Below, one piece after another: positions 1 through 64,000 of a stretch of DNA of 64,000 bases (positions are counted from its first letter, which is position 1; each line of letters begins with the position of its first letter). A program made the translations under genes and the position numbers. This DNA is from Ruthenibacterium sp. (lineage in GTDB: Bacteria; Bacillota; Clostridia; Oscillospirales; Ruminococcaceae): assembly GCA_036642215.1 (NCBI GenBank), contig JAVXUG010000001.1, positions 11,896-75,895 of the forward strand, in the 5' to 3' direction. The notes under the pieces were generated by a model. The model was not told the origin of the DNA and made no database searches. It worked only from the letters and a program-made list of their open reading frames with translations.

Positions 1-2427
1 CGTTATCTGACGGGCGGCGGTGTCATAACTTGCAAGCTTGATATTGTCCTTGTCAAGCTCAATAAACGCGCGGCGGTCGCGCCCGACAACCAAGCTGGAA
101 TCCGGCTGCACAAAACGGTGCAGCGAGACAGCGCCCTGCTTGCCGGCAGCAATTGCGTCGATGGCGAATTTCGGGCCGGTGTATACATCGCCGCCTACAA
201 AAATGTCCGGCTCAGCTGTTTGATAGGTGACGGGGTCAGCCACAGCACCTTTGCCGCGACCAAGCTCCACCCTTGTGTCCTTGAGCAAATCGCCCCATAA
301 AATGCTCTGTCCGATGCTGAGAACAATATGCTCGCAAGGAACCGTGACAGTTTCTGCCTCGTCATAGCTCGGACTGAAATTGCCGTTTTCGTCAAAGGCT
401 GAGATGCATTTTTTAAACACAATGCCGGTCACTTTACCGTTTTCCGTCTTGATTTCTTTCGGACCCCAGCCGCAGTGGATGGCGATGCTCTCGTCCTCGG
501 CCTCGGCAATTTCCTCAAGCGAGGCGGGCATCTTTTCGCGTGTCTCAAGGCAGTACATCGCAACCGTGTCTGCGCCGCAGCGCGTGCTTGTGCGCGCCGC
601 ATCAATGGCAACGTTGCCGCCGCCGACCACGACCGTGCGCCCCGTTACGGTATAGCTGGCATTTTCGCCCACGTTGCGTAAAAAATCGACGGCGGTCAGC
701 ACGTCCGCAGCATCTTCGCCCGGAATGCCCGCTTTTCTGCCGCCCTGACAGCCGATGGCAACATAAAACGCCTGATAACCCTGCTCTCGCAATTGCGCAA
801 GCGAAACATCCTTGCCAATTTCAACGCCGCATTTGATTTCCACGCCCATTTGACGCAGCACGTCAATTTCGGCGGCGACGACATCTTTTTCCAATTTATA
901 GGAGGGGATGCCATAGACAAGCATGCCGCCGGGCAGCTCATTTTTTTCAAATACTGTTGGCTTGTAGCCTTTTTCTGCCAGATAATATGCACAGGAAAGT
1001 CCGGCAGGTCCCGCGCCGACGATGGCGATTTTTTCTTGGAACAGGCCGCGGTTTGAGGGCTGAATCACCGGCGGGATATAGCGGTTTTTCGCGTTTAAAT
1101 CCTGCTGCGCAATAAATTTTTTCACCTCGTCGATGGCGATGGCGTTATCGACGGTGCCGCGTGTGCACGCATCCTCACAGCGGCGGTTACAAACGCGTCC
1201 GCACACGGCGGGGAACGGATTTTCTTTTTTAATCAGCGCCAGCGCCTCTGTATAGCGCCCCTGCGCCGCCATTTTTAAATATCCCTGCACACCGATATGT
1301 GCAGGACAAGCTGTTTTGCAGGGCGCTGTGCCGGTGTCATAGCAATTGATGCGATTTTTATCGCGGTAGTCCTCCGTCCACTTTTCGGGGCTCCACTTCA
1401 CGGTGTCCGGCAGCTCCTGCTGCGGATAGGCAATCGGTCCGTCCTTTGTGCACAGCTTTTGTCCCAGCTTGACTGCGCCCGCGGGACAGTATTCTACGCA
1501 GCGCCCACAGGCGACACAGTCCTCGGTTTTCACCTCTGCCACATAGGCCGAGCGCGATAGGTTTGGCGTATTGAATAGCATTGAGGTGCGCAACGCATAG
1601 CACACATTGACATTGCAGTTGCAAATGGCAAAAATTTTGTTTTCGCCATCAATATTGGTGATTTGATGCACAAAGCCGTTGTCCTCGGCATGCTTTAAAA
1701 TGCGAAGCACCTCGTCATAATCGACATAGTGTCCCTTGTGCGTCTCCACAAGATAATCGGCCATGTCTCCCACACCGATGCACCAGTCCTCAGGGTCATC
1801 GGCACAGCCCTCGCCCAGAACGCAGCGCGACATACGGCACGAGCACGGGCTTGCGGCATATTTTCCGTCATACTTTTTCAGCCAGTGCGAGATATGCTCC
1901 ACATCCACAGACTGATTTTCAGTCTCGATGGCCTTTTCAACGGGAATTACGTGCATGCCGATGCCTGCACCGCCCTGTGGTACCATGGGCGTAATTTTTT
2001 CCAGCGGCAGACGCGACATCTGTTCAAAAAAGCTGGCAAGCTCTGGATGCTCCTCCAACTGTTTTTTATTCATGTTGGTAAACTCGGCGCTGCCCGGCAC
2101 AAACATCGGCAGGACATACTGTCTTATATGCTCGGAATTTTCCCAGTTATATTCTAAAAGTCCGATATAACTCATCTCATACAAAAGTTTTTCAAGGCTG
2201 TCCGCATCCTTACCGGTGGCCTGTGCAAGCTGTGCCAGTGTCATGGGACGGCGCACCTTCATCTTTAATGCCACCGCCGCCATTTCGTCCGTCACCACGC
2301 CGGCAAGCCCCCAATATTCAGGATCCTCCACGGTCACTGTGTGTCCGATGCGGTCAGTGATTTTCTGCCCCAGCTTTAAAATAAGTTCGCGGGGGGCCTG
2401 TGTTTTCTGCGTGCTGTTTTCCGTCAT
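1..2427 (-). CDS. Large Fe-S flavoprotein / FAD-dependent pyridine nucleotide-disulfide oxidoreductase (GltD/PreT-like core with N-terminal extension); 3' end runs off the window
   Basis: Absent from the ORF track because it has no stop in the window. Hand translation from ATG at 2427 (RBS GGAGG upstream) gives MTENSTQKTQAPRELILKLGQKITDRIG..., CNCNVNVC, ferredoxin-type CVACGRCVEYCP, CKTACPAH, CGRVCNRRCEDAC, IAIVGAGPAGLSC and VVVGGGNVAID, and the same frame is open at base 1. Confidence 0.9.
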   Translation of the reverse strand, partial: MTENSTQKTQAPRELILKLGQKITDRIGHTVTVEDPEYWGLAGVVTDEMAAVALKMKVRRPMTLAQLAQATGKDADSLEKLLYEMSYIGLLEYNWENSEHIRQYVLPMFVPGSAEFTNMNKKQLEEHPELASFFEQMSRLPLEKITPMVPQGGAGIGMHVIPVEKAIETENQSVDVEHISHWLKKYDGKYAASPCSCRMSRCVLGEGCADDPEDWCIGVGDMADYLVETHKGHYVDYDEVLRILKHAEDNGFVHQITNIDGENKIFAICNCNVNVCYALRTSMLFNTPNLSRSAYVAEVKTEDCVACGRCVEYCPAGAVKLGQKLCTKDGPIAYPQQELPDTVKWSPEKWTEDYRDKNRINCYDTGTAPCKTACPAHIGVQGYLKMAAQGRYTEALALIKKENPFPAVCGRVCNRRCEDACTRGTVDNAIAIDEVKKFIAQQDLNAKNRYIPPVIQPSNRGLFQEKIAIVGAGPAGLSCAYYLAEKGYKPTVFEKNELPGGMLVYGIPSYKLEKDVVAAEIDVLRQMGVEIKCGVEIGKDVSLAQLREQGYQAFYVAIGCQGGRKAGIPGEDAADVLTAVDFLRNVGENASYTVTGRTVVVGGGNVAIDAARTSTRCGADTVAMYCLETREKMPASLEEIAEAEDESIAIHCGWGPKEIKTENGKVTGIVFKKCISAFDENGNFSPSYDEAETVTVPCEHIVLSIGQSILWGDLLKDTRVELGRGKGAVADPVTYQTAEPDIFVGGDVYTGPKFAIDAIAAGKQGAVSLHRFVQPDSSLVVGRDRRAFIELDKDNIKLASYDTAARQIT

Positions 2428-2511
2428 GTCCTCCGGCTCCTTTCCAAATGCGCTCTGTGCGCTGCGTGCGTCAGAGCATCCCCTTAGCTGCGCGCTAAGC
2501 CGGTGCTGCTC

Positions 2512-2658
2512 TGGCTATACCAATCTTTGTTAATAGTTTAACTCTCCAAGAATTTCACGTCAACTGATTCTGCTTTTTTTGGTGGTTACCATAAATTTTC
2601 GGCTTGTCAATTGACAAGATGTATGATAAAATAGCACTTTGGTATTTGGTATAGCCAC
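2512..2658. promoter_or_regulatory. Divergent promoters with two inverted copies of the operator-like TTGGTATAGCCA (2512-2523 on -, 2647-2658 on +)
   Basis: Minus strand: TTGACG(2563-2558)-17-TAAACT(2540-2535). Plus strand: TTGTCA(2604-2609)-17-TAAAAT(2627-2632). An identical 12-mer lies just downstream of each promoter and resembles FadR-subfamily TGGT-N3-ACCA boxes. Confidence 0.6.
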
Positions 2659-2679
2659 AACCAGTAAGGAGAAACGCCG

Positions 2680-3390
2680 ATGGACTTTGAAAAGCTATCC
2701 GCGCCCAGCTTAAAAGACCTGTTTGTACAACAGCTACAGGACAAAATTTTATCGGGAGAGGTGCCCATGGGGACGCAGCTGCCGCCCGAACGAGAGCTTG
2801 CGCAGCAGATGCAGGTAAGCCGCGCGGTGGTGAACGGCGGCCTTGCCGAGTTGGCAGCACAAGGCTTTTTAGAGGTGCGTCCGCGTCAAGGCTCCTGTGT
2901 TGCCGATTACCGCCGCAAGGGCAATCTGAGCACCTTGATTTCCATTATGGAATATCAGGGAGGCGTGCTCGGCAAGGAGGAGATTCGCTCTATCCTGGAA
3001 GTGAGACAGGCACTGGAGCATCTTGCAGCTTCGCGTGCCATCGCGCATGCCTCCGACGAGGCAATGGCGCATCTTGGTGACATTGTGGCACATTTGGCTG
3101 CCGCGCAAACCGTTGCGCAGGCGGCAGAAGCCGCCTTTTCCTTTCAGCATGAGCTGGCCTTTGTCGGTGGCAACAGCATTCTTCCGCTGATTTACTATTC
3201 TTTTAAAGCACCGGTTATAACGCTATGGATACGGTTCTGCCGGCTGTACGGCATCGAAGCTTTGTGCCGCAACACAGAAATATTATACACGCATCTTTGT
3301 GCCCGCGACGCAGCTGCTGCCGCGCAATGGATTGACAAGTATCTGGAGCAAGCCATCAACGGCAGCCAGCAGATTTACACGGAGCGGTAA
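2680..3390 (+). CDS. GntR/FadR-family transcriptional regulator (FCD domain)
   Basis: N-terminal GntR wHTH (LPPERELAQQMQVSRAVV...L...G...VRPRQGS) with an FCD-like C-terminus; RBS AGGAG. Confidence 0.93.
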   Translation: MDFEKLSAPSLKDLFVQQLQDKILSGEVPMGTQLPPERELAQQMQVSRAVVNGGLAELAAQGFLEVRPRQGSCVADYRRKGNLSTLISIMEYQGGVLGKEEIRSILEVRQALEHLAASRAIAHASDEAMAHLGDIVAHLAAAQTVAQAAEAAFSFQHELAFVGGNSILPLIYYSFKAPVITLWIRFCRLYGIEALCRNTEILYTHLCARDAAAAAQWIDKYLEQAINGSQQIYTER

Positions 3391-3423
3391 CCGCAACAGA
3401 ATGATGATAGCATGAGCCATTGC

Positions 3424-3472
3424 AAAACAGGTTGGCGGGTTTCACCGATGAAATTTGCCAGCCTGTTTTTTT
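3424..3472 (+). terminator. Rho-independent terminator after gntR
   Basis: aaaacaggttggc...gccagcctgttttttt stem followed by a T run. Confidence 0.75.
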
Positions 3473-3693
3473 GTATAAAACTGTAATAAAATATGTTATA
3501 ATAATGCGTACTGAACAAAGTCGCGTTGTGACAATGGCTGAATTGCCGCGCGAATCAACCGCATTGCGGTTGATTCAGCAGCCATTATAATAAGCGACTT
3601 CAAAAGATATAAGGCAAGTGGCAAACGAGATAAAAAATGCTGCAAATGCCTTACACGAGACAAAATCATCCGATACACGAAAGAGAGCTCTCC

Positions 3694-4638
3694 ATGCAGA
3701 CTATTTTAATCGCTGCCCCAACACGACTTGACGCTGCCATTTCCAATGCTTTTCCCGCGCTGTCCGGTGGACGGCTGCACAAATATTTGCGGGAGAATAA
3801 AATTAAAGTCAACGGGAAAAAGCTGCCGTTAAACGCACGTCTTGTTCCCGGTGACAAAGTTTTTCTGTATTTGCCGGATCACATCGTTTCATCGCCGGAG
3901 GGTCCTCTTTTTTTACAGGCACGGCGAGAATTTACGGCTGTGTATGAGGATGATGCAATCCTGGTTGCAGACAAGCCCGCCGGCTTACCCGTTGCGGATG
4001 AAATAGGTGCGACTGCAGATACCCTGTTAAACCGCGCGCTTTTATATTTATATGACAAAGGCACATGGCAACCGGAGAATGCGTTTACGCCGTGTTTATG
4101 CCATCGCTTGGATACGGGCACCTCCGGACTTGTACTGCTTGCAAAAAGCGCTGCTGCCGAGCAATGTCTTTGCACTATGCTGCAATCGCGCGAAATTACA
4201 AAAAAATATCTCTGTGTTACGTTTGGCTGGCCACAGCCAAAAAGCGCCACACTGCATGGCTATTTAAAAAAAGATGCAGCGCGCGGCATTGTCACGATAG
4301 TTTCGCGCGCGGATGACAGCGCAAAGAAAATTATCACCTGCTATCATACGCTGACCACAAGCGGCAGGCTCGCCCTGCTTGAGGTGGAGCTTGTCACCGG
4401 TCGCACGCATCAAATCCGCGCACATTTGGCTTCTATCGGCTGTCCCATTCTCGGTGACAGCAAATATGGCGACAACGCCGCCAACCGCGTGTATAAGATG
4501 AAATATCAAGCGCTTTGCGCACATTCGATCACCTTTCCCGACTTGATTCACGCGCCATGTGAAGCACTGTGCGGCGTGACGCTGACAGCAAAGCAGCCAT
4601 GGTATGTACAGCAAATACTGGAGGGTAGTTTAAAATAG
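3694..4638 (+). CDS. RluA-family pseudouridine synthase (S4 + catalytic domain)
   Basis: HRLDTGTSG catalytic motif, DKPAGL and TGRTHQIRAHLASIGCPILGDSKYG; start moved to the Met at 3694. Confidence 0.95.
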   Translation: MQTILIAAPTRLDAAISNAFPALSGGRLHKYLRENKIKVNGKKLPLNARLVPGDKVFLYLPDHIVSSPEGPLFLQARREFTAVYEDDAILVADKPAGLPVADEIGATADTLLNRALLYLYDKGTWQPENAFTPCLCHRLDTGTSGLVLLAKSAAAEQCLCTMLQSREITKKYLCVTFGWPQPKSATLHGYLKKDAARGIVTIVSRADDSAKKIITCYHTLTTSGRLALLEVELVTGRTHQIRAHLASIGCPILGDSKYGDNAANRVYKMKYQALCAHSITFPDLIHAPCEALCGVTLTAKQPWYVQQILEGSLK

Positions 4639-4657
4639 CACCACAACAAGCCCATAT

Positions 4658-4709
4658 AAAAAAGCAGCTCAGTGCCGCAGTAAACTTCTACGGTACCGAG
4701 CTGCTTTTT
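4658..4709. terminator. Bidirectional terminator between convergent rluA and rnmV
   Basis: aaaaaagcagctc...gagctgcttttt inverted repeat. Confidence 0.7.
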
Positions 4710-5287
4710 GGTGTCGATGCCAAAAATTCCTCGTAGGTATATAAGCTGTTTAACACTTCGCACAGCGCTTTTTTAGATAAGCGCGGCGGCAGTCCCAGTG
4801 CTTGCAGCCACGCGCGCCGCAGCGTCGCGCTTCCCTGCGTGCCGGAAAGGCCAAGCTCATACAAGTCCGCATAGGTAATCTGTCGGCCGTTCTTTTTTTG
4901 CTGAGCACTTGCGCCCGCTGTGCGCAGCGCCTGCAAAATTGCTGCGCCCGATACTCCCTCTACGCCAAGCAGTCCCTCGCACGACGGCTTCGGCTTTCGG
5001 CTTTCTTTTCCGGGCACCGCCGGAATATAGGCGTTCTTCACCGTGATTCCCTGTGCAAGTTGGTTCAGATAAGTGCGGATGCGAAAGCCCGCCGCATCGG
5101 AATCCGTCAACACAAGAATGCCGCGCTTTTTTCCAAGCGATAAAATTAAATCCTTCGTCTCCGTCGCCGTAAAAACCGAAAAGCCGCCCGTTGGAATAAT
5201 CAGCGCGTCCACAAGATCTGCAAGCTTTGCGGCATCGTATTTCCCCTCTACTACAATCACTTCTTCAATCCGCGGTTTTTCCATCAT
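4688..5287 (-). CDS. rnmV: Ribonuclease M5-like Toprim protein (DUF4093 C-terminus)
   Basis: IVVEGKYD, ILVLTDSDAAGFRIR, EGLLGVEG and LYELGLSG; ATGA overlap with the holA stop. Confidence 0.8.
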   Translation of the reverse strand: MMEKPRIEEVIVVEGKYDAAKLADLVDALIIPTGGFSVFTATETKDLILSLGKKRGILVLTDSDAAGFRIRTYLNQLAQGITVKNAYIPAVPGKESRKPKPSCEGLLGVEGVSGAAILQALRTAGASAQQKKNGRQITYADLYELGLSGTQGSATLRRAWLQALGLPPRLSKKALCEVLNSLYTYEEFLASTPKSSSVP

Positions 5288-6312
5288 CTCACCCCTACTG
5301 CCGAAATTTCGCACAGCGCTGTTTGCAGTAATGCCACGCTGTCCGCCGCAGAGCTTTTCAATTGCAGATCAAGCTTGCAGAGCAAAAAAAGAATTGTTTC
5401 CAACTGCTGCTTTGTATATCCGGATGCTGTTTCCGCCGATTTTTTCAATCGGTAATCGCTGCCACGATAAGCAAAATCTTTAAATACTGCCGCATAATTA
5501 CGCTTTTGCTGTCCGCCGCATTTTACGCGATACAAATCCACAAAGGAGCCGGCAAGCGCCGCCGTGACGGCAATCGGCTCGTTTTGCAAATCCAGCAGCT
5601 GGCGCAGTTTCTCAAGCGCGCGCGGAAGCTGCCGCGCCGTGACTGCACGCACCATCTCAAATACATCCGCTTCAATGTTCTGCGTGCTCATGCGTTGAAT
5701 CAGTTCGCGGGAGATTTCGCCGTACTGTGCGCAGGCTGCAAGCTTTTCAAGCTCGGTTTGCAGCGCAAAATATTCTGTTCCCGTTCGCTCAATCAGCGCT
5801 GATGCTGCTGTCGGAAAAAGCGTCGCGCCAAGCGAAGCCGCATATTCGGCGGCAAAACGCTTTGCGTCCTGCGGCGCGGGTTTGCTTAGTTCCGCCGCAA
5901 AGCCTGTTTTCTCTGCCGCCGCAATCAATTGCTTTGCCTTTTTTGTTGTTTTTGCTTTGTCATCCTTGAAGACCGTCGTCAAAACCAACGTCGCATTTTC
6001 AAGGCTTTGCATGATATCGCACAGTGCCGCCACATCGGCATCGTTCATTGCCGCCGGCTCCAGCAGAGATATCTCCACAATGCGTTTTGTGCCAAAAAAC
6101 GAAATGGTTCCCGCCGCTGCAACAATTTCTTCCATCGACGGCACGGGACCGTCAACGCGTGTTACCTCGGCACCCGTGTCGTGCAAAAGCCGCGCAACGG
6201 TCTTGCGCGCATAGCTCTGTACAAGATAATCCTCTGTGGAAAAATAATAAAATACGCTGTATTTTTCCGGGGCCTCCAGCGCTTTTATAACGTTTGCTTC
6301 ATGAAAAATCAA
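5284..6312 (-). CDS. holA: DNA polymerase III delta subunit
   Basis: GTISFFGTKRIVEI, ELEKLAA and DVFEMVRAV pattern; canonical position downstream of comEC; probable TTG start at 6312 after GAGGAG. Confidence 0.88.
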   Translation of the reverse strand: MIFHEANVIKALEAPEKYSVFYYFSTEDYLVQSYARKTVARLLHDTGAEVTRVDGPVPSMEEIVAAAGTISFFGTKRIVEISLLEPAAMNDADVAALCDIMQSLENATLVLTTVFKDDKAKTTKKAKQLIAAAEKTGFAAELSKPAPQDAKRFAAEYAASLGATLFPTAASALIERTGTEYFALQTELEKLAACAQYGEISRELIQRMSTQNIEADVFEMVRAVTARQLPRALEKLRQLLDLQNEPIAVTAALAGSFVDLYRVKCGGQQKRNYAAVFKDFAYRGSDYRLKKSAETASGYTKQQLETILFLLCKLDLQLKSSAADSVALLQTALCEISAVGVR

Positions 6313-8455
6313 GTTCGGCTCCTCTCCATACAATGGATTGATTTTGTCGTATGACCAGACACAGCTCCTGCTGTACACGGCGGCGCTGCATGGAAAGCGA
6401 CGTGCTGTTTTGCAACCACGCAGGTGTACTGCCCGGCATCAGCAGTATTTTGCAATTCATATGATAAGGCTCGCTCCTGCCGGCCAGATATACATTGGAC
6501 GTGGGGTAAGCCGCTAAATCCACTCTGCCGCACGATGTTCCGACCGTAAAGCCCCCGCAATCCACACTGGCATAGTTGCCACCCTTTTGATGGTTTACTG
6601 TAATGATGATACCACGAAACGGCACAAAAGCGGCATGATTGATCAGCGCTTCCGCCTGCACGCTCTCCCGCGCGCAAAGCTGCTGCGCCAGCGTTGCCGT
6701 ATCCCCTGTGCGGCGCAAATCCACGACAATGTCCACCGTATCACGGTTATATTGTTCAAGATAATCCTGCACGGCCGCAACATTTCCCTCCCGACCGCGA
6801 AAAACGACTGCGGTATGCAGCTGCTTTGTCACCACAAGCGCGGGTTCCTTGCTGCCGCCTATGACGGCGACGCGCACAATATCCCGATCCAGCCCTGCAT
6901 ACAGGACTGCGCACAGCAGCACAAACAGTGTCGCCAGTGCTATGTTTCTGCGCAAAGAAAAACGCAGCCGTTTTCCCGTGTAAAAAAGCGCCGCTGCCCC
7001 CAGTATCGTCAGCACCGCCGGCACGCCGGACACATGCACAACCGCCCACGGTAATTTGTAAGCCCATTGCGCAATGGCATACAACAGCCGCGTACAGATA
7101 CCGCAGCAGAGTCCGGCGGTACGTGCAATCGGCTCCAACCAAATCGAACCGTTCCAACAGCCTAAAATCAACCCGCCTGTCACAATAATTCCCAACAGCG
7201 GCACGGCAAGCAAATTACACAAAACACCCACCAGAGACACACCGATTCCCGCCGCCGCCAATACAGGCAGCGTTGTCAAGGTTGTCGCCACAGGGACAGC
7301 AACCGCGTTGAGCAGTCTGCGACACCAAAAGCGGAGTCTTGCCCGCACCCTATCTTGTATGGCATCTTCCGCCAATTCATCTGCTTTCCCCTCTGCTGTC
7401 TGCGCCTCAAACTGCTGTTCTGTAAACGCGCCTGCCAGTAAAACCCCCAGAGTGGCGGAAAACGAGAGCAGTGTGCTGATATCAACTGCCGCGTAAGGAT
7501 TTATTATGCACATCACAAGTGCGGCAAAGCCAAGCGAGGTAAGCGTATCGCTTTGCCGGCTGCAAACCTGTGCGCCATAATACAGCAATACCGCAAGGCC
7601 GGAGCGAACAATCGACGGAGTAAAGCCGGTTACCGCGGCAAACAGCACCGCCGCGACGATACCGCCCAGTGCCGCCCATTTCCGGCGCACAAAAAAATGC
7701 AGTAGTCCATAGGAAAAGCTGCACACAATGCCAAGATGCAAACCCGATACCACAAGCGCATGGGAAATGCCTGCGCTGCGAAAAGAGCTTTTGATGTCAT
7801 CCGTAAGCCGTGACTTGTCACCGATCGCCATTGCCGAGGCAATCGCGCCGACATCTCCGGGCCAATACCGGCAGATACCCGCAGAAATATTCTCGCGGAT
7901 CCGCTTGCCGGTAATTTCCGGTGATTGTGAATCTTCCAGCCATTCGCAGTCGGTCACATCCGTTGCGGCAAGGTAAACATTTTTTGCATAGTGCGCAAAA
8001 AGATAGGAGTCTTGCTCTAAAGGTGCAAAGCTTGTCATAAAACGCACTTGCTGCCCCATGACAGCACCCGGAAATGCGTTTGCGGTCACTTTAAAGGAAT
8101 GCGAAAACCCGGCCTTGTCATAGTCGGTCACGCGCAGCGTGGCACGCACAGTGTCCCCGGTATAACCCGGAGACGTTTCCAGCACGGTAGCAGTCGCTGC
8201 ACCGCGCGTATCTGCTAGCACAAGCATCGGCTGCATCCACAGCCGCACATAACCCATGCGCAGAAGCAATGCCGCGCACACAACGCACATTGCTAGGCAG
8301 GCATAGCTGCACAGCGGAGCGTACCGCCACAAGCACACCAGAAATAAAACAACCAAAAATGCCGCAAACAACCACATGGCCGTCTGCGGCAGAAAGGCGG
8401 CCAGCAGCTGTGTCAAGAAAAACAATATTCCTGCAAGGGCAACCGGCCGCCGCAT
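6299..8455 (-). CDS. comEC: ComEC/Rec2-family DNA uptake channel
   Basis: Competence-domain motifs AGISHALVVSGLHLG, TGFTPSIVRSG and NPYAAVDISTLLSFSATLG; many TM segments. Confidence 0.92.
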   Translation of the reverse strand: MRRPVALAGILFFLTQLLAAFLPQTAMWLFAAFLVVLFLVCLWRYAPLCSYACLAMCVVCAALLLRMGYVRLWMQPMLVLADTRGAATATVLETSPGYTGDTVRATLRVTDYDKAGFSHSFKVTANAFPGAVMGQQVRFMTSFAPLEQDSYLFAHYAKNVYLAATDVTDCEWLEDSQSPEITGKRIRENISAGICRYWPGDVGAIASAMAIGDKSRLTDDIKSSFRSAGISHALVVSGLHLGIVCSFSYGLLHFFVRRKWAALGGIVAAVLFAAVTGFTPSIVRSGLAVLLYYGAQVCSRQSDTLTSLGFAALVMCIINPYAAVDISTLLSFSATLGVLLAGAFTEQQFEAQTAEGKADELAEDAIQDRVRARLRFWCRRLLNAVAVPVATTLTTLPVLAAAGIGVSLVGVLCNLLAVPLLGIIVTGGLILGCWNGSIWLEPIARTAGLCCGICTRLLYAIAQWAYKLPWAVVHVSGVPAVLTILGAAALFYTGKRLRFSLRRNIALATLFVLLCAVLYAGLDRDIVRVAVIGGSKEPALVVTKQLHTAVVFRGREGNVAAVQDYLEQYNRDTVDIVVDLRRTGDTATLAQQLCARESVQAEALINHAAFVPFRGIIITVNHQKGGNYASVDCGGFTVGTSCGRVDLAAYPTSNVYLAGRSEPYHMNCKILLMPGSTPAWLQNSTSLSMQRRRVQQELCLVIRQNQSIVWRGAELDFS

Positions 8456-8458
8456 GGC

Positions 8459-8998
8459 TTACTTGAAGAACAAAGGAAGCGGCTCTAAAAACACAATGTC
8501 TGTGCGCTCCGCGGCATCGCCCTCGGCCAATACCGCCGCACGGCAGACAATTTTGCCCTTGCTTTTACCCACTAAGGTTTCCAGTGCATGCAAACTGCCG
8601 CCCGAACTGATGACATCATCCACGATCAGTATGCGCTTTCCATCCATCTCATCAAGATATTTTTGATCAATGACAAGGCGCTGTGCCGCCTCGGTCGTAA
8701 TGGATTGATCCTCTACAATGACAGGCGCTTCCATATACAGCTTCACGCCTTTGCGCGCGGGAATATATGTTTTTCCGCTCTGCCGCGCCATTTCATAGGC
8801 AAGGGGAATCCCCTTTGCCTCCGCTGTCACAATCATATCAAACGCGGGCACTTTTTCAAGCAACGCGGTTGCGCAGGCAACCGTCAGCTCCACGTCACTG
8901 AACATGACAAACGCAGCAATGTCCATTTTGTCATTCACCGCGCAGATAGGAAGCTCACGCGTCACACCGGCAACTGTCAGCGAATAGGTCTTACGCAT
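8459..8998 (-). CDS. Purine (adenine-like) phosphoribosyltransferase
   Basis: PRPP-binding motif RILIVDDVISSGGSL and TAEAKGIPLA. Confidence 0.88.
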   Translation of the reverse strand: MRKTYSLTVAGVTRELPICAVNDKMDIAAFVMFSDVELTVACATALLEKVPAFDMIVTAEAKGIPLAYEMARQSGKTYIPARKGVKLYMEAPVIVEDQSITTEAAQRLVIDQKYLDEMDGKRILIVDDVISSGGSLHALETLVGKSKGKIVCRAAVLAEGDAAERTDIVFLEPLPLFFK

Positions 8999-9063
8999 TT
9001 AAAATTCTCTCCTTTATAGGCGGCTGAAAGTACAGCCGCCGTTTTCTGATGATGGTGTGCATC

Positions 9064-9405
9064 TCAGCCCGGCGGCCACGCGAGACTGCGTTTTGCCAGC
9101 ACATGAAAATGCAGATGCGGCACGCTTTGTCCGCCGTCTCTGCCGCAATTTGTCACGACACGATAGCCTTTTACAAGGTTCATTTCTGCCGCTAACGTTG
9201 CAATGACGGCAAAAATATGACCCACGACAGCAGCGTTTTCCTTTGTAATATCCGCCGGGGACGCAATATGCTGCTTTGGAACAACGAGAAAATGCACAGG
9301 TGCCTGAGGGTCAATATCATAGAATGCCAGTACCGTATCGTCCTCATACACCTTATTCACGGGAATTTCCCCCGCAATCATTTTGCAAAACAGACAATCT
9401 TCCAT
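9064..9405 (-). CDS. hinT: Histidine triad (HIT) nucleotide-binding protein
   Basis: DCLFCKMIAGEIP and QSVPHLHFHVL (HxHxH). Confidence 0.95.
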   Translation of the reverse strand: MEDCLFCKMIAGEIPVNKVYEDDTVLAFYDIDPQAPVHFLVVPKQHIASPADITKENAAVVGHIFAVIATLAAEMNLVKGYRVVTNCGRDGGQSVPHLHFHVLAKRSLAWPPG

Positions 9406-9432
9406 AAAAATTCCTCCTTAACGGGGATGAAT

Positions 9433-12102
9433 TTAGCGAGCGAGTGCCGCCGAGACAATGCCCGGCACTGCATTCAGTGCGTCGTCAATTTTGGATGCGT
9501 CCTTGATTCCCGCCATTGCAAAATCCGGCTTACCGCCGCCGTTTCCGCCTGCCAGCACAGCAATTTCTTTGACAAGCTTGCCCGCGGCAAGGCCGCGCGC
9601 CTGTGCATCCTTGCCGCAGCTGACGCACAGGGTCAGCTTGCCCTCGCTCTCTCCGATCACAGCAGTGACAGACTTCGGTGCCTTGTCACGCGTCTTATCG
9701 CAGACAGTGCGCAGCGCGTCCGGTGCGGTACCCGTGAGATACAGTGTGAAAATCTTTACGCCGTCAACATCGGTTGCACTTTCAAACAGGCCGTCCATCT
9801 TAGCGCCTGCCATCTCGGCTTTCAGCTCATCCAACTCTTTCTGCACAGCCTTCAAGTCCGCCATAACAGTCACGGAGCGCTGCGCAAGCTCATGCAAGCC
9901 GCTCACTTTAAGATTGCCCGCAACCTGCGCCAGCATGTCGCTTTTTTCATTCAGTAAACGCAAAACGCCGTAACCTGTTGTGCTTTCGATACGACGAATC
10001 CCGGCGGCCACGGAGGATTCCGACAAAATTTTAAAGCAGCCAAGCTGCGCGGTGTTGGACACATGCGTGCCGCCGCAAAATTCGGTAGACCATCCGCTCA
10101 CATCCACAACGCGCACGACATCCCCGTACTTTTCGCCAAACAACGCCATTGCGCCCAATTCCTTTGCGTCCTTCAGCGCCATCTCACGGATCGTGACAGG
10201 CATTGCCTCGAAAATTTTCTCGTTGACAATATTTTCCACCTGCGCAAGCTCCTGCGGGGTCACGGCGCTGAAATGGGTAAAGTCAAAACGCGTGCGCTCA
10301 TCATCCTCATAGGAGCCGGCCTGATGTACGTGCGCGCCAAGCACCTCCCGCAACGCTTTTTGCAGCAGATGCGCAGAGGTATGATTGCGCATAATGGCAT
10401 GGCGGCGCGTCTTATCGACACAGGCTGTCACACGCTCGCCCTTTTGCACCATCCCGTCCTCCAGCGTGCAGGTGTGAACAAAGAAGCCCTTCGGCGTTTT
10501 TTTACAGGCGTACACGGCAAGATGCGCACCGCTTGCCGTTGTAATGGTGCCGGTGTCGGCAACCTGTCCGCCGCTCTCCGCATAAAAAGGTGTTTCCTTC
10601 AGCAGCACAAGTACGCCGTCCTTTGCACCGTCGTCGGTAGAGAGCGCTTCCACAACCTCCTCGCCGTCTGACAGCGCCACAACGGCGGTCTCCACTTCCA
10701 GCACATCATAGCCGACAAATTTTGTCGTATCGGCTACAACCTCACTGAATAGGTCAGCGGCCCACCCGGAAATATCGCGGCTGGCGCGATCCTTGCGGGC
10801 GGTATCCTGCTGATTTTTCAGCGCAGCGCGGAATGCATCCTCATCCACCGCAACATTGTTTTCCGCAGCAATTTCTTTTGTCAAATCCAGCGGGAAGCCA
10901 AAGGTATCATGCAGCTTAAACGCCTCAATGCCGCTGAGAATGCGCTGCTTTCCCTCGGCAGCAGCCTGCGAAAGACCATCCATCAGATTATTCAGAATGC
11001 TGAGCCCCTGATCAATGGTGCGCGAAAAGCGCTCCTCCTCCGCAGAAATAGTCTTTTTAATGTAGTCGGCGTGCTCGACAAGCTCCGGATAGGCGCTGCC
11101 GTTTTCCTTGATGACGGTGCCGCACAGCTCCGACAAAAACGAATGCGTCACACCCAGCATACGGCCATGGCGCGCGGCGCGGCGCAGCAGACGGCGCAGC
11201 ACATAGCCGCGCCCCTCGTTGCTGGGCAGGATTCCGTCGCTGACCATGAACACGGTAGAGCGAATATGATCGGTGATCACGCGGATGGAAATATCTGTTT
11301 TTGCATCCGCGCCATAACGCTTGCCGGTGATGCGCTCTACGTGCTTCAAAATGTTGTTGACCGTGTCAACTTCAAACAGATTGCCCACACCTTGCAGCAC
11401 ACAGGCAAGGCGCTCAAGCCCCATGCCGGTGTCGATGTTCGGCTTTTCCAGCAGCGCGTAATGACCCGCGCCGTCGGAATCAAACTGACTGAATACAAGG
11501 TTCCAGACCTCCATATAGCGGTCACAGTCGCAGCCGACCTTACAGTCGGCCTTTCCGCAGCCATGCGCGGGGCCGCGGTCAAAATAAATTTCACTGCACG
11601 GACCGCACGGACCGCTGCCGTGCTCCCAGAAGTTATCCTCTTTTCCAAAGCGCACCATATGATCGGGCGCAATGCCTATTTTTTTTGTCCAGATGTCATA
11701 GGCCTCATCGTCCTCCTCGTACACAGAAATGTAAAGAAGCTCCGCCGGAATGGCAAGCGTTATCGTCAAAAATTCCCATGCCCAGGGAATCGCCTGCTCT
11801 TTAAAATAGTCTTGAAAGCTAAAGTTCCCCAGCATCTCAAAAAACGTACCATGCCGCGCCGTAATGCCCACGCGCTCAATGTCGGGCGTGCGAATACATT
11901 TCTGACAGGTTGTCACACGGTGGCACGGCGGCTCCTCTTGACCGAGAAACCATTTTTTCATCGGTGCCATGCCGGAGTTAATCAGCAGCAGACTGTTGTC
12001 GTTATGCGGAACAAGCGGAAAGCTGTCAAGGCGCATATGCCCTTTGCTCTCGAAAAACGAGAGATACTTTTCGCGCAGTTCATTGAGGCCTGTCCATTCC
12101 AT
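9433..12102 (-). CDS. alaS: Alanine--tRNA ligase
   Basis: LLLINSGMAPMK, RHGTFFEMLGNF, DTGMGLER, RNHTSAHLL and EFCGGTHV. Confidence 0.99.
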   Translation of the reverse strand: MEWTGLNELREKYLSFFESKGHMRLDSFPLVPHNDNSLLLINSGMAPMKKWFLGQEEPPCHRVTTCQKCIRTPDIERVGITARHGTFFEMLGNFSFQDYFKEQAIPWAWEFLTITLAIPAELLYISVYEEDDEAYDIWTKKIGIAPDHMVRFGKEDNFWEHGSGPCGPCSEIYFDRGPAHGCGKADCKVGCDCDRYMEVWNLVFSQFDSDGAGHYALLEKPNIDTGMGLERLACVLQGVGNLFEVDTVNNILKHVERITGKRYGADAKTDISIRVITDHIRSTVFMVSDGILPSNEGRGYVLRRLLRRAARHGRMLGVTHSFLSELCGTVIKENGSAYPELVEHADYIKKTISAEEERFSRTIDQGLSILNNLMDGLSQAAAEGKQRILSGIEAFKLHDTFGFPLDLTKEIAAENNVAVDEDAFRAALKNQQDTARKDRASRDISGWAADLFSEVVADTTKFVGYDVLEVETAVVALSDGEEVVEALSTDDGAKDGVLVLLKETPFYAESGGQVADTGTITTASGAHLAVYACKKTPKGFFVHTCTLEDGMVQKGERVTACVDKTRRHAIMRNHTSAHLLQKALREVLGAHVHQAGSYEDDERTRFDFTHFSAVTPQELAQVENIVNEKIFEAMPVTIREMALKDAKELGAMALFGEKYGDVVRVVDVSGWSTEFCGGTHVSNTAQLGCFKILSESSVAAGIRRIESTTGYGVLRLLNEKSDMLAQVAGNLKVSGLHELAQRSVTVMADLKAVQKELDELKAEMAGAKMDGLFESATDVDGVKIFTLYLTGTAPDALRTVCDKTRDKAPKSVTAVIGESEGKLTLCVSCGKDAQARGLAAGKLVKEIAVLAGGNGGGKPDFAMAGIKDASKIDDALNAVPGIVSAALAR

Positions 12103-12149
12103 ATTGTTCTTCTCCCTATGTTAAAATTCAAAGCTTCTTTTGTAAAATA

Positions 12150-12395
12150 AATAAACCTCCGCCCCAGACAAGGGACGAAGGCATAACAGCTTCCGTGGTA
12201 CCACCCAAATTGTGCGCATACAGCACACCACTTTGTGCCCGCCTTAACGCAGCGGATGCGTCCGGCCATTTCAGCCGAAGGCTCGCGGGTGGCGCGGGAT
12301 ATGCACTGATAAGAGCGTTGCAGCCGTGCGCTCTCTCTCTAAAATCAGGCGGACATCCCATAGGCCCGTTCAATGCCGTTCATCTATCTTTACTT
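12150..12395 (-). promoter_or_regulatory. T-box riboswitch leader of alaS
   Basis: On the minus strand: AGAGAG and GGCTG boxes, T-box GGGTGGTACCACGG (12206-12193), then a GC hairpin with a T-rich tail. The promoter is TTGACA(12428-12423)-16-TATAAT(12406-12401). Confidence 0.88.
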
Positions 12396-12424
12396 CACTT
12401 ATTATAAAGCATATTTTACGGTTG

Positions 12425-14104
12425 TCAAGTATGCGGAGCCTCTGTTTCCAACGTCTGCTTTTCCGCGATGTCATGCGGAAGCACAGAGGTCAAATTTGCC
12501 TGCGTAAAATATGCCAGCGCATCAGCCACACGCGCAAATACCGCGCAAGCATCATCGCTGTCGTTGGTGCCGCTGTCCAGCAGCACCACAATGGTATATT
12601 CCGGCTGTTCGGCGGGGTAAAATCCCGCAAACCACGCATCCATAATTTCCTCGCCGCTCTCGGTATAACGACCCGTCTGAGCCGTTCCGGTCTTGCCGCC
12701 CGCACTGCCGTGCTTTGGCTTCGCGCCTTGTCCAAGACCGTTTTCCACCACATTTGTCAACATGCGGCGCAGCGTAGCTGCCGTCTCCGGCTGCATACAG
12801 CGCCTCACCACCGGCGCGTACAAGCTTTGCGCGATTGTTTTGCTGTATTCATCGACATAGCCCTCCACAAAAGTCGGTGAGAGGTACACACCATCGTTGG
12901 CAATCGTGTTAAAAAAGCCTGCAATTTGGATTGGACTGGCAGTGAGCGTTCCCTGTCCAAAGCTGACGGATGCCAGCGCGCCAAGATTTTTCAGCTCCTC
13001 CACCGTTGGGATGCTGCCTCGCACTGTGCGTAAATTTCCCGCAATCACCGTGCTTTCTCCAAAGCCGACCTGCTGCATCTCTTGCACAAGCAGCTCGCCG
13101 CCAAGCGCAAGTGCCATCTGCACAAAATAACAGTTGCAGCTCTGTGCAAGCGCCTGCTCCAAATTCACCGCACCGTGACCATGACCGTAGGCACAGCGAT
13201 AGGTGTGATCTGCCACGGTAATGCTGCCGTCGCACTCATAAAGTGCATCTATATCAAAGCCGCTTTCCAGTGCAACCGCCGCGATAAGGGGTTTAAAAAC
13301 AGAGCCGACATTATAGCTGCTGATGCATCGGTTCACAAAGGGCGCGTCCTGTGTCCAAAGGCTTTGCGCCACATGGGACGGGTCGTAGTCCGGCAGGCTG
13401 ACACTTGCCCGCACCCGCCCTGTGGCCGTATCCATTACCACCACGGCACCCTTGTCCATGGTGTCGCGTGCCGCAGCCTCGCACAGGCGCTGCAGGGAAG
13501 CGTCAAGCGTTAACATTACGCCGTTGCCTGTTCCCTGCTCTGTCACAAGGTGCGGCTTTTCGCTGCCAATCAAGTTGCCGCGCGCATCTACAGCACAATA
13601 CAGCTGCTGCTTTGTACTTCCTCCTTGCAAAATTGCATCGCACGCGCTTTCAAGTCCTGCTTTTGCATTGCCCTCACCATCGCAGTAACCAATCAGCTGT
13701 GGGGCAAAGGGCACGGTCATATAGCGGTTTGCGCGCAAAAAAACCGGGTAATCCTTTGTCGTATCTGCCGGAATTTTCATTAAAAACGGGATGCTTTTTT
13801 GAATATTCTCGTATAAAAAAGCACGCTCTGTCTCCGGCACAGCGTCGAACAACATACGATAGCTCTCCGTGCTTGGGGCAACAACCGTGTAAGAGGAGTA
13901 GGTTGTGCCTGTCAGCCGACGGAACCGGCAATCGTAAAAATTACCGCGACCATCTTCAAAATCCAGATAATATGCGCTTTGATTGACAGCGGCATCCGCA
14001 TAAATAGGATTTGTTGCAAGCGTGGACAAACGGCATGACAGCATTGAAAACGCCGCAAGCGCCATGAAAAATAAAATACAAAGTCGCTTTGCCATCTCGT
14101 ACAC
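12425..14104 (-). CDS. Class B penicillin-binding protein (transpeptidase; SpoVD/FtsI-like)
   Basis: SxxK (GSVFKP), SxN (SCN) and KTG (GKTGTAQ), with an N-terminal membrane anchor. Confidence 0.92.
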   Translation of the reverse strand: MYEMAKRLCILFFMALAAFSMLSCRLSTLATNPIYADAAVNQSAYYLDFEDGRGNFYDCRFRRLTGTTYSSYTVVAPSTESYRMLFDAVPETERAFLYENIQKSIPFLMKIPADTTKDYPVFLRANRYMTVPFAPQLIGYCDGEGNAKAGLESACDAILQGGSTKQQLYCAVDARGNLIGSEKPHLVTEQGTGNGVMLTLDASLQRLCEAAARDTMDKGAVVVMDTATGRVRASVSLPDYDPSHVAQSLWTQDAPFVNRCISSYNVGSVFKPLIAAVALESGFDIDALYECDGSITVADHTYRCAYGHGHGAVNLEQALAQSCNCYFVQMALALGGELLVQEMQQVGFGESTVIAGNLRTVRGSIPTVEELKNLGALASVSFGQGTLTASPIQIAGFFNTIANDGVYLSPTFVEGYVDEYSKTIAQSLYAPVVRRCMQPETAATLRRMLTNVVENGLGQGAKPKHGSAGGKTGTAQTGRYTESGEEIMDAWFAGFYPAEQPEYTIVVLLDSGTNDSDDACAVFARVADALAYFTQANLTSVLPHDIAEKQTLETEAPHT

Positions 14105-14145
14105 CTCGCTCTGCGACAGTATGGGCAGCCGACGGCGACTTATAC

Positions 14146-14190
14146 AAAAAGCGGCGGCGCAAACACCAAAACGGTGTGCGCCGCCGCTAT
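14146..14190. terminator. Terminator hairpin downstream of the 14225-14518 gene
   Basis: aaaaagcggcggcgca...tgcgccgccgct. Confidence 0.65.
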
Positions 14191-14224
14191 CATCTTTGCG
14201 AAGCTGTGCAAAAGCCGAAGGTTT

Positions 14225-14518
14225 TTATTCCACGTCAAACAGCAGCGCGTTGATGGCATCCGCAATGCTTTGTGTTGTGAAGCGCGCCACACCAAGACCG
14301 TCCAGCATACGGTCAGTGTCGGTCACGGTTGCATCAATATAACGAAACTCTGCCTTTGACATGGCGCGGGTAAACAGTGCTGTTTCCTCCGCAGTGTTCT
14401 CAGGGCTGCTCTGCTCTTTTTGCAGCAGCTGCAAGGTTGCCGCCACGGCCTGCTGCTTTGTAAAGACAGCATCAACAGCCTCTGTTTTAAATTCATCAAT
14501 ATAGGGTAAACTGCGCAT
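14225..14518 (-). CDS. Hypothetical protein (97 aa)
   Basis: Strong RBS GGAGG before the ATG; fills the gap between two terminators. No motif recognised. Confidence 0.65.
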   Translation of the reverse strand: MRSLPYIDEFKTEAVDAVFTKQQAVAATLQLLQKEQSSPENTAEETALFTRAMSKAEFRYIDATVTDTDRMLDGLGVARFTTQSIADAINALLFDVE

Positions 14519-14601
14519 CGTAAAGTTACCTCCATTCTATAATAAAGCTTATTTTACACCCATCCCTCTAAAAGCGCAAGCCGAACACGCGGCTTTTTTG
14601 A

Positions 14602-15807
14602 TCATATTGCGCCCTCGATGGGATGTGCCGTAATATAAAGCGCTGTTTTTCCTTTGCATTCCGTGGCGTATGCACTGCAAATGCGCTTTTTAACAATTGC
14701 CTCGTCCTTAAAATCGTGTATCACCAGCATCATCGCATACTGATTTCTGCTGTATCGGCTGAATACATCCCCCCTGCGCAAGGTCGCGCCAAGGATTCTT
14801 TTCAGATTCACCATTGCGTCAAGAAGTTCCTGTCTGTCCGCTTTTTTGTCCGGCTGAGCCGTCACGGTTACAAGCAGCACAAGGATGTTTTCACCGGTGC
14901 GCTCCGTGGTGCGCGCCATCACTTGATACAAACTGCGAAATGTATCGTATTCGCAATAATATGCGCCTTTTCTCTCATTGGGATTCTCTGCCTTCTCCGT
15001 AAGATTTTGCTGCATTTTATAAAAATCCGTCTGCACGCCGTCCCCGCCCTGTGATGCCTGATGATAGATGTCGCAGATTTCCTGCGTGAGCGGTATTCCC
15101 AATTCATCATAAAACAGATTGGACACAACGGGATAATAGCTTAAAATTGCCTTGTGCATATTAAGCTCCTGCATTGCTTTAAAAATATAGAGATAAAACT
15201 CCTCTTGCAGCGGCTCCATTTGAACGGCGCGGTTACAAATGTTCAGTATCGTCTGAAAATCCTCAAGACATCCGCGCGACTGCAACAGCTCCGCCACACC
15301 AAGCACAATGCGCACATATTTATTATGCAGCGAAATATTATACTGCATCACCCAGCGCCGCTGACCGATACCGGGCAAAATATCACCGTTGTACAATCGC
15401 GCCGCGCGCTTCGCCTGCTCCACGCGCTGCTCCTGCGGATGATCGGCGCACAGAAAATACTCTGCCGCAGCCTCGAACTGTATCGCGTCAACCTCCACGG
15501 AAACATCCTCGTTCCAGAGGTAGCCGCCGTTATCGGTGGAGATGTAAGCGGTCTCCGAATCTGCCATCTGCAAGGTTTTGCGCAGCGAATACACCGCGTT
15601 TTTTAACGCGCCCGCTGGATTTTCAATCTCGTCCTCCCACAGCATATCCATCAGCTGCTGGTTTGAAAAGTGTTTGCCTCTGTACAGCAAAAACAGCGCC
15701 AGCAGTTCCCAAGGCTTTGTGGGACGGTTTGTATGTCGGATCATAAACTGCTTCCCACAGCATACCGACATGCTGCCGAATAGCGTTACACACAGCTTGA
15801 AATCCAT
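14602..15807 (-). CDS. SARP/BTAD-type transcriptional regulator with degenerate GGDEF-like C-terminal domain
   Basis: wHTH (LLALFLLYRGK...LWEDE...ALKNAVYSLRK), BTAD (VDAIQFE, LYNGDILP, MEPLQEEFY) and C-terminal LRRGDVFSRYSRNQYAMML. Confidence 0.8.
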   Translation of the reverse strand: MDFKLCVTLFGSMSVCCGKQFMIRHTNRPTKPWELLALFLLYRGKHFSNQQLMDMLWEDEIENPAGALKNAVYSLRKTLQMADSETAYISTDNGGYLWNEDVSVEVDAIQFEAAAEYFLCADHPQEQRVEQAKRAARLYNGDILPGIGQRRWVMQYNISLHNKYVRIVLGVAELLQSRGCLEDFQTILNICNRAVQMEPLQEEFYLYIFKAMQELNMHKAILSYYPVVSNLFYDELGIPLTQEICDIYHQASQGGDGVQTDFYKMQQNLTEKAENPNERKGAYYCEYDTFRSLYQVMARTTERTGENILVLLVTVTAQPDKKADRQELLDAMVNLKRILGATLRRGDVFSRYSRNQYAMMLVIHDFKDEAIVKKRICSAYATECKGKTALYITAHPIEGAI

Positions 15808-15836
15808 GTTACAAGCCCCCTTCCCCGTCAAAAAAA

Positions 15837-16904
15837 TCATTTGATTTCCTTCAGACGCTTTTCCATCATTTCATAATGAATGCAGTGCGTCAATGCCGTT
15901 TCTTTTGTAATGATACCGTCTTGCACAAGCTTCAGTAAGCTTGCATCCATTGTGCGCATCCCACATTCCGTTCCGTTTTGAATCGCGGAGTCAATCTGAT
16001 ATGTTTTTGCCTCGCGAATCAGATTCTTGATAGCGGGATTCGTAAACATAATTTCAAAAACGGGCACCTGTTCCCCGGTCACCGCCTCGACAAGCTGCTG
16101 CGAAACAACACCCTCCAGCACCATGGACAGCTGCAGGCGTACCTGTGCCTGCTGATTCGCCGGAAACACATCAATAATTCGATCTACTGTGCTTGCCGCG
16201 CCGGTTGTGTGCAGCGTGCTGAACAGCAGCTGTCCTGTTTCGGCGGCTGTCATGGCAACCTCGATGGTTTCATAATCACGCATTTCGCCCAGCAAAATGA
16301 TATCCGGGCTTTCGCGCAGTGCGCTGCGCAGCGCGCTGACATAGCTCGGCGTATCACTTAAAATTTCGCGCTGCGTGACGATGCATTTTTTATGACCGTG
16401 AATATATTCGATGGGATCCTCCATTGTGATGATATGCGCTTCCCGCGTATGATTGATTGCATGAATCAAGCAGGCAAGCGTGGTGGATTTGCCGCTGCCC
16501 GCAGGCCCGGTGACCAGCACAAGTCCTTTTTTTAGCTGTGCCGCTCGCATGACTTCCGGTGGAATATGCATCCGCTCCGGTGCCGGCAGTGTAAAGCGAA
16601 TGACCCGAATAACGGCTGCAAGACTGCCGCGCTGATGCAGCACATTGGCACGAAAGCGACCGAGCTGAGGCACGGAAAACGAAAAATCGTCGTCTGCGTC
16701 CTCTTTTTCGATGCGCTGCTTGTCTCTGCCGCACAGCTCGTAAATGGCGCCGATGAGCGCAGCCGTATCCCTCGGACGCATCATTGGCTCGGGATCGCGC
16801 TGTTGGTGCCCATTCACCTTATATACCAGCGGCAGTCCCGCGATGATGAAAATATCCGACGCATCGCGCTCCACGGCGCTGCGCAGTATTTCTTGAACCT
16901 CCAT
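15837..16904 (-). CDS. pilT: PilT/PilU-family type IV pilus retraction ATPase
   Basis: Walker A GPAGSGKST, Asp box TMEDPIEY, Walker B IILLGEMRD, His box STLHT and the PilT signature AIKNLIRE. Confidence 0.93.
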   Translation of the reverse strand: MEVQEILRSAVERDASDIFIIAGLPLVYKVNGHQQRDPEPMMRPRDTAALIGAIYELCGRDKQRIEKEDADDDFSFSVPQLGRFRANVLHQRGSLAAVIRVIRFTLPAPERMHIPPEVMRAAQLKKGLVLVTGPAGSGKSTTLACLIHAINHTREAHIITMEDPIEYIHGHKKCIVTQREILSDTPSYVSALRSALRESPDIILLGEMRDYETIEVAMTAAETGQLLFSTLHTTGAASTVDRIIDVFPANQQAQVRLQLSMVLEGVVSQQLVEAVTGEQVPVFEIMFTNPAIKNLIREAKTYQIDSAIQNGTECGMRTMDASLLKLVQDGIITKETALTHCIHYEMMEKRLKEIK

Positions 16905-16919
16905 AGCTGCCTCCTCAAT

Positions 16920-17351
16920 TTATGTGTTTATCGTGCCCCACAGCGGCTCACCTGCCGCCTGCTGCCACACCGCGCTATGTCGCCATGTCACGATGCGCAA
17001 AGCGTCGCCGCTTTCCGCAAGGCGAATCAGCAGACGGTTGCCCTGCGCGTCGTCCAGTGTAAGTACGATGATATCCGCTGTTTCTGTATGTGCCGTCCCA
17101 CCCAGCTTTTCACAAATGTTCTGCGCAGAAAGCCCCAGTGCCCGCAAGGTATTCGCTTGTGCCAGTAATGCTTGTCCCTCGCACTCCTGCGCATACATTG
17201 CCGTTCGGGTGTCCGCATAGCGCTGTGCCAGTGTAAAATCGGCACGCGCAGTGGCAAAGGACAGAACCGATAACACCGCCATACACAAAACAACGACCGT
17301 CATGACCAAGGAGAGCCACCCGATGCGAATGGGCTGTGTGTCATTGCTCAC
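16920..17351 (-). CDS. Small single-TM pilin/pseudopilin-like protein
   Basis: Probable GTG start at 17351, overlapping the upstream stop; N-terminal IRIGWLSLVMTVVVLCMAVLSVLSF hydrophobic helix. Confidence 0.6.
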   Translation of the reverse strand: MSNDTQPIRIGWLSLVMTVVVLCMAVLSVLSFATARADFTLAQRYADTRTAMYAQECEGQALLAQANTLRALGLSAQNICEKLGGTAHTETADIIVLTLDDAQGNRLLIRLAESGDALRIVTWRHSAVWQQAAGEPLWGTINT

Positions 17352-17805
17352 TTTCTTCACGCCCCTCATCGTTTTTGTTCCAGTAGCGCGCTGTTTCCAG
17401 ACAATAATAAGCCGCACTGCGCCCTTCCGCCTGTACTGCAATACTGGCATGGCACAGCGTGCCCGCTATTTGAACTTTTTTTTGAGTGGTAATTGTCACA
17501 GTGTATCCGTCTGTTTGCTTTTTTTCGGCTTCCGCACCCTTTGCATCATAGTACAGCGTACAAATACCATCCCTCTGCGGCAGCAGCTGCAGCAGCTCTT
17601 GCTCGCTGTCCGTTGCGGCAAAGGTTTCGGCGGCGCTTTGTGCCAGTGTGACCGACTGTGAAAGCTGCTCTGCTCTGCGGTCAAGCCATTGTGCCTTTGC
17701 AAACACACGCACCAGTACGCTCGTACTAAGCAGCACAAACAGCACCAGCAGCACTATTTCCACATAAAACGCCGTATTTTTGCGCATAGAAAACTGCGTC
17801 TTCAT
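17341..17805 (-). CDS. Pilin/pseudopilin-like protein
   Basis: ATGA-coupled to the upstream gene; basic leader then AFYVE plus a hydrophobic helix, resembling a class III signal peptide. Confidence 0.65.
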   Translation of the reverse strand: MKTQFSMRKNTAFYVEIVLLVLFVLLSTSVLVRVFAKAQWLDRRAEQLSQSVTLAQSAAETFAATDSEQELLQLLPQRDGICTLYYDAKGAEAEKKQTDGYTVTITTQKKVQIAGTLCHASIAVQAEGRSAAYYCLETARYWNKNDEGREESEQ

Positions 17806-18290
17806 TGCGCACCTTCTTTTGCGCTGCGCAGCGCCACACGCGCACTGCCCTGCTGCGTCGTAAAGCACAGCAATTGTTCCGACAGATATTCCGCCGTAAA
17901 ATTGTCTGTCTGCACAATTTTTTGTGCAGCATCAGGCGCAAGCGGCGTATCCGCCCGCGCGTAATCCTCAACAAGATACCCGTCATACAGATAGATGCGC
18001 GTTGCATATTCCGCTGTTTCATCCGCATTGAAACCGTCACGCAGCACAAGCACTGTGCGCCCGTCATCCTGCGCAAGCGTAATATCAATTGCATCCTGCG
18101 CATCTGCACCGCGCACCTGCGTCACAAGATAGGCAAGCCCCGTACGCGCTGCTGTGTGCGCCGTTTTATCAGACTCAAGATGGCTGTACACCGATGTGCT
18201 GAAAGCGATCAGCACGAGCAGCGCGAGCAACAGCATGGAGAACATTAAAATCGGATAAAGCTGTGCGGTCTGTGTCTGTTTGCGCTTCAT
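17802..18290 (-). CDS. DUF4860-like single-TM protein
   Basis: N-terminal TM, then LAYLVTQVRGAD and TRIYLYDGYLVEDY, a pattern I associate with DUF4860; family assignment is from memory. Confidence 0.65.
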   Translation of the reverse strand: MKRKQTQTAQLYPILMFSMLLLALLVLIAFSTSVYSHLESDKTAHTAARTGLAYLVTQVRGADAQDAIDITLAQDDGRTVLVLRDGFNADETAEYATRIYLYDGYLVEDYARADTPLAPDAAQKIVQTDNFTAEYLSEQLLCFTTQQGSARVALRSAKEGAQ

Positions 18291-18318
18291 GCGGTCACCC
18301 TTTCTGCCATGGCAGTGC

Positions 18319-18630
18319 TCACTTTTGAAGCACTGCGATCTCCGGCATAATATTAGACGCAAACGCGTCATAGGTCACGATATATAATTTGCGATTGATT
18401 TGTACACCGTATTGATCTTCAAGATGCTGCAGTGTCTGCGGATAGGAGCCCTCGACGGAATAGCATTGTACTGCCGCCCGCTGCACGGCTGTGCGCACCG
18501 AGGCTGCGCCCTGCGCACGCACTGTTTTTTCTACGCCATCCGCAATTGCAAGCAGGGCTGCGGCAAGGATTGCGACAGTCAGAATCCCAAGCACCAAAAG
18601 CAGCAGACGTTTCTTTTTGTGTTTTGTCAT
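18319..18630 (-). CDS. Small single-TM conserved hypothetical protein
   Basis: MTKHKKKR plus TM helix, then AAVQCYSVEGSYP...YG; lies in the operon between pilC and the DUF4860 gene. Confidence 0.7.
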   Translation of the reverse strand: MTKHKKKRLLLLVLGILTVAILAAALLAIADGVEKTVRAQGAASVRTAVQRAAVQCYSVEGSYPQTLQHLEDQYGVQINRKLYIVTYDAFASNIMPEIAVLQK

Positions 18631-18634
18631 TTTC

Positions 18635-19678
18635 TCACCCCACCGCGCTGAGAATACCGACAAGCGGAAGCATAACGGACAACAGCGTAAAGCCCACGGA
18701 CACCGTAAGAACCGCGGCAAGAACAGGCTCTATCGTATTGATCATATGACGAATGCGCATGTCTGCATCCTGCGCAAAAACATCCGTCAGCTTTGACAGC
18801 GCACGCTCTAAATTGCCGCTGCGGGCACCGTTTTGCAGCATCCGCGTGTACAGCATATCAAATAGCTGTGCCTCATGGGCCGCTTGCGGCAGGCTGCGTC
18901 CCGCCTGCATTGCGTCGATACAGGCAACCGCTTTCGTATGCAGCTGCGGATGATCCACGGTTTCGGTTGTTTTGCGAAATGCTGTGTCTATGTCCGTTCC
19001 GCTCGCCACATAGACGCAGAGCATTCCGGTCATGCGCGTTTGTGCGACGCGCAGCATTGCGCCGCGTGTCACGGGAAAGCGCTGCGCAAGGCGCACAAGC
19101 TTAGCCAGTCCCGCGCCACTGCGCGCCATCACAAGGCCGACACACAGCAGCGCAGCAAGAGCTACTACTGCGCACAGCGGCACCCATGCAAGCACATAGG
19201 CCGCCCGCAGATAGCCGTATGACGATACGGTCAAATCCCCCGTAAGGTCACTGTACACCTGCATAAACGTCGGCAGCACACGACCGACCAGCACGCCCAG
19301 TACCAGCGCCATCAAACCGAGCATAATGGTCGGATAAATGACTGCGCTTTTCAGCTGCGCCTGCAGCTTATCCTCATGATCGTAATAAGCCGACAACTGC
19401 TTCAGCGTCTTTTCAAGCGTGCCCGTCTCCTCGGCAACAAGCAGCATCTGTGCCGCATAGTCCGGCAGCCGCTGCGTTTGTACCATTGCCTGTGCAAAGC
19501 TTGTGCCCTCGCGCACCATCGCCGCAAGCTGCTGTACAAGATCGATGTACGGCTCCTGCATGCTGTCCGTGCTCATTAAATCCAGAGCCTCATCCACTTG
19601 AATGCCCGCCTCCAGCAGCATTGCCATGTTCTCACAGAAAGCACTGGTTTCCCTCGTTGAAATTGTGCATGCCTTCAT
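18635..19678 (-). CDS. Type II secretion F / PilC-family platform protein
   Basis: Two T2SSF repeats: AMLLEAGI...EETGTLEKTL...AVIYP and ARSGNLERAL...IEPVL. Confidence 0.9.
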   Translation of the reverse strand: MKACTISTRETSAFCENMAMLLEAGIQVDEALDLMSTDSMQEPYIDLVQQLAAMVREGTSFAQAMVQTQRLPDYAAQMLLVAEETGTLEKTLKQLSAYYDHEDKLQAQLKSAVIYPTIMLGLMALVLGVLVGRVLPTFMQVYSDLTGDLTVSSYGYLRAAYVLAWVPLCAVVALAALLCVGLVMARSGAGLAKLVRLAQRFPVTRGAMLRVAQTRMTGMLCVYVASGTDIDTAFRKTTETVDHPQLHTKAVACIDAMQAGRSLPQAAHEAQLFDMLYTRMLQNGARSGNLERALSKLTDVFAQDADMRIRHMINTIEPVLAAVLTVSVGFTLLSVMLPLVGILSAVG

Positions 19679-19710
19679 CGCGCCACCCTCTCTTTTCCGC
19701 TCTTGTCTTA

Positions 19711-20640
19711 TCAATACAGATAGCGCTGAACATAATCGTCCGCATTCCCCTCCAGCGCCTCGTCTGTGCCTGCGGCGGCAAACGTCAGATCAATCGGCTG
19801 CCATTTGTGGTTTGGCACGTTGATATTCACCGTGACCCAGCCTCTGTCCTGCAAATAAACCATATTCCACGCATGGTAAACAGAGCCATCCTTCACATAT
19901 CCCATGATAACCTTTGTCGGAATCCCTTGACTGCGCAGCATTGCGGCGACAAGCGCCGCATAATCAAAGCAAATGCCCATTTTACTTTGCAGCGTCTCAT
20001 CGGGGTTTGGCAGGTAGTCGTTCAACTCGCCGTCTGCCACCTTTTTTGCCTTGTCATAGTCATAAGTAATTGTATTTTTGACATATTCATAGACCGCATT
20101 CATAAACGCACTCTCGCTGTCGGCGCTCTGCGCCAATTCCCGCGCGCGTGCAACGCAGGTGGAGTCCTCCTTATAATTTACCATTTGGCTCGCGCGCAAA
20201 AAAGGTTCAAATTCACTGCTTAATACAACCTCCGCCTGCTGCGCGTACAGCTCTAGATAACGGTTTTCCTCCGTGTTTATCATCACGCGCAGACGATAGG
20301 TGCCGTCGCCTAATTGCAGTGGAAAAACCGTCGGCGTGCCGTCGCCCGGCAAATCGTAATTGTAGGCGGTTTCACCGAATGCAACCTGAAACTTCAATCT
20401 TTTGTCAGCGACGGCGCTCACCGCAACATATCCCTTGTCAACAGCGGAAAGATCCAACAGCACCCCGTTTTCACCAACGGCGCTGTCGGCGTGAAAGGCG
20501 GCATCGCTGTAGCCTGTAGGCACATAGCTGCCCGCCTGCGCTTTTAGCTGCTTTTTCGCGCTGTCAGACGTGCAGGCGCACAGCAACAAGCCAATACACA
20601 GCAGCGCAATGATTCTTCTGTTGTAACGACTCACTGGCAT
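19711..20640 (-). CDS. Transglutaminase-like lipoprotein
   Basis: Lipobox LLLCAC; catalytic triad in GICFDYA (Cys), YHAWN (His) and PIDLT (Asp). Confidence 0.88.
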   Translation of the reverse strand: MPVSRYNRRIIALLCIGLLLCACTSDSAKKQLKAQAGSYVPTGYSDAAFHADSAVGENGVLLDLSAVDKGYVAVSAVADKRLKFQVAFGETAYNYDLPGDGTPTVFPLQLGDGTYRLRVMINTEENRYLELYAQQAEVVLSSEFEPFLRASQMVNYKEDSTCVARARELAQSADSESAFMNAVYEYVKNTITYDYDKAKKVADGELNDYLPNPDETLQSKMGICFDYAALVAAMLRSQGIPTKVIMGYVKDGSVYHAWNMVYLQDRGWVTVNINVPNHKWQPIDLTFAAAGTDEALEGNADDYVQRYLY

Positions 20641-20732
20641 AGCGGCGGCAACATCCTTTCCAACTGCGTTGCCCCCATAAAGCTGCGTTTGGCTTTTGCG
20701 GCAAATAACAACACAATAGTAATCTTTATACC

Positions 20733-20761
20733 ATTATATTTCAAAAGCGACGGTAATTCAA
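20733..20761 (-). promoter_or_regulatory. SigA-type promoter of the transglutaminase-pilC-pilT operon
   Basis: TTGAAT-17-TATAAT on the minus strand. Confidence 0.65.
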
Positions 20762-20887
20762 GGTAAAAGAATAAGCACAGCCCTTGCCGCGCGCAAAAGC
20801 CGTGCTTATCAGCGCGAAGCGACACGCAATTTGGTGATGCTTCGCGTTAAAATTAAAATTTACAAAACAATTGTGCGATCAACCGTG

Positions 20888-21433
20888 TCATGATCGGCGC
20901 AACTGCACTAGGCCTGATTTTTGAAGTGCCAACACAATGGCGGGCAAAAACAGAAGCTGGACAAGAATGCCCGGCAGACCCGTGACAAACGCTGCGGTCA
21001 GCCACAGTTGCATCGAATAGGCACCTGCGCGAAAAATAGCCGCGTTCAACACACCGTAGGTAAAACGTCCCGCCAGCATAGCGCCGATCAGCGCAAGATA
21101 TAAATCTGCCGTTGTGTGTCCGGTGTGCACATAATACAGCAGCAAACCGCTGACAAGACCATACACAGCCAGTTCACACAGCATACCGGGAAGAAATGCG
21201 GCTGGCGGCATTCCCGTGATCAGGCTGGAGAGAAGCGGCGCTAAAACTCCGCAGGCAAGGCCATATTGCCAGCCGCATACAAGGCCGCACAGCAGCACAG
21301 GAATATGCATGGGCAAAAAGATGCCGCCCGCGTTGGGCACAGCGTGAAACGCCATGGGCAATATCATGCCAAGCGCCACGCAAAGCGCTGCAAGGACAAG
21401 CTTTTTGGTGCGATTCGTGGAAAGTGTGTTCAT
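20888..21433 (-). CDS. ECF transporter S component (substrate unknown)
   Basis: Hydrophobic protein of about 180 aa with LPMHIPVLLCG and PLLSSLITGMP. Confidence 0.85.
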   Translation of the reverse strand: MNTLSTNRTKKLVLAALCVALGMILPMAFHAVPNAGGIFLPMHIPVLLCGLVCGWQYGLACGVLAPLLSSLITGMPPAAFLPGMLCELAVYGLVSGLLLYYVHTGHTTADLYLALIGAMLAGRFTYGVLNAAIFRAGAYSMQLWLTAAFVTGLPGILVQLLFLPAIVLALQKSGLVQLRRS

Positions 21434-21710
21434 GGTTGGATTCCTTCTCTGTTCTTTCATTTTTATGTCGAATTGCAACCTGTCCCGCGTCTGCGCGGAG
21501 AGCCGCGTTCAAAAAAGCGCAAAAAAACAGCCGCAACGACTTTTGCCCCGTATGTTCTGTACAGGACGGCAGCCTTCGTGGCCATTCATTTCATAAATTG
21601 CTGAAATTGCAAAAGGAGAAACCTCATTGTAAACACCCGCGCCGGGTGGATGCAAAGCGTCGTGCTTCGCCGCAAAGCGCATCTTCGTGACGTGCTTTTA
21701 TTTCAATAAA

Positions 21711-21739
21711 AGTATATCCTGACGTGCGTATGCTGTCAA
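21711..21739 (-). promoter_or_regulatory. SigA-type promoter about 270 nt upstream of the ECF S gene
   Basis: TTGACA-17-TATACT on the minus strand. Confidence 0.75.
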
Positions 21740-21784
21740 GTACCCGCCGTTATTTGTCGCCGCCTCTTGCGACTTTTCTTTTGT

Positions 21785-22369
21785 TTACCTGCGCCGCAGC
21801 TTGACAAAAAACAACGCGTCATCATCTATAAGCAGCTCCGGCGTGAAATCCGCCGAAAACTCTGCCGCCTCCTCCTGCGCACAGCGCAGCGGAACCGACA
21901 AAACAAACGGAATCCCCTCACTGTGATGCGCGTTTATTTTGTGTCTGCTCACGCTGTGCGCAATGACAAGCATCCCGCCCGCGCGAATGCTGTGCGCCAT
22001 CTTGTCTGCCAGTGCTTTTTTGTCCAAAAAATGAGGATATGTGTTATACATCATCACGGCATCCAAATGTTCAAGCGGTGCCTCCAGCACATCGCAGTTG
22101 CAGTATGTGATGCCGTTTTCCCCGTAGGTTTTTTTTGCATACGCCAGCATTTGCGATGACAAATCCACCGCCGTCAAGCTGCGTGGCTGCGCCTTTAGCA
22201 AATACGGAAACATTACCCCGCGACCGCAGCCCACATCGGCAAGCGCCGCGCCGTGCGGAAAATCCGCCAGCTGCACGATGCGCTGCTGTGCGGCGCGGTC
22301 ATTCTCGTTATCAAACCATTTTGGCGCAAGGCCATCAAAAAACGCTTGCATCTGTTCGTTGTTTTCCAT
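21785..22369 (-). CDS. Class I SAM-dependent methyltransferase
   Basis: Motif I LADVGCGRG, motif II VDLSSQML. Confidence 0.9.
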   Translation of the reverse strand: MENNEQMQAFFDGLAPKWFDNENDRAAQQRIVQLADFPHGAALADVGCGRGVMFPYLLKAQPRSLTAVDLSSQMLAYAKKTYGENGITYCNCDVLEAPLEHLDAVMMYNTYPHFLDKKALADKMAHSIRAGGMLVIAHSVSRHKINAHHSEGIPFVLSVPLRCAQEEAAEFSADFTPELLIDDDALFFVKLRRR

Positions 22370-22456
22370 GCTTTTCTCCTGTCCGGTATCCTTTGTGTTT
22401 TCAGTATACCAGACTGTGTTTAAAAAGAAAAGTCGCAGCCCAAAAAACGAAACACA

Positions 22457-22810
22457 TCAAAAGGAGGAAAGCCCGACGCTGATGCCAAGCGCCGCGTTAA
22501 CCTGCTGCTGTACCTCGGAGGGAATCTGCCCCGCGCGCTCACGCAGCCGGTGCTTGTCCAGCGTGCGGATCTGTTCCAGCAATACAACGCTGTCGCGTGT
22601 CAGCCCCGCCTGTCCCGCCTTTAGGCCAATGTGCGTGGGCAGACCCGTTCTGTCCTGCTTGCTGGTGATGGCTGCCGCGATAACGGTTGGACTGTGCCGG
22701 TTTCCCACATCGTTCTGCACGATAAGTACCGGCCGCACACCGCCTTGCTCGGAACCGATGACGGGGCTTAGGTCAGCATAAAAAACTTCTCCGCGTTTGA
22801 TTTCAATCAT
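22457..22810 (-). CDS. mazF: MazF/PemK-family (NdoA/EndoA-like) endoribonuclease toxin
   Basis: RGEVFYADLSPVIGSEQGGVRPVLIVQNDVGN and LLEQIRTLDKHRL; RBS GGGAGG. Confidence 0.95.
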   Translation of the reverse strand: MIEIKRGEVFYADLSPVIGSEQGGVRPVLIVQNDVGNRHSPTVIAAAITSKQDRTGLPTHIGLKAGQAGLTRDSVVLLEQIRTLDKHRLRERAGQIPSEVQQQVNAALGISVGLSSF

Positions 22811-22963
22811 AAAAGTAAAACCTCCCATACCGCTATTGTTGCGAGATACAGAAGGTTTTAAACATATGCGATTAACTTTTTTTAAATTTTTGTCGCTGCA
22901 ATGCGCAGGTGCAGGTGCACAGCCGCCCTTTTTGCCGCGGCGCGGCGGCACCCGCACCGCATA

Positions 22964-23623
22964 TTACATCACGTTTTGCCCATTCACTACAAGACGAAAC
23001 GCCAGATTCAGCTTTTCTGCCGCCTTGCGGCACAGCAGCATACGGTCAAGAAAGATCTCAAAATAATCCATCACCGGTGATATCTTTGTGTCGATGGTAA
23101 GATTTAACACAATGGCCTTGTGATCCTCCGTCAAGGTAGTGCTGGCCTTTTCCACCGCATAGTTCACACGGTCATGGATATCAAAGGTCGCCTTGTCGCG
23201 ATTTCGCACACGCGTGCGGCGCACGTCCGTTTTATCAGCCAAAATCAGCGCGGCAGCCACAGGGTTGACCGGATAGGCCGTGCTCTCATCATGGTTGCCG
23301 ATCGCGCTGCACACCGTGGCAATTTCCGCCGCATCCATCCCCAGCTTGTCAAGGATACGAAACGCCATGACTGCGCCGCTCTGCGCATGGTCAATGCGAT
23401 TGATGACATTGCCGATGTCGTGCATATAGCCGGCAATCCATGCCAGCTCGCACATGCGCTTGTCATAGCCGAGGTCGCTCAGCACCTTTTCCGCAAAATG
23501 CGCCACGCGCGTAACGTGGGCATAGCTGTGCTCGGTGTAGCCCATTGCAACAAGCGTCTCGTCCGCTTTTTGAATATAGGTTTTAATTTGCTCATTGGCT
23601 TTTACGTCTTGGGATGTTATCAT
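22964..23623 (-). CDS. HD-domain phosphohydrolase
   Basis: GYTEHSYAH, YMHDIGN, HAQSGA, GNHDE and LADKTD. Confidence 0.9.
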   Translation of the reverse strand: MITSQDVKANEQIKTYIQKADETLVAMGYTEHSYAHVTRVAHFAEKVLSDLGYDKRMCELAWIAGYMHDIGNVINRIDHAQSGAVMAFRILDKLGMDAAEIATVCSAIGNHDESTAYPVNPVAAALILADKTDVRRTRVRNRDKATFDIHDRVNYAVEKASTTLTEDHKAIVLNLTIDTKISPVMDYFEIFLDRMLLCRKAAEKLNLAFRLVVNGQNVM

Positions 23624-23685
23624 ACTTGCTTGCTCCACTATTCTTTTTCGTTTTAATTTTTTCTCTTGCGTCTGCCTTCACGCTG

Positions 23686-24087
23686 TTACACCTGTGACAG
23701 CCGCTCCGCCGTATCTGCTATCTCCAGCACGACAAACGCCGTGGCGACACCGCCCTCGTGCGTCAGTGACAGATGCGTGCGCAAACGTTTTTCCGCGATC
23801 AGCACCGCCGCCTTACCGGAAAAAGCAAGATATGGCGCACCGCTTTCGCCGCGCAGCGCCTGCACCTCCGACAAATCAAACAGTCCGCTGAAAATGCCCG
23901 CGCCCAGCGCCTTGCCAAACGCTTCCTTGGCGGCAAAATTCGCGGCCATTGTGTCAGCATTGTTGTGGTGCCTCGCAAACAGCACCCGCTCCTGTGCGCC
24001 AAACACTTTTTCAAGAAAGGAGGCACGCTGCACGCTCTTTGCAACGCGCGCGGTCGTGGCTGTATCCACACCGATTCCATAGATCAT
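23686..24087 (-). CDS. acpS: Holo-[acyl-carrier-protein] synthase
   Basis: GIGVD, FAAKEAFGKALG and LSLTHE. Confidence 0.93.
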   Translation of the reverse strand: MIYGIGVDTATTARVAKSVQRASFLEKVFGAQERVLFARHHNNADTMAANFAAKEAFGKALGAGIFSGLFDLSEVQALRGESGAPYLAFSGKAAVLIAEKRLRTHLSLTHEGGVATAFVVLEIADTAERLSQV

Positions 24088-24199
24088 ACCGCGCACCTCC
24101 TTTTTTGCTTCATCGTTTACAGTATACTATGAAAATACGCAAAAATCCAGTAAAATGCTTGCAAAGTCTATGCAAAGTATAGTATACTGTTTGCATTAA

Positions 24200-24487
24200 C
24201 ATGTTGACTGAGAGAGTAAGTGCACTGTAATGTCCCCGAAAGAGAAAGATGCCACGGCTGAGAGCATCTTGCGGACTTTGCGCACCGAAGTTCACTCACG
24301 AGTGGCCCTGCGGAAAGCATTGTGCCGGTAGGCAGGGACGGCGTGCCGCCGTTAGCGGGCAAAAGAGTGTTTGCTCTTGTACATGGCGTACTGCGGCAAA
24401 AATACGGGTGGTACCGCGGAGCTTTCAGGAATTTTTCCGGCTTCGTCCCTGATTTTCAAACATCGGGGACGAGTCGGTTTTTTTTGT
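24200..24487 (+). promoter_or_regulatory. T-box riboswitch leader of pheST (Phe specifier)
   Basis: AGAGA and GGCTGAGA boxes, specifier gaagTTCa (UUC = Phe, 24291-24293), T-box GGGTGGTACCGCGG and terminator ttcgtccctgat...atcggggacgag plus T8. Confidence 0.92.
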
Positions 24488-24521
24488 CCCCAAACCATCA
24501 CAGAAAAGGAGTTACAGGTAA

Positions 24522-25541
24522 ATGAAGGAAGCATTGCAGAGCATTCAAAAAGCGGCGGATGAACTGATTGGCAAGGCATCGGACCTTGCGTCAGTGGACG
24601 AGCTGCGCGTGCGTTTTCTGGGTAAAAAAGGCGAATTGACCGCCATTTTAAAACAGATGGGCGCGCTGTCGGCAGAGGAGCGCCCCGTGATAGGCGCACT
24701 GGCAAACGATGTGCGCGAGAGCATCGCCGCCGATATCGCAAAGCGCACGGCACAGTTAAATAATGCCGTGCTGACCGCGCGCCTTGCCACAGAGGCCATC
24801 GACGTGACCCTGCCCGGCAAAAGACCGCTGCAGGGCAAGCGCCATCCGTTTGAACAGGTTTTAGAGGAATTAAAAGAAATTTTCCTCGGCATGGGCTTTG
24901 ACATTGTGTCCGGCCCCGAGGTAGAGCTTGATCATTACAATTTCGAGATGCTGAATATGCCCAAAAGCCATCCCGCGCGCGATACGCAGGACACCTTTTA
25001 CATTACGGAAAATGTTTTGCTGCGCACGCAGACAAGCCCGATGCAAATTCGCACCATGGAAAAGCAAAAGCCGCCCATCCGCATCATTTGCCCCGGGCGC
25101 GTATACCGCAGCGATGCTGTGGACGCGACGCACAGCCCCATTTTTCATCAGATAGAGGGGCTTGTCGTCGATGAGGGCATCACCTTCAGCGATTTAAAGG
25201 GCACGCTTGAAATTTTCATCAAAAAGCTGTACGGCGACGATACGCGCGTGCGTTTCCGCCCGCACCACTTTCCCTATACCGAGCCGAGCGCAGAGATGGA
25301 CATGAGCTGCTTTAAATGCGGCGGCAAGGGCTGTGCACTGTGCAAGGGCGAGGGATGGATTGAGATTCTCGGCTGCGGCATGGTGCATCCGCAGGTGCTT
25401 GAAAACTGCGGCATCGACCCCGAACGATACAGCGGCTTTGCGTTTGGCATCGGCCTTGAGCGCATTGCCATGAAGCGTTATGGCGTGGACGATATGCGCC
25501 TGTTCTATGAAAATGATTTGCGCTTTTTAAAACAGTTTTAA
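24522..25541 (+). CDS. pheS: Phenylalanine--tRNA ligase alpha subunit
   Basis: [29 protein letters not shown] and [12 protein letters not shown]. Confidence 0.99.
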
Positions 25542-25561
25542 ATCGAAAGGAGTACTAAATT

Positions 25562-27940
25562 ATGATCATGCCTTTGAAATGGGCGAAGGAATTCGCCAAA
25601 TTCGAGTGTACTCCCCACGAGTACGCCGAGCGTATGACGATGAGCGGCAGCAAGGTGGAGACTTTCTCCTGCGAGGCCGACGCGATTCAAAATGTTGTTG
25701 TGGGCAAAATTCTGTCCATTGTACCGCATCCGGATTCCGACCATATGGTTATCTGCCAAGTGGAGGTCGGACAAAGCGCACCCGTGCAAATTGTGACGGG
25801 TGCCGCAAACCTGAAGGTGGGCGATCTTGTGCCCGCCGCGCTGCATGTGGCAAAGCTGCCGGGCGGCGTGGAAATTCGCAAGGGCAAGCTGCGCGGTGTT
25901 GAGTCCTGCGGTATGCTGTGCAGTCTTACCGAGCTTTGCTTAACCACACACGATTTTCCGAATGCAATCGAAAACGGCATTCTTGTTCTGGACGAAGTGT
26001 GGCCTGCCGGCACGGATATCACCGTGGCACTTGGCATGGACGATGTGAGCGTGGATTTTGAAATCACGCCGAACCGTCCGGACTGTCTCGCGGTGCGCGG
26101 GCTTGCGCGCGAGAGCGCCGCGACATTCGGCGTACCGTTTGAGGATCATGCTCCGGAAGTAAAGCCCGGTCACGGCAGCGTGTCGGATCTGCTGCGCGTC
26201 GACATTGAAAATTCCGATTTGTGCTATCGCTATTGCGGTGCCGTGGTGGAAAATGTGCGCGTCAAGCCCTCGCCCCGCTGGCTGCGCGAACGTCTGCGGC
26301 TTTGCGGCGTGCGCCCCATCAACAACCTTGTTGACATCACAAACTATGTGATGCTGGAATATGGTCAGCCGATGCACTGCTTTGACTATCAATATGTAAA
26401 CGGCGGTCACATTGTCGTGCGAAACGCAACGCAGGGCGAAAGCATTGTTACTTTGGACGATGCAACACGTGCGCTCAGCGAGGAAATGCTTGTCATCAGC
26501 GACGACAAAGGGCCGATTGCTGTCGCGGGCGTGATGGGCGGCGAATACAGCGGTGTCTACAAGGACACAACAACCATTGTGTTCGAGAGCGCCATGTTCA
26601 ACGGTCCGTCCGTGCGCACCACCGCCAAAAAGCTGGGCTTGCGCACCGAGGCATCCGGCCGCTACGAAAAAGGTCTTGACCCGAACGGCTGCGCCCGTTC
26701 GCTTGCACGCGCGTTAGAGCTTGTGCAGCTTCTGGATGCGGGCGATGTTGTAAACGGCATTGTGGATGTGTGGCCGGTGAAGCGCGAAACGCGCAAAATT
26801 CCGCTGCGGCCGGACGTTGTTAACCGTTTACTGGGCACCGCGCTTTCGCGCGATGAGATGGTTGCCATTTTGCTGCCGCTGGGCTTTGTCATGGACGGCG
26901 AGGACATCATTGTGCCGTCCGAGCGCTGGGACATGGAGCGCGACTGCGACGTAGCCGAGGAGGTTGCGCGCTTTGTCGGCTACAACAAAATGCCCTCCAC
27001 CGTCATGCACGGCATTGCCAGCGCAAGGCTGACCCCGCGTCAGATTTTCATGCGCGGCGTTGTCAATTCCCTCGTCGGCTACGGCCTGTACGAGATTGAG
27101 ACGTTCAGCTTTTACAGCCGTAAATCGTTTGACGCAATCAATCTGCCGGAGGGCGACGCGCTGCGTCATGCCGTTGTTATTTCAAACCCGCTCGGCGAGG
27201 ACACAAGCATTCTGCGCACCACGGCGCTGCCCAGCATCATGGATGTAATTGCGCGCAATTTTAACGCGCGCGCCGCTGAATGTGCGCTGTTTGAGGGCGC
27301 AGCCGTCTACCTGCCGCACGAGAGCGCGGACGAGCTGCCCGATGAAATTGAGACGTTTACACTGGCGGCCTACGGCACGCATTGGGACTATCTTTCCATG
27401 AAGGGAACCGTGGAAAAGCTGTGCGAAAGCTGCGGCGTAAAAAGCCTTTCTTTCAAGCGCAACACTGCCGGAACCGCCTATCATCCGGGTCGCTGCGCCG
27501 ACATCTACATCGACGGCGAAAAGCTGGGCGTTGTTGGCGAGGTACACCCTGCTGTTCTGACAAATTACGGCGTAAAGCCGCGCGTTGTTGCGGCGGAGCT
27601 GAACATGGAGGTTTTGTTTGCACACCGCGGCAGCACCGGCGTGTTCACGCCGCTGCCCAAGCATCCGGCCATCACGCGCGATCTTGCCCTTGTGGCGGAT
27701 TTAGAAGTGGCCGCCGCTGACATTGCGCTGCGCATTGAGGCCGCCGCAGGCAAAAGCCTTGAAAGCCTTGTGCTGTTTGACATCTACACAGGCGATAAAA
27801 TCGGTGCGGATAAAAAGAGCCTTGCCTATAGCCTTGTGCTGCGCGCCGCCGACCGCACGCTGACGGACGAGGAAGCGGAAAGCAGCGTGAAAAAGATTTT
27901 AAACAGCCTTGGAGAAATCGGCGTTGTGCTGCGCAGCTAA
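25562..27940 (+). CDS. pheT: Phenylalanine--tRNA ligase beta subunit
   Basis: RGVESCGMLCS, EITPNRPD, RPINNLVDITNYVMLEYGQPMH and C-terminal FDX-ACB domain. Confidence 0.99.
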   Translation: MIMPLKWAKEFAKFECTPHEYAERMTMSGSKVETFSCEADAIQNVVVGKILSIVPHPDSDHMVICQVEVGQSAPVQIVTGAANLKVGDLVPAALHVAKLPGGVEIRKGKLRGVESCGMLCSLTELCLTTHDFPNAIENGILVLDEVWPAGTDITVALGMDDVSVDFEITPNRPDCLAVRGLARESAATFGVPFEDHAPEVKPGHGSVSDLLRVDIENSDLCYRYCGAVVENVRVKPSPRWLRERLRLCGVRPINNLVDITNYVMLEYGQPMHCFDYQYVNGGHIVVRNATQGESIVTLDDATRALSEEMLVISDDKGPIAVAGVMGGEYSGVYKDTTTIVFESAMFNGPSVRTTAKKLGLRTEASGRYEKGLDPNGCARSLARALELVQLLDAGDVVNGIVDVWPVKRETRKIPLRPDVVNRLLGTALSRDEMVAILLPLGFVMDGEDIIVPSERWDMERDCDVAEEVARFVGYNKMPSTVMHGIASARLTPRQIFMRGVVNSLVGYGLYEIETFSFYSRKSFDAINLPEGDALRHAVVISNPLGEDTSILRTTALPSIMDVIARNFNARAAECALFEGAAVYLPHESADELPDEIETFTLAAYGTHWDYLSMKGTVEKLCESCGVKSLSFKRNTAGTAYHPGRCADIYIDGEKLGVVGEVHPAVLTNYGVKPRVVAAELNMEVLFAHRGSTGVFTPLPKHPAITRDLALVADLEVAAADIALRIEAAAGKSLESLVLFDIYTGDKIGADKKSLAYSLVLRAADRTLTDEEAESSVKKILNSLGEIGVVLRS

Positions 27941-28070
27941 AGCTATTTATCTCTCTGCTTCGCACTTTAACGCAGGCACGACAAAATATGTGAAATTTTC
28001 ATCTTGCAAGCACATCAGTTTTGCGGTACAATAGAAATAGGAATTTTTTATGATTCGGGAGGGAATGCAT

Positions 28071-28316
28071 ATGAGCGAACCAACGACCGTATTTTCGCTG
28101 TACGATGACCGCAACAAAGAAATACATGCTATACTGACGGACGTGTATCGTGCGCTGAAAGAAAAAGGCTACAATCCTATCAATCAGATTGTGGGCTACA
28201 TCCTTTCCGAGGACCCAACGTACATCACCACCTATCAGGGTGCGCGCGCCAACATCCGCAAAATTGACCGCGACGACCTGCTGCAGGCGCTTTTAAAAAA
28301 TTATCTGTCTGAGTGA
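28071..28316 (+). CDS. ireB: IreB-family (UPF0297) regulatory phosphoprotein
   Basis: LKEKGYNPINQIVGYILSEDPTYIT...AR..I.KIDRD. Confidence 0.92.
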   Translation: MSEPTTVFSLYDDRNKEIHAILTDVYRALKEKGYNPINQIVGYILSEDPTYITTYQGARANIRKIDRDDLLQALLKNYLSE

Positions 28317-28351
28317 TGCAGCGCGAATAACGAAAAGGAGACCCTACACCC

Positions 28352-28645
28352 ATGGCTTTTACACCCAAACTAATGTATAAAGGCCGTCCTTTGGTGCGAA
28401 GTAAAAATGATATTTACTATGGCAACCTAGGCGACCCGTATGTGATTTTTATGCAGGTGCTCACCACCAAAACCGAAAGCGGCGTACAGCAGGCTGACCG
28501 CATTCACGTAACCCTGCTGTCCACAGACACCACCAAGTCCCCCATTGAACGCATGGTGAAGCAGAGCGATAAAAACGGCCTGTGGAACGCGCTGGATATC
28601 GGAGTGATCTGGCTTGAGCGCGCGCTGATGGACGATACGAAGTAA
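28352..28645 (+). CDS. Hypothetical protein (97 aa)
   Basis: RBS AAGGAG; 35 nt after ireB and followed by a terminator. Confidence 0.75.
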   Translation: MAFTPKLMYKGRPLVRSKNDIYYGNLGDPYVIFMQVLTTKTESGVQQADRIHVTLLSTDTTKSPIERMVKQSDKNGLWNALDIGVIWLERALMDDTK

Positions 28646-28671
28646 TTGCAAGCTTTCCTGTAACAAGCTCA

Positions 28672-28718
28672 AAAGCCGCCCACAGTTCGATGAAAAGACT
28701 GCGGGCGGTTTGTTTTTT
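28672..28718 (+). terminator. Rho-independent terminator
   Basis: aaagccgcccacagt...actgcgggcggtttgtttttt. Confidence 0.7.
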
Positions 28719-29051
28719 GCACGGCGCGGCAATGCTTCACCGCAATTGTTGCATTGTTGCACCGCATAATCCGTCCGCACAGAAGGAATGCTTTTTTCAC
28801 AACGCAAGCGACCGATCCCATCCTGGGGTTTTCTTTCTTTTCTCTCTTTTGCATGATAGCCAATCGCATTGATTTATGCTATAATAGCCGAGCGGCTAGG
28901 ATGCTTTATTTGATGTGCGAGCTACAAGGCATATGCAGCGACATCAAAACTGCATGCAATTTAGGCTGCCATAGCCGGACAACCATGCCGCAATGATCAA
29001 AATTTTTACGTCCTGCGCAAAGCGGGCCGCAATCGAAAGGAGCTACCGCAT

Positions 29052-29972
29052 ATGACGTACCGCCTTGCGCAAAACATCGGTGACAGCACGGCTGTGCCGC
29101 AGCTTGTGTTTGCAAAGCTGTCGATTGCCGAGGATGAATGGGTGCGCGTAGCTCTTTACAGCATCGCAACCGGTGACTTTGACCCCGCCTCCATCGCGCG
29201 ATGCCTACGGCTGAAAAGCGCAGAAAAAGCGTCCGAAGCGTTGCTGTTCTGGAAGGGCGCGGGGCTTTTTGAAAGCTGCGACGCAATCCGAAACGATACT
29301 GCTTGCGCGTCCGCTGAAACAAAGCGCGCCCATCTGACAACACCGGAAGTATCCAGTGCCGCTGCGGGCGATGCTTCCATTGCCTCTCTTGTGCAAGAGT
29401 GTCAGCGCTTGATGGGTGGTGTTATCACACAGGCGGACACCAATATTCTTGTCTCTATGTACGTTGCCGACGGAATGCCCGTCGATATGATTTTGCTGGG
29501 TGTGGCACACTTTGCCGCGCAGGGAAAACGCAGCGCACGCTATGTCGAGCGAGCATTACTGGGCTGGCAGCGCGACGGAATTGACAGCGGCGCTGCGGCA
29601 GAGCAGTATTTAAAGCAGCTTGAGCACCGCAGAGAATGCGAGCAGTGCGCGGCAAAGCTGTTTGAAATTGCCGACGGAAAGCTGCCGAAAGCAGACAGCA
29701 ATCTTGTGTGTGAATGGTTCGACGGCTTTGGCTACGATGATGCCATGATTTCCGAGGCAATCGCCTATGCAGGCGAGCACAAAACCGTTAAATATGTCAA
29801 CGGCATTTTACGGCGCTGGCACGGTAAGGGCTATAAAACTGTGCGCGATGTAATGCAGGAAAGCGCCGGAACCATGCAGAACACGCAGGTGTCAAATCCC
29901 GACGCAAAAACCGTATTGGACGGCGGGATGAAACGTGTGCCCGTATTTCACGCAGGAGGTGACGCAAAATGA
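29052..29972 (+). CDS. DnaD/DnaB_C-domain replication protein
   Basis: Two DnaD-like repeats: ARYVERALLGWQRDGI and VKYVNGILRRWHGKGYKT. Confidence 0.85.
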   Translation: MTYRLAQNIGDSTAVPQLVFAKLSIAEDEWVRVALYSIATGDFDPASIARCLRLKSAEKASEALLFWKGAGLFESCDAIRNDTACASAETKRAHLTTPEVSSAAAGDASIASLVQECQRLMGGVITQADTNILVSMYVADGMPVDMILLGVAHFAAQGKRSARYVERALLGWQRDGIDSGAAAEQYLKQLEHRRECEQCAAKLFEIADGKLPKADSNLVCEWFDGFGYDDAMISEAIAYAGEHKTVKYVNGILRRWHGKGYKTVRDVMQESAGTMQNTQVSNPDAKTVLDGGMKRVPVFHAGGDAK

Positions 29973-30934
29973 CACAGGATGAATTGTATCGAAAGGCGTA
30001 TCGCATCGTGGCGGGACGCCGGCAGCAGGCCGTCACCGATGCCTATACCGCACAATCGCGTGCTCATGCCATGCTGCCGCAGCTGGAGGCGCTGCAAAGT
30101 GAAATAACGCTGTCGGGCATTCGTGCGGCTAAATTAGCTGCCGTGGGTGCATCGTCCGCCGAGACGGAGCATGCTCTTGCTCAGTCCCGTGCCCTGCATC
30201 AACAGCGCGAAGAATTGCTGCGCAGCGCGGGATTTAGCGCAAACGCGCTTGCACCGCAGTACACCTGTCCCTTGTGCAGCGATACCGGACGCATAGACGG
30301 ACGCGTATGCACCTGCGTGCAGGCGCTTGTGCGCAGTATGCGCCAAGCGGAGGTAAACGAGACCTCTCCCCTTTCCCTGTGCAGCTTTGAAACCTTTGAC
30401 CTTGGGAAATATCCTGAGACGATGCTGCCCGAATGCGGTACCACTGTACGCGCGCAGATGACGCAAATTTTCGACTATTGTGTTGCCTATGCACAGCATT
30501 TTTCGCGTGCAAACGGCAGCTTATATCTATGCGGTTTTGCGGGGCTGGGCAAGACACACCTTGCGCTGTCGATTGCAAACGCTGTGCTGGCAAAGGGCTT
30601 TGACGTAGTATATGTCAGTGCGCAGGATGCATTTGACCGCATGGAGAAAGAACGCTTTGGTGCGGAGGGAAACACGCTGCGCACGCTTGAAAGCGCTGAG
30701 CTTTTGATCTTGGATGACCTAGGCACCGAATTTATCACGCCCTATGTCAGTGCATGCTTATACAGCGTCATCAATACGCGCTGCAACCGTCGTCTGCCTA
30801 CAATTTACACCAGTAATATTGTAAAAGATGCAGATTTGCGCCGCCGCTACACGGAGAAGATTGTGTCACGCCTGCTGGGAAGCTGTGAGGTATTGACCTT
30901 TTGCGGTGAAGATATCCGTTTGATGAATAAGTAA
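29969..30934 (+). CDS. DnaC/DnaI/IstB-like helicase loader ATPase
   Basis: Zn-finger CPLCSDTG...CTC, Walker A GFAGLGKTH, Walker B LLILDDLGTE; ATGA-coupled to dnaD. Confidence 0.88.
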   Translation: MTQDELYRKAYRIVAGRRQQAVTDAYTAQSRAHAMLPQLEALQSEITLSGIRAAKLAAVGASSAETEHALAQSRALHQQREELLRSAGFSANALAPQYTCPLCSDTGRIDGRVCTCVQALVRSMRQAEVNETSPLSLCSFETFDLGKYPETMLPECGTTVRAQMTQIFDYCVAYAQHFSRANGSLYLCGFAGLGKTHLALSIANAVLAKGFDVVYVSAQDAFDRMEKERFGAEGNTLRTLESAELLILDDLGTEFITPYVSACLYSVINTRCNRRLPTIYTSNIVKDADLRRRYTEKIVSRLLGSCEVLTFCGEDIRLMNK

Positions 30935-30992
30935 CCCTCAAATGCCAAAAACGCAGGGTTGCTGTGTTTACAAGAAAACAACAAGGAGAATT

Positions 30993-32366
30993 ATGGAAAG
31001 AACCGAAAATATTATGGGCACAAAGCCCGTGAAAAGCCTGCTGATTGGCATGGCCTTCCCTATCATGTGCAGTATGCTTGTCCAAGCGCTGTATAATATT
31101 GTGGACAGCGTTTTTGTTGCTATTTTGAGCGAAAATGCGCTGACCAGTGTAAGTCTTATTTTCCCCATTCAAAACCTGATGATCGCCGTGGCTGTCGGAA
31201 CAGCCGTTGGTATGAATGCGCTGCTGTCAAGACGCCTTGGAGAAAAAAATTATGCTGCGGCAAACCGCGTTGCAAATAACGGCGTTTTTCTTGCCGTTTG
31301 CAGCGCGCTTTTGTTTGCAGTAATCGGTATTTTTGGCAGCAAGCCGTTTATGTCCGCATTTACGGACAACCCCGCAATTGCCAAGGACGGCGCAACCTAT
31401 ATGTTTATTTGCACCGTGTTTTCACTTGGCCTGTTTGTGGAGATTATGCTAGAACGCATTGTTCAAGTAACGGGGAAAACCGTATATCAGATGTGCAGCC
31501 AGATGACGGGCGCAATGATCAACATTGTGCTTGACCCCATTCTTATTTTCGGTCTGCTTGGCGCGCCTAAAATGGGTGTCACGGGTGCGGCCATCGCAAC
31601 GGTCATCGGTCAGTGGTGCGGCATGCTGCTTTGCCTTGTCCTAAATTTGCTGCACAACCGCGAGGTGCGCTTAAAGTGGGCGGACATGATACCGCACTGG
31701 CGCACCATACGCGGCATTTATCAAGTGGGGCTTCCCACCATCGTCATGCAGAGCATCGGCAGCGTGATGGTGTTTGGCATGAACCGTATTCTGATTGCTT
31801 TTACCGAGACTGCCGTCTCCGTTTTCGGTGTCTATTTTAAGCTGAACAGCTTTATCTTTATGCCTGTATTTGGTCTTACCAATGCGCTGATTCCGATTGT
31901 TGGCTACAACTACGGTGCGCGCAACAAGCGGCGCATCACAGACGCAACACGTCTTTCTGTTTTCATCGCCGTGGGCATTATGCTGGCGGGCACGCTGCTG
32001 TTTCAATTTGCTCCGGCACAGCTTTTGTCACTGTTCAGCGCGTCGGAGGAGATGATTTCCATCGGCGTTCCCGCGCTGCGTATTATTTCCATCAGCTTTA
32101 GCTTTGCCGCCGTAGCCATCGTGTTTTCCTGCATGTTTCAAGCGCTGGGCGAGGGCATGCTCAGTTTGTGGATGAGTCTTGTGCGCCAACTTGTAATTTT
32201 GCTGCCGTGCGCATGGCTGCTTGCAAAATGGCAAGGGTTGGACGCTGTATGGTACAGCTTTTTAATTGCAGAGTTTTTCTCGCTCATCATGGCGATTTTA
32301 TTCTTCCGCCACACCTATCGCACACGTATTGTTCCGCTGGACAGCCCCCCCTCCAATAAAAGCTGA
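30993..32366 (+). CDS. MATE-family efflux transporter
   Basis: ALYNIVDSVFV, NIVLDPILIFG...MGVTGAAIATVI and IVGYNYGA. Confidence 0.95.
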   Translation: MERTENIMGTKPVKSLLIGMAFPIMCSMLVQALYNIVDSVFVAILSENALTSVSLIFPIQNLMIAVAVGTAVGMNALLSRRLGEKNYAAANRVANNGVFLAVCSALLFAVIGIFGSKPFMSAFTDNPAIAKDGATYMFICTVFSLGLFVEIMLERIVQVTGKTVYQMCSQMTGAMINIVLDPILIFGLLGAPKMGVTGAAIATVIGQWCGMLLCLVLNLLHNREVRLKWADMIPHWRTIRGIYQVGLPTIVMQSIGSVMVFGMNRILIAFTETAVSVFGVYFKLNSFIFMPVFGLTNALIPIVGYNYGARNKRRITDATRLSVFIAVGIMLAGTLLFQFAPAQLLSLFSASEEMISIGVPALRIISISFSFAAVAIVFSCMFQALGEGMLSLWMSLVRQLVILLPCAWLLAKWQGLDAVWYSFLIAEFFSLIMAILFFRHTYRTRIVPLDSPPSNKS

Positions 32367-32398
32367 AAACACTTTGCACCTCTTAGGATAAGTTTTTG

Positions 32399-32431
32399 TT
32401 GCAAAACATCCACCAAAGTGGTATACTTTGG
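32399..32431 (+). promoter_or_regulatory. SigA-type promoter of the nitrogenase-like operon with overlapping 7-5-7 inverted repeat
   Basis: TTGCAA(32399-32404)-17-TATACT(32422-32427) with extended TG; CCAAAGT-ggtat-ACTTTGG (32413-32431). Confidence 0.7.
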
Positions 32432-32460
32432 GAAATAATTCTGACATTGAAAATTCGTTT

Positions 32461-32556
32461 TGAGATGGAAGATACAGATCTACGGCTTTTTAGGATTCCT
32501 CTGTAGAGGTATTCTTGTCCCGTTATCGCTGCATCTTTCGGATGCAGCGATTTTTT
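32461..32556 (+). promoter_or_regulatory. Structured 5' leader with internal intrinsic terminator (putative attenuator/riboswitch)
   Basis: Imperfect stem aagatac..tctac / gtaga..gtattctt, then the perfect hairpin ATCGCTGCATC-tttcg-GATGCAGCGAT followed by a T run, about 75 nt before the first start codon. Confidence 0.65.
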
Positions 32557-32629
32557 ATTGCCGTTACACTTGCCCGCTCACGCGGGTGCACAGCTTAAAA
32601 AGCACACGGTGGAAAGATGAGGAAATAGC

Positions 32630-32887
32630 ATGGAATCACGCGTAGCGGTCATCGGTATTATCGTGGAGGAGGAATCGGCGGCAGAGCCGCTGAACGCCAT
32701 CCTGCACGAATACGGCAAATTCATTGTCGGGCGCATGGGCATTCCCTATCGCGCCAAGGGCATCCATATTATTAGCATCGCCGTGGACGCGCCGCAGGAT
32801 GTCATCAGCGCGCTCTCGGGCAAAATCGGCAGGTTGACGGGTGTGAGCGCCAAAACGGCGTACTCGAACGTCATCACACCGTCATGA
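32630..32887 (+). CDS. TM1266-family 'iron-only hydrogenase system regulator' (ACT/NikR-C-like)
   Basis: RVAVIGIIVE...LNAILHEYGKFIVGRMGIPY...IISIAVDAPQDVISALSGKIGRLTGVSAKT. Confidence 0.88.
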   Translation: MESRVAVIGIIVEEESAAEPLNAILHEYGKFIVGRMGIPYRAKGIHIISIAVDAPQDVISALSGKIGRLTGVSAKTAYSNVITPS

Positions 32888-33906
32888 GGCGCGCGCGCGC
32901 GGTCGGTGCGCTTTCGCCGGCGTGGAAAATTGCGCTGCTTCTGCTGCCGATTCTCGCGGCGATAGCGGCGCTGGGCATCGGACGCATTGTCATTGCGCCG
33001 GCGGATGTTTTGCGCTCACTTTCGGCAAAGCTGACAGGCGGAGCCGGCCTTTCACAGCAGATGGAAACCGTCCTATGGACCATTCGCCTGCCTCGTATTC
33101 TTTTGGCTCTTTTAGTCGGGGCAGGACTTTCTGTGGCAGGCTGTGCGTTTCAAAGTTTGTTTGCAAATCCGCTTGCAACACCCGATACGCTTGGCGTTGC
33201 AAGCGGTGCCAGCTTTGGTGCCGCGCTTGGGCTGTTGCTTGGACTTGGGCTTGTCGGTGTGCAGGCACTTGCACTTGCACTTGGCGCGGCGGCTGTGGCG
33301 CTGACCTGGCTTGCGGGCAGTGGGCGCGGCAGCGGCATGAGCGGAACGGTGCTGTCCGGCATTATGATTGGCTCTTTGTTTACGGCGCTTGTCTCCCTTG
33401 TCAAGTTTGTTGCGGACACAGAGTCGCAGCTGCCCGCCATCAGCTACTGGCTGATGGGCAGCCTTTCCTCGGCGGGTTATTCGTCTCTTGCCCTCGGTGC
33501 GCCGCCCATTCTGCTTGGCATTGCCGTGCTGTTTTTATTGCGCTGGCGGCTGAATTTACTGCCGCTGTCCGAGGATGAGGCACGCGCAAGCGGGACAAAT
33601 ATTCGTTTGCTGCGCGGTGTCACCGTGGTATGCGCTACTGCTATTACGGCATCATGCGTGTCAATGTGCGGACAGGTCGGTTGGATCGGGCTGCTCATTC
33701 CGCATATGTGCCGCATGAAATTTGGCAACAACCATCTTTCTGTCTTGCCCGCATCCATCAGCCTTGGCGCAACATTTCTTGTTGTTGTGGATACGCTCGC
33801 ACGCAGTGCAACCGCGTCTGAAATTCCTGTTTCCATCCTTACTGCTATCATTGGCGCACCGTTTTTTATTGTGTTGATGCGCCGTTCAGAGGGGTGGCAG
33901 CTATGA
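32884..33906 (+). CDS. FecCD/BtuC-family ABC permease
   Basis: IRLPRILLALLVGAGLSVAG, NPLATPDTLGVASGA, WLMGSL, DEARASG and GWIGLLIPH. Confidence 0.93.
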   Translation: MRRARAVGALSPAWKIALLLLPILAAIAALGIGRIVIAPADVLRSLSAKLTGGAGLSQQMETVLWTIRLPRILLALLVGAGLSVAGCAFQSLFANPLATPDTLGVASGASFGAALGLLLGLGLVGVQALALALGAAAVALTWLAGSGRGSGMSGTVLSGIMIGSLFTALVSLVKFVADTESQLPAISYWLMGSLSSAGYSSLALGAPPILLGIAVLFLLRWRLNLLPLSEDEARASGTNIRLLRGVTVVCATAITASCVSMCGQVGWIGLLIPHMCRMKFGNNHLSVLPASISLGATFLVVVDTLARSATASEIPVSILTAIIGAPFFIVLMRRSEGWQL

Positions 33907-35078
33907 CGCTGGCAGTAGAGCACGCTAGCTTTGGCTATGCAAAATGCGGAGAAGTTTTGCGGGATGTCACCTTTACCGCAAACGCAGGCGATCTTGTAGC
34001 GGTTCTTGGCCCGAACGGTTCCGGAAAAACAACGTTGCTGCGCTGTATGATGGGATTTTTGCGCTGGACAGACGGATGCAGCACCTTGGACGGCGCAAAC
34101 ATCCGCACACTGCCGCCCCGCAAATTGTGGCAGGCGATGGCCTATGTGCCCCAAGCGCGCAATGTCACGGCGGCCTACACGGCCGAGGAGATGGTTTTGC
34201 TCGGGCGCAGCAGCCGTTTAAGTGCACTGTCACAGCCCGCCGCGCAGGACTTTGACGCGGCGCATGCCGTGATGGAAACGCTGCACATTCTGCCGCTGCG
34301 ACGCAAGAAATGCAGTGAAATCAGCGGTGGAGAATTGCAGATGGTGCTGATTGCACGCGCACTTGCCGCGCAGCCGCGCGTGCTGATTTTGGACGAGCCG
34401 GAATCGAATCTTGACTTTAAAAACCAGCTTCTTATTTTAGAAACACTCTCGCACCTTGTGTCGGACGGCATGACATGCATTTTTAACACGCACTACCCTG
34501 CCCACGCGCTGCAACGCGCCAATCAATCTCTGCTGCTGTCAAGGGACGGTCACGCGCTGTTTGGCGACACCTCCGCAATTGTGACAGAGCAAAATATCGA
34601 GCAGGTTTTCGGCGTAAAGGCCGCCATCGGCGAAGTAGAGACGCGTGGCAGCATTCTGCAAAGCGTTGTGCCCATTTCTGTTTCGCAGCCGGACGCTCCA
34701 CGCTTTGCGGGCGCTCTTGCGACAAATTTTCTTCATGCAGACAAAAAAAGCGCAGACAATGCAGCACCTTGCATCCCCTCGCGCTGCGTGCTTGCCGTTG
34801 TCGCAATCATCGCGACAGATTCCGCTGTCGCTGAAAAAATCAACAAATATCTGCACGCGTACAAAGAGTTCCTCATCGGGCGCATGGGGATGCCCTATCG
34901 CGATGGCGGGGTTTTCATCATCAACGTCACGCTGGACGCACCCGAAGTTTGCGTGCGCACCTTGGTGCAGCGGCTGTCAAATTTGCCGGGGGTGAGTGTA
35001 AAAGCGACGTTTGCACCGGAATTTTCGGCCGCCGCCGGCCCGAGCGTTCCCATTGGGACAAAGGAGGATTCTCTGTGA
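33903..35078 (+). CDS. FecE/BtuD-type ABC ATPase with C-terminal TM1266-like domain
   Basis: GPNGSGKTT, ISGGELQ, LILDEPE and H-loop; C-terminal INKYLHAYKEFLIGRMGMPY...IINVTLDAP...LSNLPGVSVK aligns with the 32630 protein. Confidence 0.9.
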   Translation: MTLAVEHASFGYAKCGEVLRDVTFTANAGDLVAVLGPNGSGKTTLLRCMMGFLRWTDGCSTLDGANIRTLPPRKLWQAMAYVPQARNVTAAYTAEEMVLLGRSSRLSALSQPAAQDFDAAHAVMETLHILPLRRKKCSEISGGELQMVLIARALAAQPRVLILDEPESNLDFKNQLLILETLSHLVSDGMTCIFNTHYPAHALQRANQSLLLSRDGHALFGDTSAIVTEQNIEQVFGVKAAIGEVETRGSILQSVVPISVSQPDAPRFAGALATNFLHADKKSADNAAPCIPSRCVLAVVAIIATDSAVAEKINKYLHAYKEFLIGRMGMPYRDGGVFIINVTLDAPEVCVRTLVQRLSNLPGVSVKATFAPEFSAAAGPSVPIGTKEDSL

Positions 35079-36136
35079 CAAACCGTGAAATCATCGATGC
35101 GCTGCATGTGCGGCAAGCGCTGTCCTTTGACGCATGGGTACAGCTGATTCGCACCCGCACCGAGGACGATTGTGCCTATGCCGCACAGCTTGCGCGCACA
35201 CTTGCGCAGCAGCGCTTTGGAAAGCAAATCTATTTTCGCGGCGTGATAGAATTTACAAATTACTGCAAAAATGACTGCTATTACTGCGGCATCCGTCACG
35301 GAAACACCTGCGCCGCACGTTACCGTTTGACGCAGGACGACATTCTTGCCTGCTGTGAGGACGGCTATGCGCACGGCTTTCGCACCTTTGTTTTGCAGGG
35401 CGGCGAGGATCCCTATTTCACCGATGAGCGCCTTGTTGCAATGGTATCGGCAATTCGCGCGCGGTTTGCCGACTGTGCCATCACCTTGTCTGTGGGTGAG
35501 CGCAGCCGCGCGTCGTATCAGCGTCTGTTTGACGCGGGCGCAAACCGCTATCTTTTGCGGCACGAAACGGCGGACGCGGCGCATTATGCCCAGTTGCACC
35601 CCGCGGATATGCTGTGGGCGCACCGCATGCAGTGCCTGCGTGATTTAAAGGGCATCGGCTATCAAACGGGCTGCGGCTTTATGGTGGGCACACCCCATCA
35701 GACGGCGGAGCATCTGGCGGCGGATATGGTATTCATCGGCGCGTTTCGCCCGCAGATGATTGGCGCCGGGCCGTTTATCCCGCATAGGGACACACCCTTT
35801 TGTGACGCGCCTGCCGGAAGCGTGGCGCTTTCGCTGTTTTTGCTGAGCCTTTGCCGCATTGCACAGCCGGAGGTTCTTTTGCCCGCCACCACAGCGCTGG
35901 GAACTGTGTGCGGTGACGGACGGCAGCTTGGCGTACTGGCGGGCTGCAACGTTGTCATGCCAAATTTATCGCCGCTCTCCGTGCGCAAAAAATATATGCT
36001 TTACAACGATAAGATTGGCACAGACGACAGCGCCGCGGACGGTGTGCGCGCGCTGACACAGCAGATGGAGGCCATCGGCTACACTGTGCACGTTGGCCGC
36101 GGTGACTATAAAAAGGAGGACATGCCCCATGATTAA
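35075..36136 (+). CDS. hydE: HydE-family radical SAM enzyme
   Basis: GTG start after AAGGAGG; [17 protein letters not shown] (CX3CX2C), [40 protein letters not shown] and YMLYNDK. Confidence 0.88.
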
Positions 36137-36893
36137 GCTTGCAATGTACGGCAAAGGCGGCATCGGGAAATCGACAACCGTATCGAATTTGTCCGTTGCC
36201 CTTGCCGAAAAAGGTTACCGCGTGATGCAAATTGGCTGCGACCCGAAAGCGGATTCCACCATCAGCCTACACGGCGGAGTGGCAATTTCGACGGTACTTG
36301 AGCTTGTGCGCACCCGCAACAATGATTTTACGCTGGACGAAATGGTCACGGTCGGCGACGGCGGGGTTATTTGTGTGGAGGCAGGCGGCCCCACGCCGGG
36401 GCTTGGCTGCGCGGGGCGCGGCATTATTGCGGCCTTTGAAAAGCTGGCAGAAAAGGGCGCGTATGAAGCTTTTCAGCCCGACATCATCCTGTATGACGTT
36501 TTGGGCGACGTTGTCTGCGGCGGCTTTACCATGCCCATGCGCAGCGGCTATGCCGACAAGGTTTTTATTTTGACCTCCGGCGAAAATATGTCTTTGCACG
36601 CGGCGGGAAGCATCGCCATGGCTGTCGAAAATTTTCGCGGGCGCGGCTATGCGCAGCTGGGCGGACTGATTTTAAATCGGCGCAGCGTCAAGGACGAGGA
36701 CGCAAAGGTTGCGGAGCTTGCCGCCGATTTGCACACGGTCATTGTGGGCAGTCTGAACCGCAGCGACGCAGTGCAAGCCGCCGAGGAGCTTGGCAAAACA
36801 GTGCTTGCCGCCTTTCCTGACAGCACGATGGCGGCGGAATACCGCGCTCTGGCCGACAATGTGCTGGCTTCTTGCGGGGTGACAACATGCTGA
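36129..36893 (+). CDS. Nitrogenase iron-protein-like reductase (NifH/NflH-like)
   Basis: [37 protein letters not shown] and [11 protein letters not shown]; both [4Fe-4S] Cys ligands are present. Confidence 0.95.
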
Positions 36894-38218
36894 CGCGCTG
36901 CAATTCCACCTCCGTCACCGAACGCGATGCCTGTGTTTTAGTTGGGGACGCATCCTTTCCGTCACCATTCCCCTCCGGCCTTGAATATGCCGCGCCCGCA
37001 CGCGGAACATGGAATATTGTCCACACGGGCATGCTCATCCCCGAAATCCACGAAATTTTCGTCTGCGCGGCAGGCTGTCTGCGCGGCGTAGTGCTGACGG
37101 CTGCGGAAATGAACGCATCGCATCGCTTTTCCACCATCGCCGTGCGCGAAAACAATGTGCTTGAGGGCGACATGGAATCGCTGATGATTGACGGCGTAGC
37201 GGATATTCTGCAAAAGCTGCCGGCACGTCCGCCCGCCGTGCTGCTGTACACAAGCTGCATTCATCACTTTATCGGGTGCGACCTTAACTTTGTGTACCAA
37301 ACGCTGCGCGAAAAATTCCCCGATGTGGCCTTTGCCGATTGCTATATGAATCCCATTCTGCGCAAGAGCGGTCTTACCCCCGATCAATTGATGCGCCGAC
37401 AGCTTTACAGTCTGCTTTTGCCGCGCGAAATAAACCCGAAAAGCGTGAACATCATCGGCAACAATCTGCCCACAGACGAGACGAGCGAGCTTGTGCAGAT
37501 GCTGCGCACAGGCGGCTTTACGCTGCGCGATATCACGCGGTGCAGCACTTATGCAGACTATCAAAAAATGGCCGAAAGCGCCCTCAACATCACGTATCAT
37601 CCGGCGGCAGCGCCCGCCGGCGACGCATTATCACAGCGGTTATCGCAGCGTCATCTGTCTTTGCCGCTGTGCTATGGTTATGACGAAATAGCGCGAAATC
37701 TCAGCACGCTTGCCGTAGCGCTCGGCATGGAAGCGCCCGATCCGGCGCCGCGCATTGCCGCGTGCGAGGCGGCGCTTTCGGCGGCGCTGAGCGTCATCGG
37801 GAACGCGCCGATTGCCCTTGATTACACCGCCACCATGCGTCCGCTTGGGCTGGCGCGGCTGCTGCTTTCGCACGGCTTTCATGTGCAGCGCATTTATCTT
37901 GACAGCATCACGCCGGAGGAAAAAGAAGATTTTGACTGGCTGCGCACAAACGCGCCGTCGCTGCTTTTCTATGCCACGGTGCAGGTAAAGCTGCGCGTAC
38001 TGCCGCGCCGCACAGCAGAAAAAACGCTTGCCATCGGACAAAAAGCCGCCTATTTTACAGGCACGGATTATTTTGTCAATATAGTTGAGGGCGGCGGCAT
38101 GTACGGCTTTGACGGCATTTGCCGCATAGCGCAACAGATGCAAAGCGCATTTCTGCACGCAAAAAATGCAAAAAATTTAATTCAACTGAAAGGGCTTGGC
38201 TGCGGGTGCTGCGTATGA
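36887..38218 (+). CDS. Nitrogenase component 1-like alpha subunit (NifD/NflD-like)
   Basis: [30 protein letters not shown] and SVNIIGN fit the oxidored_nitro fold; no Cys or His where the FeMo-co ligands are expected. Confidence 0.85.
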
Positions 38219-39465
38219 AACAAACAGCAAGCATTATTTCGACCTATGCAGCCGATGTATCGGGCGTGGCATCCGCTCTGTTTGAACTGGGCGGCATGAC
38301 CGTGATGCACGACGCGTCAGGCTGCAATTCCACCTACAATACACATGATGAGCCGCGCTGGTACGATACGGACAGCCTTGTATTTCTCTCCGGGCTGTCG
38401 GAGATGGAGGCCGTGATGGGGGACGACGGCAAGCTCATCGACGACATTGCCGCTGCCGTGCGGGAGCTGCACCCTGCCTTTTTAGCGGTGGCGGGCACGC
38501 CCATCCCGATGATGGTCGGCACCGACTTAAAGGCTGTGGCCGCTGTGCTGGAGGCGCGCACGGGCATCCCCTCTTTCGGCTTTGCCACAAACGGCATGCA
38601 CTCGTATTTGTCCGGCGCTTCGATGGCGTTTGCCGCATTGGCAAAGCACATGGTTGCTCCCGTTGCTGCCGACGCGCCAAGGCATGAAATGCTGTGTGTG
38701 AATCTTCTCGGCGCAACTCCGCTTGATTTTTCGATCAACGGCAGCGTCGCGGCAATCGCAGACGCTGTGCGGTGCGGCGGCGCACAGGTGATCAGCACAT
38801 GGGCAATGGGCAGCACGCTGGCTGAGCTAAAGCGTTCGGGCAGCGCCGATGTAAATCTTGTGGTGTCCTATTGCGGCCTTGCGGCGGCGCGTATCTTGCA
38901 GCAGCGCTTTGGCACGCCGTATGTCGTCGGTGTGCCGATTGGCTCTGCCCTTACACAAATTATTTTGTCCGCGCTCGCAGCCTCTGCCGCAGATAAAAAA
39001 TGCCGCATTGCCTATCAAGCGGCAGATAAGCAGGACAAAAAAGCCTGTGAATGCGACGCATCCTCGTTAAAACGTTCGGCGCACCCCGCATTGCCTGTTG
39101 TCACGCTGATTGGCGAAAGCGTTTATTCCTGCTCCTTGGCGGCGGCGCTTTGGGCAGAGCGCGGCATTCCGGCGCGGGTTTTGTGCCCACTGGAAACAGA
39201 GCCTTCGCTGCTTCGCGCGCAGGATTTCGTTGCGCCCGACGAGGATGATTTGTCGCCCTTGCTGTGCGCCACCGCGCAGACCCCCGCAAGCGTCATTGTG
39301 GCAGACCCGCTCTACCGCCCGTTGTGCGCCGCAGACGCAGCGTTTGTTCCGCTGCCGCATGAGGCGTTTTCGGGCCGCATTTATCGCAAGAACATCCCGA
39401 ACCTTATTGCCGATTTCCCGATATTTTTAAAATCTTTAGAAAAAGAGGTACGCACCCATGACTAA
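38215..39465 (+). CDS. Nitrogenase component 1-like beta subunit (NifK/NflK-like)
   Basis: HDASGCNSTY, LSEMEAVMGDD, GTPIPMMVGTD, VNLLGATP and ADVNLVVS; ATGA-coupled to the D-like gene. Confidence 0.85.
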   Translation: MKQTASIISTYAADVSGVASALFELGGMTVMHDASGCNSTYNTHDEPRWYDTDSLVFLSGLSEMEAVMGDDGKLIDDIAAAVRELHPAFLAVAGTPIPMMVGTDLKAVAAVLEARTGIPSFGFATNGMHSYLSGASMAFAALAKHMVAPVAADAPRHEMLCVNLLGATPLDFSINGSVAAIADAVRCGGAQVISTWAMGSTLAELKRSGSADVNLVVSYCGLAAARILQQRFGTPYVVGVPIGSALTQIILSALAASAADKKCRIAYQAADKQDKKACECDASSLKRSAHPALPVVTLIGESVYSCSLAAALWAERGIPARVLCPLETEPSLLRAQDFVAPDEDDLSPLLCATAQTPASVIVADPLYRPLCAADAAFVPLPHEAFSGRIYRKNIPNLIADFPIFLKSLEKEVRTHD

Positions 39466-40624
39466 CACAAAGCGCATTCTCTCTCTTGCACTGAGCGCAG
39501 TGCTGATGCTGTCGCTCGTCGCCTGCGGCGCGCCTGCGGCTTCTTCCGTCCAAAGCTCCGCATCTGCTGTTAGCGCGCCCGCAAGCGCAAGCGACACGCT
39601 TACCATCACCGATCATTTGGGCAACAGCGTCACGGTTCCGCGTACGATCAAGCGCATCGCCGTATGTGATTTGTTTCCCCTACCCTCGGTTTTGTCTGTA
39701 TTTTTTGACTCTGCCGAAAAAATTGTCGGCATGGCACCGCCCAGCATGAGCGCCGCGAAAAGCAGCCTTTTAAGCGAGCTGTACCCCGAAATTTTGAACG
39801 CAGAAACCGGCTTTATTGATGGCACAAACGTGAACACCGAGGAGCTTTTAAAGCTTGCGCCGGACGTTGTGTTTTACAGTGCCGCCAGCAAGGAGCTGGG
39901 CGAAAAGCTGACGGCGGCCGGGTTTAACGCCGTGGCTATTTCTGTCAGCAAATGGGATTATGATGCCATTGAAACGCTGAACCAATGGATTTTGCTTTTG
40001 AGCGAAATATTCCCGGAAAACGCCAAGGCGGATATTGTGGCTGCCTACAGTGCAAAAACGTATGACCGCGTGCAGGAGCGCATCAAAACCTTGACCGATG
40101 ACGAGCGCGCCCGCGCATTTTTCCTGTTTCAGTACAGCGATGCGTCCATCTCTACGTCCGGCAAACACTTTTTTGGTCAGTGGTGGGCAGATGCCATCGG
40201 CGCAAAGAATGTCGGCGAGGAGCTTGACAAGGATAATTCAGCAGCCGTAAATATGGAACAGCTTTATGCGTGGAATCCCGACCTTATTTTCATCACAAAT
40301 TTTAACATTTCACAGCCGAAGGATTTATACGAAAACGGCGTTGGAAATTATGACTGGAGCGGCATTGCCGCTGTGCAGAACAAGCGCGTTTATAAAATGC
40401 CGCTTGGCATGTATCGCAGCTACACCTGCGGCGTGGACACCCCTGTGACCTTATTGTGGTTGGCAAAAACAGCTTATCCCGACCTGTTCAGCGATGTAAA
40501 TATCACGCAGGAAGCAAAAGACTATTACAAAGCCGTGTTTGGCATTGCGCTGACCGATGCACAGGCCGAGATGATCTTTACCCCGTCCTCCGCCGCGGGC
40601 ACAGGCTTTGCAGCGGGCAAATAA
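39458..40624 (+). CDS. Cluster A-II (siderophore/cobalamin/heme-type) ABC substrate-binding lipoprotein
   Basis: Lipobox LSLVAC and Ser/Ala linker; TITDHLGNSVTVP, NTEELLKLAPDVV, NMEQLYAWNPD and AVQNKRVY. Confidence 0.9.
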   Translation: MTNTKRILSLALSAVLMLSLVACGAPAASSVQSSASAVSAPASASDTLTITDHLGNSVTVPRTIKRIAVCDLFPLPSVLSVFFDSAEKIVGMAPPSMSAAKSSLLSELYPEILNAETGFIDGTNVNTEELLKLAPDVVFYSAASKELGEKLTAAGFNAVAISVSKWDYDAIETLNQWILLLSEIFPENAKADIVAAYSAKTYDRVQERIKTLTDDERARAFFLFQYSDASISTSGKHFFGQWWADAIGAKNVGEELDKDNSAAVNMEQLYAWNPDLIFITNFNISQPKDLYENGVGNYDWSGIAAVQNKRVYKMPLGMYRSYTCGVDTPVTLLWLAKTAYPDLFSDVNITQEAKDYYKAVFGIALTDAQAEMIFTPSSAAGTGFAAGK

Positions 40625-40656
40625 TGCACCGCGCTACAAGAAAGGAGCTGTTTGTT

Positions 40657-41865
40657 ATGGGTCTGAATGATACTCCCTCCGGTGACCGCGTGCACATTGG
40701 TTTTTTTGGGCGGCGCAACGCGGGCAAGTCCAGCCTTGTGAATGCGGTGACGGGGCAGTCGCTCGCCATTGTGTCCGAGACAAAGGGCACGACCACCGAC
40801 CCTGTTTACAAGGCTATGGAGCTGCTGCCCATGGGTCCCGTGATGATCATTGACACACCGGGCTTTGATGACGAGGGCGCGCTGGGGGCGCTGCGCGTGC
40901 AAAAGGCGAAGCAGGTACTGAACAAAACAGACGTTGCGGTGCTTGTTGTCGATGCAGCCGAGGGCATACAGCCCGGTGATGAGGAGCTTCTTGCTTTATT
41001 TCGCGCAAAAGAAATTCCCTATCTAATCGCCTTCAACAAAAGCGATCTTGTGCAAAATCCGCTGGCACTGCCTCAAAACGCAATGTTTGTCAGCGCAGAA
41101 ACCGGTGAAGCCATCCCTGCATTGAAAGAGCGCATTGCCCGTCTTGTGAGCACCGATGACTTAGCGCTGCGGCTGGTCGGCGATTTGATCAAGCCCCTTG
41201 ACCTTGTTGTGCTTGTTGTTCCCCTGGATGCTGCCGCACCCAAGGGGCGGCTGATTTTGCCGCAGCAGCAGGCGATTCGTGACATTTTGGAAGTCGGCGC
41301 AGCCGCCGTTGTCGTAAAGGAGAATGCGCTGCGCGAGACGCTGACACACCTTCGGAAAAAGCCTGCGCTTGTCATTACGGACAGTCAGGTGTTCGCCGGG
41401 GTTTCGGCGGACACCCCGGATGATATCCCCTTGACATCGTTCTCAATTTTAATGGCGCGCTACAAGGGGCTGCTTGACACCGCCGTGCAGGGCATTTCCG
41501 CCGTAGAACGGCTGTGCGACGGTGACACCGTGCTGATTGCCGAGGGCTGTACCCATCACCGGCAGTGCGATGATATCGGCAGCGTAAAAATTCCGCGCTG
41601 GCTGCAGCATTACACGCATAAAAAGCTGCACATCAAAACCGTGAGCGGAACCGAATTTCCGAGTGACCTCTCCCCTTACGCGCTGATTATTCATTGCGGC
41701 GGCTGTATGCTGAACGAGCGCGAGGTGCGCTACCGGATGAAATGCGCGCAGGATCAGAATATTCCCATCACCAATTACGGCATTGCAATCGCCTATATGC
41801 AGGGCATTTTAAAGCGAAGCCTGAGCATTTTTCCGCAGCTTGTGGCGAAGCTTATTTCAGAGTAA
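40657..41865 (+). CDS. hydF: HydF-family GTPase / Fe-S scaffold
   Basis: GRRNAGKSS, GTTTDPV, DTPG, NKSD, RLILPQQQ and LVITDSQ; cluster ligands EGCTHH and IHCGGCM. Confidence 0.95.
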   Translation: MGLNDTPSGDRVHIGFFGRRNAGKSSLVNAVTGQSLAIVSETKGTTTDPVYKAMELLPMGPVMIIDTPGFDDEGALGALRVQKAKQVLNKTDVAVLVVDAAEGIQPGDEELLALFRAKEIPYLIAFNKSDLVQNPLALPQNAMFVSAETGEAIPALKERIARLVSTDDLALRLVGDLIKPLDLVVLVVPLDAAAPKGRLILPQQQAIRDILEVGAAAVVVKENALRETLTHLRKKPALVITDSQVFAGVSADTPDDIPLTSFSILMARYKGLLDTAVQGISAVERLCDGDTVLIAEGCTHHRQCDDIGSVKIPRWLQHYTHKKLHIKTVSGTEFPSDLSPYALIIHCGGCMLNEREVRYRMKCAQDQNIPITNYGIAIAYMQGILKRSLSIFPQLVAKLISE

Positions 41866-41888
41866 GCGTCAACGCTACCAATGGATTT

Positions 41889-42041
41889 ACCGCAAAAAGG
41901 TGGCATAGCGGATCCTCTTATAGCAGTTTTCGATGCATGGATGCTTTTTACAGTTTGCAAAACTGCTATAGCTCCCCTTCGCGGGGCGATTTTATGTGCC
42001 GGACACAGACACTGCGCAAGAGCAATGTGAAACCACATTGC
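41889..42041 (+). repeat. Dispersed palindromic intergenic repeat, copy A
   Basis: Aligns by eye end-to-end with 60465-60615; contains the hairpin tatagcagtttt...aaactgctata, then cgcggggcgattttatgtgccgg and GCAATGTG-N4-CACATTGC. Confidence 0.75.
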
Positions 42042-42094
42042 TCTATTTTGTTAAATTGCTGTAAAAAAATCGAGTAAATTGCAAAATAAGCCAA

Positions 42095-42137
42095 AACAAG
42101 CTGAACACTTTTTCAGAATAAAGTGTTCAGCTTGTAA
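42095..42137. terminator. Bidirectional terminator between convergent hydF and pfkA
   Basis: acaagctgaacacttt...aaagtgttcagcttgt. Confidence 0.75.
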
Positions 42138-42168
42138 ATTAAGAAGCGCGCGCAGCTTTCCGCAGCAA

Positions 42169-43146
42169 TTAAATGGAAATTGCACTGGCAACATCAAGCA
42201 ACGTAGTATCAATGGTCTTAAACATCGAAAGCGCCACATTGATGTCATAGTCCACAATAGATTCTGCCCTTGTGGCAACCACACGGTTATAAATGCCGCG
42301 GGAAATTAAATCCACGGCATGGTAACCAAGGCGGCTTGCCGTCACGCGGTCGCGCAAAGAGGGCGCGCCGCCGCGCTGCACATGTCCAAGCACCGTTGCG
42401 CGGGAATCAATGCCGGTGCGGGACTGAATTTCATTGGCAAGATCACCCGCATGACCGACACCCTCGGCAATGATGATGATAAAATGACGCTTTCCCGTTT
42501 TCTGCGTCGCGGTCATTTTGGCAATGACATCACGCTCAATGTCATAGGGCACCTCTGGAATCAGCGTGACAAGCGCGCCAACAGCGATCCCGGTATTCAG
42601 CGCAATATAGCCGGCGCTGCGACCCATAACCTCTACGACACTGCAACGGTCATGGCTTTGGGTTGTGTCGCGCAGCTTATCTATCATCTCCACCGCAGTG
42701 TTCATAGCGGTATCATAGCCGATGGTATAGTCACTGCACGCGATGTCATTGTCAATGGTTCCGGGCAGACCGATGCACGGAATGCCCTGTGCCGTCATAT
42801 CCTTTGCACCACGGAACGAACCGTCGCCGCCGATGACAACCAGCGCGTCAATGTCGTTATCGCGACATGCCTGTGCGGCTTTTTGCTGACCCTCCACCGT
42901 TTTAAACTCAAGGCAGCGCGCCGTATACAAAATTGTGCCGCCGCGATGGATAATTTCGGAAACGCTGCGCAGGTTCATATCAACAATGTCGCCTGTCAGT
43001 AGACCATTATAGCCGTGACGTACGCCCTTTACCTTATAGCCGCGCGAAATAGCACTGCGCACAACAGCTCGAATTGCCGCATTCATACCGGGAGCGTCTC
43101 CGCCGCTGGTGAGCACGCCAATTGTTTTGACTTCTTTTTCAGACAT
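42169..43146 (-). CDS. pfkA: ATP-dependent 6-phosphofructokinase
   Basis: IGVLTSGGDAPGMNAAIRAVVR, GGDGSFRGA, PGTIDND, VEVMGR and LGHVQRGG; promoter TTGAAA-17-TATAAT upstream. Confidence 0.98.
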   Translation of the reverse strand: MSEKEVKTIGVLTSGGDAPGMNAAIRAVVRSAISRGYKVKGVRHGYNGLLTGDIVDMNLRSVSEIIHRGGTILYTARCLEFKTVEGQQKAAQACRDNDIDALVVIGGDGSFRGAKDMTAQGIPCIGLPGTIDNDIACSDYTIGYDTAMNTAVEMIDKLRDTTQSHDRCSVVEVMGRSAGYIALNTGIAVGALVTLIPEVPYDIERDVIAKMTATQKTGKRHFIIIIAEGVGHAGDLANEIQSRTGIDSRATVLGHVQRGGAPSLRDRVTASRLGYHAVDLISRGIYNRVVATRAESIVDYDINVALSMFKTIDTTLLDVASAISI

Positions 43147-43276
43147 AAATTCTTGCCTCCCAAAACAAACTAAAAACACTTTGAACTTTCATTATAGCGG
43201 GATATCCTTTGTTTTTCAACAACTTTGTTTGATAATTGATGAATTATTCATGCCAGTTAATGTACTATTGTCCCTT

Positions 43277-46200
43277 TTACTGAACTTTAACGTTTTCTGT
43301 GCCAAGAATACGCTCCATTTCGGAAAATAAAAGCTCGTTCCTTGTACACCACATACTTTTGGGTGTAAGCATTTTTTTGTGTTCATCCTCGACATAGAGA
43401 TAAACCGGTGTCGTGCCTTCAAAGATGGACAGCAAATTTTGCACCTGTGCAAATACCTCGCCGCTGCGCGAGGGCACGCGCAGCCATAAGCCGCTTTTGG
43501 TGTGTTCTGTGTCCTGCTTTAGCTTTTCCGGCTCGCTTGCATTGATGTCGCTGATGGTATCTGCCAAAAGCTTTGGGCTCTCCTCCTCCTTGACGGAAAT
43601 TTTACCACGGACGACAACCACGGCATTGTCATGAACCGCCTCCGAGCAGGTAAGCAGCGTTTTGGGGAATGCAAGCACCTCCATCATTCCGGTAAGATCC
43701 TCTACCGTGATAAAAGCCATCAGTCCGCCGGCTTTTGTTGTGATGGTTTTTGTGTGTACAATGGTGCATACAATACACACGCCCTTGCCGTCATAACCGC
43801 GCGCCTCCTCCCCTGTCAAGTCACTGATTCTACAGGGCGATATTTTGTGAATGATTTCGCGATACTGGTCGAGCGGATGACCGGAAAGATAAAGTCCGCT
43901 GACCTCTTTTTCCTGCTTTAAGCGTATATCCGGCGCATATTCGTCATACGGCTGCATGCGATAAACATCGCGCTGCTGCGCATCTTCAAAGCTGCTGAAC
44001 AAATCAAGCTGTCCCACAAGATTTTTGCGCGTGTCTGTCTCTACACTTTTTAAAATGCCCTCCAGATTTTCCGACAGCATCCGCCGATTGTTTTCAATGG
44101 TGTCAAATGCACCGGCCTTTATCATGCTGTCCACCGCACGCCGATTCATTTCAGTGCCATACAGGCGCTTGCAAAAGTCATATAAGCTCTGATAGGGCCT
44201 GTCCGTACGGCGCTCCACAACTGCCATAATCAAACCGCGTCCCACATTTTTTAGCGCCAGCAAGCCAAAGCGCAAATCATTTCCCTGTACCGTAAAGCCC
44301 ACGCCGCTGCTGTTCACGTCCGGAGGCAGTACACGCACCCCTAGGTTCTGACATTCCGAGGTATATTCAATGACCTTTCCGGTATTGTCGAGTACGCTGG
44401 TCAACAGCGCCGCCATAAACTGATGCATATAGTGTGTCTTGAGATAGGCGGTTTGATACGCAACAACCGCATATGCCGCCGCATGAGATTTGTTAAAGGC
44501 ATAGGACGCAAAGCTGGTCAAATCGTCAAACAGCTCGTTTGCCACCGCTGCGGGGATGCCGTTTGCAACGCAGCCCGCACACTCGTGCCCCGGCTCTGTG
44601 TTGCCGTGTATAAAATGCTGCCGTTCTTTTTCCATGACATCATGCTTTTTTTTGCTCATAGCGCGGCGCACAAGATCCGCCTGCCCGTAAGAAAAGCCCG
44701 CCAGCTCACGGCAAATTTGCATGACCTGCTCCTGATAGATGACGCATCCGTTTGTCACGTTCAAAATATGCTCAAGCTGCGGCGTTTTATAGCGGACGTT
44801 TGCAGGATGGCTGCGGTTGCTGAGGTAGGTTGGAATGGAATCCATGGGGCCGGGGCGATACAGCGAGATTACAGCGATGATATCCTCAAGGCTGTTCGGA
44901 TGCTGATTCAAAATAAGCTGCCGCATTCCGCTGGATTCCAGTTGAAAAATACCCTCTGTCGCGCCCGATGTGAGCATTTCGTATACCGCGGGGTCATCAT
45001 AGGGGATTTTTTCCATTGAAAAATCAGGATGCGACCGCTGAATCATCTTTTCCGCATCACTGATGACGGTGAGCGTGCGCAGCCCCAAAAAGTCCATTTT
45101 TAAAAGACCCAGCTCCTCAATGGTGGTCATCGGGAACTGCGTGACGATATTGCCGTCGTTTGTGCTGAGCGGCACATAAGTGTCTGCCGCTTCACGCGTA
45201 ATGACGACACCCGCCGCATGAGTGGACGCATGGCGCGGCATCCCCTCTAATTTAAGCGCAATGTCAATCAACTCATGCACCTGCGCGTTTGTGTCGTATT
45301 GCTCTTTCAGCTCATTTGACACGCGCAGCGCCTTTTCCAGCGTCATTTTCAGTTCCATCGGCACAAGCTTTGCAATGGTATCCACGGTCTGGTACGGCAA
45401 ATCCAGCACACGTCCCACGTCACGGATAGCAAGGCGCGCCGCCATCGTGCCGAACGTGACAATCTGTGCCACGTGGTCGGCACCATACTTTTGGATGACA
45501 TAATCAATGACTTCCTGCCGCCGTTCATAGCAAAAATCCACATCGAAATCCGGCATGGAAACGCGTTCAGGATTCAAAAACCGTTCAAAAAGCAAATTAT
45601 ATTGAACAGGGTCAACGTCCGTGATCCCGATGCAGTAGGCGCAGATGCTTCCAACGCCGCTGCCGCGCCCCGGACCGACAGGGATTCCGCGGCTTTTCGC
45701 ATAATGAATAAAGTCAAATACAATCAGATAATAGTTGATGTAGCCCATGTGGTCGATGACGGATATTTCGTAGTCCATCCGCGCGCGGACATCGGGCGCG
45801 GGATTGTCTCCGTAGTGCTTTTTGAGTCCCGACTCACACAAATCAATAAAATATTGCTTGTTCTCCTGACCGTTCGGTGCCTCGAAATACGGCAGCTTCG
45901 TCACACCGAACTCAAAATCAAAATTGCACAGCTGCGCAATCTTATTCGTGTTTTCACATGCATCGGGCCATGCGCCAAACAAGGCATACATCTCGTCCGA
46001 ACTTTTCAAATAGAACTCATCCGTGCCAAATTCCAGCACATCATCGTCGTTAACCGTCTTGTTTGTCTGAATGCAGACAAGGATGTGCTGCATCCGGCTG
46101 TCCTCTTTTGCAATGTAATGCGCATCATTTGTCGCAACAAGGGGAATATTGGTTTCCCGCGCAAGCTGAATCAAGCCCGGCAGCACGATGCGCTGCTCCG

Positions 46201-46747
46201 CAAGACCATGATCCTGTATCTCAATATAATAATTGCCCTCACCGAACAAATCGCGGTAGTAGAGAGCAATATTTTTTGCTCTTTCATAATCACCCGCCAA
46301 CAGTGCCTGCGGAATTTCACCGGCAAGACATGCGGACAGGCAAATAAGACCCTTGTGATACTCCTCCAGTAAGGCATGGTCAATGCGCGGCTTACTGTAA
46401 AAGCCCTCGATAAAGCCCTTAGAAACCATTTTAATAAGATTTTTATACCCTGTTTCATTTTTGCACAGCAAAACAAGGTGGTTATTGCCGTCAATGCGGT
46501 TCACCTTGTCGAAGCGTGTGCGCGTGGCAACATATGCCTCGCATCCAATGATAGGCTTCAGTCCTGCCTTTTTTGCCGCGCGATAAAAATCGACACAGCC
46601 ATACATAACACCATGGTCTGTAATGGCAACGGCAGTCTGCCCCATCGCTTTCAAGTGCTCCATCATGCGGTCAATGCGGCACGCACCATCCAACAGACTG
46701 TATTCTGTATGCACATGCAGATGGGTAAATTGCTTTGTATCAGCCAT
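43277..46747 (-). CDS. dnaE: DNA polymerase III alpha subunit
   Basis: HLHVHTEYSLLDGA, GRGSG, RVSMPDFDVD, KMDFLGL and SYAFNKSHAAAY. Confidence 0.99.
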   Translation of the reverse strand: MADTKQFTHLHVHTEYSLLDGACRIDRMMEHLKAMGQTAVAITDHGVMYGCVDFYRAAKKAGLKPIIGCEAYVATRTRFDKVNRIDGNNHLVLLCKNETGYKNLIKMVSKGFIEGFYSKPRIDHALLEEYHKGLICLSACLAGEIPQALLAGDYERAKNIALYYRDLFGEGNYYIEIQDHGLAEQRIVLPGLIQLARETNIPLVATNDAHYIAKEDSRMQHILVCIQTNKTVNDDDVLEFGTDEFYLKSSDEMYALFGAWPDACENTNKIAQLCNFDFEFGVTKLPYFEAPNGQENKQYFIDLCESGLKKHYGDNPAPDVRARMDYEISVIDHMGYINYYLIVFDFIHYAKSRGIPVGPGRGSGVGSICAYCIGITDVDPVQYNLLFERFLNPERVSMPDFDVDFCYERRQEVIDYVIQKYGADHVAQIVTFGTMAARLAIRDVGRVLDLPYQTVDTIAKLVPMELKMTLEKALRVSNELKEQYDTNAQVHELIDIALKLEGMPRHASTHAAGVVITREAADTYVPLSTNDGNIVTQFPMTTIEELGLLKMDFLGLRTLTVISDAEKMIQRSHPDFSMEKIPYDDPAVYEMLTSGATEGIFQLESSGMRQLILNQHPNSLEDIIAVISLYRPGPMDSIPTYLSNRSHPANVRYKTPQLEHILNVTNGCVIYQEQVMQICRELAGFSYGQADLVRRAMSKKKHDVMEKERQHFIHGNTEPGHECAGCVANGIPAAVANELFDDLTSFASYAFNKSHAAAYAVVAYQTAYLKTHYMHQFMAALLTSVLDNTGKVIEYTSECQNLGVRVLPPDVNSSGVGFTVQGNDLRFGLLALKNVGRGLIMAVVERRTDRPYQSLYDFCKRLYGTEMNRRAVDSMIKAGAFDTIENNRRMLSENLEGILKSVETDTRKNLVGQLDLFSSFEDAQQRDVYRMQPYDEYAPDIRLKQEKEVSGLYLSGHPLDQYREIIHKISPCRISDLTGEEARGYDGKGVCIVCTIVHTKTITTKAGGLMAFITVEDLTGMMEVLAFPKTLLTCSEAVHDNAVVVVRGKISVKEEESPKLLADTISDINASEPEKLKQDTEHTKSGLWLRVPSRSGEVFAQVQNLLSIFEGTTPVYLYVEDEHKKMLTPKSMWCTRNELLFSEMERILGTENVKVQ

Positions 46748-47657
46748 GTACATTCCTTTCTCTCATCTCATCGGCAAGCTGTTCGATTTTTTTCATGCGG
46801 TGCGACAGGCCGGACTTGCTCAAGGGAGGCTCAAACTGCTCAGCCAAATCCTTTAAGCTGATGTCCGGCATCGCCTCGCGCAGCTTTGCCGCTTCGCGCA
46901 GTGCTTCAGGCAGCACCGTAAGCGCACCATGACGGCGCAAATAGGCAATGGCCTGCAATGTATTCTGGTTTGCCGCAACTGTTTTATCAATGTTGGCTGT
47001 CTCACAATTTGTAATGCGATTTGCCTTGTTGCGGATATCCTTGTACACCTTTGTATTCATAATTTGGAGCGCCGCGCTTGTCGCGCCCATAAAGGTAAGC
47101 ATATCCTCTATCTGCTCGCTTGATTTCAGATAAAGGACATTTGCACCCTTGCGCTGCGTGTGGCGCGGAGTAAAACCGTGCCCCATCAAAAGCGCTTCAA
47201 AATCATGCATCAGATTATATCTGCCGGACAGAAATTCGAGATTGTATTCCTTTTCAGGGTTTGTCATGGTGCCACAGCATAAAAACGCCATGGACACAAA
47301 CGAATTAACGCAGTGTTCGCAAACAAAATTTTTACTGTTGATGCGCAGCGTTGTCTCGTGCCCTGTATGCCCGAACAGCGCCAGCAGTCCTCGCACCTCA
47401 TCCTCATCCTTCACGGAAAATTCGTACAAGCCGTTTTTTTCCTTGCCGCGCGGGTATGCCTCGCCGTGAATGCCTGCGCGCTCCAACACCCGCTGCGCAT
47501 ATTGCGCTACGGCAGCCTGCTCCGTATGCAGCACAATACCGCGCGCGTCAAAATATTTACCAAAGCACGCAATACTGTAAGCCGCCGCTATAGCGCAGCA
47601 TTTTTTGGGCAGCTCATGTGCCATCATCTCTTTTTTTACTTCCTGTGCAAAGCTCAT
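46740..47657 (-). CDS. whiA: DNA-binding protein WhiA
   Basis: MSFAQEVKKE, FLCCGTMTNPEKEYNLEF, NRITNCETANIDK and SKSGLSHRMKKI. Confidence 0.95.
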   Translation of the reverse strand: MSFAQEVKKEMMAHELPKKCCAIAAAYSIACFGKYFDARGIVLHTEQAAVAQYAQRVLERAGIHGEAYPRGKEKNGLYEFSVKDEDEVRGLLALFGHTGHETTLRINSKNFVCEHCVNSFVSMAFLCCGTMTNPEKEYNLEFLSGRYNLMHDFEALLMGHGFTPRHTQRKGANVLYLKSSEQIEDMLTFMGATSAALQIMNTKVYKDIRNKANRITNCETANIDKTVAANQNTLQAIAYLRRHGALTVLPEALREAAKLREAMPDISLKDLAEQFEPPLSKSGLSHRMKKIEQLADEMRERNVHG

Positions 47658-47689
47658 GCGACCGCCCTCCTGTCTTTTCAAAAAATCAG

Positions 47690-47815
47690 TCTACGATGCG
47701 ACTTCTACAGCAATTTAACAAAATAAGAGGATGCTCTATGCCATCTTCTTTGCCGGTTGCGGCTTGATTCACAGAACACTGCAGTTCTCCTCATGAATGA
47801 AACCGCTATAGCAGC
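47690..47815 (-). repeat. Dispersed repeat, copy D (flank-only / 'empty' version)
   Basis: Minus strand reads ggcatagagcatcctctt-attttgttaaattgctgta, which joins the left and right flanks of copy A; also shares catgaatgaaaccgc with 53925-53939. Confidence 0.55.
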
Positions 47816-47827
47816 TCTGCGCAGCGC

Positions 47828-48688
47828 TTAACGGCGCTGCACATCCCGGTGCTCCACCCCCGGATTATAACCAAGCGTTTGTGCAAATTTTGCCAGTAAA
47901 GCAGCAAAGGTTATCGAGCGATGCTTGCCCCCGGTACAGCCTATTGCAACCGTCAGTTGGCTCTTTCCCTCTTTTACATACAGCGGGAGTGAAAATCGCA
48001 GCAGTTCTTCCATGCGCTCCAAAAGCCCTTTTGCCTCCTCAAACTGCATCACATAGTCCATCACCTCGGTGTCAAGCCCCGTCTTGTCTTTCAGCTCTGG
48101 CACATAGAACGGATTGGGCAGACATCGCACATCAAATACAATGTCCGCTTCCTTTGGCTGTCCGTATTTAAAGCCGAACGAGACAAAGGTAAGTGTCATG
48201 GCATCCGAAGTCTTTTCCACAAACAGCGATATTACGCGGTCTTTTAGCTGTGCCGTGGAAAACAGCGAGGTATCAATTTTATAATCTGCCGCTTCAAAAA
48301 GCGGATCTAAAATCTCGCGTTCCATGAGCAGCGCCTGCTCGGTTGACACCTGCGACGCAATACTGATGGGATGGCGGCGGCGTGTTTCCTTATAGCGCCG
48401 CTCAAGTACATCGCTGCGCGCGTCCAGAAAAAGTATTTTATATTCCACCGCGCGCGCGCTGAGCTGCTGTAATGCGTCCTTGATGTCCTGTGCCGAGTGC
48501 GCGCCGCGAATATCAAGCACAATGGCAACGCGCTGCAACGGATTTTCGCTCTGTGCGGAAAAGTCCATCAGCTTTGCCAGTAAATTAGCGGGAATATTAT
48601 CAATACAAAAAAAGCCAATATCCTCAAGCGCATTCATTGCAAGCGATTTTCCGGCACCCGACAGACCCGTGACAATCAGCAAATTCAT
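47828..48688 (-). CDS. rapZ: RNase adapter RapZ / YvcJ P-loop protein
   Basis: GLSGAGKS, FCIDNIP, SFGFKYG, DVRCLPNPFY and GCTGGKHRS. Confidence 0.97.
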   Translation of the reverse strand: MNLLIVTGLSGAGKSLAMNALEDIGFFCIDNIPANLLAKLMDFSAQSENPLQRVAIVLDIRGAHSAQDIKDALQQLSARAVEYKILFLDARSDVLERRYKETRRRHPISIASQVSTEQALLMEREILDPLFEAADYKIDTSLFSTAQLKDRVISLFVEKTSDAMTLTFVSFGFKYGQPKEADIVFDVRCLPNPFYVPELKDKTGLDTEVMDYVMQFEEAKGLLERMEELLRFSLPLYVKEGKSQLTVAIGCTGGKHRSITFAALLAKFAQTLGYNPGVEHRDVQRR

Positions 48689-48701
48689 TTGGCTTTCTCC
48701 C

Positions 48702-49607
48702 TTATCTTACAACTCGCACTTCTTTTTCAAGCTCATAACCCGTTTCGCGCTTGACAATAGCGCAAACCTCGTCCGTCAGCGCCAAAACATCTTCGCATGT
48801 GCCGCAGCCTGTATTCACCACAAATCCGCAATGCTTTGTACTGATGGCAGCACCGCCTACCGCGTACCCGCGCAGGCCGCACTGATCAATCAGCGCGCCT
48901 GCAAATGCCCCGGCGGGGCGTTTAAAGGTGCTGCCTGCACTGGGCATATCAAGCGGCTGCTTTTCTGCGCGGCGCTGGGCATAGTCCTGCATGAGAGCAC
49001 GAACCTCTGCCGCATCGCCCTGCTTTAGCAAAAACGCCGCACTTTGAATGCACCATGCCTCTTGTTCAAACACTGATGTGCGGTAGCTAAGCGAAAGCTT
49101 CTGTGCTAAAAGCGTGCGCCGCGCACCGGTTTCATCGTAAAATGTTGCGCTGTGCAAAACGTCCTTCATTTCACCGCCATACGCGCCCGCATTCATATAG
49201 ACAGCACCGCCCACGCTGCCCGGAATACCATAGGCAAATTCCATCCCTGTCAGGCCATGCTCTGCCGCGGCAAGACAAACATCAGCAAGCGCCGCACCCG
49301 CCATGGCCGTTACCACATTGCCCTCAACCGCAATATCACTCAGCGCCTCGCCCACATGAAGCACAACGCCGTCATAGCCCTCGTCCGCGAACAAAACATT
49401 CGAGCCTTTTCCCAGCAGATACCAGCGCGCTTGCTGCGCACGGCACACCGCAAGTGCCTGCTCTAGCTGCAACGCGGACTGCGGAGTGCAAAAGACTGCC
49501 GCCGCTCCTCCGATTTTAAAGGTCGTATGCCGCGCAAGCGGCTCCGCCACCAAAAAGGGAATATTGTTTGCGCGCAACGCCGCCGCAACGCTGTCTATCT
49601 TTTCCAT
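48702..49607 (-). CDS. murB: UDP-N-acetylenolpyruvoylglucosamine reductase
   Basis: HTTFKIGG, GKGSNVL, GIPGSVGGAVYMNAGAYG, KQPLDMPSAGSTFKRP and LEKEV. Confidence 0.98.
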   Translation of the reverse strand: MEKIDSVAAALRANNIPFLVAEPLARHTTFKIGGAAAVFCTPQSALQLEQALAVCRAQQARWYLLGKGSNVLFADEGYDGVVLHVGEALSDIAVEGNVVTAMAGAALADVCLAAAEHGLTGMEFAYGIPGSVGGAVYMNAGAYGGEMKDVLHSATFYDETGARRTLLAQKLSLSYRTSVFEQEAWCIQSAAFLLKQGDAAEVRALMQDYAQRRAEKQPLDMPSAGSTFKRPAGAFAGALIDQCGLRGYAVGGAAISTKHCGFVVNTGCGTCEDVLALTDEVCAIVKRETGYELEKEVRVVR

Positions 49608-49624
49608 AAATTCCTCCGTGAAAC

Positions 49625-50590
49625 TTATTTTGTCTGTTTTCCAAGACAGGCCGCGCCCACAATTCCCGCGTCGTTGCGCAATTGTGCCGCAACAATTTGT
49701 GTGCGCTTTAGGCCTTTGCGCGCGTAATCCTCTTTATCCACATAAGCGCGAATCGGTGCAAGCAGGGTTTCGCCCTCTTTTGAGACACCGCCGCCGATGC
49801 AGATAATTTCCGGCTGAAAAATATTGATAACATTTGTAACACCGCATGCGACATATTCAATAAAGCTCTTTATAATATCCGTGGCGAGAACATCACCGGC
49901 GCGCATGCCGTCAAATGCTGTCTTTGCGTTAATTTTGCTCGCATCGCCGCCCACAAGATCCCACATCATATTGTCCTTGCGCGCCTCCATCGCAGCGCGT
50001 GTATCCTCTGCCAGTGCACGGGCAGACGCATATTTTTCCCAGCATCCGCAGCGACCGCACATACAGCGCCGGCCGTCTTTTTGGATAACAGTATGCCCGA
50101 TTTCTGCGCCGGCAGAGTTAAAGCCGGAGAAAATTTTCCCGTCGATGATAATACCGCTTCCGATCCCGGTGCCCAGCGTAATAACAACCGCATACCGTGC
50201 GTTCTGCGCGCCTCCTGCGATATATTCGCCATAGGCCGCCGCGTTCGCATCATTTTCAATCAGCACTTTACAGGGAAGCAGCTTCTCCATTGCCTCCATA
50301 AGATGCCAGTTATGGTAGCCGAAATTTGCGTTAAATTCAACAATGCCGCTCTCCGCATCCACACTTCCGGGTGTGCCGATTCCCACCCAGTTAATCTGGT
50401 TGGCAAAGTCCAACTGATTGTTTTTCACTATGGTTTTGCACAAATCAGCAATGGATTGCTCCACCTCATGCTCCGGACGCGGCAGATTGGTCTTTTCGGA
50501 AATGGTGTCAATTATTTTATTGCCTTCATCCACAAGCCCTACGGCAATTTTAGTTCCTCCAAGATCAACGCCCAAGCTGTATTGTTTCAT
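49625..50590 (-). CDS. ROK-family sugar kinase (glucokinase-like)
   Basis: DLGGT, ENDANAAAYGE, TLGTGIGSG, GAEIGH and CMCGRCGCWE. Confidence 0.95.
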   Translation of the reverse strand: MKQYSLGVDLGGTKIAVGLVDEGNKIIDTISEKTNLPRPEHEVEQSIADLCKTIVKNNQLDFANQINWVGIGTPGSVDAESGIVEFNANFGYHNWHLMEAMEKLLPCKVLIENDANAAAYGEYIAGGAQNARYAVVITLGTGIGSGIIIDGKIFSGFNSAGAEIGHTVIQKDGRRCMCGRCGCWEKYASARALAEDTRAAMEARKDNMMWDLVGGDASKINAKTAFDGMRAGDVLATDIIKSFIEYVACGVTNVINIFQPEIICIGGGVSKEGETLLAPIRAYVDKEDYARKGLKRTQIVAAQLRNDAGIVGAACLGKQTK

Positions 50591-51336
50591 AAGTTTTCCT
50601 CCATTGTAATTGCAATTTTTTTATGATGTGCTTTTAATTCGCGAATTAAATTTTCTTTTCCGGCATTGACAATCAGCTCCGGCGGAAAATCAATTTCCAC
50701 CAGCATCGGCAGTACACTGTTGCACTGTGCCAAATCATAAATGGAATGTGCGTCGGAATTTACGGCAATCACAGTGCCGTTCCTTTTACATGCAAGCGCA
50801 AGCGCGCGCATATTTTTCTCGTTGCCGGGGCGTATCTTGCAGGAATTGGCGTTCATTTCCACTACCTTGTGCTGCTTTGCAAAGGCCTTTGTCACGGTGT
50901 CATAATCATACGCGTAATCGCGCGACTCTGAGTGTCCTATCATGTCTACGGCTGAATTTTCCGCAACATTAAGCCACATCTGCGTAGAATCATCAAAGCT
51001 GAGCGAACGGCCTAAAACATCCCAATGGGCAGAGACAACGACCCAGTCAAAGCCAAACTGTGCAAGCTCTTCCTTTGTAAAATCCAGCGTGCCCTGCGCG
51101 TCTGTAACATTGGCCTCCACACCCTTCAGCACCCACACTCCCTCTATGCGCTGCGGCAAAAGAACAAGATTGTAAAAGTACCACGGGTGCGGAGCGTCCG
51201 GCAAAGCCGGGCCATGGTCGGTGACGGCCATGGCGAACAAATCCAGCTTGTTCGCCTGTGTCGCCATCTCCGTCAATGTATTAAAAGCATGATTGGACAC
51301 TAACGTGTGCGTGTGAAGGTCCGCAATGATTTTCAT
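50587..51336 (-). CDS. PHP-domain phosphatase (YcdX-like)
   Basis: DLHTHT, TDHGP, GVEAN, SAH, IGH and NSDAH metal ligands. Confidence 0.92.
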   Translation of the reverse strand: MKIIADLHTHTLVSNHAFNTLTEMATQANKLDLFAMAVTDHGPALPDAPHPWYFYNLVLLPQRIEGVWVLKGVEANVTDAQGTLDFTKEELAQFGFDWVVVSAHWDVLGRSLSFDDSTQMWLNVAENSAVDMIGHSESRDYAYDYDTVTKAFAKQHKVVEMNANSCKIRPGNEKNMRALALACKRNGTVIAVNSDAHSIYDLAQCNSVLPMLVEIDFPPELIVNAGKENLIRELKAHHKKIAITMEENL

Positions 51337-51410
51337 AGAATCTTATGCTCTCTTTTCTGCGTTGTTTTATAGCGTTTTTCAAAATACTATCCTGCGCACC
51401 AGCCGTAGGT

Positions 51411-51500
51411 TAGCGCATAGAATCGCCCCGCGAGGGGTCTTACAGCAGCTTTTCAAGCGCTCAAGAGAAGCGATCATAAGTGAAGCTGCTGTAGATAGCC
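51411..51500 (-). repeat. Dispersed repeat, copy C (partial)
   Basis: Minus strand reads tacagcagctt...aagctgctgta (hairpin) followed by cccctcgcggggcgattctatgcgc, matching the core of copies A and B. Confidence 0.65.
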
Positions 51501-51536
51501 GTTGATTTGTCAAGGCTTGATGCAATCAGCGTTTCT

Positions 51537-52472
51537 CTAAGTCTGCGGGATATCCGCGTCAAGACCCAGCTTGCTCATCAGCTCCTGCGCGGCGTTATAG
51601 CCCATTTTCTTCTGACGGTTGTTGATTGCGGCAGCCTCTAAAATAACAGCGAGATTACGACCCGGCATAACCGGAATTACGGTGCTTGCCAGCGGAATCC
51701 CCAGAATGTCAATGGTGTCCGTTTCAAGGCCTGTGCGGCTGTAATTTTTTGTCTTGTTCCACTGTTCCAGTTGTACCACAAGATCAATTTTCTCGCTCAT
51801 TTTGACAGCACCGCTGCCAAAAACGCGCGCAACGTTGATAATGCCAACACCGCGCAATTCGATAAAGTGACGGATATTTTCCGGTGCTGTGCCAACAATT
51901 GTGCGGTTTGACACACGGCGCAGTTCTACAGCATCATCTGCGATGAGCCGGTGTCCGCGCTTTACAAGCTCAATGGCTGTCTCGCTTTTGCCGACACCGC
52001 TTTCTCCCAGAATCAAAATACCCTCGCCGTACACCTCAACTAAAACGCCGTGGCGTGTGATGCGCTCCGCAAGCTCTACGCTCAAAATGGAAATAATAGA
52101 GCTCATCATCACGGATGTATTTTCAGCCGTGCGGAAGATCGGTACTTCATACTGCTCCGCAAACTCCAAAATGCCGTCACAGATATCAAGACTGCGCGTG
52201 ACCACAACCGCCGGCGGCTTTGTCGCAAACAGTGTGTGTACATGGCTGCGGCGCTCGCTCTCCGGCAGCGTGCGCAAATACCCCATCTCTGCATTGCCGA
52301 GAATTTGCACACGGGTCGGGTCAAAAAATTCGTCATATCCCGTCAGCAGCAAACCGGGTCTGTTCACATCGGCCGTGACGATTTGAATGTCCTTCAATTC
52401 ACACGGTGTGTACACGATTTCGAGATTGAGCTGTTTTACAATTTTATCAAGGGAAACACTAAACTGTGCCAT
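51537..52472 (-). CDS. hprK: HPr kinase/phosphorylase
   Basis: HGVLVEVYGEGILILGESGVGKSE, GHRLIADD, IELRGVGII and PGRNLAVILE. Confidence 0.98.
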   Translation of the reverse strand: MAQFSVSLDKIVKQLNLEIVYTPCELKDIQIVTADVNRPGLLLTGYDEFFDPTRVQILGNAEMGYLRTLPESERRSHVHTLFATKPPAVVVTRSLDICDGILEFAEQYEVPIFRTAENTSVMMSSIISILSVELAERITRHGVLVEVYGEGILILGESGVGKSETAIELVKRGHRLIADDAVELRRVSNRTIVGTAPENIRHFIELRGVGIINVARVFGSGAVKMSEKIDLVVQLEQWNKTKNYSRTGLETDTIDILGIPLASTVIPVMPGRNLAVILEAAAINNRQKKMGYNAAQELMSKLGLDADIPQT

Positions 52473-52716
52473 AAAAACACCCTTTCTGTATCTGTTGAAT
52501 CCATATATTGTTATTATATAGTATTTGCGAGCAGAGTGCAATTTTCATTTATGTATTTTGCGTGACTTTAAATACTTTCTTTCTTTTGAAAAATTTGGTA
52601 TACTAATATCGTTATATGGTATATGTGCCAAAGCGTAAGATGTCGCATCGCATCAAGGCTTTCCCCTGCCGCCGTCACCGGCGGTGCAAACGCACGTGTA
52701 AGAAGGAGAATTGCAT

Positions 52717-53892
52717 ATGAAAATAGCTATTTTTACGGAAACCTATTTTCCGTTTATCAGCGGCATTGTCACGCATATCAAAACGCTGAAGGACGCTCTG
52801 GAAGCAGAGGGTCACGAGGTGCTGATTGTCACCTCCAACCCCAAAGCCACACATCACTATGTCAAGGACGGCGTGCTGTACTGTCCCGGCATCCCGCTGA
52901 AGCGCATCTACGGCTATGGCTTTTCCAATCCGCTGAATGTGCAGCGGCTCAAAATCATCAAAGAATTTAACCCGGACATTCTTCATATCCACACAGAATT
53001 CAGCATGGGTATTTTTGCCCAGTTTGCCGCGCGCAAGCTGAAAAAGCCCATCGTTTATACCCTGCACACGATGTATGACGATTATTTGTTCTATGTTGCG
53101 CCGGAAAAGTTCCAGAACATGGTTAAGCCGGCCGCACATTTATACTTTCGGAAAACGGCCAATCACGCGACGGAGGTAATCGGGCCGTCGCTGAAGGTTG
53201 TGGAATTTTTGCGGCGCTGCGGCGTAGAGCGCCATATTAACATCGTGCCCAACACGGTTGATTTATCTGATTTTCTGCCGCAGAACGTCTCCGCCAAGGA
53301 GGTCGCTGACATCCGCGAAACGCTTGAGATTCATGACGGCGATGTCGCCATGTGCTTTGTGGGTCGGCTTGGCAAAGAAAAAAGCATTGATGTGCAGATT
53401 GATTTTCTCGCGCGCTATTTTAAAGATGATTTGCGCTATAAGCTGTTTATTATTGGCGACGGACCTGAGCGCGAAAATTTAAGCCGCCAGATTTTAACCC
53501 TGGGGATGCAAAAGCAGATAAAGCTGCTGGGTCGTATTGAACACGCCGCCCTGCCGCCCTATTATCACGCCTGCGATTTATTCACCACCGCATCGCTGTC
53601 GGAAATCAACTCCATCTCCATGCTGGAAGCGATGGCAAGCGGCCTGTATATTATTCAGCGCTATGACTTATACAACAAAAACCAGATCATCGTCGGTGAA
53701 AATGGCGCAACCTACACCACTGCCGAGGAAATGGCTGCACTCCTGCGCGAGGAATGCGCCCTATCCTCCGCGCAGCGCGTCACGCGCCGCGCTACGGTCA
53801 CTGCATGCGCCACGCGATACGGTTGCAAAGAGTTTGTCGCCGCCGTGATGAATGTATATCAGCGCGCCCAGCGGGAATATAAGGCAAAATAA
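52717..53892 (+). CDS. GT4 glycosyltransferase (diacylglycerol glycosyltransferase-like)
   Basis: KIAIFTETYFPFISGIVT, HIHTEFSMG, YTLHTMY, FVGRLGKEK and SEINSISMLEAMASG. Confidence 0.9.
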   Translation: MKIAIFTETYFPFISGIVTHIKTLKDALEAEGHEVLIVTSNPKATHHYVKDGVLYCPGIPLKRIYGYGFSNPLNVQRLKIIKEFNPDILHIHTEFSMGIFAQFAARKLKKPIVYTLHTMYDDYLFYVAPEKFQNMVKPAAHLYFRKTANHATEVIGPSLKVVEFLRRCGVERHINIVPNTVDLSDFLPQNVSAKEVADIRETLEIHDGDVAMCFVGRLGKEKSIDVQIDFLARYFKDDLRYKLFIIGDGPERENLSRQILTLGMQKQIKLLGRIEHAALPPYYHACDLFTTASLSEINSISMLEAMASGLYIIQRYDLYNKNQIIVGENGATYTTAEEMAALLREECALSSAQRVTRRATVTACATRYGCKEFVAAVMNVYQRAQREYKAK

Positions 53893-53964
53893 TCACGCAC
53901 CCTAAGGAACATTCCCACTATCAGCATGAATGAAACCGCGATTAAACGCAAGACATCAATCAAT

Positions 53965-54012
53965 GTAAAAAGCTGCCGCACCGTCCTAGAAATACGGTGC
54001 GGCAGCTTTTTT
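53965..54012. terminator. Bidirectional terminator embedded in a longer imperfect inverted repeat
   Basis: aaaaagctgccgcaccgt...acggtgcggcagctttttt. Confidence 0.8.
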
Positions 54013-54175
54013 GCGGTTGCTTTGTGTCGATTCACATTCATGCGATCGTTCCTTGAGAATCAGTCAAAAGGTTGCGAAAATAATTTCCGCCTTACAAGGC
54101 AGAGCAGCCCGCCCGCTTAGGCAGACAATAAAATCCCTTGCGCATCTATTTTTTAAAAAGCATATTGCTGACAGC

Positions 54176-54409
54176 TCAAAATGCCTCGTTCTCAATGCGC
54201 TGCACCATTTTTAAAAGTCCGGCGGCGCTGTTGAAGTTTTCCGGGATAATTTCCGTTGCGGGAATGGAAATATCGTATTCATCATTCAGCAGATTGATTG
54301 TCTGGATGATATCAAAAGAGCTGAACAGCCCATCATCAATCAGTGTTGTACAGGTTTCGTAGTCAATGCCATCCTTGACTTCTTGTAAAATTTCGATGAT
54401 TGCTTCCAT
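54176..54409 (-). CDS. Acyl/aminoacyl carrier protein (DltC-like)
   Basis: Acidic 77-aa protein with LIDDGLFSSFDII and IIPENFNS. Confidence 0.88.
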   Translation of the reverse strand: MEAIIEILQEVKDGIDYETCTTLIDDGLFSSFDIIQTINLLNDEYDISIPATEIIPENFNSAAGLLKMVQRIENEAF

Positions 54410-54410
54410 G

Positions 54411-55613
54411 TTAAAATTCTCCTTTTAAAATTGTATTCAAACGATAACTCTCGATTGCTTCGCGCTGAAGTAAACTTCCCTGCGCCTCGCTGTAAAGCAA
54501 AATGCGCGGCATTGCACGGCTTAAAAAAAGCAGCAGCCCTTCGGTTACGCTGTACGCGCCAAGGTTTTCAAACACAAGAATATCACCTGTGGCAAGCCCC
54601 TCCATGTGCACCTTGCGCACAAGAATATCAGCTGTTGTACAAAGGCTGCCGCACAGTGTCCAGTCCCTCGTCTGTGCCTCCTGTAGGATCGGCGCGCGTT
54701 CAAAAGCGTGGAAATGCCGGATCATCGGCACCTTCATCCCCATCATCTGCCCGTAATAATTGACGTGATGGATGCCGCCGTCGACAAGCGCATACGAGGT
54801 ATCACCGTTTTGCTTGCAGTCGGTCACGGTCGTGAGGTACGAACCGCATTGCGCTGTAAAAAAACGTCCCATTTCCACGGTGAGCTGAAACTGATCCGAC
54901 AATCGCCGCAGATGCGGTGCAATCTCTTTCAGCATATCATACCGCGTCTCGAAATTATCGTCCTCAAAATATGGCACGGAAAGACCCGGACCGTATTCTA
55001 TGCGCTCGCATGAAAAGCCGCACTCCTGCCGAAGACGCGCGCAAAGCGTTTCCAGCCATGTCAGCTCACGCTCAATTTCCTGCACACGCTTTTTTTGCGT
55101 TCCCGTAAAAAAGTGAATCCCGACAAAGTGCAGAGCCGGATAATCGGCACTGCACCGGACAATATCCGCCAGCACCTGCTCGTCCATGCCGAACTGACTT
55201 TGATGCGCCACGCGCAGCAGCACCGGAATCACGCGCTTTTGGGCGCTTGCCGCGCTTTGCAGCAGTTCCACCTGGCGCAAGCTCTCCGCCGTGTACAGCC
55301 CCACATCGTCCGCCAGCGCCTGTTCGATATCCTGCGGCGTTTTGCTTACGCCGGAAAACAAAATGCGCTGACGGGAAATGCCAAGCTCCTCGCAGATGTG
55401 TAATTCGCCCGGACTGCACACCTCAAGCCATTCTACATGGCGCAGCATTTCCCGTATCAAAAACGGATTTGCCTTGATGGAATAGCACAGATGAACGTTT
55501 GAACCCAGAATCTCCTGTACCTGCGCCATATGCAGGGAAAGCACGTCGGTGTCAAAGACAAAGCACGGCGTTCCGTACTGCGCAGCAATTGACCGCAAGA
55601 CAGCCTCCGTCAT
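54411..55613 (-). CDS. PLP-dependent group IV decarboxylase (diaminopimelate decarboxylase/BtrK-like)
   Basis: YGTPCFVFD, YSIKAN (PLP Lys), EVCSPGE, GIHFFTGTQ, VEMGRF, GSLCTTAD and GAYS. Confidence 0.88.
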   Translation of the reverse strand: MTEAVLRSIAAQYGTPCFVFDTDVLSLHMAQVQEILGSNVHLCYSIKANPFLIREMLRHVEWLEVCSPGELHICEELGISRQRILFSGVSKTPQDIEQALADDVGLYTAESLRQVELLQSAASAQKRVIPVLLRVAHQSQFGMDEQVLADIVRCSADYPALHFVGIHFFTGTQKKRVQEIERELTWLETLCARLRQECGFSCERIEYGPGLSVPYFEDDNFETRYDMLKEIAPHLRRLSDQFQLTVEMGRFFTAQCGSYLTTVTDCKQNGDTSYALVDGGIHHVNYYGQMMGMKVPMIRHFHAFERAPILQEAQTRDWTLCGSLCTTADILVRKVHMEGLATGDILVFENLGAYSVTEGLLLFLSRAMPRILLYSEAQGSLLQREAIESYRLNTILKGEF

Positions 55614-57148
55614 CGTGTGCGCCCCCTCTCCCGTGTGCTTTGATAATCCGCCAAAAGCTTTTGACGGTCAATTTTTCCGTTTTTTGTCATGGGCAGAACG
55701 TCCTGATGCACCATGGCATTGGGCTGCATAAACGGGGGAAGCACTGCTTGCAGCGCTGTCAAAAGCGCTGATTTTTCACCCACTCCGTCATAAAACGCAA
55801 GCAGCCGCTTTTTTTCCGGCCAATAAATGCAGCAGGCGCGGTTTACCCCTGCCTGCGTCTGCAGCACCGTTTCTATCTCGCCCAATTCGATGCGGTGCCC
55901 CATATGCTTAATTTGAAAATCCTTGCGCGACGCATATACAAGGCTTCCATCCTCTTGATAGCGCGCAAGATCGCCGGTGCGATACATGCGCTCCGGATAT
56001 GCCTTGTTCAGCGGATTTTGCACAAAGCTTGCCTGTGTTCGTTCAAAATCATTATAATAACCAAGTGCCAATGCCGTCCCGCACACACAGATTTCGCCTA
56101 AAATGCCAGGCTCCGTCACCGGCCTGTTCTGTTCATCCAGCAACAGTATCTTCTCATTGGGAAACGGCCTGCCCAGCGGCAGCGTCTCCCCCTGTGAAAA
56201 TGCCCTGTCAAGAATATAATAAAAGCAATTGCACGTAATCTCCGTTGGACCGTACACATTGACATACCGCGCATCCGGTAAAAATTCGCGCCAAAGGTTC
56301 AGATGCTTTATGGGCATGACCTCTCCGCTGAAAATAATCTGCCGCACACTTTGAGGCGTTTTGTACGCAAGCCCCTGCATTGTTGTGACAAAGCACAGCG
56401 CGCTGACCGCCCAAATCAGCGTTGACGGTTTGCGCTCGCAAAGATAATCCATCAGCTTTACCGGCTGACTGAAATAGGCGCGCGGAATAAGCTGTACCGT
56501 TGCCCCCGTTGCAAGTCCGCTGTAAATATCCTTGACGGACACATCAAAATCGAACGGTGCCTGATTGCCCAGCACATCTGCCTGCGTAATAGAAAAGATT
56601 GCGGTAAATTGGTCGATAAAATCAATCACCGAGCGATGTCCGACCACCACGCCCTTTGGCACACCCGTGCTGCCGCTTGTAAAGTTTGCATACAGCGGGT
56701 CAAGGTCTGTTGCCTGTTCGCGTACAGCGCACAGCAGCACGCCGTCCGGTGTGTCCTGCGCTGCTTGCTCCAAGAAAACAATCGTGCCCTCGAAGGAAAG
56801 CGCCTCCGCCAGCGCACGGTTTTCCTCGTCCACAAGCAGTATGTCCGGTTGCAGCACCTGTAAAATCGTCTCCAGCCGCGCACTCGGATGCTTCACATCA
56901 AGCGGAACATAAAAGCAGCCCGCATAAACAGCGCCAAGAAAGCCCGCAACCGTAAGCGCGCTTTTTTCCGTCAGCACGGCAATGGGTGTGCGCGTTTTTG
57001 CCCCTTGCCGGATCAGCACCGTGCCAACAGCGCGGGCACAATGCAGCAACCGGGCAAAGCTCAGCGTATTGCTTTCGTCGGCAAAGGCCGCTTTTTGCGG
57101 TAGGCGCTCAGCGGAGCGCTCCAAATATTCCAGTACGCTTATTTGCAT
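55610..57148 (-). CDS. Stand-alone amino acid adenylation domain (DltA-like)
   Basis: FTSGSTGVPKG, PFDFDVS, NVYGPTE, YRTGDL, QIKHMGHRIELGEIE and NGKIDR. Confidence 0.93.
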   Translation of the reverse strand: MQISVLEYLERSAERLPQKAAFADESNTLSFARLLHCARAVGTVLIRQGAKTRTPIAVLTEKSALTVAGFLGAVYAGCFYVPLDVKHPSARLETILQVLQPDILLVDEENRALAEALSFEGTIVFLEQAAQDTPDGVLLCAVREQATDLDPLYANFTSGSTGVPKGVVVGHRSVIDFIDQFTAIFSITQADVLGNQAPFDFDVSVKDIYSGLATGATVQLIPRAYFSQPVKLMDYLCERKPSTLIWAVSALCFVTTMQGLAYKTPQSVRQIIFSGEVMPIKHLNLWREFLPDARYVNVYGPTEITCNCFYYILDRAFSQGETLPLGRPFPNEKILLLDEQNRPVTEPGILGEICVCGTALALGYYNDFERTQASFVQNPLNKAYPERMYRTGDLARYQEDGSLVYASRKDFQIKHMGHRIELGEIETVLQTQAGVNRACCIYWPEKKRLLAFYDGVGEKSALLTALQAVLPPFMQPNAMVHQDVLPMTKNGKIDRQKLLADYQSTRERGRTR

Positions 57149-57168
57149 TTTGTTCCTCACTTTTCGCA

Positions 57169-58644
57169 TCAAACCTGCGGTATTTCAAAATGAATCATGG
57201 TGAATTTTTTTGTATCTGCATCATAGGTAGCGCCGATGGTCGGCATTTTCATAATTTTATCGTACAGCAAAATGCGAAGTCCGTTCTGAGCCGGAAATTT
57301 TGATTCTCCGTTCTGATAAATATCCGACGCATTTGTCGCGCCTCCGTTGCTTTTCAGCTCAAATTCCCAGTCACCGCAAGCAACTGCTTTTTGCAGCAGC
57401 TCATCCCCTGCTTCCTCGTATACCTTGCCGTCATCCAGCACGGCAAGATAGCTTGTATCCGGCGTATGAAATACCGCTTCTATCTGTGTCAGCCCAAGCC
57501 CTCTGCAGGCATTTTTAAAGGCATCCGGCAGCCCCGTCAGCTTTGAATTTGCCGTAATCATAATGGTGTAATCCTTGCTTTGCTGCGCAAGCCAGGACAC
57601 AAATTGCGCCGACTCCTTGGGCGCATGATCCACCACCCACATCATGCGATAAAAGCTCTCTGCCGCATGGTCGTGTTCGTCACGGGCAGGATTTTCCTCC
57701 GGCGGCTGCAATTTGCAGGAAGCCTTCAAAAATTTTCCAAGATCGCGCGTGACAACCAAGCCCCCGGCGGGGTTTACATGTCCCGCATTGTACATCTGCG
57801 TTGTAAAGTCAAACCCGATTTGCTTTCCGCGCACATCGCAATAATTCAAAAATGGGATGCCGTTTTCTTTTGCATATTCCGCCAGCCACGCAAAGATAGG
57901 CTGCTCCTTCTCTGTATATTGGTACGGTGTCATTGTAAAAACAAGCTGTAAGCCCTTGTTTCTGCACAGCTTTACAATCTTATCAAGCCACTTCACAGCG
58001 GTCGGATACGGCTCCTGCGGTGTCAAGCCCTCAGCGGGTGCAGGCACATGACACGACTGCGTTGCTATACGCGGCAGGTATCCCTTTAAATAGCTTTTCT
58101 GCTTGTGTGCATCGTACAGAAAAAAGTTTTCATCAATGAACTTCCAGCGCGTATGATAACGAACCAGCGGCAGAAAATCAACCGGGTTTCTTCTGTCCTC
58201 TCCACAAGTTGCCACAGTTTGCGTCATCGCAAGAGAGTTTAAGGAAGCATCCAGTTTAAACGCATTTTTATAGTTGGAATCATCCACATAGGTAGGTGTT
58301 TCCGCCGTATTGCCGTACATCATCCCATAAAGATCAAGCACTACGGCACTTGGATTTTGTGTGCGCAAGGCTTCTTTGATATAATAATATGAAATCCACA
58401 TGGTCTGATCCCAAGAATACACATTATGGGAAGAAATTCCATATTCTTTCCACAGTACCCCCGGTATAAAAGTACAATTTGCATGACTGGAGCCTACCAG
58501 AAGAACATCCACAGTGTTTTCGGGTTCGGAATAAAAACCGGCAAGCAGCGTGTCACGTTCCCGCAAAAAATAGCTGAGCCATGATAGCGTAAGTACGCAC
58601 AGCAGAGCAAATGCGGCAAAACGAACCCCTTGTCTTTTTGTCAT
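57169..58644 (-). CDS. Membrane-anchored SGNH/DltD/AlgJ-like extracellular protein
   Basis: N-terminal TM; VLLVGSSHA (GxS block) and MYNAGHVN (position of the DxxH block); located between the MBOAT and A-domain genes. Confidence 0.7.
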   Translation of the reverse strand: MTKRQGVRFAAFALLCVLTLSWLSYFLRERDTLLAGFYSEPENTVDVLLVGSSHANCTFIPGVLWKEYGISSHNVYSWDQTMWISYYYIKEALRTQNPSAVVLDLYGMMYGNTAETPTYVDDSNYKNAFKLDASLNSLAMTQTVATCGEDRRNPVDFLPLVRYHTRWKFIDENFFLYDAHKQKSYLKGYLPRIATQSCHVPAPAEGLTPQEPYPTAVKWLDKIVKLCRNKGLQLVFTMTPYQYTEKEQPIFAWLAEYAKENGIPFLNYCDVRGKQIGFDFTTQMYNAGHVNPAGGLVVTRDLGKFLKASCKLQPPEENPARDEHDHAAESFYRMMWVVDHAPKESAQFVSWLAQQSKDYTIMITANSKLTGLPDAFKNACRGLGLTQIEAVFHTPDTSYLAVLDDGKVYEEAGDELLQKAVACGDWEFELKSNGGATNASDIYQNGESKFPAQNGLRILLYDKIMKMPTIGATYDADTKKFTMIHFEIPQV

Positions 58645-58659
58645 TCCTCTGTTCCTCCG

Positions 58660-60222
58660 TTAAAATTTAAAATAGATAAACGGTGTCGGGTCATATCCCG
58701 GTCCATATACGCCAAACAGCACAACGGACACAATGCCGCCAAGCAGAATAAACCAGCGAATGGGAAGCTCCTGCCGGTTGATCCAGTCGCGCACGCTGCC
58801 CTTGCGGCTTGCAAGACTTACACAAAGCAGCACAAGCATTGCGATAGCCGCAACGGCAAGTTCTTTTGTGTCAAGGCCAAGATTTTGAATAAACGGACCA
58901 AACAGCACCCATGGATTCCATTTTGAAAACAGCCGCACGGTTAAATCCTTTGCCATGGTGAGACTTGTGCTGCGAAAAATCATTTCTCCGAAGCACACAA
59001 GGAAAAAGGTGCGAAGAATCTGAATGATTTTAAAGCATTGACTTTGCCGGTTTACGTGCAGCAAACCGCTGACGCGGTCAAAGAGCGGAGCCGCCGCCAT
59101 TCCCAAAATGACAAGACAGCCGTGATACAGTCCAAACGCTATGTACTGCATTCCCTCACCGTGCCACAGCCCATTGCACATCCAAAGTGCCAGGAGAGAG
59201 AGGCAGGCCGGCAGCCATTTTCCGGCGGTTTTCCCAAAATGCTTTGCAGACCATTTCCCAAGCTTTGCCATCGGCTTGCTGAGTGTCAGCGGATAGAACA
59301 CATAGTCGCGCAGCCATGTGCCAAGCGTAATGTGCCAGCGCCGCCAAAACTCCGAGATGCTTTTGCTGAAAAAAGGGCGTTTGAAATTTTCCGCATAGGA
59401 AATGCCAAACAGTTCCCCCACGCCACAGGCGATATCAATGCCGCCGGAAAAATCCGCATACAGTTGAATGGTGTAAAGTGCCGCGCCGATTGCAATCTCA
59501 AATCCCTCGTAGCGCCCATACGCTTCAAAAATAGATGTCACAATAATATTCAGCCTGTCTGCAATCACCAGCTTTTTAAAATATCCCCAAAGCATACGTT
59601 CCAAGCCCAGCACGAACCGGTCATAATCAAAGGCATGCTCTGCGCACAGCTGCGGCGCAAGCTGGTCAAACCGACTGATAGGTCCCTCAATGATTTGCGG
59701 AAAAAACATCGTGAACAGCAGCGTTTTTAAAAGACTTTTTTCTGGCTTTACCTTGCGGTGATACACATCAATGACATATCCCAGCACCTGCAAGGTATAA
59801 AAAGAAATGCCGACAGGCATCAGCAGGCGCATCTGCGGCAAAAAGGCAAGCTGTTCTGCTGCCATATTATAAAATTTAAAACAAAAAAGCAAGCCGAGAT
59901 TCGCTGCCAAAAACAGCAGCAAAACAATGCGAGACCGGCTCTTGTACTTCTTTTGCAGCTCTTTTTTTGCAGCGCGATCCAATGCGGGATTGGCTGCAAG
60001 CGCGGCCTGCTGCGCGGCGTACTGTGCGCCCATCCACTGCGCAGCCATCCATGTGGTGATGCCCGAAAAAAGGACAAACGCAATATATTTTTTTCCAAGC
60101 ATTGCGTAAAAAACAAGGCTGAATCCTAAAAGCAGCAGCCATTGAAAACGCTTGGGAAGCAAATAATACGCCAAAACGCATACCGCCAAAAACAGGCCAA
60201 ATTCTAATGTTGTAAAAAGCAT
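58660..60222 (-). CDS. MBOAT-family O-acyltransferase (DltB/AlgI-like)
   Basis: PVGISFYTLQ, YVIDVY, FFPQIIEGPI, YADFSGG, ENFKRPF, EFWRRWHITL and GLWHG. Confidence 0.95.
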   Translation of the reverse strand: MLFTTLEFGLFLAVCVLAYYLLPKRFQWLLLLGFSLVFYAMLGKKYIAFVLFSGITTWMAAQWMGAQYAAQQAALAANPALDRAAKKELQKKYKSRSRIVLLLFLAANLGLLFCFKFYNMAAEQLAFLPQMRLLMPVGISFYTLQVLGYVIDVYHRKVKPEKSLLKTLLFTMFFPQIIEGPISRFDQLAPQLCAEHAFDYDRFVLGLERMLWGYFKKLVIADRLNIIVTSIFEAYGRYEGFEIAIGAALYTIQLYADFSGGIDIACGVGELFGISYAENFKRPFFSKSISEFWRRWHITLGTWLRDYVFYPLTLSKPMAKLGKWSAKHFGKTAGKWLPACLSLLALWMCNGLWHGEGMQYIAFGLYHGCLVILGMAAAPLFDRVSGLLHVNRQSQCFKIIQILRTFFLVCFGEMIFRSTSLTMAKDLTVRLFSKWNPWVLFGPFIQNLGLDTKELAVAAIAMLVLLCVSLASRKGSVRDWINRQELPIRWFILLGGIVSVVLFGVYGPGYDPTPFIYFKF

Positions 60223-60464
60223 TATGCCTATCCGTCCTTTGCACAAGAAATTACCGTATGGGAGGGCTTTTTCTTTCATTGAAAAATTGTGGTAAATATC
60301 GTAAAATATGCAGAAAATTAAATTGCAAGCAGCTGTTTCCTAATTATACCATAGGATTGACGGTCTTTTCCACTTTTTATGCCATTTAACAGTTCATGAA
60401 CTTAAAAAAATGCGCAAAGCTTACAGGAATATTCTGTCTGACAAGCCATCCATACAGCCTTGTC

Positions 60465-60615
60465 ACCGCAAAGACGAGCAGCATGATCCGTCTATAGCGG
60501 TTTTTCTAGACCTTGATGCTTTTTACAGCTTGCGAAACTGCGATCCATCCCCGTGCAGGGCGATTCTATGTGCCGGTCATAGACGATGCATGGGTGCAAT
60601 GTGAAATCACATTGC
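60465..60615 (+). repeat. Dispersed palindromic intergenic repeat, copy B
   Basis: Collinear with copy A: accgcaaa..gatcc..tatagcggttt..gatgctttttacag..gcgaaactgc..gggcgattctatgtgccgg..GCAATGTGaaatCACATTGC. Confidence 0.75.
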
Positions 60616-60702
60616 GATATTGACAATCCCTCTGTTTTCTGTGCCTTTTCAATTTATCAATTTTATTGCTGTTTATAAAACGCGTGTCGCCTGTTTTTTA
60701 TT

Positions 60703-61719
60703 TCACGCCATTCGAATACGGCTCTGAATGCGCACCTCCTTCAAAGCACCCTCCGCCCACCAGCCGCACGCAAACACGTCATTTCCGCGCTGTGTCGTCA
60801 AGTGAATCAATTGCTGTGCCGCTTCGTCTATCAGCGCATTGTACCGCTGCAGCGCCTGTCGGGCGCTGTCCCCTTGCAGTGCTCGTCCGTTTTGCGTCAG
60901 ACTTTCTGTCTTGCCGCAAAGCTGAATGAAAAGCATACCGTTGTCGTCGATTTCACGCTGCAAAAACAATTGCTGCGTGCGCAGCGTCGTCTGTGTTTTT
61001 TCAATTGACTGGGTTGTTTCAAGGCTTTGTGCTTTCCCCGAAAGCAGCAAGGTCAGCTGCATGGCAAGATCACGCAGCGTACACAGCGGCGTTCCGCTGT
61101 CATACAGCATCAGCTCCTCCACGCCCGTAAATTCATTCGCGTGTATTTGCAGAATGGGAAGATAACCATAAAAGTGCTCGTTTTCATCATAGCGAATCTC
61201 GTGAACACCGCATACCTTACTGCCCTTCCCTTTGCTTTTTTGCATCAATCGTTCGCTTTCCTCCACCACAACCGACACCTTTTCTTCCAACTGCGAAAAT
61301 TCCTCCCGTGTTGTATCCGTCAAAAACACAGATAAATTGGCGCGCGATACTTCCTCCGCACCAAAGTACAAAAGATAGTCTGACGCGCTGTCAAAGGTGT
61401 GCGGGCCAAGCAGCAAAAGACGATTTTGTGCATAAAACGGTTTTTTATTTTGCTTTTTTTCTGCCGCCTTCAGTGCCTGCTCGATGGTGGCACCCTCACC
61501 GGTATAAATGCGTGCCTCGCTCCGTGCCTCTGCCGTATTGGCACTGGGCGCGCAGGTGTAAACAACCAGAGCCGACTGCACCATCCCGTTCGACTCATCC
61601 AGATAGATTCCTTTTACAATCGCGCGCTCACTGAGGGGTACAAACGTACTGCACCCGCAAAAAGCAAGACTTAGGATCATGCACTGTGCCAAAAGGATCA
61701 CAGCTCTTTTTTTACCCAT
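60703..61719 (-). CDS. Ger(x)C-family germination receptor lipoprotein
   Basis: Lipobox-like LAFCGC, ERAIVKGIYLD, GEGATIEQAL and KPFYAQNRLLLLG; third gene of the gerA-B-C operon. Confidence 0.78.
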   Translation of the reverse strand: MGKKRAVILLAQCMILSLAFCGCSTFVPLSERAIVKGIYLDESNGMVQSALVVYTCAPSANTAEARSEARIYTGEGATIEQALKAAEKKQNKKPFYAQNRLLLLGPHTFDSASDYLLYFGAEEVSRANLSVFLTDTTREEFSQLEEKVSVVVEESERLMQKSKGKGSKVCGVHEIRYDENEHFYGYLPILQIHANEFTGVEELMLYDSGTPLCTLRDLAMQLTLLLSGKAQSLETTQSIEKTQTTLRTQQLFLQREIDDNGMLFIQLCGKTESLTQNGRALQGDSARQALQRYNALIDEAAQQLIHLTTQRGNDVFACGWWAEGALKEVRIQSRIRMA

Positions 61720-62711
61720 ATCGTCCTCCCCTGTACACTGAGTACGCACGCAGCCAGCGCCGACAAGCTTGTCACTGCCGCTTGCCGCACAGCAGAGTGC
61801 ATTGCGGCGGCAGCCACAATGGCGATGAAAAGCAGCACGAACAGAATCCCGCGCCGCTTGCCTGCAGACAGCGCCGGCTTGAGAGCATAGAGCGCCTGTG
61901 CCGCCGCGCACAGCAGGATAGTACATTTCATCAGCATTGCAAGCAGCCAGACGCACAGATGAATTGCGTCAAGTCGGTGAAATACAGAAAGCCCGCCCAA
62001 CCGCGCCAGCGTATACATCGTCTGCGAATATTGCTGCGCACCGGTGCCCAGCACCAGTTCCGACAAAATTGCACCGCTGATTTGTACGACCGCAAGGCCG
62101 ATCAGCCCCCACGTCATTTTTTTCACGGGAAGCGCACCTTCCTGTTTGGAAGGCAGAACCCCAAACAGCAGCAGTGCCGATGGAAAGCGAAAATACACCA
62201 CGCACGCGCGCAGCAGATTTCCGGCTTTCGGCTCTGCGGGCTGTAGGTTCGTCACTTGCAGCTTGTCCAAATTTGCAATCCATAACAAAACAGCCGATGC
62301 CGCCAGCAGCCACAGCAGCAGCCCCGTTGCCCGCGAAAGCGCAGACCATCCGCAGTCGCACGCATAAAAGGCGACCAGCAAAAGCACCGCCAGCGTAATT
62401 GCTTCCGGCAGCGGTGTATCAATGCAAAAGCGATAAAATTGCTCCATATCCAAAAAAATGCAGGCAGATGAAAGCAACAGCGCCGCTCCTGACACGCCGT
62501 ACCATAATCTTCCCGCTCTTTCGGCGGTTGCATTGCTCCACAGCAAGACAACTAGACCGCACAACAGCGCAGTATCCAGCAGCACCGCCCACGTCGTCTC
62601 CCAAGCGGAAAATCTTTCCGTCTGACCAAATTGCATGATGAACGCATCACAGACAAGCGCCGCAGCATAAAGAGGCCACCTCCGGTCAGTGTCAAGGCTT
62701 TTCGCTTTCAT
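61698..62711 (-). CDS. GerAB/GerKB-like membrane germination protein
   Basis: About 10 TM segments with C-terminal HRLDAIHLCVW; lies between gerA and gerC. Confidence 0.75.
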   Translation of the reverse strand: MKAKSLDTDRRWPLYAAALVCDAFIMQFGQTERFSAWETTWAVLLDTALLCGLVVLLWSNATAERAGRLWYGVSGAALLLSSACIFLDMEQFYRFCIDTPLPEAITLAVLLLVAFYACDCGWSALSRATGLLLWLLAASAVLLWIANLDKLQVTNLQPAEPKAGNLLRACVVYFRFPSALLLFGVLPSKQEGALPVKKMTWGLIGLAVVQISGAILSELVLGTGAQQYSQTMYTLARLGGLSVFHRLDAIHLCVWLLAMLMKCTILLCAAAQALYALKPALSAGKRRGILFVLLFIAIVAAAAMHSAVRQAAVTSLSALAACVLSVQGRTIWVKKEL

Positions 62712-64000
62712 TTGCCCTCTCCCCCTTTGTATGTTTCCAAACACTGTAATGCGAATGCATCAGCCGTTTCCAGCCGGCACGAATCAGGCCGTCCCGAAGC
62801 GCGGCGCTGCTCGCCGGTGCAAAAGGCTCCGTGTACGGCAAGCCCATCACCTGCATACTGCAGGCATTGAGAAGCATCCAGAATGCAAGCACTACAATCC
62901 CAAGCGGCCCCAAAATCCCTCCCGCCAAAATAAAAGCAACACGCAGCCCCGTGACAGGCTCATACAGCGACGGCACCACATAGCCGCAGATCGCGGTCAG
63001 CGCAATGACGATAACGGTGGGGGTTCCCACAAGTCCCGCGCTGATGGCCGCATCCCCTACAATCAGCGCAGCAACAAGGCTGACCGACTGACCAATGGGC
63101 TTTGGCATGCGCAGACCTGCTTCCCGCACAAGCTCAAGCAAAAAATTCACAAAAAGCGCTTCTAAAAACAGCGGGAGCGGCGTTGCCTGCTCTGCCGCCG
63201 CAATGCGGTACAAAAGCTGCTGCGGAAGCAGCTCCGGCGTAAAATTCACAATGGCGACAAATACGCCCGGCAGCATGACGGCAATAAAGAACGCCGTATA
63301 TTTTAAGAGACGTACAAACGAGGCAAAATATGCTTTTTCGGTATAGTCATCCATGCTCTGAAAGTTTTCGCTGAAAAAGTGCGGTACAATCATAGCAAAC
63401 GGACTTCCGTTCACCAGAATGACTATTTTACCCTCACAAATTTTTGCTGCCGCAGTATCGGGTCGTTCCGTGTAGCCAACCGCTTGAAACGCCCCAAAGC
63501 TTCCCTCGCGCAGAAAGGCGGCCAGATATCCCGTATCAAACACAAACGGAAGTCTCGCTTTTTCAAGGCGCGCATACAGCTCCGCAAGAATTTTTTTTGG
63601 CACAAGGCTCGCGCTGTACAGCACAGCCATCTCCGTCTGCGTTTTTTCCCCGATGCGGCGCATCTCCACGCGCAAATCGCCCGTGCGAATCAAACGGCGC
63701 ACAAGGCTGATATTGACACGCAGCGGCTCCGTAAAGCCCTCCTTGCTGCCGCGCAGGTTTCCTTCGCTGCCCGCCTCCTGCACGGAGCGAAATTGCAGAC
63801 TTTGCGTGGCAATTGCCACGGCTCTTGCGCTGCCGTCAATCAGCACAACCCCCGCGCCGCTTGTCAGGCGTGTGCAGACGCTTTCCACGCTGTTTACGCT
63901 CTGCGTTTCAAGCGGAATTGCCGTGTCGTTCATCAAATATTGAAACAGCCCGTCTGCATCTGCGGGCGGTGCAGTCTCCTTGCTCAATCCGTCCAGCATC
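62692..64000 (-). CDS. GerA/GerKA-family spore germination protein (5' end outside the window)
   Basis: RGSKEGFTE, NISLVRR, YTERPD, GKIVILVNGSP, LVREAGLRMPKPIGQSVSLVAALIVGDAAISAG. Confidence 0.93.
   Translation of the reverse strand, partial: MLDGLSKETAPPADADGLFQYLMNDTAIPLETQSVNSVESVCTRLTSGAGVVLIDGSARAVAIATQSLQFRSVQEAGSEGNLRGSKEGFTEPLRVNISLVRRLIRTGDLRVEMRRIGEKTQTEMAVLYSASLVPKKILAELYARLEKARLPFVFDTGYLAAFLREGSFGAFQAVGYTERPDTAAAKICEGKIVILVNGSPFAMIVPHFFSENFQSMDDYTEKAYFASFVRLLKYTAFFIAVMLPGVFVAIVNFTPELLPQQLLYRIAAAEQATPLPLFLEALFVNFLLELVREAGLRMPKPIGQSVSLVAALIVGDAAISAGLVGTPTVIVIALTAICGYVVPSLYEPVTGLRVAFILAGGILGPLGIVVLAFWMLLNACSMQVMGLPYTEPFAPASSAALRDGLIRAGWKRLMHSHYSVWKHTKGERANESEKP

Follow-up and report, generated by a model that had tools for sequence, protein, structure and literature searches.

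The window, the whole 64-kb stretch of DNA that was analyzed, harbors a predicted operon of nine plus-strand genes at positions 32630–41865. In order, they encode a TM1266-family small protein (32630..32887), a FecCD/BtuC-type permease of a type II ABC importer (32884..33906), an ABC ATPase fused to a TM1266-like domain (33894..35078, starting at GTG 33894 or ATG 33903), the radical SAM H-cluster maturase HydE (35075..36136), a NifH-like ATP-dependent Fe protein (NflH, 36129..36893), a very divergent NifE-like nitrogenase component-1 protein (NflD, 36887..38218), its partner component-1 subunit (NflK, 38215..39465), a class III substrate-binding lipoprotein (39458..40624) and the H-cluster scaffold GTPase HydF (40657..41865). 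Re-reading of the coordinates and profile scores matching each family bore out the genes, order and identities assigned by an earlier sequence-only reading. Its tight junctions were also read directly from the sequence: seven of the eight overlap, comprising ATGA overlaps at 32884, 33903 and 38215, a GTGA overlap at 35075 that joins the hydE start to the ATPase stop (with the ribosome-binding site AAAGGAGG), overlaps of 8 nt at both 36129 and 39458, and one of 7 nt at 36887; the eighth is a 32-nt gap with a ribosome-binding site ahead of hydF at 40657. The genes thus probably form the single operon predicted earlier, a conserved and uncharacterized gene set. Profile and homology searches of the window found no nifB, nifEN, hydA or hydG, as that reading had stated, and no hyp genes either; among the genes of the operon, no recognizable cyanide- or CO-forming enzyme was present. 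Housekeeping genes flank the operon (DnaB/DnaC-like and MatE on the upstream side, PFK and DnaE on the downstream side), and two terminator-like hairpins (plus strand, 41971–41987 and 42019–42044), detected by terminator scan and sequence reading, follow hydF.

A promoter-like site on the plus strand (TTGCAA, 17 nt, TG-TATACT; 32399..32427), assigned purely by consensus match, lies just 5' of a conserved leader RNA. The leader folds into a hairpin of the form CUGAC-NNN-GAAA ... UUGAG-NNN-GAAG with two tandem G.A internal loops (32441..32473, plus strand), followed by an intrinsic terminator with a 12-bp stem and a T run that acts as a putative attenuator (32525..32557, plus strand). The 3' strand of the hairpin, GGAAGAU, is also able to pair with the terminator's 5' arm and would then form an antiterminator. 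The hairpin pattern matched once in the window, against zero matches expected by chance, and once each in 28 of 80 related loci (the best 80 of at least 565), always on the operon strand and beside TM1266; it mostly sits upstream of TM1266, and in three loci (L027, L069 and L075) between TM1266 and the next gene. RNAalifold revealed compensatory pairs, with AU/GC and UA/CG swaps at positions that the search pattern leaves free; over 44 sequences, 95.5% of cells are paired, compared to 25–49% in slid controls. The stem pairs of the terminator also covary, and its 5' arm sequence GCUGCAUCUUUC is kept across species. No match to the leader was found in Rfam 15. The same leader and terminator precede canonical operons: two loci (L171 and L157) read motif-TM1266-HydE-HydG-HydF, with HydG scores of 938 and 916 bits, respectively. 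The common leader on canonical and Nfl-type operons indicates a shared regulon.

The TM1266 protein (TIGR03959, 116 bits; PF21699, 113 bits) is a putative ACT/NikR-C-like regulator of [FeFe]-hydrogenase maturation operons; it is matched by PDB 2NZC with an E-value of 1e-11, and its GRMGIPY motif is invariant in 61 sequences. A second TM1266-like domain (61 bits; residues 300–371, about nt 34791–35006) forms the C-terminus of the importer ATPase (ABC_tran, 100 bits), and this fusion, with a GRMGMPY motif kept, occurs in 48 of 54 ATPase orthologues. The permease (PF01032/FecCD, 265 bits) reaches the cut-off of no curated substrate-specific model. The binding lipoprotein belongs to Peripla_BP_2 (PF01497, 70 bits); its best PDB relatives are 4ovk (154 bits), MolA/HI_1472 (73 bits) and CeuE (51 bits). 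The lipobox Cys23 is conserved, as are many Tyr, Trp and Arg residues, and, in the orthologue alignment, neither His nor Cys is conserved in the mature protein. Its nearest solved relatives with a known ligand, which we take to bind molybdate/tungstate or Ni-(His)2, do not point to an iron-carbonyl species.

Both maturases score well above their equivalog cut-offs: HydE with 531 bits to TIGR03956 (cut-off 255) and HydF, which also has the HydF dimer and tetramer domains, with 561 bits to TIGR03918 (cut-off 326). Genome-wide, this HydE is the sole HydE match and this HydF the sole match above cut-off. The genome encodes four Fe_hyd_lg_C ([FeFe]-hydrogenase-type) proteins, two of which keep the full H-cluster Cys motif set. 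HydG was not found in the genome (94% complete, 109 contigs), where the sole match to the HydG model, at 57 bits, is HydE itself. The HydE shares 57–62% identity with HydE of HydG-type operons and 53–69% with that of Nfl-type operons, and this equal closeness suggests the same kind of substrate. The main proposal of the sequence-only reading, that HydE and HydF had been repurposed for a separate reductase, is not supported, on three counts: they are sole copies in a genome that carries four [FeFe]-hydrogenase-type genes, they have canonical equivalog scores, and HydE is equally similar to its counterparts in HydG-type operons.

NflH (PF00142/Fer4_NifH, 279 bits) scores 293 bits with the curated CfbC model and 291 bits with NifH, both under the models' own cut-offs. 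Its P-loop and the cluster cysteines C93 and C129 (numbered on a query beginning at residue 2 of the 36129 ORF) show no variation across 79 sequences. NflD (PF00148/Oxidored_nitro, 75 bits) has NifE as its best curated model, with only 20.7 bits against a cut-off of 505. Search of the PDB sequences with the NflD family profile found NifE alone, with an E-value of about 1e-6; C124 aligns with a NifE cluster Cys, and in the profile alignment no conserved NflD Cys occupies the position of the NifE cofactor ligand. The AlphaFold2 model of NflD (pLDDT 84) gave NifEN as the top Foldseek hit, with a TM-score of about 0.6 at 12–18% identity. The conserved residues of NflD comprise C60, C64, C124, H126, H127, C131 and C152, together with a C-terminal tail GLGCxCC. 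In NflK (PF00148/Oxidored_nitro, 99 bits), C37, H32 and H44 are the only invariant residues in 76 sequences, C37 being the sole invariant Cys, within MHDASGCNSTY; the protein is roughly equidistant from NifD, NifE, BchB and MarK (31–38 bits). The two subunits lack the P-cluster Cys set, and their Cys pattern is NifEN-like, in that three Cys of NflD and one of NflK could ligate an interface cluster. By curated models, profile and fold comparisons, NflD and NflK fall outside every characterized nitrogenase-like clade, in agreement with the sequence-only reading, which had regarded them as uncharacterized; the organosulfur substrate it proposed found no support here, nor did a tetrapyrrole.

Close relatives of NflD are encoded on at least 565 stretches in a collection of genome contigs in which each species is represented by a single genome. 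Among the best 80 of these loci, the order TM1266-permease-ATPase-hydE-nflHDK-binding protein-hydF is repeated in many Oscillospiraceae, Lachnospiraceae and other Clostridia; the linkage of hydE, nflHDK and hydF that the earlier reading had singled out for a survey is thus conserved over many species, and that of the importer as well. HydG was found in none of these 80 loci. In acetogenic Clostridium (C. ljungdahlii, C. carboxidivorans, C. ragsdalei and relatives), the NflHDK core, at about 61% identity, clusters with HypF, HypC, HypD and HypE and a second Nfl trio, and hydE and hydF are located elsewhere. HypFCDE is known to assemble Fe(CN)2CO, and the clustering suggests chemistry of the same kind, in which iron acquires diatomic ligands. 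Within the best 80 of the at least 565 loci, 65 have the importer, nine have Hyp and the second trio (plus one partial), and none has both. Published acetogen gene tags likewise place hydE and hydF away from the Hyp-type operon (PMC9431212). An aspA-like lyase follows hydF in five Nfl-type loci, as it also does in canonical hyd operons (PMC11736057).

The distribution of NflD was analyzed in one fixed set of 399 Clostridia genomes. Close homologues (41–100% identity; the split from distant ones was set after the data were seen, at a natural gap of 41% versus 32% identity) occur in 12 genomes of eight families. All 12 carriers possess HydF and none possesses HydG, compared to HydG in 247 of 399 genomes (62%) over the whole sample. 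Close NflD is thus present in 12 of 17 HydF+ HydG- genomes, against 0 of 239 HydF+ HydG+ and 0 of 143 HydF- genomes (Fisher p = 5e-17, uncorrected for relatedness). Even within one genus (g74), four genomes have NflD and no HydG, and three have HydG and no NflD. HydF lies away from nflHDK in three genomes (G344, G365 and G256). Five HydF+ HydG- genomes lack close NflD, two of them 65–73% complete and three at least 92%, so that other solutions or exceptions exist. Genome mining of five acetogenic Clostridium species (C. ljungdahlii, C. carboxidivorans and C. ragsdalei among them) recovered HydE and HydF and did not find HydG; tentative motif-based HydG candidates were listed for C. drakei and C. 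autoethanogenum (PMC9431212). As C. drakei carries a Hyp-type operon, the mutual exclusion of NflD and HydG may not be absolute.

We consider it fairly likely that the operon represents a variant, lacking HydG, of the [FeFe]-hydrogenase maturation (hyd) operon, in which the Nfl block plays the role of HydG. nflHDK and the binding-protein gene sit exactly in the hydG slot between hydE and hydF, and in the genomes surveyed they turn up only in the absence of HydG; the evidence favors what the sequence-only reading had offered in brackets, that the product feeds H-cluster maturation. We propose that NflH would spend ATP to drive low-potential electrons into NflDK, which would carry an interface [4Fe-4S] cluster held by three Cys from NflD and one from NflK. 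NflD might offer a second Cys/His-rich site, including the flexible C-terminal CxCC tail, where an iron unit would be converted to the CO/CN-bearing precursor otherwise supplied by HydG, or a working equivalent. HydE and HydF would process this precursor as usual and hand the [2Fe] subcluster to the hydrogenases. With the importer-type operon, all or part of the iron unit would enter as a small metal complex, and the TM1266 domain of the ATPase would sense a pathway intermediate and gate uptake; in the free-living acetogens, HypFCDE and the second Nfl trio would instead make the corresponding species intracellularly. The chemistry of this scheme (the CO/CN source, the imported species and the reduced species) is entirely what we infer. 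The locus would represent a widespread, uncharacterized version of the operon, in which a nitrogenase-like enzyme and an importer of metal complexes take the usual place of the maturase HydG. As the earlier reading supposed, our literature search found no paper on its biochemical characterization, and a 2026 review of nitrogenase-like systems has no hydrogenase-linked group (PMC13474568).

It is unlikely, though the best of the alternatives, that NflHDK and the importer work as an independent ATP-driven system that reduces a metal chelate, tetrapyrrole or organosulfur compound taken up from outside, shares its operon and regulator with hydE/hydF, perhaps as a general iron/sulfur supplier, and does not take over the role of HydG. 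The characterized non-nitrogenase members, DPOR, COR, CfbCD, Mar and isethionate reductase, all reduce small organic substrates (PMC13474568), the importer is of the siderophore/heme/corrinoid class, and no enzyme that forms CO or CN is encoded in the operon. However, confinement of close NflD to HydF+ HydG- genomes would be unexpected for an unrelated reductase, the Nfl block occupies the hydG slot behind a canonical hyd leader RNA, the acetogen core clusters with HypFCDE rather than an importer, and NflD and NflK score far under every curated model and match MarD/K and BchB weakly. Less probable still is a reverse dependence, in which NflDK is the client of HydE and HydF, which equip it with a [2Fe]-type organometallic cofactor and so make it a novel enzyme whose cofactor is H-cluster-like or hybrid. 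The invariant Cys and His of NflD, with its Cys-rich tail, exceed the needs of one [4Fe-4S] cluster, its nearest relatives among solved structures are the NifEN proteins, which hold a cofactor, and hydE and hydF flank the nfl genes. HydE, however, requires a CO/CN-iron substrate, so this alternative leaves the absence of HydG unexplained, and it gives no explanation of the anticorrelation; moreover, HydE and HydF are sole copies in hydrogenase-encoding genomes, and in acetogens with Hyp-type operons they are encoded elsewhere. That HydG is missing merely through incomplete assembly (94%, 109 contigs), with the gene order a local accident, is very improbable, given its absence from all 12 close-NflD genomes (most 93–100% complete) against 62% of the sample, a gene order found in dozens of species, complete genomes included, and published genome mining that likewise lacks HydG in acetogen carriers (PMC9431212).

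Compared with known systems, the HydG-replacing operon that we favor shares an ATP-dependent Fe protein and a component-1 pair with DPOR/COR, CfbCD, Mar and isethionate reductase and, like them, is not a nitrogenase, whereas all curated models score the Nfl proteins far below cut-off; matches of MarD, MarK and BchB to NflK are weak (21–35 bits). A P-cluster is reported for Mar (PMC12552129), and NflK lacks a Cys set for it. NifEN/NifH is the closest solved relative by profile and fold, with separate D and K subunits and a NifH-like ATPase partner, and the NflDK Cys pattern fits an interface [4Fe-4S] cluster rather than a P-cluster; they differ in the low identity and in context, which is hydrogenase maturation, with no nifB in the window, compared to nitrogen fixation. 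The ATPases of MetNI and ModBC have a C-terminal ligand-binding domain that serves trans-inhibition. Here, too, a small ACT-like domain is fused at the ATPase C-terminus; however, it belongs to the TM1266 family, the importer is of type II (FecCD), and the domain would have a regulatory role. In acetogenic Clostridium, the HypFCDE genes cluster with the orthologous NflHDK core; in the present window none occurs, and the ABC importer holds their place in the operon. With the canonical TM1266-hydE-hydG-hydF operon, the locus has in common the equivalogs TM1266, HydE and HydF, the leader hairpin and terminator, the aspA-like lyase 3' of hydF in some relatives, and a genome that encodes [FeFe]-hydrogenases. 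By contrast, HydG is absent from the genome and its place is held by nflH-nflD-nflK and the binding protein, and the permease and ATPase::TM1266 genes are inserted after TM1266.

The nine genes of the operon lie on the forward strand of the window and encode, in order, TM1266 (32630-32887), a FecCD permease (32884-33906), an ABC ATPase with a C-terminal TM1266-like domain (33894/33903-35078), HydE (35075-36136), the NifH-like protein NflH (36129-36893), the nitrogenase component-1 proteins NflD (36887-38218) and NflK (38215-39465), a class III binding lipoprotein (39458-40624) and HydF (40657-41865). This order is present as a sequence-only reading had described it, and direct reading of the junctions found the tight packing that it had claimed, with seven stop/start overlaps and one 32-nt gap that contains a ribosome-binding site. 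The operon is flanked by housekeeping genes, preceded by a promoter-like site and a terminator-containing leader, and followed by terminator-like hairpins; together with the tight junctions, this layout makes co-transcription of the nine genes very likely. The hairpins 3' of hydF lie within positions 41889-42044, a region first listed as a palindromic intergenic repeat family. Profile search found neither nifB nor nifEN within the 64-kb window.

In the gut, in the rumen and in the acetogens used for industrial gas fermentation, hydrogen turnover is driven by [FeFe]-hydrogenases, whose active site is considered to require exactly three maturases, HydE, HydF and HydG. The [FeFe]-hydrogenase large-subunit domain is found in four proteins of the host genome (assembly of 2.24 Mb, 94% complete), and in two of them the H-cluster cysteine motifs are complete. 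One of the four genes (locus L003, G000:C1:87039-87692) sits on the same contig, ~11 kb past the end of the window; its product and that of a further hydrogenase-domain gene, L004, have incomplete H-cluster motifs and are possibly sensory or degenerate. HydE (531 bits) and HydF (561 bits) of the operon score above the curated cut-offs, and are the only HydE and HydF to do so genome-wide. Because they are the sole copies, alongside four hydrogenase-domain proteins, they are the housekeeping maturases of the cell and not spares recruited elsewhere, which argues against the earlier proposal that they were repurposed for a separate reductase. No HydG scores above the cut-off in this 94%-complete genome, where the HydG model picks up nothing but HydE itself (57 bits); HydG is also absent from the window and from all 80 of the best related loci. 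The divergence of HydE from that of HydG-type operons is no greater than from its own orthologues, suggesting from sequence comparison that its substrate is similar in Nfl-type and HydG-type operons.

The distribution of NflD was surveyed in one fixed sample of a single class, 399 scored Clostridia genomes, which were searched for NflD, HydG and HydF. Close NflD homologues (41-100% identity, E <= 1e-114, with the boundary to distant matches set after viewing the data, at a clear identity gap) occur in 12 genomes of eight families, and five further genomes have distant matches only (27-32% identity). HydG was found in 247 and HydF in 256 of the 399 genomes. All 12 genomes with close NflD possess HydF, and none of them possesses HydG. 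Conversely, NflD is present in 12 of the 17 genomes with HydF and without HydG, in 0 of 239 with both, and in 0 of 143 without HydF (Fisher p = 5e-17, a significance that is overstated, as relatives are not independent). Within genus g74, four genomes have NflD and lack HydG, and three have HydG and lack NflD. Five HydF-positive genomes lack both HydG and NflD, two of them being only 65-73% complete and the other three unexplained.

At least 565 stretches of the genome_contigs collection, which holds one genome per species, encode close relatives of NflD, and synteny was analyzed in the best 80 of these loci by tblastn of the nine window proteins. Among these 80, the order TM1266-permease-ATPase-hydE-nflH-nflD-nflK-binding protein-hydF is shared by many Oscillospiraceae, Lachnospiraceae and other Clostridia, chiefly gut and rumen MAGs, so the linkage to hydE and hydF pointed out by the sequence-only reading is conserved well beyond this genome. 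The cultured Intestinibacter bartlettii has a shorter form whose locus contains neither hydE nor hydF. The arrangement is different in acetogenic Clostridium (C. ljungdahlii, C. carboxidivorans P7, C. ragsdalei, C. drakei, C. luticellarii and C. muellerianum), in which a distant second Nfl trio and HypF-HypC-HypD-HypE are followed by the orthologous NflHDK core (NflD ~61% identity; Pfam on locus L033). Across the best 80 loci, the core is accompanied by the importer in 65 and by Hyp plus the second trio in nine plus one partial; none has both, and three of the five with neither are contigs ending early. ORF clustering of the 80 loci revealed no further conserved neighbours beyond the nine genes and the Hyp/second-trio module, apart from an aspA-like lyase or a response regulator in some loci. 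Judging by the record titles of loci L015-L094, an anecdotal and uncontrolled comparison, gut and rumen MAGs and isolates account for most of the importer type, and the Hyp-plus-second-trio type is found in free-living acetogenic Clostridium and Caproicibacter.

The 260-nt spacer 5' of the TM1266 gene is kept among species whose proteins are only 55-75% identical. It contains the leader (32441-32557), in which a symmetric hairpin with two tandem G.A internal loops (CUGAC-NNN-GAAA ... UUGAG-NNN-GAAG) is followed by a variable region and then by an intrinsic terminator. In sequence, the conserved 5' arm of the terminator (GCAUCUUYC) complements the hairpin's 3' strand (GRAAGAU), which predicts an antiterminator/terminator arrangement. 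A search pattern fixing only the conserved unpaired bases matched the window once, with 0 matches expected, and matched 28 of the 80 loci once each, always on the operon strand and beside TM1266, mostly upstream. In three loci (L027 5939-5969, L069 5186-5214 and L075 7009-7037) the hairpin lies 3' of TM1266 and before the next gene, and TM1266 is there transcribed outside attenuator control. Over 44 sequences, 95.5% of cells are paired at the positions that the pattern does not fix, compared to 25-49% in slid controls, and AU/GC and UA/CG exchanges occur there. Rfam 15 contains no family for the leader (whole window at gathering thresholds, leader at E<=5); its only match, ncr1241, was rejected as weak and terminator-driven, and as no known riboswitch in Rfam 15 matches, riboswitch identity offers no clue to the ligand.

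The same pattern returned 80 loci from metagenome contigs, 16 of them with TM1266 directly 3' of the motif; the scan is loose, and many of the ~64 loci without TM1266 beside the match, some on short contigs, are probably chance. Two of the 16 were checked with NCBIfam, and both read motif-TM1266-HydE-HydG-HydF (HydG 938 and 916 bits). As the leader precedes both canonical and Nfl-type operons, the two have a regulator gene and a regulatory RNA in common, and TM1266 is an obvious candidate for the factor that binds the leader.

NflHDK belongs to the nitrogenase superfamily, and comprises a NifH-type ATPase and two Oxidored_nitro subunits. NflH matches PF00142 (279 bits), with the P-loop GKGGIGKST and the cluster cysteines C93 and C129 invariant in 79 sequences, and scores below cut-off on both the NifH (291 bits) and CfbC (293 bits; cut-off 402) models. 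NflD and NflK score 75 and 99 bits on PF00148 (cut-off 28.6 bits). NflD is extremely divergent: the best curated model for it, NifE (TIGR01283), gives only 20.7 bits (cut-off 505), and NflK reaches 67 bits on this model. A 22-member NflD profile matched only NifE among all PDB sequences (E ~1e-6). The AlphaFold model of NflD (pLDDT 84, pTM 0.85) resembles NifEN first, followed by Fe-nitrogenase, Mar and DPOR (TM ~0.6, 12-18% identity). NflK is roughly equidistant from NifD, NifE, BchB and MarK (31-38 bits).

Alignment of 75-79 orthologues revealed H46, H55, C60, C64, C124, H126, H127, C131 and C152 as invariant or nearly so in NflD, in addition to C219 (kept in 88%) and a C-terminal GLGCxCC tail; in NflK, C37 in MHDASGCNSTY is the only invariant cysteine. 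In the profile alignment, Cys124 of NflD aligns with the cysteine in the VFVYNTC motif of NifE, which is a cluster ligand in the NifEN structure, and no conserved cysteine of NflD occupies the NifE/NifD cofactor-Cys position; in true nitrogenases the cofactor ligands are Cys275 and His442 or their equivalents. The pattern is compatible with a 3+1 Cys interface [4Fe-4S] cluster of NifEN/DPOR type, with these residues as putative ligands, rather than with a P-cluster, and also fits a further Cys/His-rich site on NflD whose candidate ligands lie beyond the interface cluster. At E <= 0.001, NflD is matched by only 884 of 1.84 billion cluster representatives, pointing to a distinct, deep branch of the superfamily; in sequences the family is nevertheless populous, as at the same threshold more than 4000 of the clusters formed at 90% identity match NflD, the best 120 being 60-71% identical to it. 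Five family representatives of 786-1010 aa (P0139, P0153, P0184, P0201 and P0216) have the D-like part at one end and are probably D-K or larger fusions.

By curated-model scores and PDB comparisons, NflD and NflK match no characterized nitrogenase-like clade. A true nitrogenase (NifHDK, VnfHDGK or AnfHDGK) would have six P-cluster cysteines, three each in D and K, compared to C37 alone in NflK; the nifD, nifK and alternative-alpha models give 18-46 bits on NflK against cut-offs of 427-654, and none matches NflD. A NifEN maturase as defined by the curated NifE and NifN models is rejected by scores far under the cut-off of 505. For DPOR/COR, the scores are 184 for BchL (cut-off 345), 166 for BchX (331), 57 for BchB (490) and 24 for BchZ (529). 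CfbCD is rejected by the sub-threshold CfbC score, by 30 bits of the CfbD model on NflK (cut-off 268), and by the presence of two distinct subunits compared to its homomeric D. As for methylthio-alkane reductase (Mar, group IV-C), NflK scores 21 bits against MarD and 31 bits against MarK of the PDB and lacks the P-cluster cysteine set, and the NflD profile has no MarD match at E<=0.01. The 'group VI' paralogue of Elusimicrobia differs in genomic context.

The importer parts match PF01032 (265 bits), PF00005 (100 bits) and PF01497 (70 bits), and the permease, ATPase and binding protein are predicted to form a type II importer of the FecCD/BtuCD class. Models of BtuC, FecCD, FhuB, heme and F420-0 transporters all score far under their cut-offs. 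The closest PDB relatives of the binding protein are 4ovk, then MolA/HI_1472 and CeuE, and the ligands of these relatives are diverse and small; MolA binds molybdate/tungstate, and CeuE Ni-(His)2. Conservation in the binding protein falls on Tyr, Trp and Arg, with no conserved His or Cys in the mature part. The TM1266-like domain of the ATPase (34791-35006) is present in 48 of 54 orthologues with an invariant GRMG[IM]PY motif; the six ATPases without it (L065, L067, L078, L089, L090 and L092) are 264-273 aa long. In MetN and ModC, C-terminal domains shut the importer as cytoplasmic ligand builds up. By analogy, the TM1266 domain would close this importer when its cytoplasmic ligand accumulates. 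Canonical hyd operons also come with TM1266, there as a free-standing protein, so what the domain senses is probably an H-cluster pathway compound, and its presence on the ATPase would tie the importer to that pathway in function, not by position alone.

On balance, the operon is probably a HydG-independent form of the H-cluster maturation system. In the proposed mechanism, NflH would drive electrons into a NifEN-like NflDK scaffold, on which an iron unit would be turned into a CO/CN-bearing precursor or an equivalent, which HydE and HydF would then process. The mutual exclusion of the importer and HypFCDE plus the second trio suggests that importer-type organisms take up what Hyp-type organisms make, which is the most speculative step. 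The full 'make or take' version, to which we give only a small chance, holds that NflHDK is a new nitrogenase-family metallocluster maturase replacing the radical SAM enzyme HydG, that gut bacteria such as this one use an iron complex, possibly CO/CN-bearing, taken up from the community through the TM1266-gated ABC transporter, and that free-living acetogens make the same species internally with HypFCDE and a second Nfl trio. If so, a precursor of the hydrogenase cofactor would be salvaged or cross-fed.

An unrelated reductase, merely co-regulated with hydE and hydF, is unlikely in view of the anticorrelation with HydG, the replacement in the hydG slot and the Hyp linkage. That HydE and HydF make a cofactor for NflDK seems quite improbable, as it would leave the missing HydG unexplained. 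The comparative data reject an assembly artefact, which is hardly credible.

HydG-independent maturation, if true, would explain a published puzzle: genome mining of acetogenic Clostridium did not find HydG in C. ljungdahlii, C. carboxidivorans, C. ragsdalei, C. coskatii and strain AWRP, and that study speculated on free CO/CN, with nitrogenase-like genes unmentioned (PMC9431212). A 2026 Chemical Reviews article on nitrogen-fixation-like proteins does not mention HydE, HydF or HydG, and describes several group IV clades and group VI as uncharacterized, with gene context of little help (PMC13474568). Full-text literature search for an association of nitrogenase-like proteins with HydE, HydF, HydG or the H-cluster, for TM1266 and for a hyd-gene riboswitch found no paper describing this system, which combines a hyd maturation operon with a nitrogenase-like enzyme. 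At least 565 genome_contigs stretches, from one genome per species and including C. ljungdahlii, C. carboxidivorans and Intestinibacter bartlettii, would then carry a nitrogenase-like module instead of HydG, and the nitrogenase superfamily would gain a new function, making the cofactor of another metalloenzyme. Such a system would also be relevant to the still unsettled question of how metal-bound CO arises anaerobically, and would provide parts for producing active hydrogenase in other hosts. The carriers include cultured organisms, and the acetogens among them are genetically tractable.

An aspA-like Lyase_1 gene (aspartate ammonia-lyase-like) lies directly 3' of hydF in five Nfl-type loci (e.g. 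L043 9236-10576), matching the aspA-hydF association published for canonical hyd operons (PMC11736057). The HydE and HydF equivalogs, the TM1266 gene and the leader attenuator of the canonical operon TM1266-hydE-hydG-hydF are all present here, whereas HydG is not: where the canonical operon has hydG between hydE and hydF, this one has nflHDK and the binding protein.

Follow-up and report, generated by a model that had tools for sequence, protein, structure and literature searches.

H-cluster biosynthesis is taught as depending strictly on HydE, HydF and HydG, the Fe(CO)2(CN) synthon coming from HydG alone. NifE and NifN, members of the nitrogenase family, are cofactor maturases as well, and the [4Fe-4S] cluster at their interface is held by three cysteines from the E-like and one from the N-like subunit. 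True NifDK can be told by a six-cysteine P-cluster (three from D, three from K), by the FeMo-co ligands Cys275 and His442, and by the presence of NifB, NifE and NifN. Dos Santos et al. (2012) noted NifHEN-like genes beside hydrogenase maturation genes in Firmicutes and guessed at a role in metallocluster assembly (PMC3464626); this is the only published mention of the association that we found in the literature. A 2026 review, which lists Groups IV-D, IV-E, most of IV-F and VI as uncharacterised, draws no link between nitrogenase-like (Nfl) proteins and hydrogenase maturation (PMC13474568).

Here we analyse a 64,000-nucleotide stretch of DNA (the window) from a gut-type clostridial genome, Ruthenibacterium sp. 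(94% complete, 109 contigs). Between positions 32630 and 41865 it carries an operon of nine translationally coupled genes, with overlaps of 4-11 nt at the junctions, in the order TM1266, FecCD permease, ABC ATPase-TM1266 fusion, HydE, NifH-like protein (NflH), NflD, NflK, lipoprotein binding protein and HydF (Table 1). The genes named in an earlier, sequence-only reading are all where it had placed them. On the sequence evidence we lean towards a HydG-independent route that supplies HydE's substrate, in which the part of HydG falls to NflH, to an NflDK resembling NifEN and to an ABC importer of type II.

Table 1. Features of the operon and its flanks, in window coordinates.
Feature	Position	Strand	Basis
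Promoter-like site TTGCAA-17-TATACT, TG upstream	32399..32427	+	Consensus match only
Leader RNA, then intrinsic terminator (hairpin 32525-32551 plus T run)	32441..32557	+	Conserved motif, fold, covariation
Small protein of TM1266 family, putatively a ligand-binding regulator for Fe-only hydrogenase	32630..32887	+	TIGR03959, PF21699, PDB 2nzc match
FecCD/BtuC-type permease of type II ABC importer	32884..33906	+	PF01032, E 1e-78; start overlaps TM1266 stop codon
ABC ATPase with C-terminal TM1266-like domain (residues about 300-371)	33894..35078	+	PF00005 and PF21699 (E 1e-16)
HydE radical SAM maturase	35075..36136	+	TIGR03956; sole genome copy
NflH, NifH-like ATPase/reductase	36126..36893	+	Profile matches, conserved P-loop and cysteines
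NflD, nitrogenase component-1-like subunit	36887..38218	+	Oxidored_nitro, conserved residues, AlphaFold2 model
NflK, partner subunit of NflD	38215..39465	+	Oxidored_nitro, conserved residues
Lipoprotein substrate-binding protein of importer (Peripla_BP_2, cluster A)	39458..40624	+	Domain match; lipobox LVAC in translation
HydF GTPase scaffold	40660..41865	+	TIGR03918; sole genome copy
Terminator-like hairpin ending the operon	42019..42044	+	Hairpin prediction

Maturases, hydrogenases and leader RNA

By score, HydE and HydF look like ordinary maturases. HydE matches TIGR03956 at 532 bits (cut-off 254.6, model positions 1-340) and T. maritima HydE (7o1o) at 241 bits over its full length (residues 3-336); HydF matches TIGR03918 at 562 bits (cut-off 325.6) together with all of PF01926, PF18128 and PF18133, in keeping with a HydF made of GTPase, dimerisation and tetramerisation domains, so that both belong to their equivalog families. 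The motifs attributed to them beforehand can be read in the translations: CX3CX2C (CKNDCYYC) and YMLYNDK in HydE, and, in HydF, the GTPase motifs GRRNAGKSS, DTPG and NKSD and the CxH...HCxxC ligand set (EGCTHH, HCGGC). Given these scores, and because only two alignment columns consistently discriminate nfl-linked from canonical HydE, the substrate of HydE is probably unchanged. A tree bears out the idea that nfl-linked HydE forms its own clade (SH-aLRT 99), but this clade is nested inside ordinary clostridial HydE, and HydF copies cluster only partly. A further suggestion, that the two proteins are paralogues dedicated to a new cofactor, finds no support: a whole-genome search finds a single copy of each gene, intact HydA genes are present, both proteins lie far above the equivalog cut-offs, and the HydE differences come down to those two columns.

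The absence of HydG proposed from the window extends to the whole genome. Searching the genome with the family profile (TIGR03955) returned only HydE (57 bits, cut-off 312), tblastn with the HydG of a relative from the same order returned only a HydE cross-match at 26% identity, and a family search of the genome found no ThiH-like tyrosine lyase. For HydA the same proposal does not hold: although there is none in the window, the genome encodes four Fe_hyd_lg_C homologues, two of them with complete H-cluster L1/L2/L3 motifs (TSC[CS]P, PCxxK, ExMxCxxGCxxG). Measured against the canonical HydE/HydF/HydG system, this 94%-complete genome thus lacks HydG and retains an H-cluster target. Neither HypDEF, nor a second Nfl set, nor a [NiFe] large-subunit motif was found in it.

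The operon is preceded by a leader RNA with the conserved motif CTGACAyyGAAA...TTGAGrTGrAAGAyAC, a fold z-score of -3.4 and a stem that covaries (CATC/GATG, CACC/GGTG, CGTC/GACG, CGCC/GGCG). A strict pattern for the motif matches once in the whole Ruthenibacterium sp. genome and 50 times in 2.67 Mb of related loci, always on the sense strand, and its sites lie at the heads of nfl operons, within operons just upstream of the permease, or before canonical TM1266-hydE-hydG operons. Canonical hydE-hydG operons at two loci (L103, L106) share the motif, and two more (L095, L113) have variants of it. No Rfam family matches the leader at or over threshold.

Nfl proteins and importer

The P-loop of NflH is invariant, as are its two [4Fe-4S] cysteines (C94, C130), and all matches of the protein to the NCBIfam CfbC and NifH models fall below cut-off. 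NflD conserves H46, H55, C60, C64, C124, H126, H127, C152 and a C-terminal CxxC; NflK conserves H32, H44 and C37, its sole well-conserved cysteine. With at least three conserved cysteines in NflD and one in NflK, the count, taken by itself, fits the 3+1 interface pattern of NifEN. An AlphaFold2 model of NflD (pLDDT 87) has NifN and NifE as its nearest solved folds (TM about 0.6) at 16-19% sequence identity, and phmmer found no match to NflD among PDB chains.

Several better-known identities were considered and rejected. NflDK is not true NifDK: NflK has one conserved cysteine, matches to nifD, nifK and nifE reach 20-67 bits against cut-offs above 400, and there is no second component-1 set in the genome. 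Assignment to CfbCD, DPOR or COR fails on score (CfbC 293 vs 402 bits, BchL 184 vs 345, CfbD 30 vs 268, BchB 57 vs 490). As to MarBHDK and IsrBHDK (Groups IV-C and IV-F), which are marked by a NifB-like radical SAM partner in the cluster and by links to sulfur metabolism, HydE is the sole radical SAM gene among the nine, and there is no MarB/IsrB-type partner. Across 87 loci we found no further conserved neighbour family.

The small protein that opens the operon, encoded beside the hyd maturase genes, belongs to the TM1266 family (TIGR03959, 116 bits, cut-off 60.8), and a second TM1266 copy is fused to the ATPase. At least 55 related loci encode a full-length match to this ATPase (at least 85% of the query) in which the C-terminal domain is included. 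Matches to PF01032, PF00005 and PF01497 place the importer in type II (BtuCD/FecCDE-type); against the specific NCBIfam equivalogs BtuC, FecC/D, FhuB and IsdE it scores below every cut-off. Among PDB entries the binding protein ranks 4ovk best, followed by MolA (HI_1472) and then binders of Ni/Fe complexes; some of these closest solved relatives are unannotated, and the ligands of the others are molybdate and complexes of Ni or Fe. What the importer takes up is a guess, since no source of CO or CN can be identified in the genome.

Distribution of the Nfl module and HydG

Hundreds of Clostridia species carry the operon. Of 129 distinct related loci, 91 keep its arrangement, which is therefore no chance juxtaposition. 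Across Clostridia, the Nfl module and HydG are almost mutually exclusive. HydG exceeds its family cut-off in 5 of 50 cluster-bearing genomes, compared with 161 of 250 genomes sampled class-wide, and HydA is present in 49 of the 50. Within the class-wide sample, 168 genomes have HydF; an NflD orthologue occurs in 0 of the 157 that also have HydG and in 7 of the 11 that do not (Fisher p = 5e-10, kinship ignored). Kinship inflates these statistics: the HydF tree affords only five independent contrasts, of which three to four run in the expected direction and none in the opposite one (p = 0.125-0.5). One genus (g64) contains three genomes with Nfl and no HydG and two with the reverse.

The position of the genes tells a similar story. 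Two genomes of the same order (G111, G163) read leader-TM1266-hydE-hydG-hydF where the window reads leader-TM1266-importer-hydE-nflHDK-SBP-hydF; as these relatives have hydE-hydG-hydF after the same leader motif, nflHDK fills the slot of hydG. That the HDK genes and importer stand in for HydG in supplying HydE, one of the options raised by the sequence-only reading, is thus the option favoured by the HydG anticorrelation, the positional replacement and the shared leader RNA, though all three are read from sequence.

Among the 129 loci, 91 have the importer without Hyp genes and 16 have HypF/C/D/E and a second Nfl set without the importer; the two never occur together. There is also a minimal form, hydE-TM1266-nflHDK-hydF, with no importer and no Hyp genes in the surrounding 10 kb. 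Those acetogens that carry the Hyp variant possess a group 1a [NiFe]-hydrogenase (PMC9431212), so the Hyp genes there may serve that enzyme.

There are other scenarios that might explain these patterns. An unlikely one is that NflHDK and the importer aid H-cluster assembly in some other way (by bringing iron or sulfur, by using ATP to reduce intermediates bound to HydF or HydE, or by repair) and do not replace HydG, with CO and CN reaching HydG-less genomes by an unrelated route or as ambient diatomics. Five of the 50 carriers do combine the module with HydG, among them Intestinibacter bartlettii, whose Nfl module lacks hydE and hydF and keeps the leader motif, and four HydF-bearing genomes in the class-wide sample have neither HydG nor Nfl. 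The module is hence neither strictly HydG-exclusive nor the sole way to manage without HydG. Moreover, HydF co-expressed with HydE alone gave about 1% HydA activation from ambient diatomics in vitro, a result cited in PMC9431212. An accessory role leaves unexplained, however, why the module should be found in none of the HydG-bearing and most of the HydG-less HydF genomes of the sample, and why nflHDK should sit in the slot of hydG in an operon whose frame is otherwise identical.

It is distinctly less probable that NflDK is the recipient, with HydE and HydF (in the variant, HypFCDE too) making the Fe-CO/CN-type cofactor of a nitrogenase-like reductase whose substrate is the imported compound. 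The known Group IV systems MAR, ISR and CfbCD are catalytic reductases (PMC13474568), and an importer suggests substrate uptake. But if the sole hydE and hydF were so employed, two intact H-cluster HydA proteins would go without maturation; this scenario also has to contend with HydA in nearly all carriers, leaves the HydG anticorrelation unexplained, and sits poorly with a leader RNA common to ordinary hydE-hydG-hydF operons. Finally, that this is an ordinary split maturation locus with hydG elsewhere, unassembled or too divergent to be recognised, and the Nfl and importer genes unrelated passengers, is barely credible even for an assembly in 109 contigs and MAG bins that lose genes, because hydG is absent from 45 of 50 other, independent cluster-bearing assemblies but present in 64% of the genomes of the class, the same-order HydG query and the ThiH-like search came back without a candidate, and the nine coupled genes are syntenic in several families and at least two phyla.

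A possible route and its relation to known systems

How might the preferred route, in which Nfl proteins and importer supply HydE, operate? An external Fe-ligand donor would enter through the lipoprotein-dependent importer or, in the importer-less variant, would come from HypFCDE and the second Nfl set. NflH would spend ATP to reduce NflDK, which would act as scaffold or converter and pass HydE a synthon of the Fe(CO)x(CN) type or an equivalent; HydE and HydF would then, as usual, complete the [2Fe] subcluster and transfer it to HydA. The TM1266 domain of the ATPase might close import when cytoplasmic ligand is plentiful, a form of the trans-inhibition known from MetNI and ModBC. A bolder version, which we consider doubtful, is that HydG-less gut and rumen Clostridia salvage a preformed organometallic Fe-carbonyl-cyanide fragment, or a close precursor, shed by hydrogenase-bearing neighbours: the TM1266-gated importer would take it up, and the NifEN-like proteins would rework it with ATP into the HydE substrate. 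The variant with HypFCDE and a second Nfl set would then correspond to de novo synthesis.

If HydG is indeed bypassed, a HydG-independent route would be widespread, with hundreds of Clostridia species from the gut, the rumen and among the acetogens using it; C. ljungdahlii and C. carboxidivorans, both workhorses for syngas, would be among those with the Hyp variant. A branch of the nitrogenase-like superfamily that is still uncharacterised would gain a function, the maturation chemistries of [FeFe]- and [NiFe]-hydrogenases would be linked, and genome-based predictions that treat hydG as a requirement for H2 metabolism would have to be revised. One could then test whether members of gut communities feed each other precursors of the hydrogenase cofactor, and heterologous hydrogenase production would gain new parts. 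Were salvage to be correct, a hydrogenase active site would for the first time have a pathway of cofactor salvage, and a nitrogenase-family protein would for the first time be seen to work on an Fe-CO/CN unit.

Among described systems, the canonical TM1266-hydE-hydG-hydF operon shares with this locus the leader RNA motif, TM1266 in first place, the HydE and HydF equivalog families with hydE ahead of hydF, and HydA targets elsewhere in the genome. Here, however, hydG is missing from operon and genome alike, nflH-nflD-nflK and the binding protein occupy its slot, and permease and ATPase are inserted before hydE. NifH/NifEN, the FeMo-cofactor maturase, offers the likeness of a NifH-like ATPase with invariant P-loop and cluster cysteines and of a D-like subunit richer in conserved cysteines than its K-like partner; it differs in the low identity to NflD, in the lack of a NifB-like radical SAM gene in our operon, and in its genomic partners, which here are HydE and HydF instead of nif genes. 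Evidently the same genes, with the same guess of active-site metallocluster assembly, are the subject of the Dos Santos 2012 remark (PMC3464626), a single sentence without the HydG anticorrelation, the positional replacement, the leader RNA, the importer/Hyp dichotomy or an experiment.

CfbCD, MarBHDK, IsrBHDK and DPOR/COR likewise combine an ATP-driven NifH-like reductase with a component-1-like partner, and CfbC is matched by NflH at 293 bits, but NCBIfam matches here remain far below cut-offs and no MarB/IsrB/NifB-type gene accompanies them. The importer, for its part, resembles BtuCD-F and MolBC-A in its FecCD permease, Peripla_BP_2 lipoprotein and ABC ATPase, and resembles the trans-inhibited MetNI and ModBC in an ATPase with an extra C-terminal domain of ligand-binding type. 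It differs from importers with such regulatory domains in that the added domain resembles TM1266; to our knowledge, members of that family are otherwise encoded in hyd operons as proteins on their own.

The operon and the maturases of its genome

Profile searches, translations and a promoter/terminator scan delineate a single operon in which three nitrogenase-like genes (nflH, nflD and nflK) and the genes of an ABC importer lie among hydrogenase maturation genes, with overlaps of 4-11 nt between successive genes. The motifs that the sequence-only reading had described in the two maturases (CX3CX2C and YMLYNDK in HydE; the GTPase boxes, EGCTHH and HCGGC in HydF) are every one present in the translations, and the T. 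maritima HydE structures align with HydE of the window over its full length (241 bits).

Features of the operon (window coordinates) and of the HydA homologues elsewhere in the same genome (contig coordinates)
Feature	Position	Strand	Evidence or remarks
Operon	32399-42044	+	
Promoter-like site	32399 (start of operon span)	+	consensus scan
Leader, ~200 nt	motif region 32441-32557	+	strong terminator hairpin
TM1266	32630-32887	+	TIGR03959, 116 bits (cut-off 61)
FecCD permease	32884-33906	+	
ABC ATPase	33894-35078	+	C-terminus is a second TM1266-like domain
HydE	35075-36136	+	TIGR03956, 532 bits (cut-off 255)
NflH	36126-36893	+	NifH-like protein
NflD	36887-38218	+	nitrogenase component-1-like
NflK	38215-39465	+	nitrogenase component-1-like
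Peripla_BP_2 lipoprotein (SBP)	39458-40624	+	
HydF	40660-41865	+	TIGR03918, 562 bits (cut-off 326)
Terminator	42044 (end of operon span)	+	
Largest HydA homologue, 599 aa	C18:29793-30653		TSCSP, MPCTAK, EFMACPGGCVNG; complete H-cluster motifs
HydA homologue, 508 aa	C46		TSCCP, GPCAAK, EGMACPGGCVAG; complete H-cluster motifs
HydA-like protein	C1:87039		L1 and L3 motifs missing
HydA-like protein	C18:36010		L1 and L3 motifs missing

The window (G000:C1:11896-75895) belongs to an assembly of 2.24 Mb in 109 contigs that is 94% complete. Searching this genome for the HydG family returned HydE itself as the sole match (57 bits; family cut-off 312), and tblastn with a true HydG from a same-order relative gave only the same HydE cross-match (26% identity over 145 residues). 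Both hydE and hydF are present in one copy each, and the [FeFe]-hydrogenase catalytic domain occurs in four proteins, two of which carry complete H-cluster motifs. Given HydA with intact motifs, HydE and HydF, but no HydG, the organism needs H-clusters and possesses the last two maturases but not the first. The two remaining HydA-like proteins may be sensory or non-catalytic. Judging by its sequence, the largest HydA homologue has a serine for the proton-relay cysteine, TSCSP standing in place of TSCCP.

HypFCDE can be dismissed as a source of CN in this genome because tblastn found no HypF, HypD or HypE; nor did it find a second Nfl set or a relative of AspA (aspartate ammonia-lyase). A [NiFe]-hydrogenase was likewise rejected, the large-subunit motif being absent from all ORFs of at least 300 aa.

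HydG, the Nfl module and the history of the maturases

We scored 250 genomes sampled across the class against family cut-offs and cross-tabulated the results by genome. HydG exceeds its cut-off in 161 genomes and HydF in 168, and an NflD orthologue is found in seven, the operon's own genome among them. NflD occurs in none of the 157 genomes that have both HydF and HydG and in seven of the 11 that have HydF without HydG. The other four (G056, G073, G127 and G152) gave no NflD match when searched again at E 1e-5; they represent gaps in the assembly or, alternatively, a third means of dispensing with HydG. The same division runs within a single genus (g64), where three genomes have Nfl genes but not HydG and two have HydG but not Nfl genes. 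At the level of hosts, the pattern reappears in four or more sample families (f1, f2, f50, f54) and in a second phylum (Synergistaceae). The Fisher tests return p values of 5e-10 and 5e-13, although relatives are not independent; the HydF gene tree provides five independent contrasts, of which three to four run in the expected direction and none in the opposite one (p = 0.125-0.5), too few pairs for significance. The anticorrelation is thus consistent in direction, with limited formal support.

Among the 50 genomes reached via the cluster, 49 encode HydA and five HydG. Together with the failure of both the family search and tblastn to find hydG in the operon's own genome, this leads us to reject the earlier suggestion of a split locus with hydG elsewhere.

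It had also been proposed that the maturases might be paralogues dedicated to a new cofactor, and trees had been suggested to see whether nfl-linked copies form their own clade. In quick maximum-likelihood trees they do so for HydE: a clade of 56 rows (SH-aLRT 99), which arises from within ordinary clostridial HydE, unites 55 nfl-linked copies with that of genome G273, encoded in a permease-ATPase-HydF-HydE locus, and three nfl-linked copies lie outside. For HydF this holds only in part: 32 of 39 nfl-linked copies fall in a weaker group (SH-aLRT 92) and the remainder are intermixed with canonical ones. That the HydE clade cuts across host taxonomy shows that the module moved horizontally along with its maturases. 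Dedicated paralogy itself does not survive, since each of 30 genomes checked has a single HydE and a single HydF above cut-off, among them the five that combine HydG with the module, and the active site has not been retooled: only two alignment columns (L to A, L to I) consistently separate nfl-linked from canonical HydE. Neither lies in a known catalytic motif, so the substrate of nfl-linked HydE is probably of the usual kind. Outside the 30-genome set, the HydG-less genome G097 alone has two HydE copies in its fetched loci (L162, L163), one in an nfl/importer cluster and the other adjoining hydF.

Operon types, the position of hydG and a common leader

A search of species-representative genomes with NflD yielded 539 relatives, and a second query, its C. 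luticellarii orthologue, yielded 286. Synteny mapping over 129 distinct loci distinguishes two main arrangements. Type A, as in the window, has the importer and no Hyp genes (91 loci, 85 of them with hydE, hydF or TM1266); type B (16 loci) lacks the importer and carries HypF-HypC-HypD-HypE as well as, directly upstream, a divergent second set of Nfl H/D/K genes. Importer and Hyp genes never occur together (0 of 129), and the remaining 22 loci are truncated or have the minimal form hydE-TM1266-nflH-nflD-nflK-hydF, as in L190, L195 and L231, where importer and Hyp genes are both absent within 10 kb on either side. The type B order is NifH2, a second NflD-NflK pair that is a fusion in some loci, HypF-HypC-HypD-HypE, (TM1266), NflH-NflD-NflK and HydF (HydE, AspA), found in Clostridium acetogens (L164-L173, L180), Megamonas (L040) and loci L155-L157, L160 and L060; among the hosts are C. 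ljungdahlii, C. ragsdalei, C. carboxidivorans, C. drakei and C. luticellarii. Overall, the hosts belong to Oscillospiraceae, Lachnospiraceae, Peptostreptococcaceae, Erysipelotrichia, Anaerovoracaceae, Negativicutes (Megamonas) and Synergistaceae, the majority being gut, rumen or faecal MAGs according to record titles. Across 87 loci no conserved neighbour family, such as a supplier of CO or CN, was found besides the nine genes. At the site that hydF usually occupies, immediately 3' of the binding-protein gene, one locus has an azaaromatic (yjdF) riboswitch instead (L026:11663-11762; 79.6 bits).

In two same-order genomes, G111 and G163 (loci L103 and L106), the order is leader-TM1266-hydE-hydG-hydF; in the window it is leader-TM1266-[permease-ATPase]-hydE-[nflH-nflD-nflK-SBP]-hydF, the nfl genes and SBP occupying the position of hydG. 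The same leader motif heads both kinds of operon. It consists of a conserved CTGACAyyGAAA..TTGAGrTGrAAGAyAC followed by a variable hairpin and terminator, and its strict pattern has 50 matches in the 2.67 Mb of loci that were retrieved. Every match is in the sense orientation and belongs to these operons, mostly just upstream of TM1266 or, where TM1266 is missing, of the permease; in L022, L025 and L093 it lies between the two. The strict matches take in two canonical operons, L103 (at 1107) and L106 (at 1113), and two further canonical operons (L095, L113) are headed by looser variants. The motif matches exactly once in the operon's own genome. Covariation is seen in its 4-bp stem, which occurs as CATC/GATG, CACC/GGTG, CGTC/GACG and CGCC/GGCG, all four fully complementary. 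A known riboswitch was rejected: Rfam assigns no family to the leader in the window, where ncr1241 appears only below threshold (E 0.002), or in eight related loci. The motif, shared with the four canonical loci and about 45 others, is uncatalogued and is a candidate riboswitch or attenuator of the hydrogenase-maturation regulon. The motif also stands in front of permease-ATPase-nflHDK-SBP in the cultured human-gut species Intestinibacter bartlettii DSM 16795 (L033/L182), whose cluster has no hydE, hydF or TM1266; HydG, HydE and HydF are encoded elsewhere in that genome.

A possible route to the HydE substrate

NifHEN-like proteins beside hydrogenase maturation proteins were described in Coprococcus catus and other Firmicutes by Dos Santos et al. 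2012 (PMC3464626). For several Clostridium acetogens, a 2022 survey (PMC9431212) failed to identify typical hydG; it also recorded HypCDEF with HypAB missing and drew no connection to Nfl genes. A 2026 review of nitrogenase-like systems (PMC13474568) leaves several groups uncharacterised and does not link NFL systems to hydrogenase maturation. Beyond these three, a full-text literature search returned nothing, and no publication tying Nfl genes to the loss of HydG.

In the reading that we favour, HydE would receive its Fe-CO/CN substrate independently of HydG, from NflHDK acting as a NifEN-like scaffold or converter driven by ATP. In type A the iron-ligand donor would enter via the importer, in type B it would come from HypFCDE and the second Nfl set, and the TM1266 domains may be sensors of a pathway intermediate. 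The lipobox on the binding protein implies that the importer faces outside; the nearest solved relatives of this protein are the unannotated 4ovk, MolA and binders of Ni or Fe complexes. In most loci the ATPase carries the extra TM1266 domain. Extra ATPase domains of MetNI and ModBC bind the transported compound and switch import off; by analogy, the TM1266 domain may bind the imported compound and stop its import. The proposal has weak points: no source of CO or CN is visible in the operon's own genome, importer and Hyp genes are both missing from the surroundings of the minimal form, some genomes contain both routes, and the acetogens also have a [NiFe]-hydrogenase that the Hyp genes could serve (PMC9431212).

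All 85 NflH sequences have the P-loop and the two cysteines of the cluster. Conserved positions are H46, H55, C60, C64, C124, H126, H127, C152 and a C-terminal CxxC in NflD, and H32, C37 and H44 in NflK. An AlphaFold2 model of NflD (pLDDT 87) finds its best fold matches in NifN and NifE, followed by nitrogenase K and D and methylthio-alkane reductase (TM ~0.6, identity 12-19%); a sequence search against the PDB gave no match. The operon's proteins score far under every NCBIfam cut-off for nitrogenase, DPOR and CfbCD. The count of three cysteines plus one across NflD and NflK is consistent with the NifE/NifN interface, unlike a P-cluster.

Follow-up and report, generated by a model that had tools for sequence, protein, structure and literature searches.

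What does a PLP-dependent decarboxylase do in an operon that otherwise recalls the Dlt machinery for teichoic acid D-alanylation? The 64,000-nucleotide stretch of Ruthenibacterium sp. DNA analysed here (the window) carries five linked genes on the minus strand, which encode an MBOAT, an SGNH-like protein, an adenylation enzyme, a fold-type III (group IV) PLP decarboxylase and a carrier protein, with intergenic gaps of 15, 20, −4 and 1 nt in the order of transcription. The original prediction had named these same five products, spaced by at most 20 nt, and had proposed that a PLP enzyme resembling BtrK alters an amino acid while it is loaded on the carrier, after which the MBOAT and SGNH proteins export it; reading frames, families and folds bear out the gene content, and the sequence comparisons below support the proposal. 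Catalytic residues are as expected throughout the five genes, except for an Asn that replaces the usual Asp in the SGNH protein.

The unit is delimited by a match to the sigma70 promoter consensus 5′ of the MBOAT gene (TGGAAA-18-TATAAT with an extended TG; 60343..60372, minus strand; a consensus match only) and by an 18-bp inverted repeat, free of mismatches and ending in A/T runs (53967..54011, no strand assigned), which is probably a bidirectional terminator shared with a convergent GT4 gene. That gene (52711–53892, plus strand) was rejected as an operon member: it is convergent, and a GT4 match to it occurs in 1 of the 76 related loci retrieved with the decarboxylase alone as query. The gerA/B/C genes upstream were likewise set aside, as their presence in the neighbourhood is not conserved. 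Glycan-synthesis genes were not found at the window locus itself.

The export arm begins with a 520-residue MBOAT membrane acyltransferase (58660..60222, minus strand; PF03062, E = 6e-13), whose start was placed at the Met at 60222, as in its homologues, with a further in-frame ATG upstream at 60279. Its catalytic His354, in a WHG motif, is invariant in 58 homologues, as is Tyr517 of the C-terminal hexapeptide FIYFKF (58663..58680, minus strand). The hexapeptide is the counterpart of the FxYxxF acyl-shuttle motif of DltX and PatA, the function of which is described in PMC12148441. Both elements of the MBOAT half of a Tyr-shuttle MBOAT–SGNH pair, the catalytic His and the C-terminal FxYxxF Tyr, are present. 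The protein scores 172.8 bits against the DltB model TIGR04091 (cut-off 375), and its length is of the PatA/AlgI type, with the shuttle fused.

The partner is a 491-residue protein (57169..58644, minus strand) that we assigned by fold as a membrane-anchored, DltD/PatB-like SGNH acyltransferase, since neither Pfam nor NCBIfam gave a match to the gene. In Foldseek searches its AlphaFold model matched GDSL/SGNH proteins, DltD (6pfx, 3bma) and PatB (7tlv) with E values of 3e-4 to 1e-3; its fold is about as close to DltD as to other SGNH proteins, and it has no match to the DltD family model PF04914. A single hydrophobic segment (residues 9–27) forms an N-terminal transmembrane helix, and the motifs G51-S52-S53 and N286-x-x-H289 supply the catalytic Ser53 and His289. 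Gly51, Ser53, Pro240 and His289 are conserved across 57 homologues; position 286, the triad Asp in 91% of homologues, is Asn in the window copy. The C-terminal region (approximately residues 340–491; 57172..57627, minus strand) may form an ILEI/PANDER-like domain, a call that we treat as a lead (ESM Atlas feature score 0.87, below the 0.9 mark; TM 0.76–0.82). This domain is missing from most SGNH homologues, and similar domains occur on sulfatase, LicD, EpsG and GT61 proteins.

The loading arm comprises a 77-residue DltC-like carrier (54176..54409, minus strand; NF003464, E = 1e-5, below cut-off), whose phosphopantetheine-site Ser31 is invariant among 50 homologues, and a stand-alone amino-acid adenylation enzyme of 512 residues (55610..57148, minus strand) that starts at an ATG with a Shine–Dalgarno-like site. 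The latter scores above cut-off for PF00501 and TIGR01733 (340 versus 317) and well below it for DltA (TIGR01734, 271 versus 560). Its pocket code, D-V-K-I-I-S-V-C-N-K at GrsA positions 235/236/239/278/299/301/322/330/331/517, is near-invariant among 65 neighbours and differs at all eight variable positions from that of DltA (D-L-M-T-L-C-T-V-A-K, from alignment to 3fcc), lacking the Met239, Cys301 and Val-Ala 330–331 of the D-Ala signature. Because every Dlt model scores below its cut-off and the adenylation pocket is unlike that of DltA, the operon is not dltABCD, and the expectation of a substituent other than D-Ala gains support from these comparisons.

Which carboxyl group is activated bears directly on the chemistry that can follow. 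Position 239, which is Lys206 of the window enzyme, is basic in every adenylation subtype that is paired with the decarboxylase (Asp-Val-Lys, Asp-Ala-Lys and one Arg variant), whereas of the 79 sister adenylation domains from decarboxylase-free loci 78 have Leu or Gln there and none has a Lys239-type basic residue; the decarboxylase itself is found in 0 of 38 sister loci with full flanks. The Asp-Val-Lys and Asp-Ala-Lys ligases are sister clades in a quick tree (support 96), so the link between Lys239 and the decarboxylase probably reflects one or two events rather than many. The side-chain-carboxyl-activating NRPS domains of McyE, McyB2 and ACV synthetase have Arg at 239, which we did not count as evidence. 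The β-amino-acid signature of VinN, a short loop with Lys-Arg at 330–331, was read from the plasmid-borne L188 and L189 ligases, which have methylaspartate mutase neighbours, and from matches to the structures 3wv4 and 3wvn, which we take to be VinN. The window ligase does not carry it: its loop is of normal length with Cys-Asn, and Asp235 is retained. Ordinary α-activation of Glu is thus compatible with this pocket, and would leave no free α-carboxyl for a decarboxylase.

The decarboxylase (54411..55613, minus strand; 400 residues; PF02784/PF00278) has BtrK as its best PDB match (sequence E = 2e-39, fold TM 0.86) and is nearest to BtrK and SbnH in both sequence and fold. Conservation among homologues marks Lys47, Arg134, His167, Glu247, Arg250, Cys325, Asp329 and Tyr354, together with a family loop, YYGQMMGM. 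Cys-Thr, common to BtrK and SbnH, stands where LysA has Cys-Glu, and the R-x-x-L-Y substrate motif of LysA is also absent. The features of a carrier-dependent group IV decarboxylase (fold III, PLP Lys, Glu-x-Gly-Arg, Cys-Thr, and a carrier and loader encoded alongside) are all found. Against the lysA model TIGR01048 the protein scores 177 (cut-off 298), and a phylogeny places its family in a clade separate from LysA (support 99). A true lysA lies on contig C6 of the same genome (470 bits versus the same cut-off) and the nearest solved structure is BtrK; the cassette enzyme is therefore not LysA. Source annotations nonetheless call it 'diaminopimelate decarboxylase' or 'alanine racemase'. The anticipated mis-annotation as dltA plus lysA thus holds for this gene and fails for the ligase, which is labelled 'amino acid adenylation domain-containing protein'. 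The top plasmid matches to the decarboxylase are VinO-like genes adjoining an adenylation enzyme and methylaspartate mutase, and a divergent branch of the family is paired with VinN-type ligases bearing the Lys-Arg short loop (L191, L196 and L198).

The association of the five genes extends beyond this genome. All five occur together, in shuffled order, in 50 of the 76 loci and in 24 of the 31 that have full 10-kb flanks, which argues against a chance arrangement. Natural adenylation–decarboxylase fusions are followed by ACP, MBOAT and SGNH genes (P0017 in L101; P0022), and in three Solobacterium-type genomes checked, where the adenylation and decarboxylase pair stands alone, an MBOAT–ACP–SGNH block lies elsewhere. 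Related loci are found in Clostridia, Erysipelotrichaceae and Treponema, with many carriers among anaerobes of gut and rumen; records from Porphyromonadaceae, Streptococcus and Campylobacter are bins, perhaps misassigned, as the near-identity of the L043 and L057 ligases suggests, and were excluded from this host range. Cultured carriers include Lachnospira pectinoschiza M83, L. multipara ATCC 19207, Bulleidia extructa W1219 and Treponema sp. JC4. The cassette is patchy within the genus (2 of 24 relatives), and a sample of 299 Clostridia genomes contained it in 5. The present genome, 94% complete, gave no match to PF04914, and its LtaS-like proteins score far below cut-off. Since Treponema accounts for about a quarter of the loci, the 'wall polymer' of the original prediction is too narrow a term for the acceptor.

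On balance, we favour a pathway in which Asp or Glu, linked to the carrier through its side chain, is decarboxylated to β-alanine or GABA, which the MBOAT Tyr and the SGNH protein then transfer, as an ester, to a teichoic-like polymer or a glycan at the cell surface. The adenylation enzyme would activate the side-chain carboxyl and load the Ser31-phosphopantetheine, whereupon the PLP enzyme would remove the free α-carboxyl on the carrier to yield a β-alanyl- or GABA-carrier. The MBOAT would then carry the acyl group through the membrane to its own Tyr517, and Ser53 of the SGNH protein would receive it and esterify the polymer, either a lipoteichoic-like polyol phosphate or a glycan. As this acylation adds a free primary amine, it would place positive charge on the polymer. 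The basis for the pathway at this locus is gene content, folds, catalytic residues, co-occurrence and pocket covariation, from which we infer its substrate, side-chain linkage, product and acceptor; by analogy, the first two steps have established precedents in BtrJ/I/K, VinN/L/O, FlvN/L/O and CtaD/E/F, and the last two in DltB/X/D and PatA/B. The chances of Asp and Glu as substrate are about even. Of the products suggested at the outset (GABA, β-alanine or lysyl), the first two are retained as equally likely, because the logic of VinN/VinO, FlvN/FlvO and CtaD/CtaF matches as closely as that of the butirosin enzymes.

Comparison with characterised systems places each arm in a known context. 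Dlt is the sole characterised carrier-fed MBOAT pathway (PMC12148441). It shares with the window cassette a stand-alone adenylation enzyme, a small carrier, an MBOAT with catalytic His, a Tyr acyl shuttle and a membrane-anchored SGNH transferase in one operon, but it has no PLP decarboxylase, and its shuttle is the separate DltX; the window cassette, for its part, also occurs in Treponema. PatA/PatB and AlgI/AlgJ O-acetyltransferases have the long MBOAT with fused C-terminal FxYxxF and an adjoining SGNH partner, but, according to PMC12148441, draw on an acyl-CoA donor with no carrier protein; a fused-shuttle MBOAT with an adenylation enzyme and carrier is a combination not listed in that paper. 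Carrier-tethered decarboxylation has its own precedents (PMC11350588, PMC11284099, PMC7183216). Butirosin BtrJ/BtrI/BtrK (γ-Glu-ACP to GABA-ACP) and closthioamide CtaD/CtaE/CtaF (Asp-PCP to β-Ala-PCP) share the group IV decarboxylase and carrier, and differ in using an ATP-grasp loader and in passing the product into an antibiotic; the window enzyme is only about a quarter identical to BtrK. Vicenistatin VinN/VinL/VinO and fluvirucin FlvN/FlvL/FlvO share the stand-alone adenylation enzyme, carrier and PLP decarboxylase and convert an aspartate-type acid to a β-aminoacyl carrier, but feed a polyketide synthase rather than a membrane acyltransferase; the window ligase is about 21% identical to VinN-like proteins. 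The exosortase A-associated pair TIGR03098/TIGR03099 also combines an AMP-forming ligase, a carrier and a BtrK-like decarboxylase with a surface-glycan link, and the window proteins fall far below both models (180 versus 592 and 202 versus 478, respectively). In Paracoccus, GT61 genes flank a similar ligase/carrier/decarboxylase trio, in a locus with no MBOAT.

The retained Asp235 and normal-length loop allow another chemistry, in which the ligase α-activates L-Glu or L-Asp, the PLP enzyme inverts the α-carbon on the carrier, and the D-acid is esterified to the polymer as a zwitterionic, net-neutral group. The Asp-Ala-Lys at 235/236/239 of L097-type ligases, which resembles Glu-specific NRPS codes, would suit such a racemase or epimerase, as would the membership of alanine racemase in fold III, a weak PF01168 match, the fact that 37 of the 131 representatives of the family have Gln in place of PLP-stacking His167, and a GPG glycine loop. 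We nevertheless regard it as unlikely: Glu247, Cys325, Asp329 and Tyr354 form the decarboxylase set, every top structural match is a decarboxylase, and VinN-type ligases, for which the known chemistry is decarboxylation, are also partners of this family. Walled bacteria, moreover, already have D-Glu, to which a carrier racemase would presumably add little.

Loading and decarboxylation could also proceed as we favour and serve a non-polymer acceptor, whether a glycolipid of the membrane, a lipid-linked precursor, a protein at the surface or a small molecule that is released. The window locus is devoid of polymer genes, none of the glycan clusters counted adjoins 56 of the 76 loci, and the neighbouring GT4 gene is diacylglycerol glucosyltransferase-like, though convergent and not conserved beside the cassette. 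In one lineage an intact, extracellular transglutaminase-like domain is joined to the decarboxylase across the membrane. A general transglutaminase link was rejected, as just 1 of the 76 loci has such a neighbour and the 20 fusions, 71–95% identical, are one lineage; that the unbranched amine there also offers a point at which surface proteins are cross-linked is speculation to which we give little credence. Glycan-synthesis genes do adjoin 20 of the 76 loci, and the Treponema copies (with TagF-like, YidC-sulfatase, Wzx and GT4 neighbours) and L194 lie within glycan loci. The characterised Tyr-shuttle MBOAT–SGNH pairs all acylate envelope polymers (PMC12148441), and a non-polymer acceptor thus seems rather improbable.

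A lysyl ester, formed if diaminopimelate were α-activated on the carrier and decarboxylated at its distal centre in the manner of LysA, would fit an α-type pocket with Asp235, a fold-III enzyme whose target is a free α-amino-acid end, and a Lys239 that could bind the distal carboxylate. We consider this very unlikely, and lysyl the least likely of the three products, because the distal amine would meet no acidic residue in the pocket and the LysA motifs are missing from the decarboxylase; lysine could, besides, be activated directly. That an ordinary LysA or free-amino-acid decarboxylase sits by chance inside a D-Ala or Gly dlt-like operon is least credible of all: it would explain the database name and the fact that the cassette enzyme is the sole lysA-like match in Bulleidia, Solobacterium and one incomplete 1.1-Mb bin, but not the lysA on C6, the closer lysA matches in Treponema JC4 (above cut-off) and Lachnospira (278 bits), the separate clade, the adenylation–decarboxylase fusions, the pocket covariation or the patchy distribution in the genus.

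Decarboxylation on a carrier followed by transfer to a surface polymer, the pathway that we favour, joins two arms that are each known chemistry, in a combination not found in the literature searched. A published description of the five-gene operon, or of a wall polymer esterified with β-alanine or GABA, was not found there either, most subscription papers being outside its reach. The decarboxylation chemistry involved has so far been known only from antibiotic biosynthesis. The assignment also corrects annotation, since the lysA and alanine racemase labels on cassette genes can yield false lysine-biosynthesis calls in metabolic models. An ω-aminoacyl ester would confer positive charge, as D-Ala does, and would be missed by D-Ala-specific assays; the added charge could bear on cationic peptide resistance and surface recognition, while an effect on host or phage recognition, as first proposed, is speculation. 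We give about even odds that gut, rumen and oral anaerobes, spirochaetes included, possess a modular family of carrier-fed MBOAT–SGNH systems with swappable loading modules, in which the decarboxylase module yields β-alanyl or GABA surface esters. The prevalence of the cassette is modest. This operon and its decarboxylase-free sister cassettes suggest that gut anaerobes without canonical dlt aminoacylate their surfaces with other groups.

The five adjoining genes of the original prediction all lie on the minus strand, arranged as it described: an MBOAT (60222–58660), an SGNH-like gene (58644–57169), an adenylation enzyme (57148–55610), a PLP decarboxylase (55613–54411), and a carrier (54409–54176), separated by 15, 20, −4, and 1 nt. 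A promoter-like site was found upstream, and a perfect 18-bp inverted repeat lies 3′ of the unit, between it and a convergent GT4 glycosyltransferase gene (52711–53892, plus strand) whose product resembles monoglucosyldiacylglycerol synthase (NF049988, below cut-off). Directly upstream are gerA/gerB/gerC-type spore germination genes (60703–63999, minus strand), which are not conserved as neighbors. The source genome is a bin (2.2 Mb, 94% complete). Only two of 24 genus relatives contain the decarboxylase, both within a complete cassette of identical gene order, and LysA is found in most.

Among solved structures, both the sequence search (E 2e-39) and the fold comparison (TM 0.86) place BtrK first for the decarboxylase, with SbnH next. 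The PLP residue Lys47, Glu247-x-Gly-Arg250, Cys325, Asp329, and Tyr354 are conserved in 131 family representatives taken at 50% identity. Known group IV enzymes whose genes accompany a carrier gene remove the α-carboxyl of side-chain-tethered Asp or Glu to yield β-alanyl or GABA thioesters (PMC11350588, PMC11284099), and CtaF is inactive on free Asp (PMC7183216). One lineage (20 clusters, 71–95% identical; P0001–P0021 except P0017; L097:10001-13201, L098:10001-12910) has the decarboxylase as the N-terminal part of a ∼1000-aa fusion, in which it is followed by a low-complexity linker, a single membrane helix, Ig-like repeats, and a transglutaminase-like domain whose Cys, His, and Asp are intact; immediately after this gene come those for a ligase with the D-A-K code, the carrier, the MBOAT, and the SGNH protein. 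In another cluster (P0023, 10 member sequences), an ADP-ribosylglycohydrolase is fused N-terminally to a decarboxylase of this family.

The ligase clears the cut-off of the general model for amino-acid adenylation but not that of DltA; its pocket code, D-V-K-I-I-S-V-C-N-K (GrsA numbering), differs from that of DltA (D-L-M-T-L-C-T-V-A-K, 3fcc alignment) and is almost invariant across 65 decarboxylase-adjacent ligases. Other decarboxylase-paired subtypes also have a basic residue at position 239 (D-A-K in L097, L098, and L198; Arg in L212). Leu or Gln occupies this position in a sister ligase group, which adjoins an MBOAT in 40 of 80 cases and an AAC(3)-like gene in 9 of 80, and has no decarboxylase nearby in any of its 38 full-flank loci. 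Because the two main subtypes with Lys239 group as sister clades, the association of Lys239 with the decarboxylase would represent one or two independent events. The basic residue suggests a second carboxylate on the substrate, and hence Asp or Glu. The L212 ligase (cassette 1-4158, with adjoining carrier, decarboxylase, and MBOAT) lacks Asp at 235 and probably has a different substrate or binding mode. The short-loop signature of VinN is absent from the window ligase, so the case for side-chain activation comes from the decarboxylase and not from the pocket. That reading gains support from VinN-type ligases that occur, together with a carrier, alongside a divergent branch of the same decarboxylase family (L191, L196, L198). 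These three loci and L199 share a recurring biosynthetic-type cluster that also encodes radical SAM enzymes and SbnA/CysK-like PLP, NAD-synthase-like, and FabH-like proteins. That the acidic amino acid is instead α-linked to the carrier and racemised there is unlikely.

In the favored route, Asp or Glu would be linked by its side chain to the carrier, the decarboxylase would strip the α-carboxyl to leave a β-alanyl or GABA thioester, and an MBOAT-SGNH relay would esterify a surface polymer. Joining known carrier-linked decarboxylation to this relay makes a β-Ala or GABA ester the probable predicted product. Glycan genes adjoin 20 of 76 decarboxylase loci (in Treponema including TagF-like, YidC-sulfatase, Wzx, and GT4 genes), and a cassette without an MBOAT (L194) lies within a polysaccharide locus; an acceptor other than a polymer is a slightly less likely departure than racemisation. 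A lysyl group derived from DAP is improbable, and an unrelated LysA is the least credible reading. The decarboxylase scores below the lysA cut-off (and that of TIGR03099), has the Cys-Thr of BtrK, SbnH, and VinO-like proteins rather than Cys-Glu, which is found in the true LysA on contig C6 of the same genome, and belongs to a clade separate from LysA and VinO-like proteins.

Across the 76 decarboxylase loci, a ligase is present in 68, a carrier in 62, an MBOAT in 57, an SGNH gene in 56, and all five genes in 50, in several orders; natural ligase-decarboxylase fusions occur, and the Solobacterium cassette appears split into ligase-decarboxylase and MBOAT-carrier-SGNH blocks. Hosts are Lachnospiraceae and other Clostridia (5 of 299 sampled Clostridia genomes), Erysipelotrichaceae, and spirochaetes (19 loci, including isolate Treponema sp. 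JC4). The nearly identical L043 and L057 ligases, from bins labelled Porphyromonadaceae and Streptococcus pasteurianus, reflect either recent transfer or misbinning. A similar trio (AMP-ligase, carrier, type III PLP enzyme) lies in a proteobacterial glycan locus, L190 (Paracoccus aminophilus pAMI5), flanked by GT61 genes, an SGNH gene, and a gene resembling serine acetyltransferase, with MBOAT absent. A further ligase-carrier pair of the window's genome (contig C39, L102:6163-8537) follows a gene for an AAC(3)-like acyltransferase and lies near ABC-2 polysaccharide export-like genes; the ligase pocket (D-L-M, Val-Ala at 330–331) is nearer DltA, and N-aminoacylation of a sugar is likely.

The MBOAT matches PF03062, but its DltB score falls far short of the cut-off. 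Its C-terminus reads FIYFKF, and neither the catalytic His354 nor Tyr517 varies among 58 homologues. According to PMC12148441, the Tyr of this hexapeptide serves as the acyl shuttle of DltX and PatA, and MBOATs that carry the motif as a fusion have no carrier protein. The SGNH-like protein had no match in the HMM search, and its model (pLDDT 70.7) matches SGNH proteins, DltD, and PatB; Ser53 and His289 are conserved, with Asn where Asp is usual in the window copy, which may also carry an additional ILEI-like C-terminal domain. Eight MBOAT genes occur in the 2.2-Mb genome (contigs C1, C3, C9, C10, C16, C26, C31, and C43), most ending in an FxYxxF-like motif; that on C10 precedes a 472-aa SGNH paralogue, 28% identical to the window's, with ligase and carrier absent nearby.

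The operon would work like Dlt but falls outside it, with both the DltB and DltA models failed. It is a Tyr-shuttle MBOAT-SGNH system whose loading module is taken from the chemistry of thiotemplated natural products, a combination for which we found no description in the literature searched. Sister ligase-carrier-MBOAT-SGNH cassettes without a decarboxylase (L108–L187 from metagenomes; L068:8483-10263, where both types lie side by side) have the pocket D-N-L-F-L-C-L-D-V/A-K, also score below the DltA cut-off, and probably perform another undescribed aminoacylation. In a quick tree, cassette MBOATs are mostly separate from six of the genome's seven others (modest support, 91; two cassette rows on the other side), and MBOATs from cassettes that have the decarboxylase are interleaved with MBOATs from those that lack it, which suggests a single export arm served by interchangeable loading modules.
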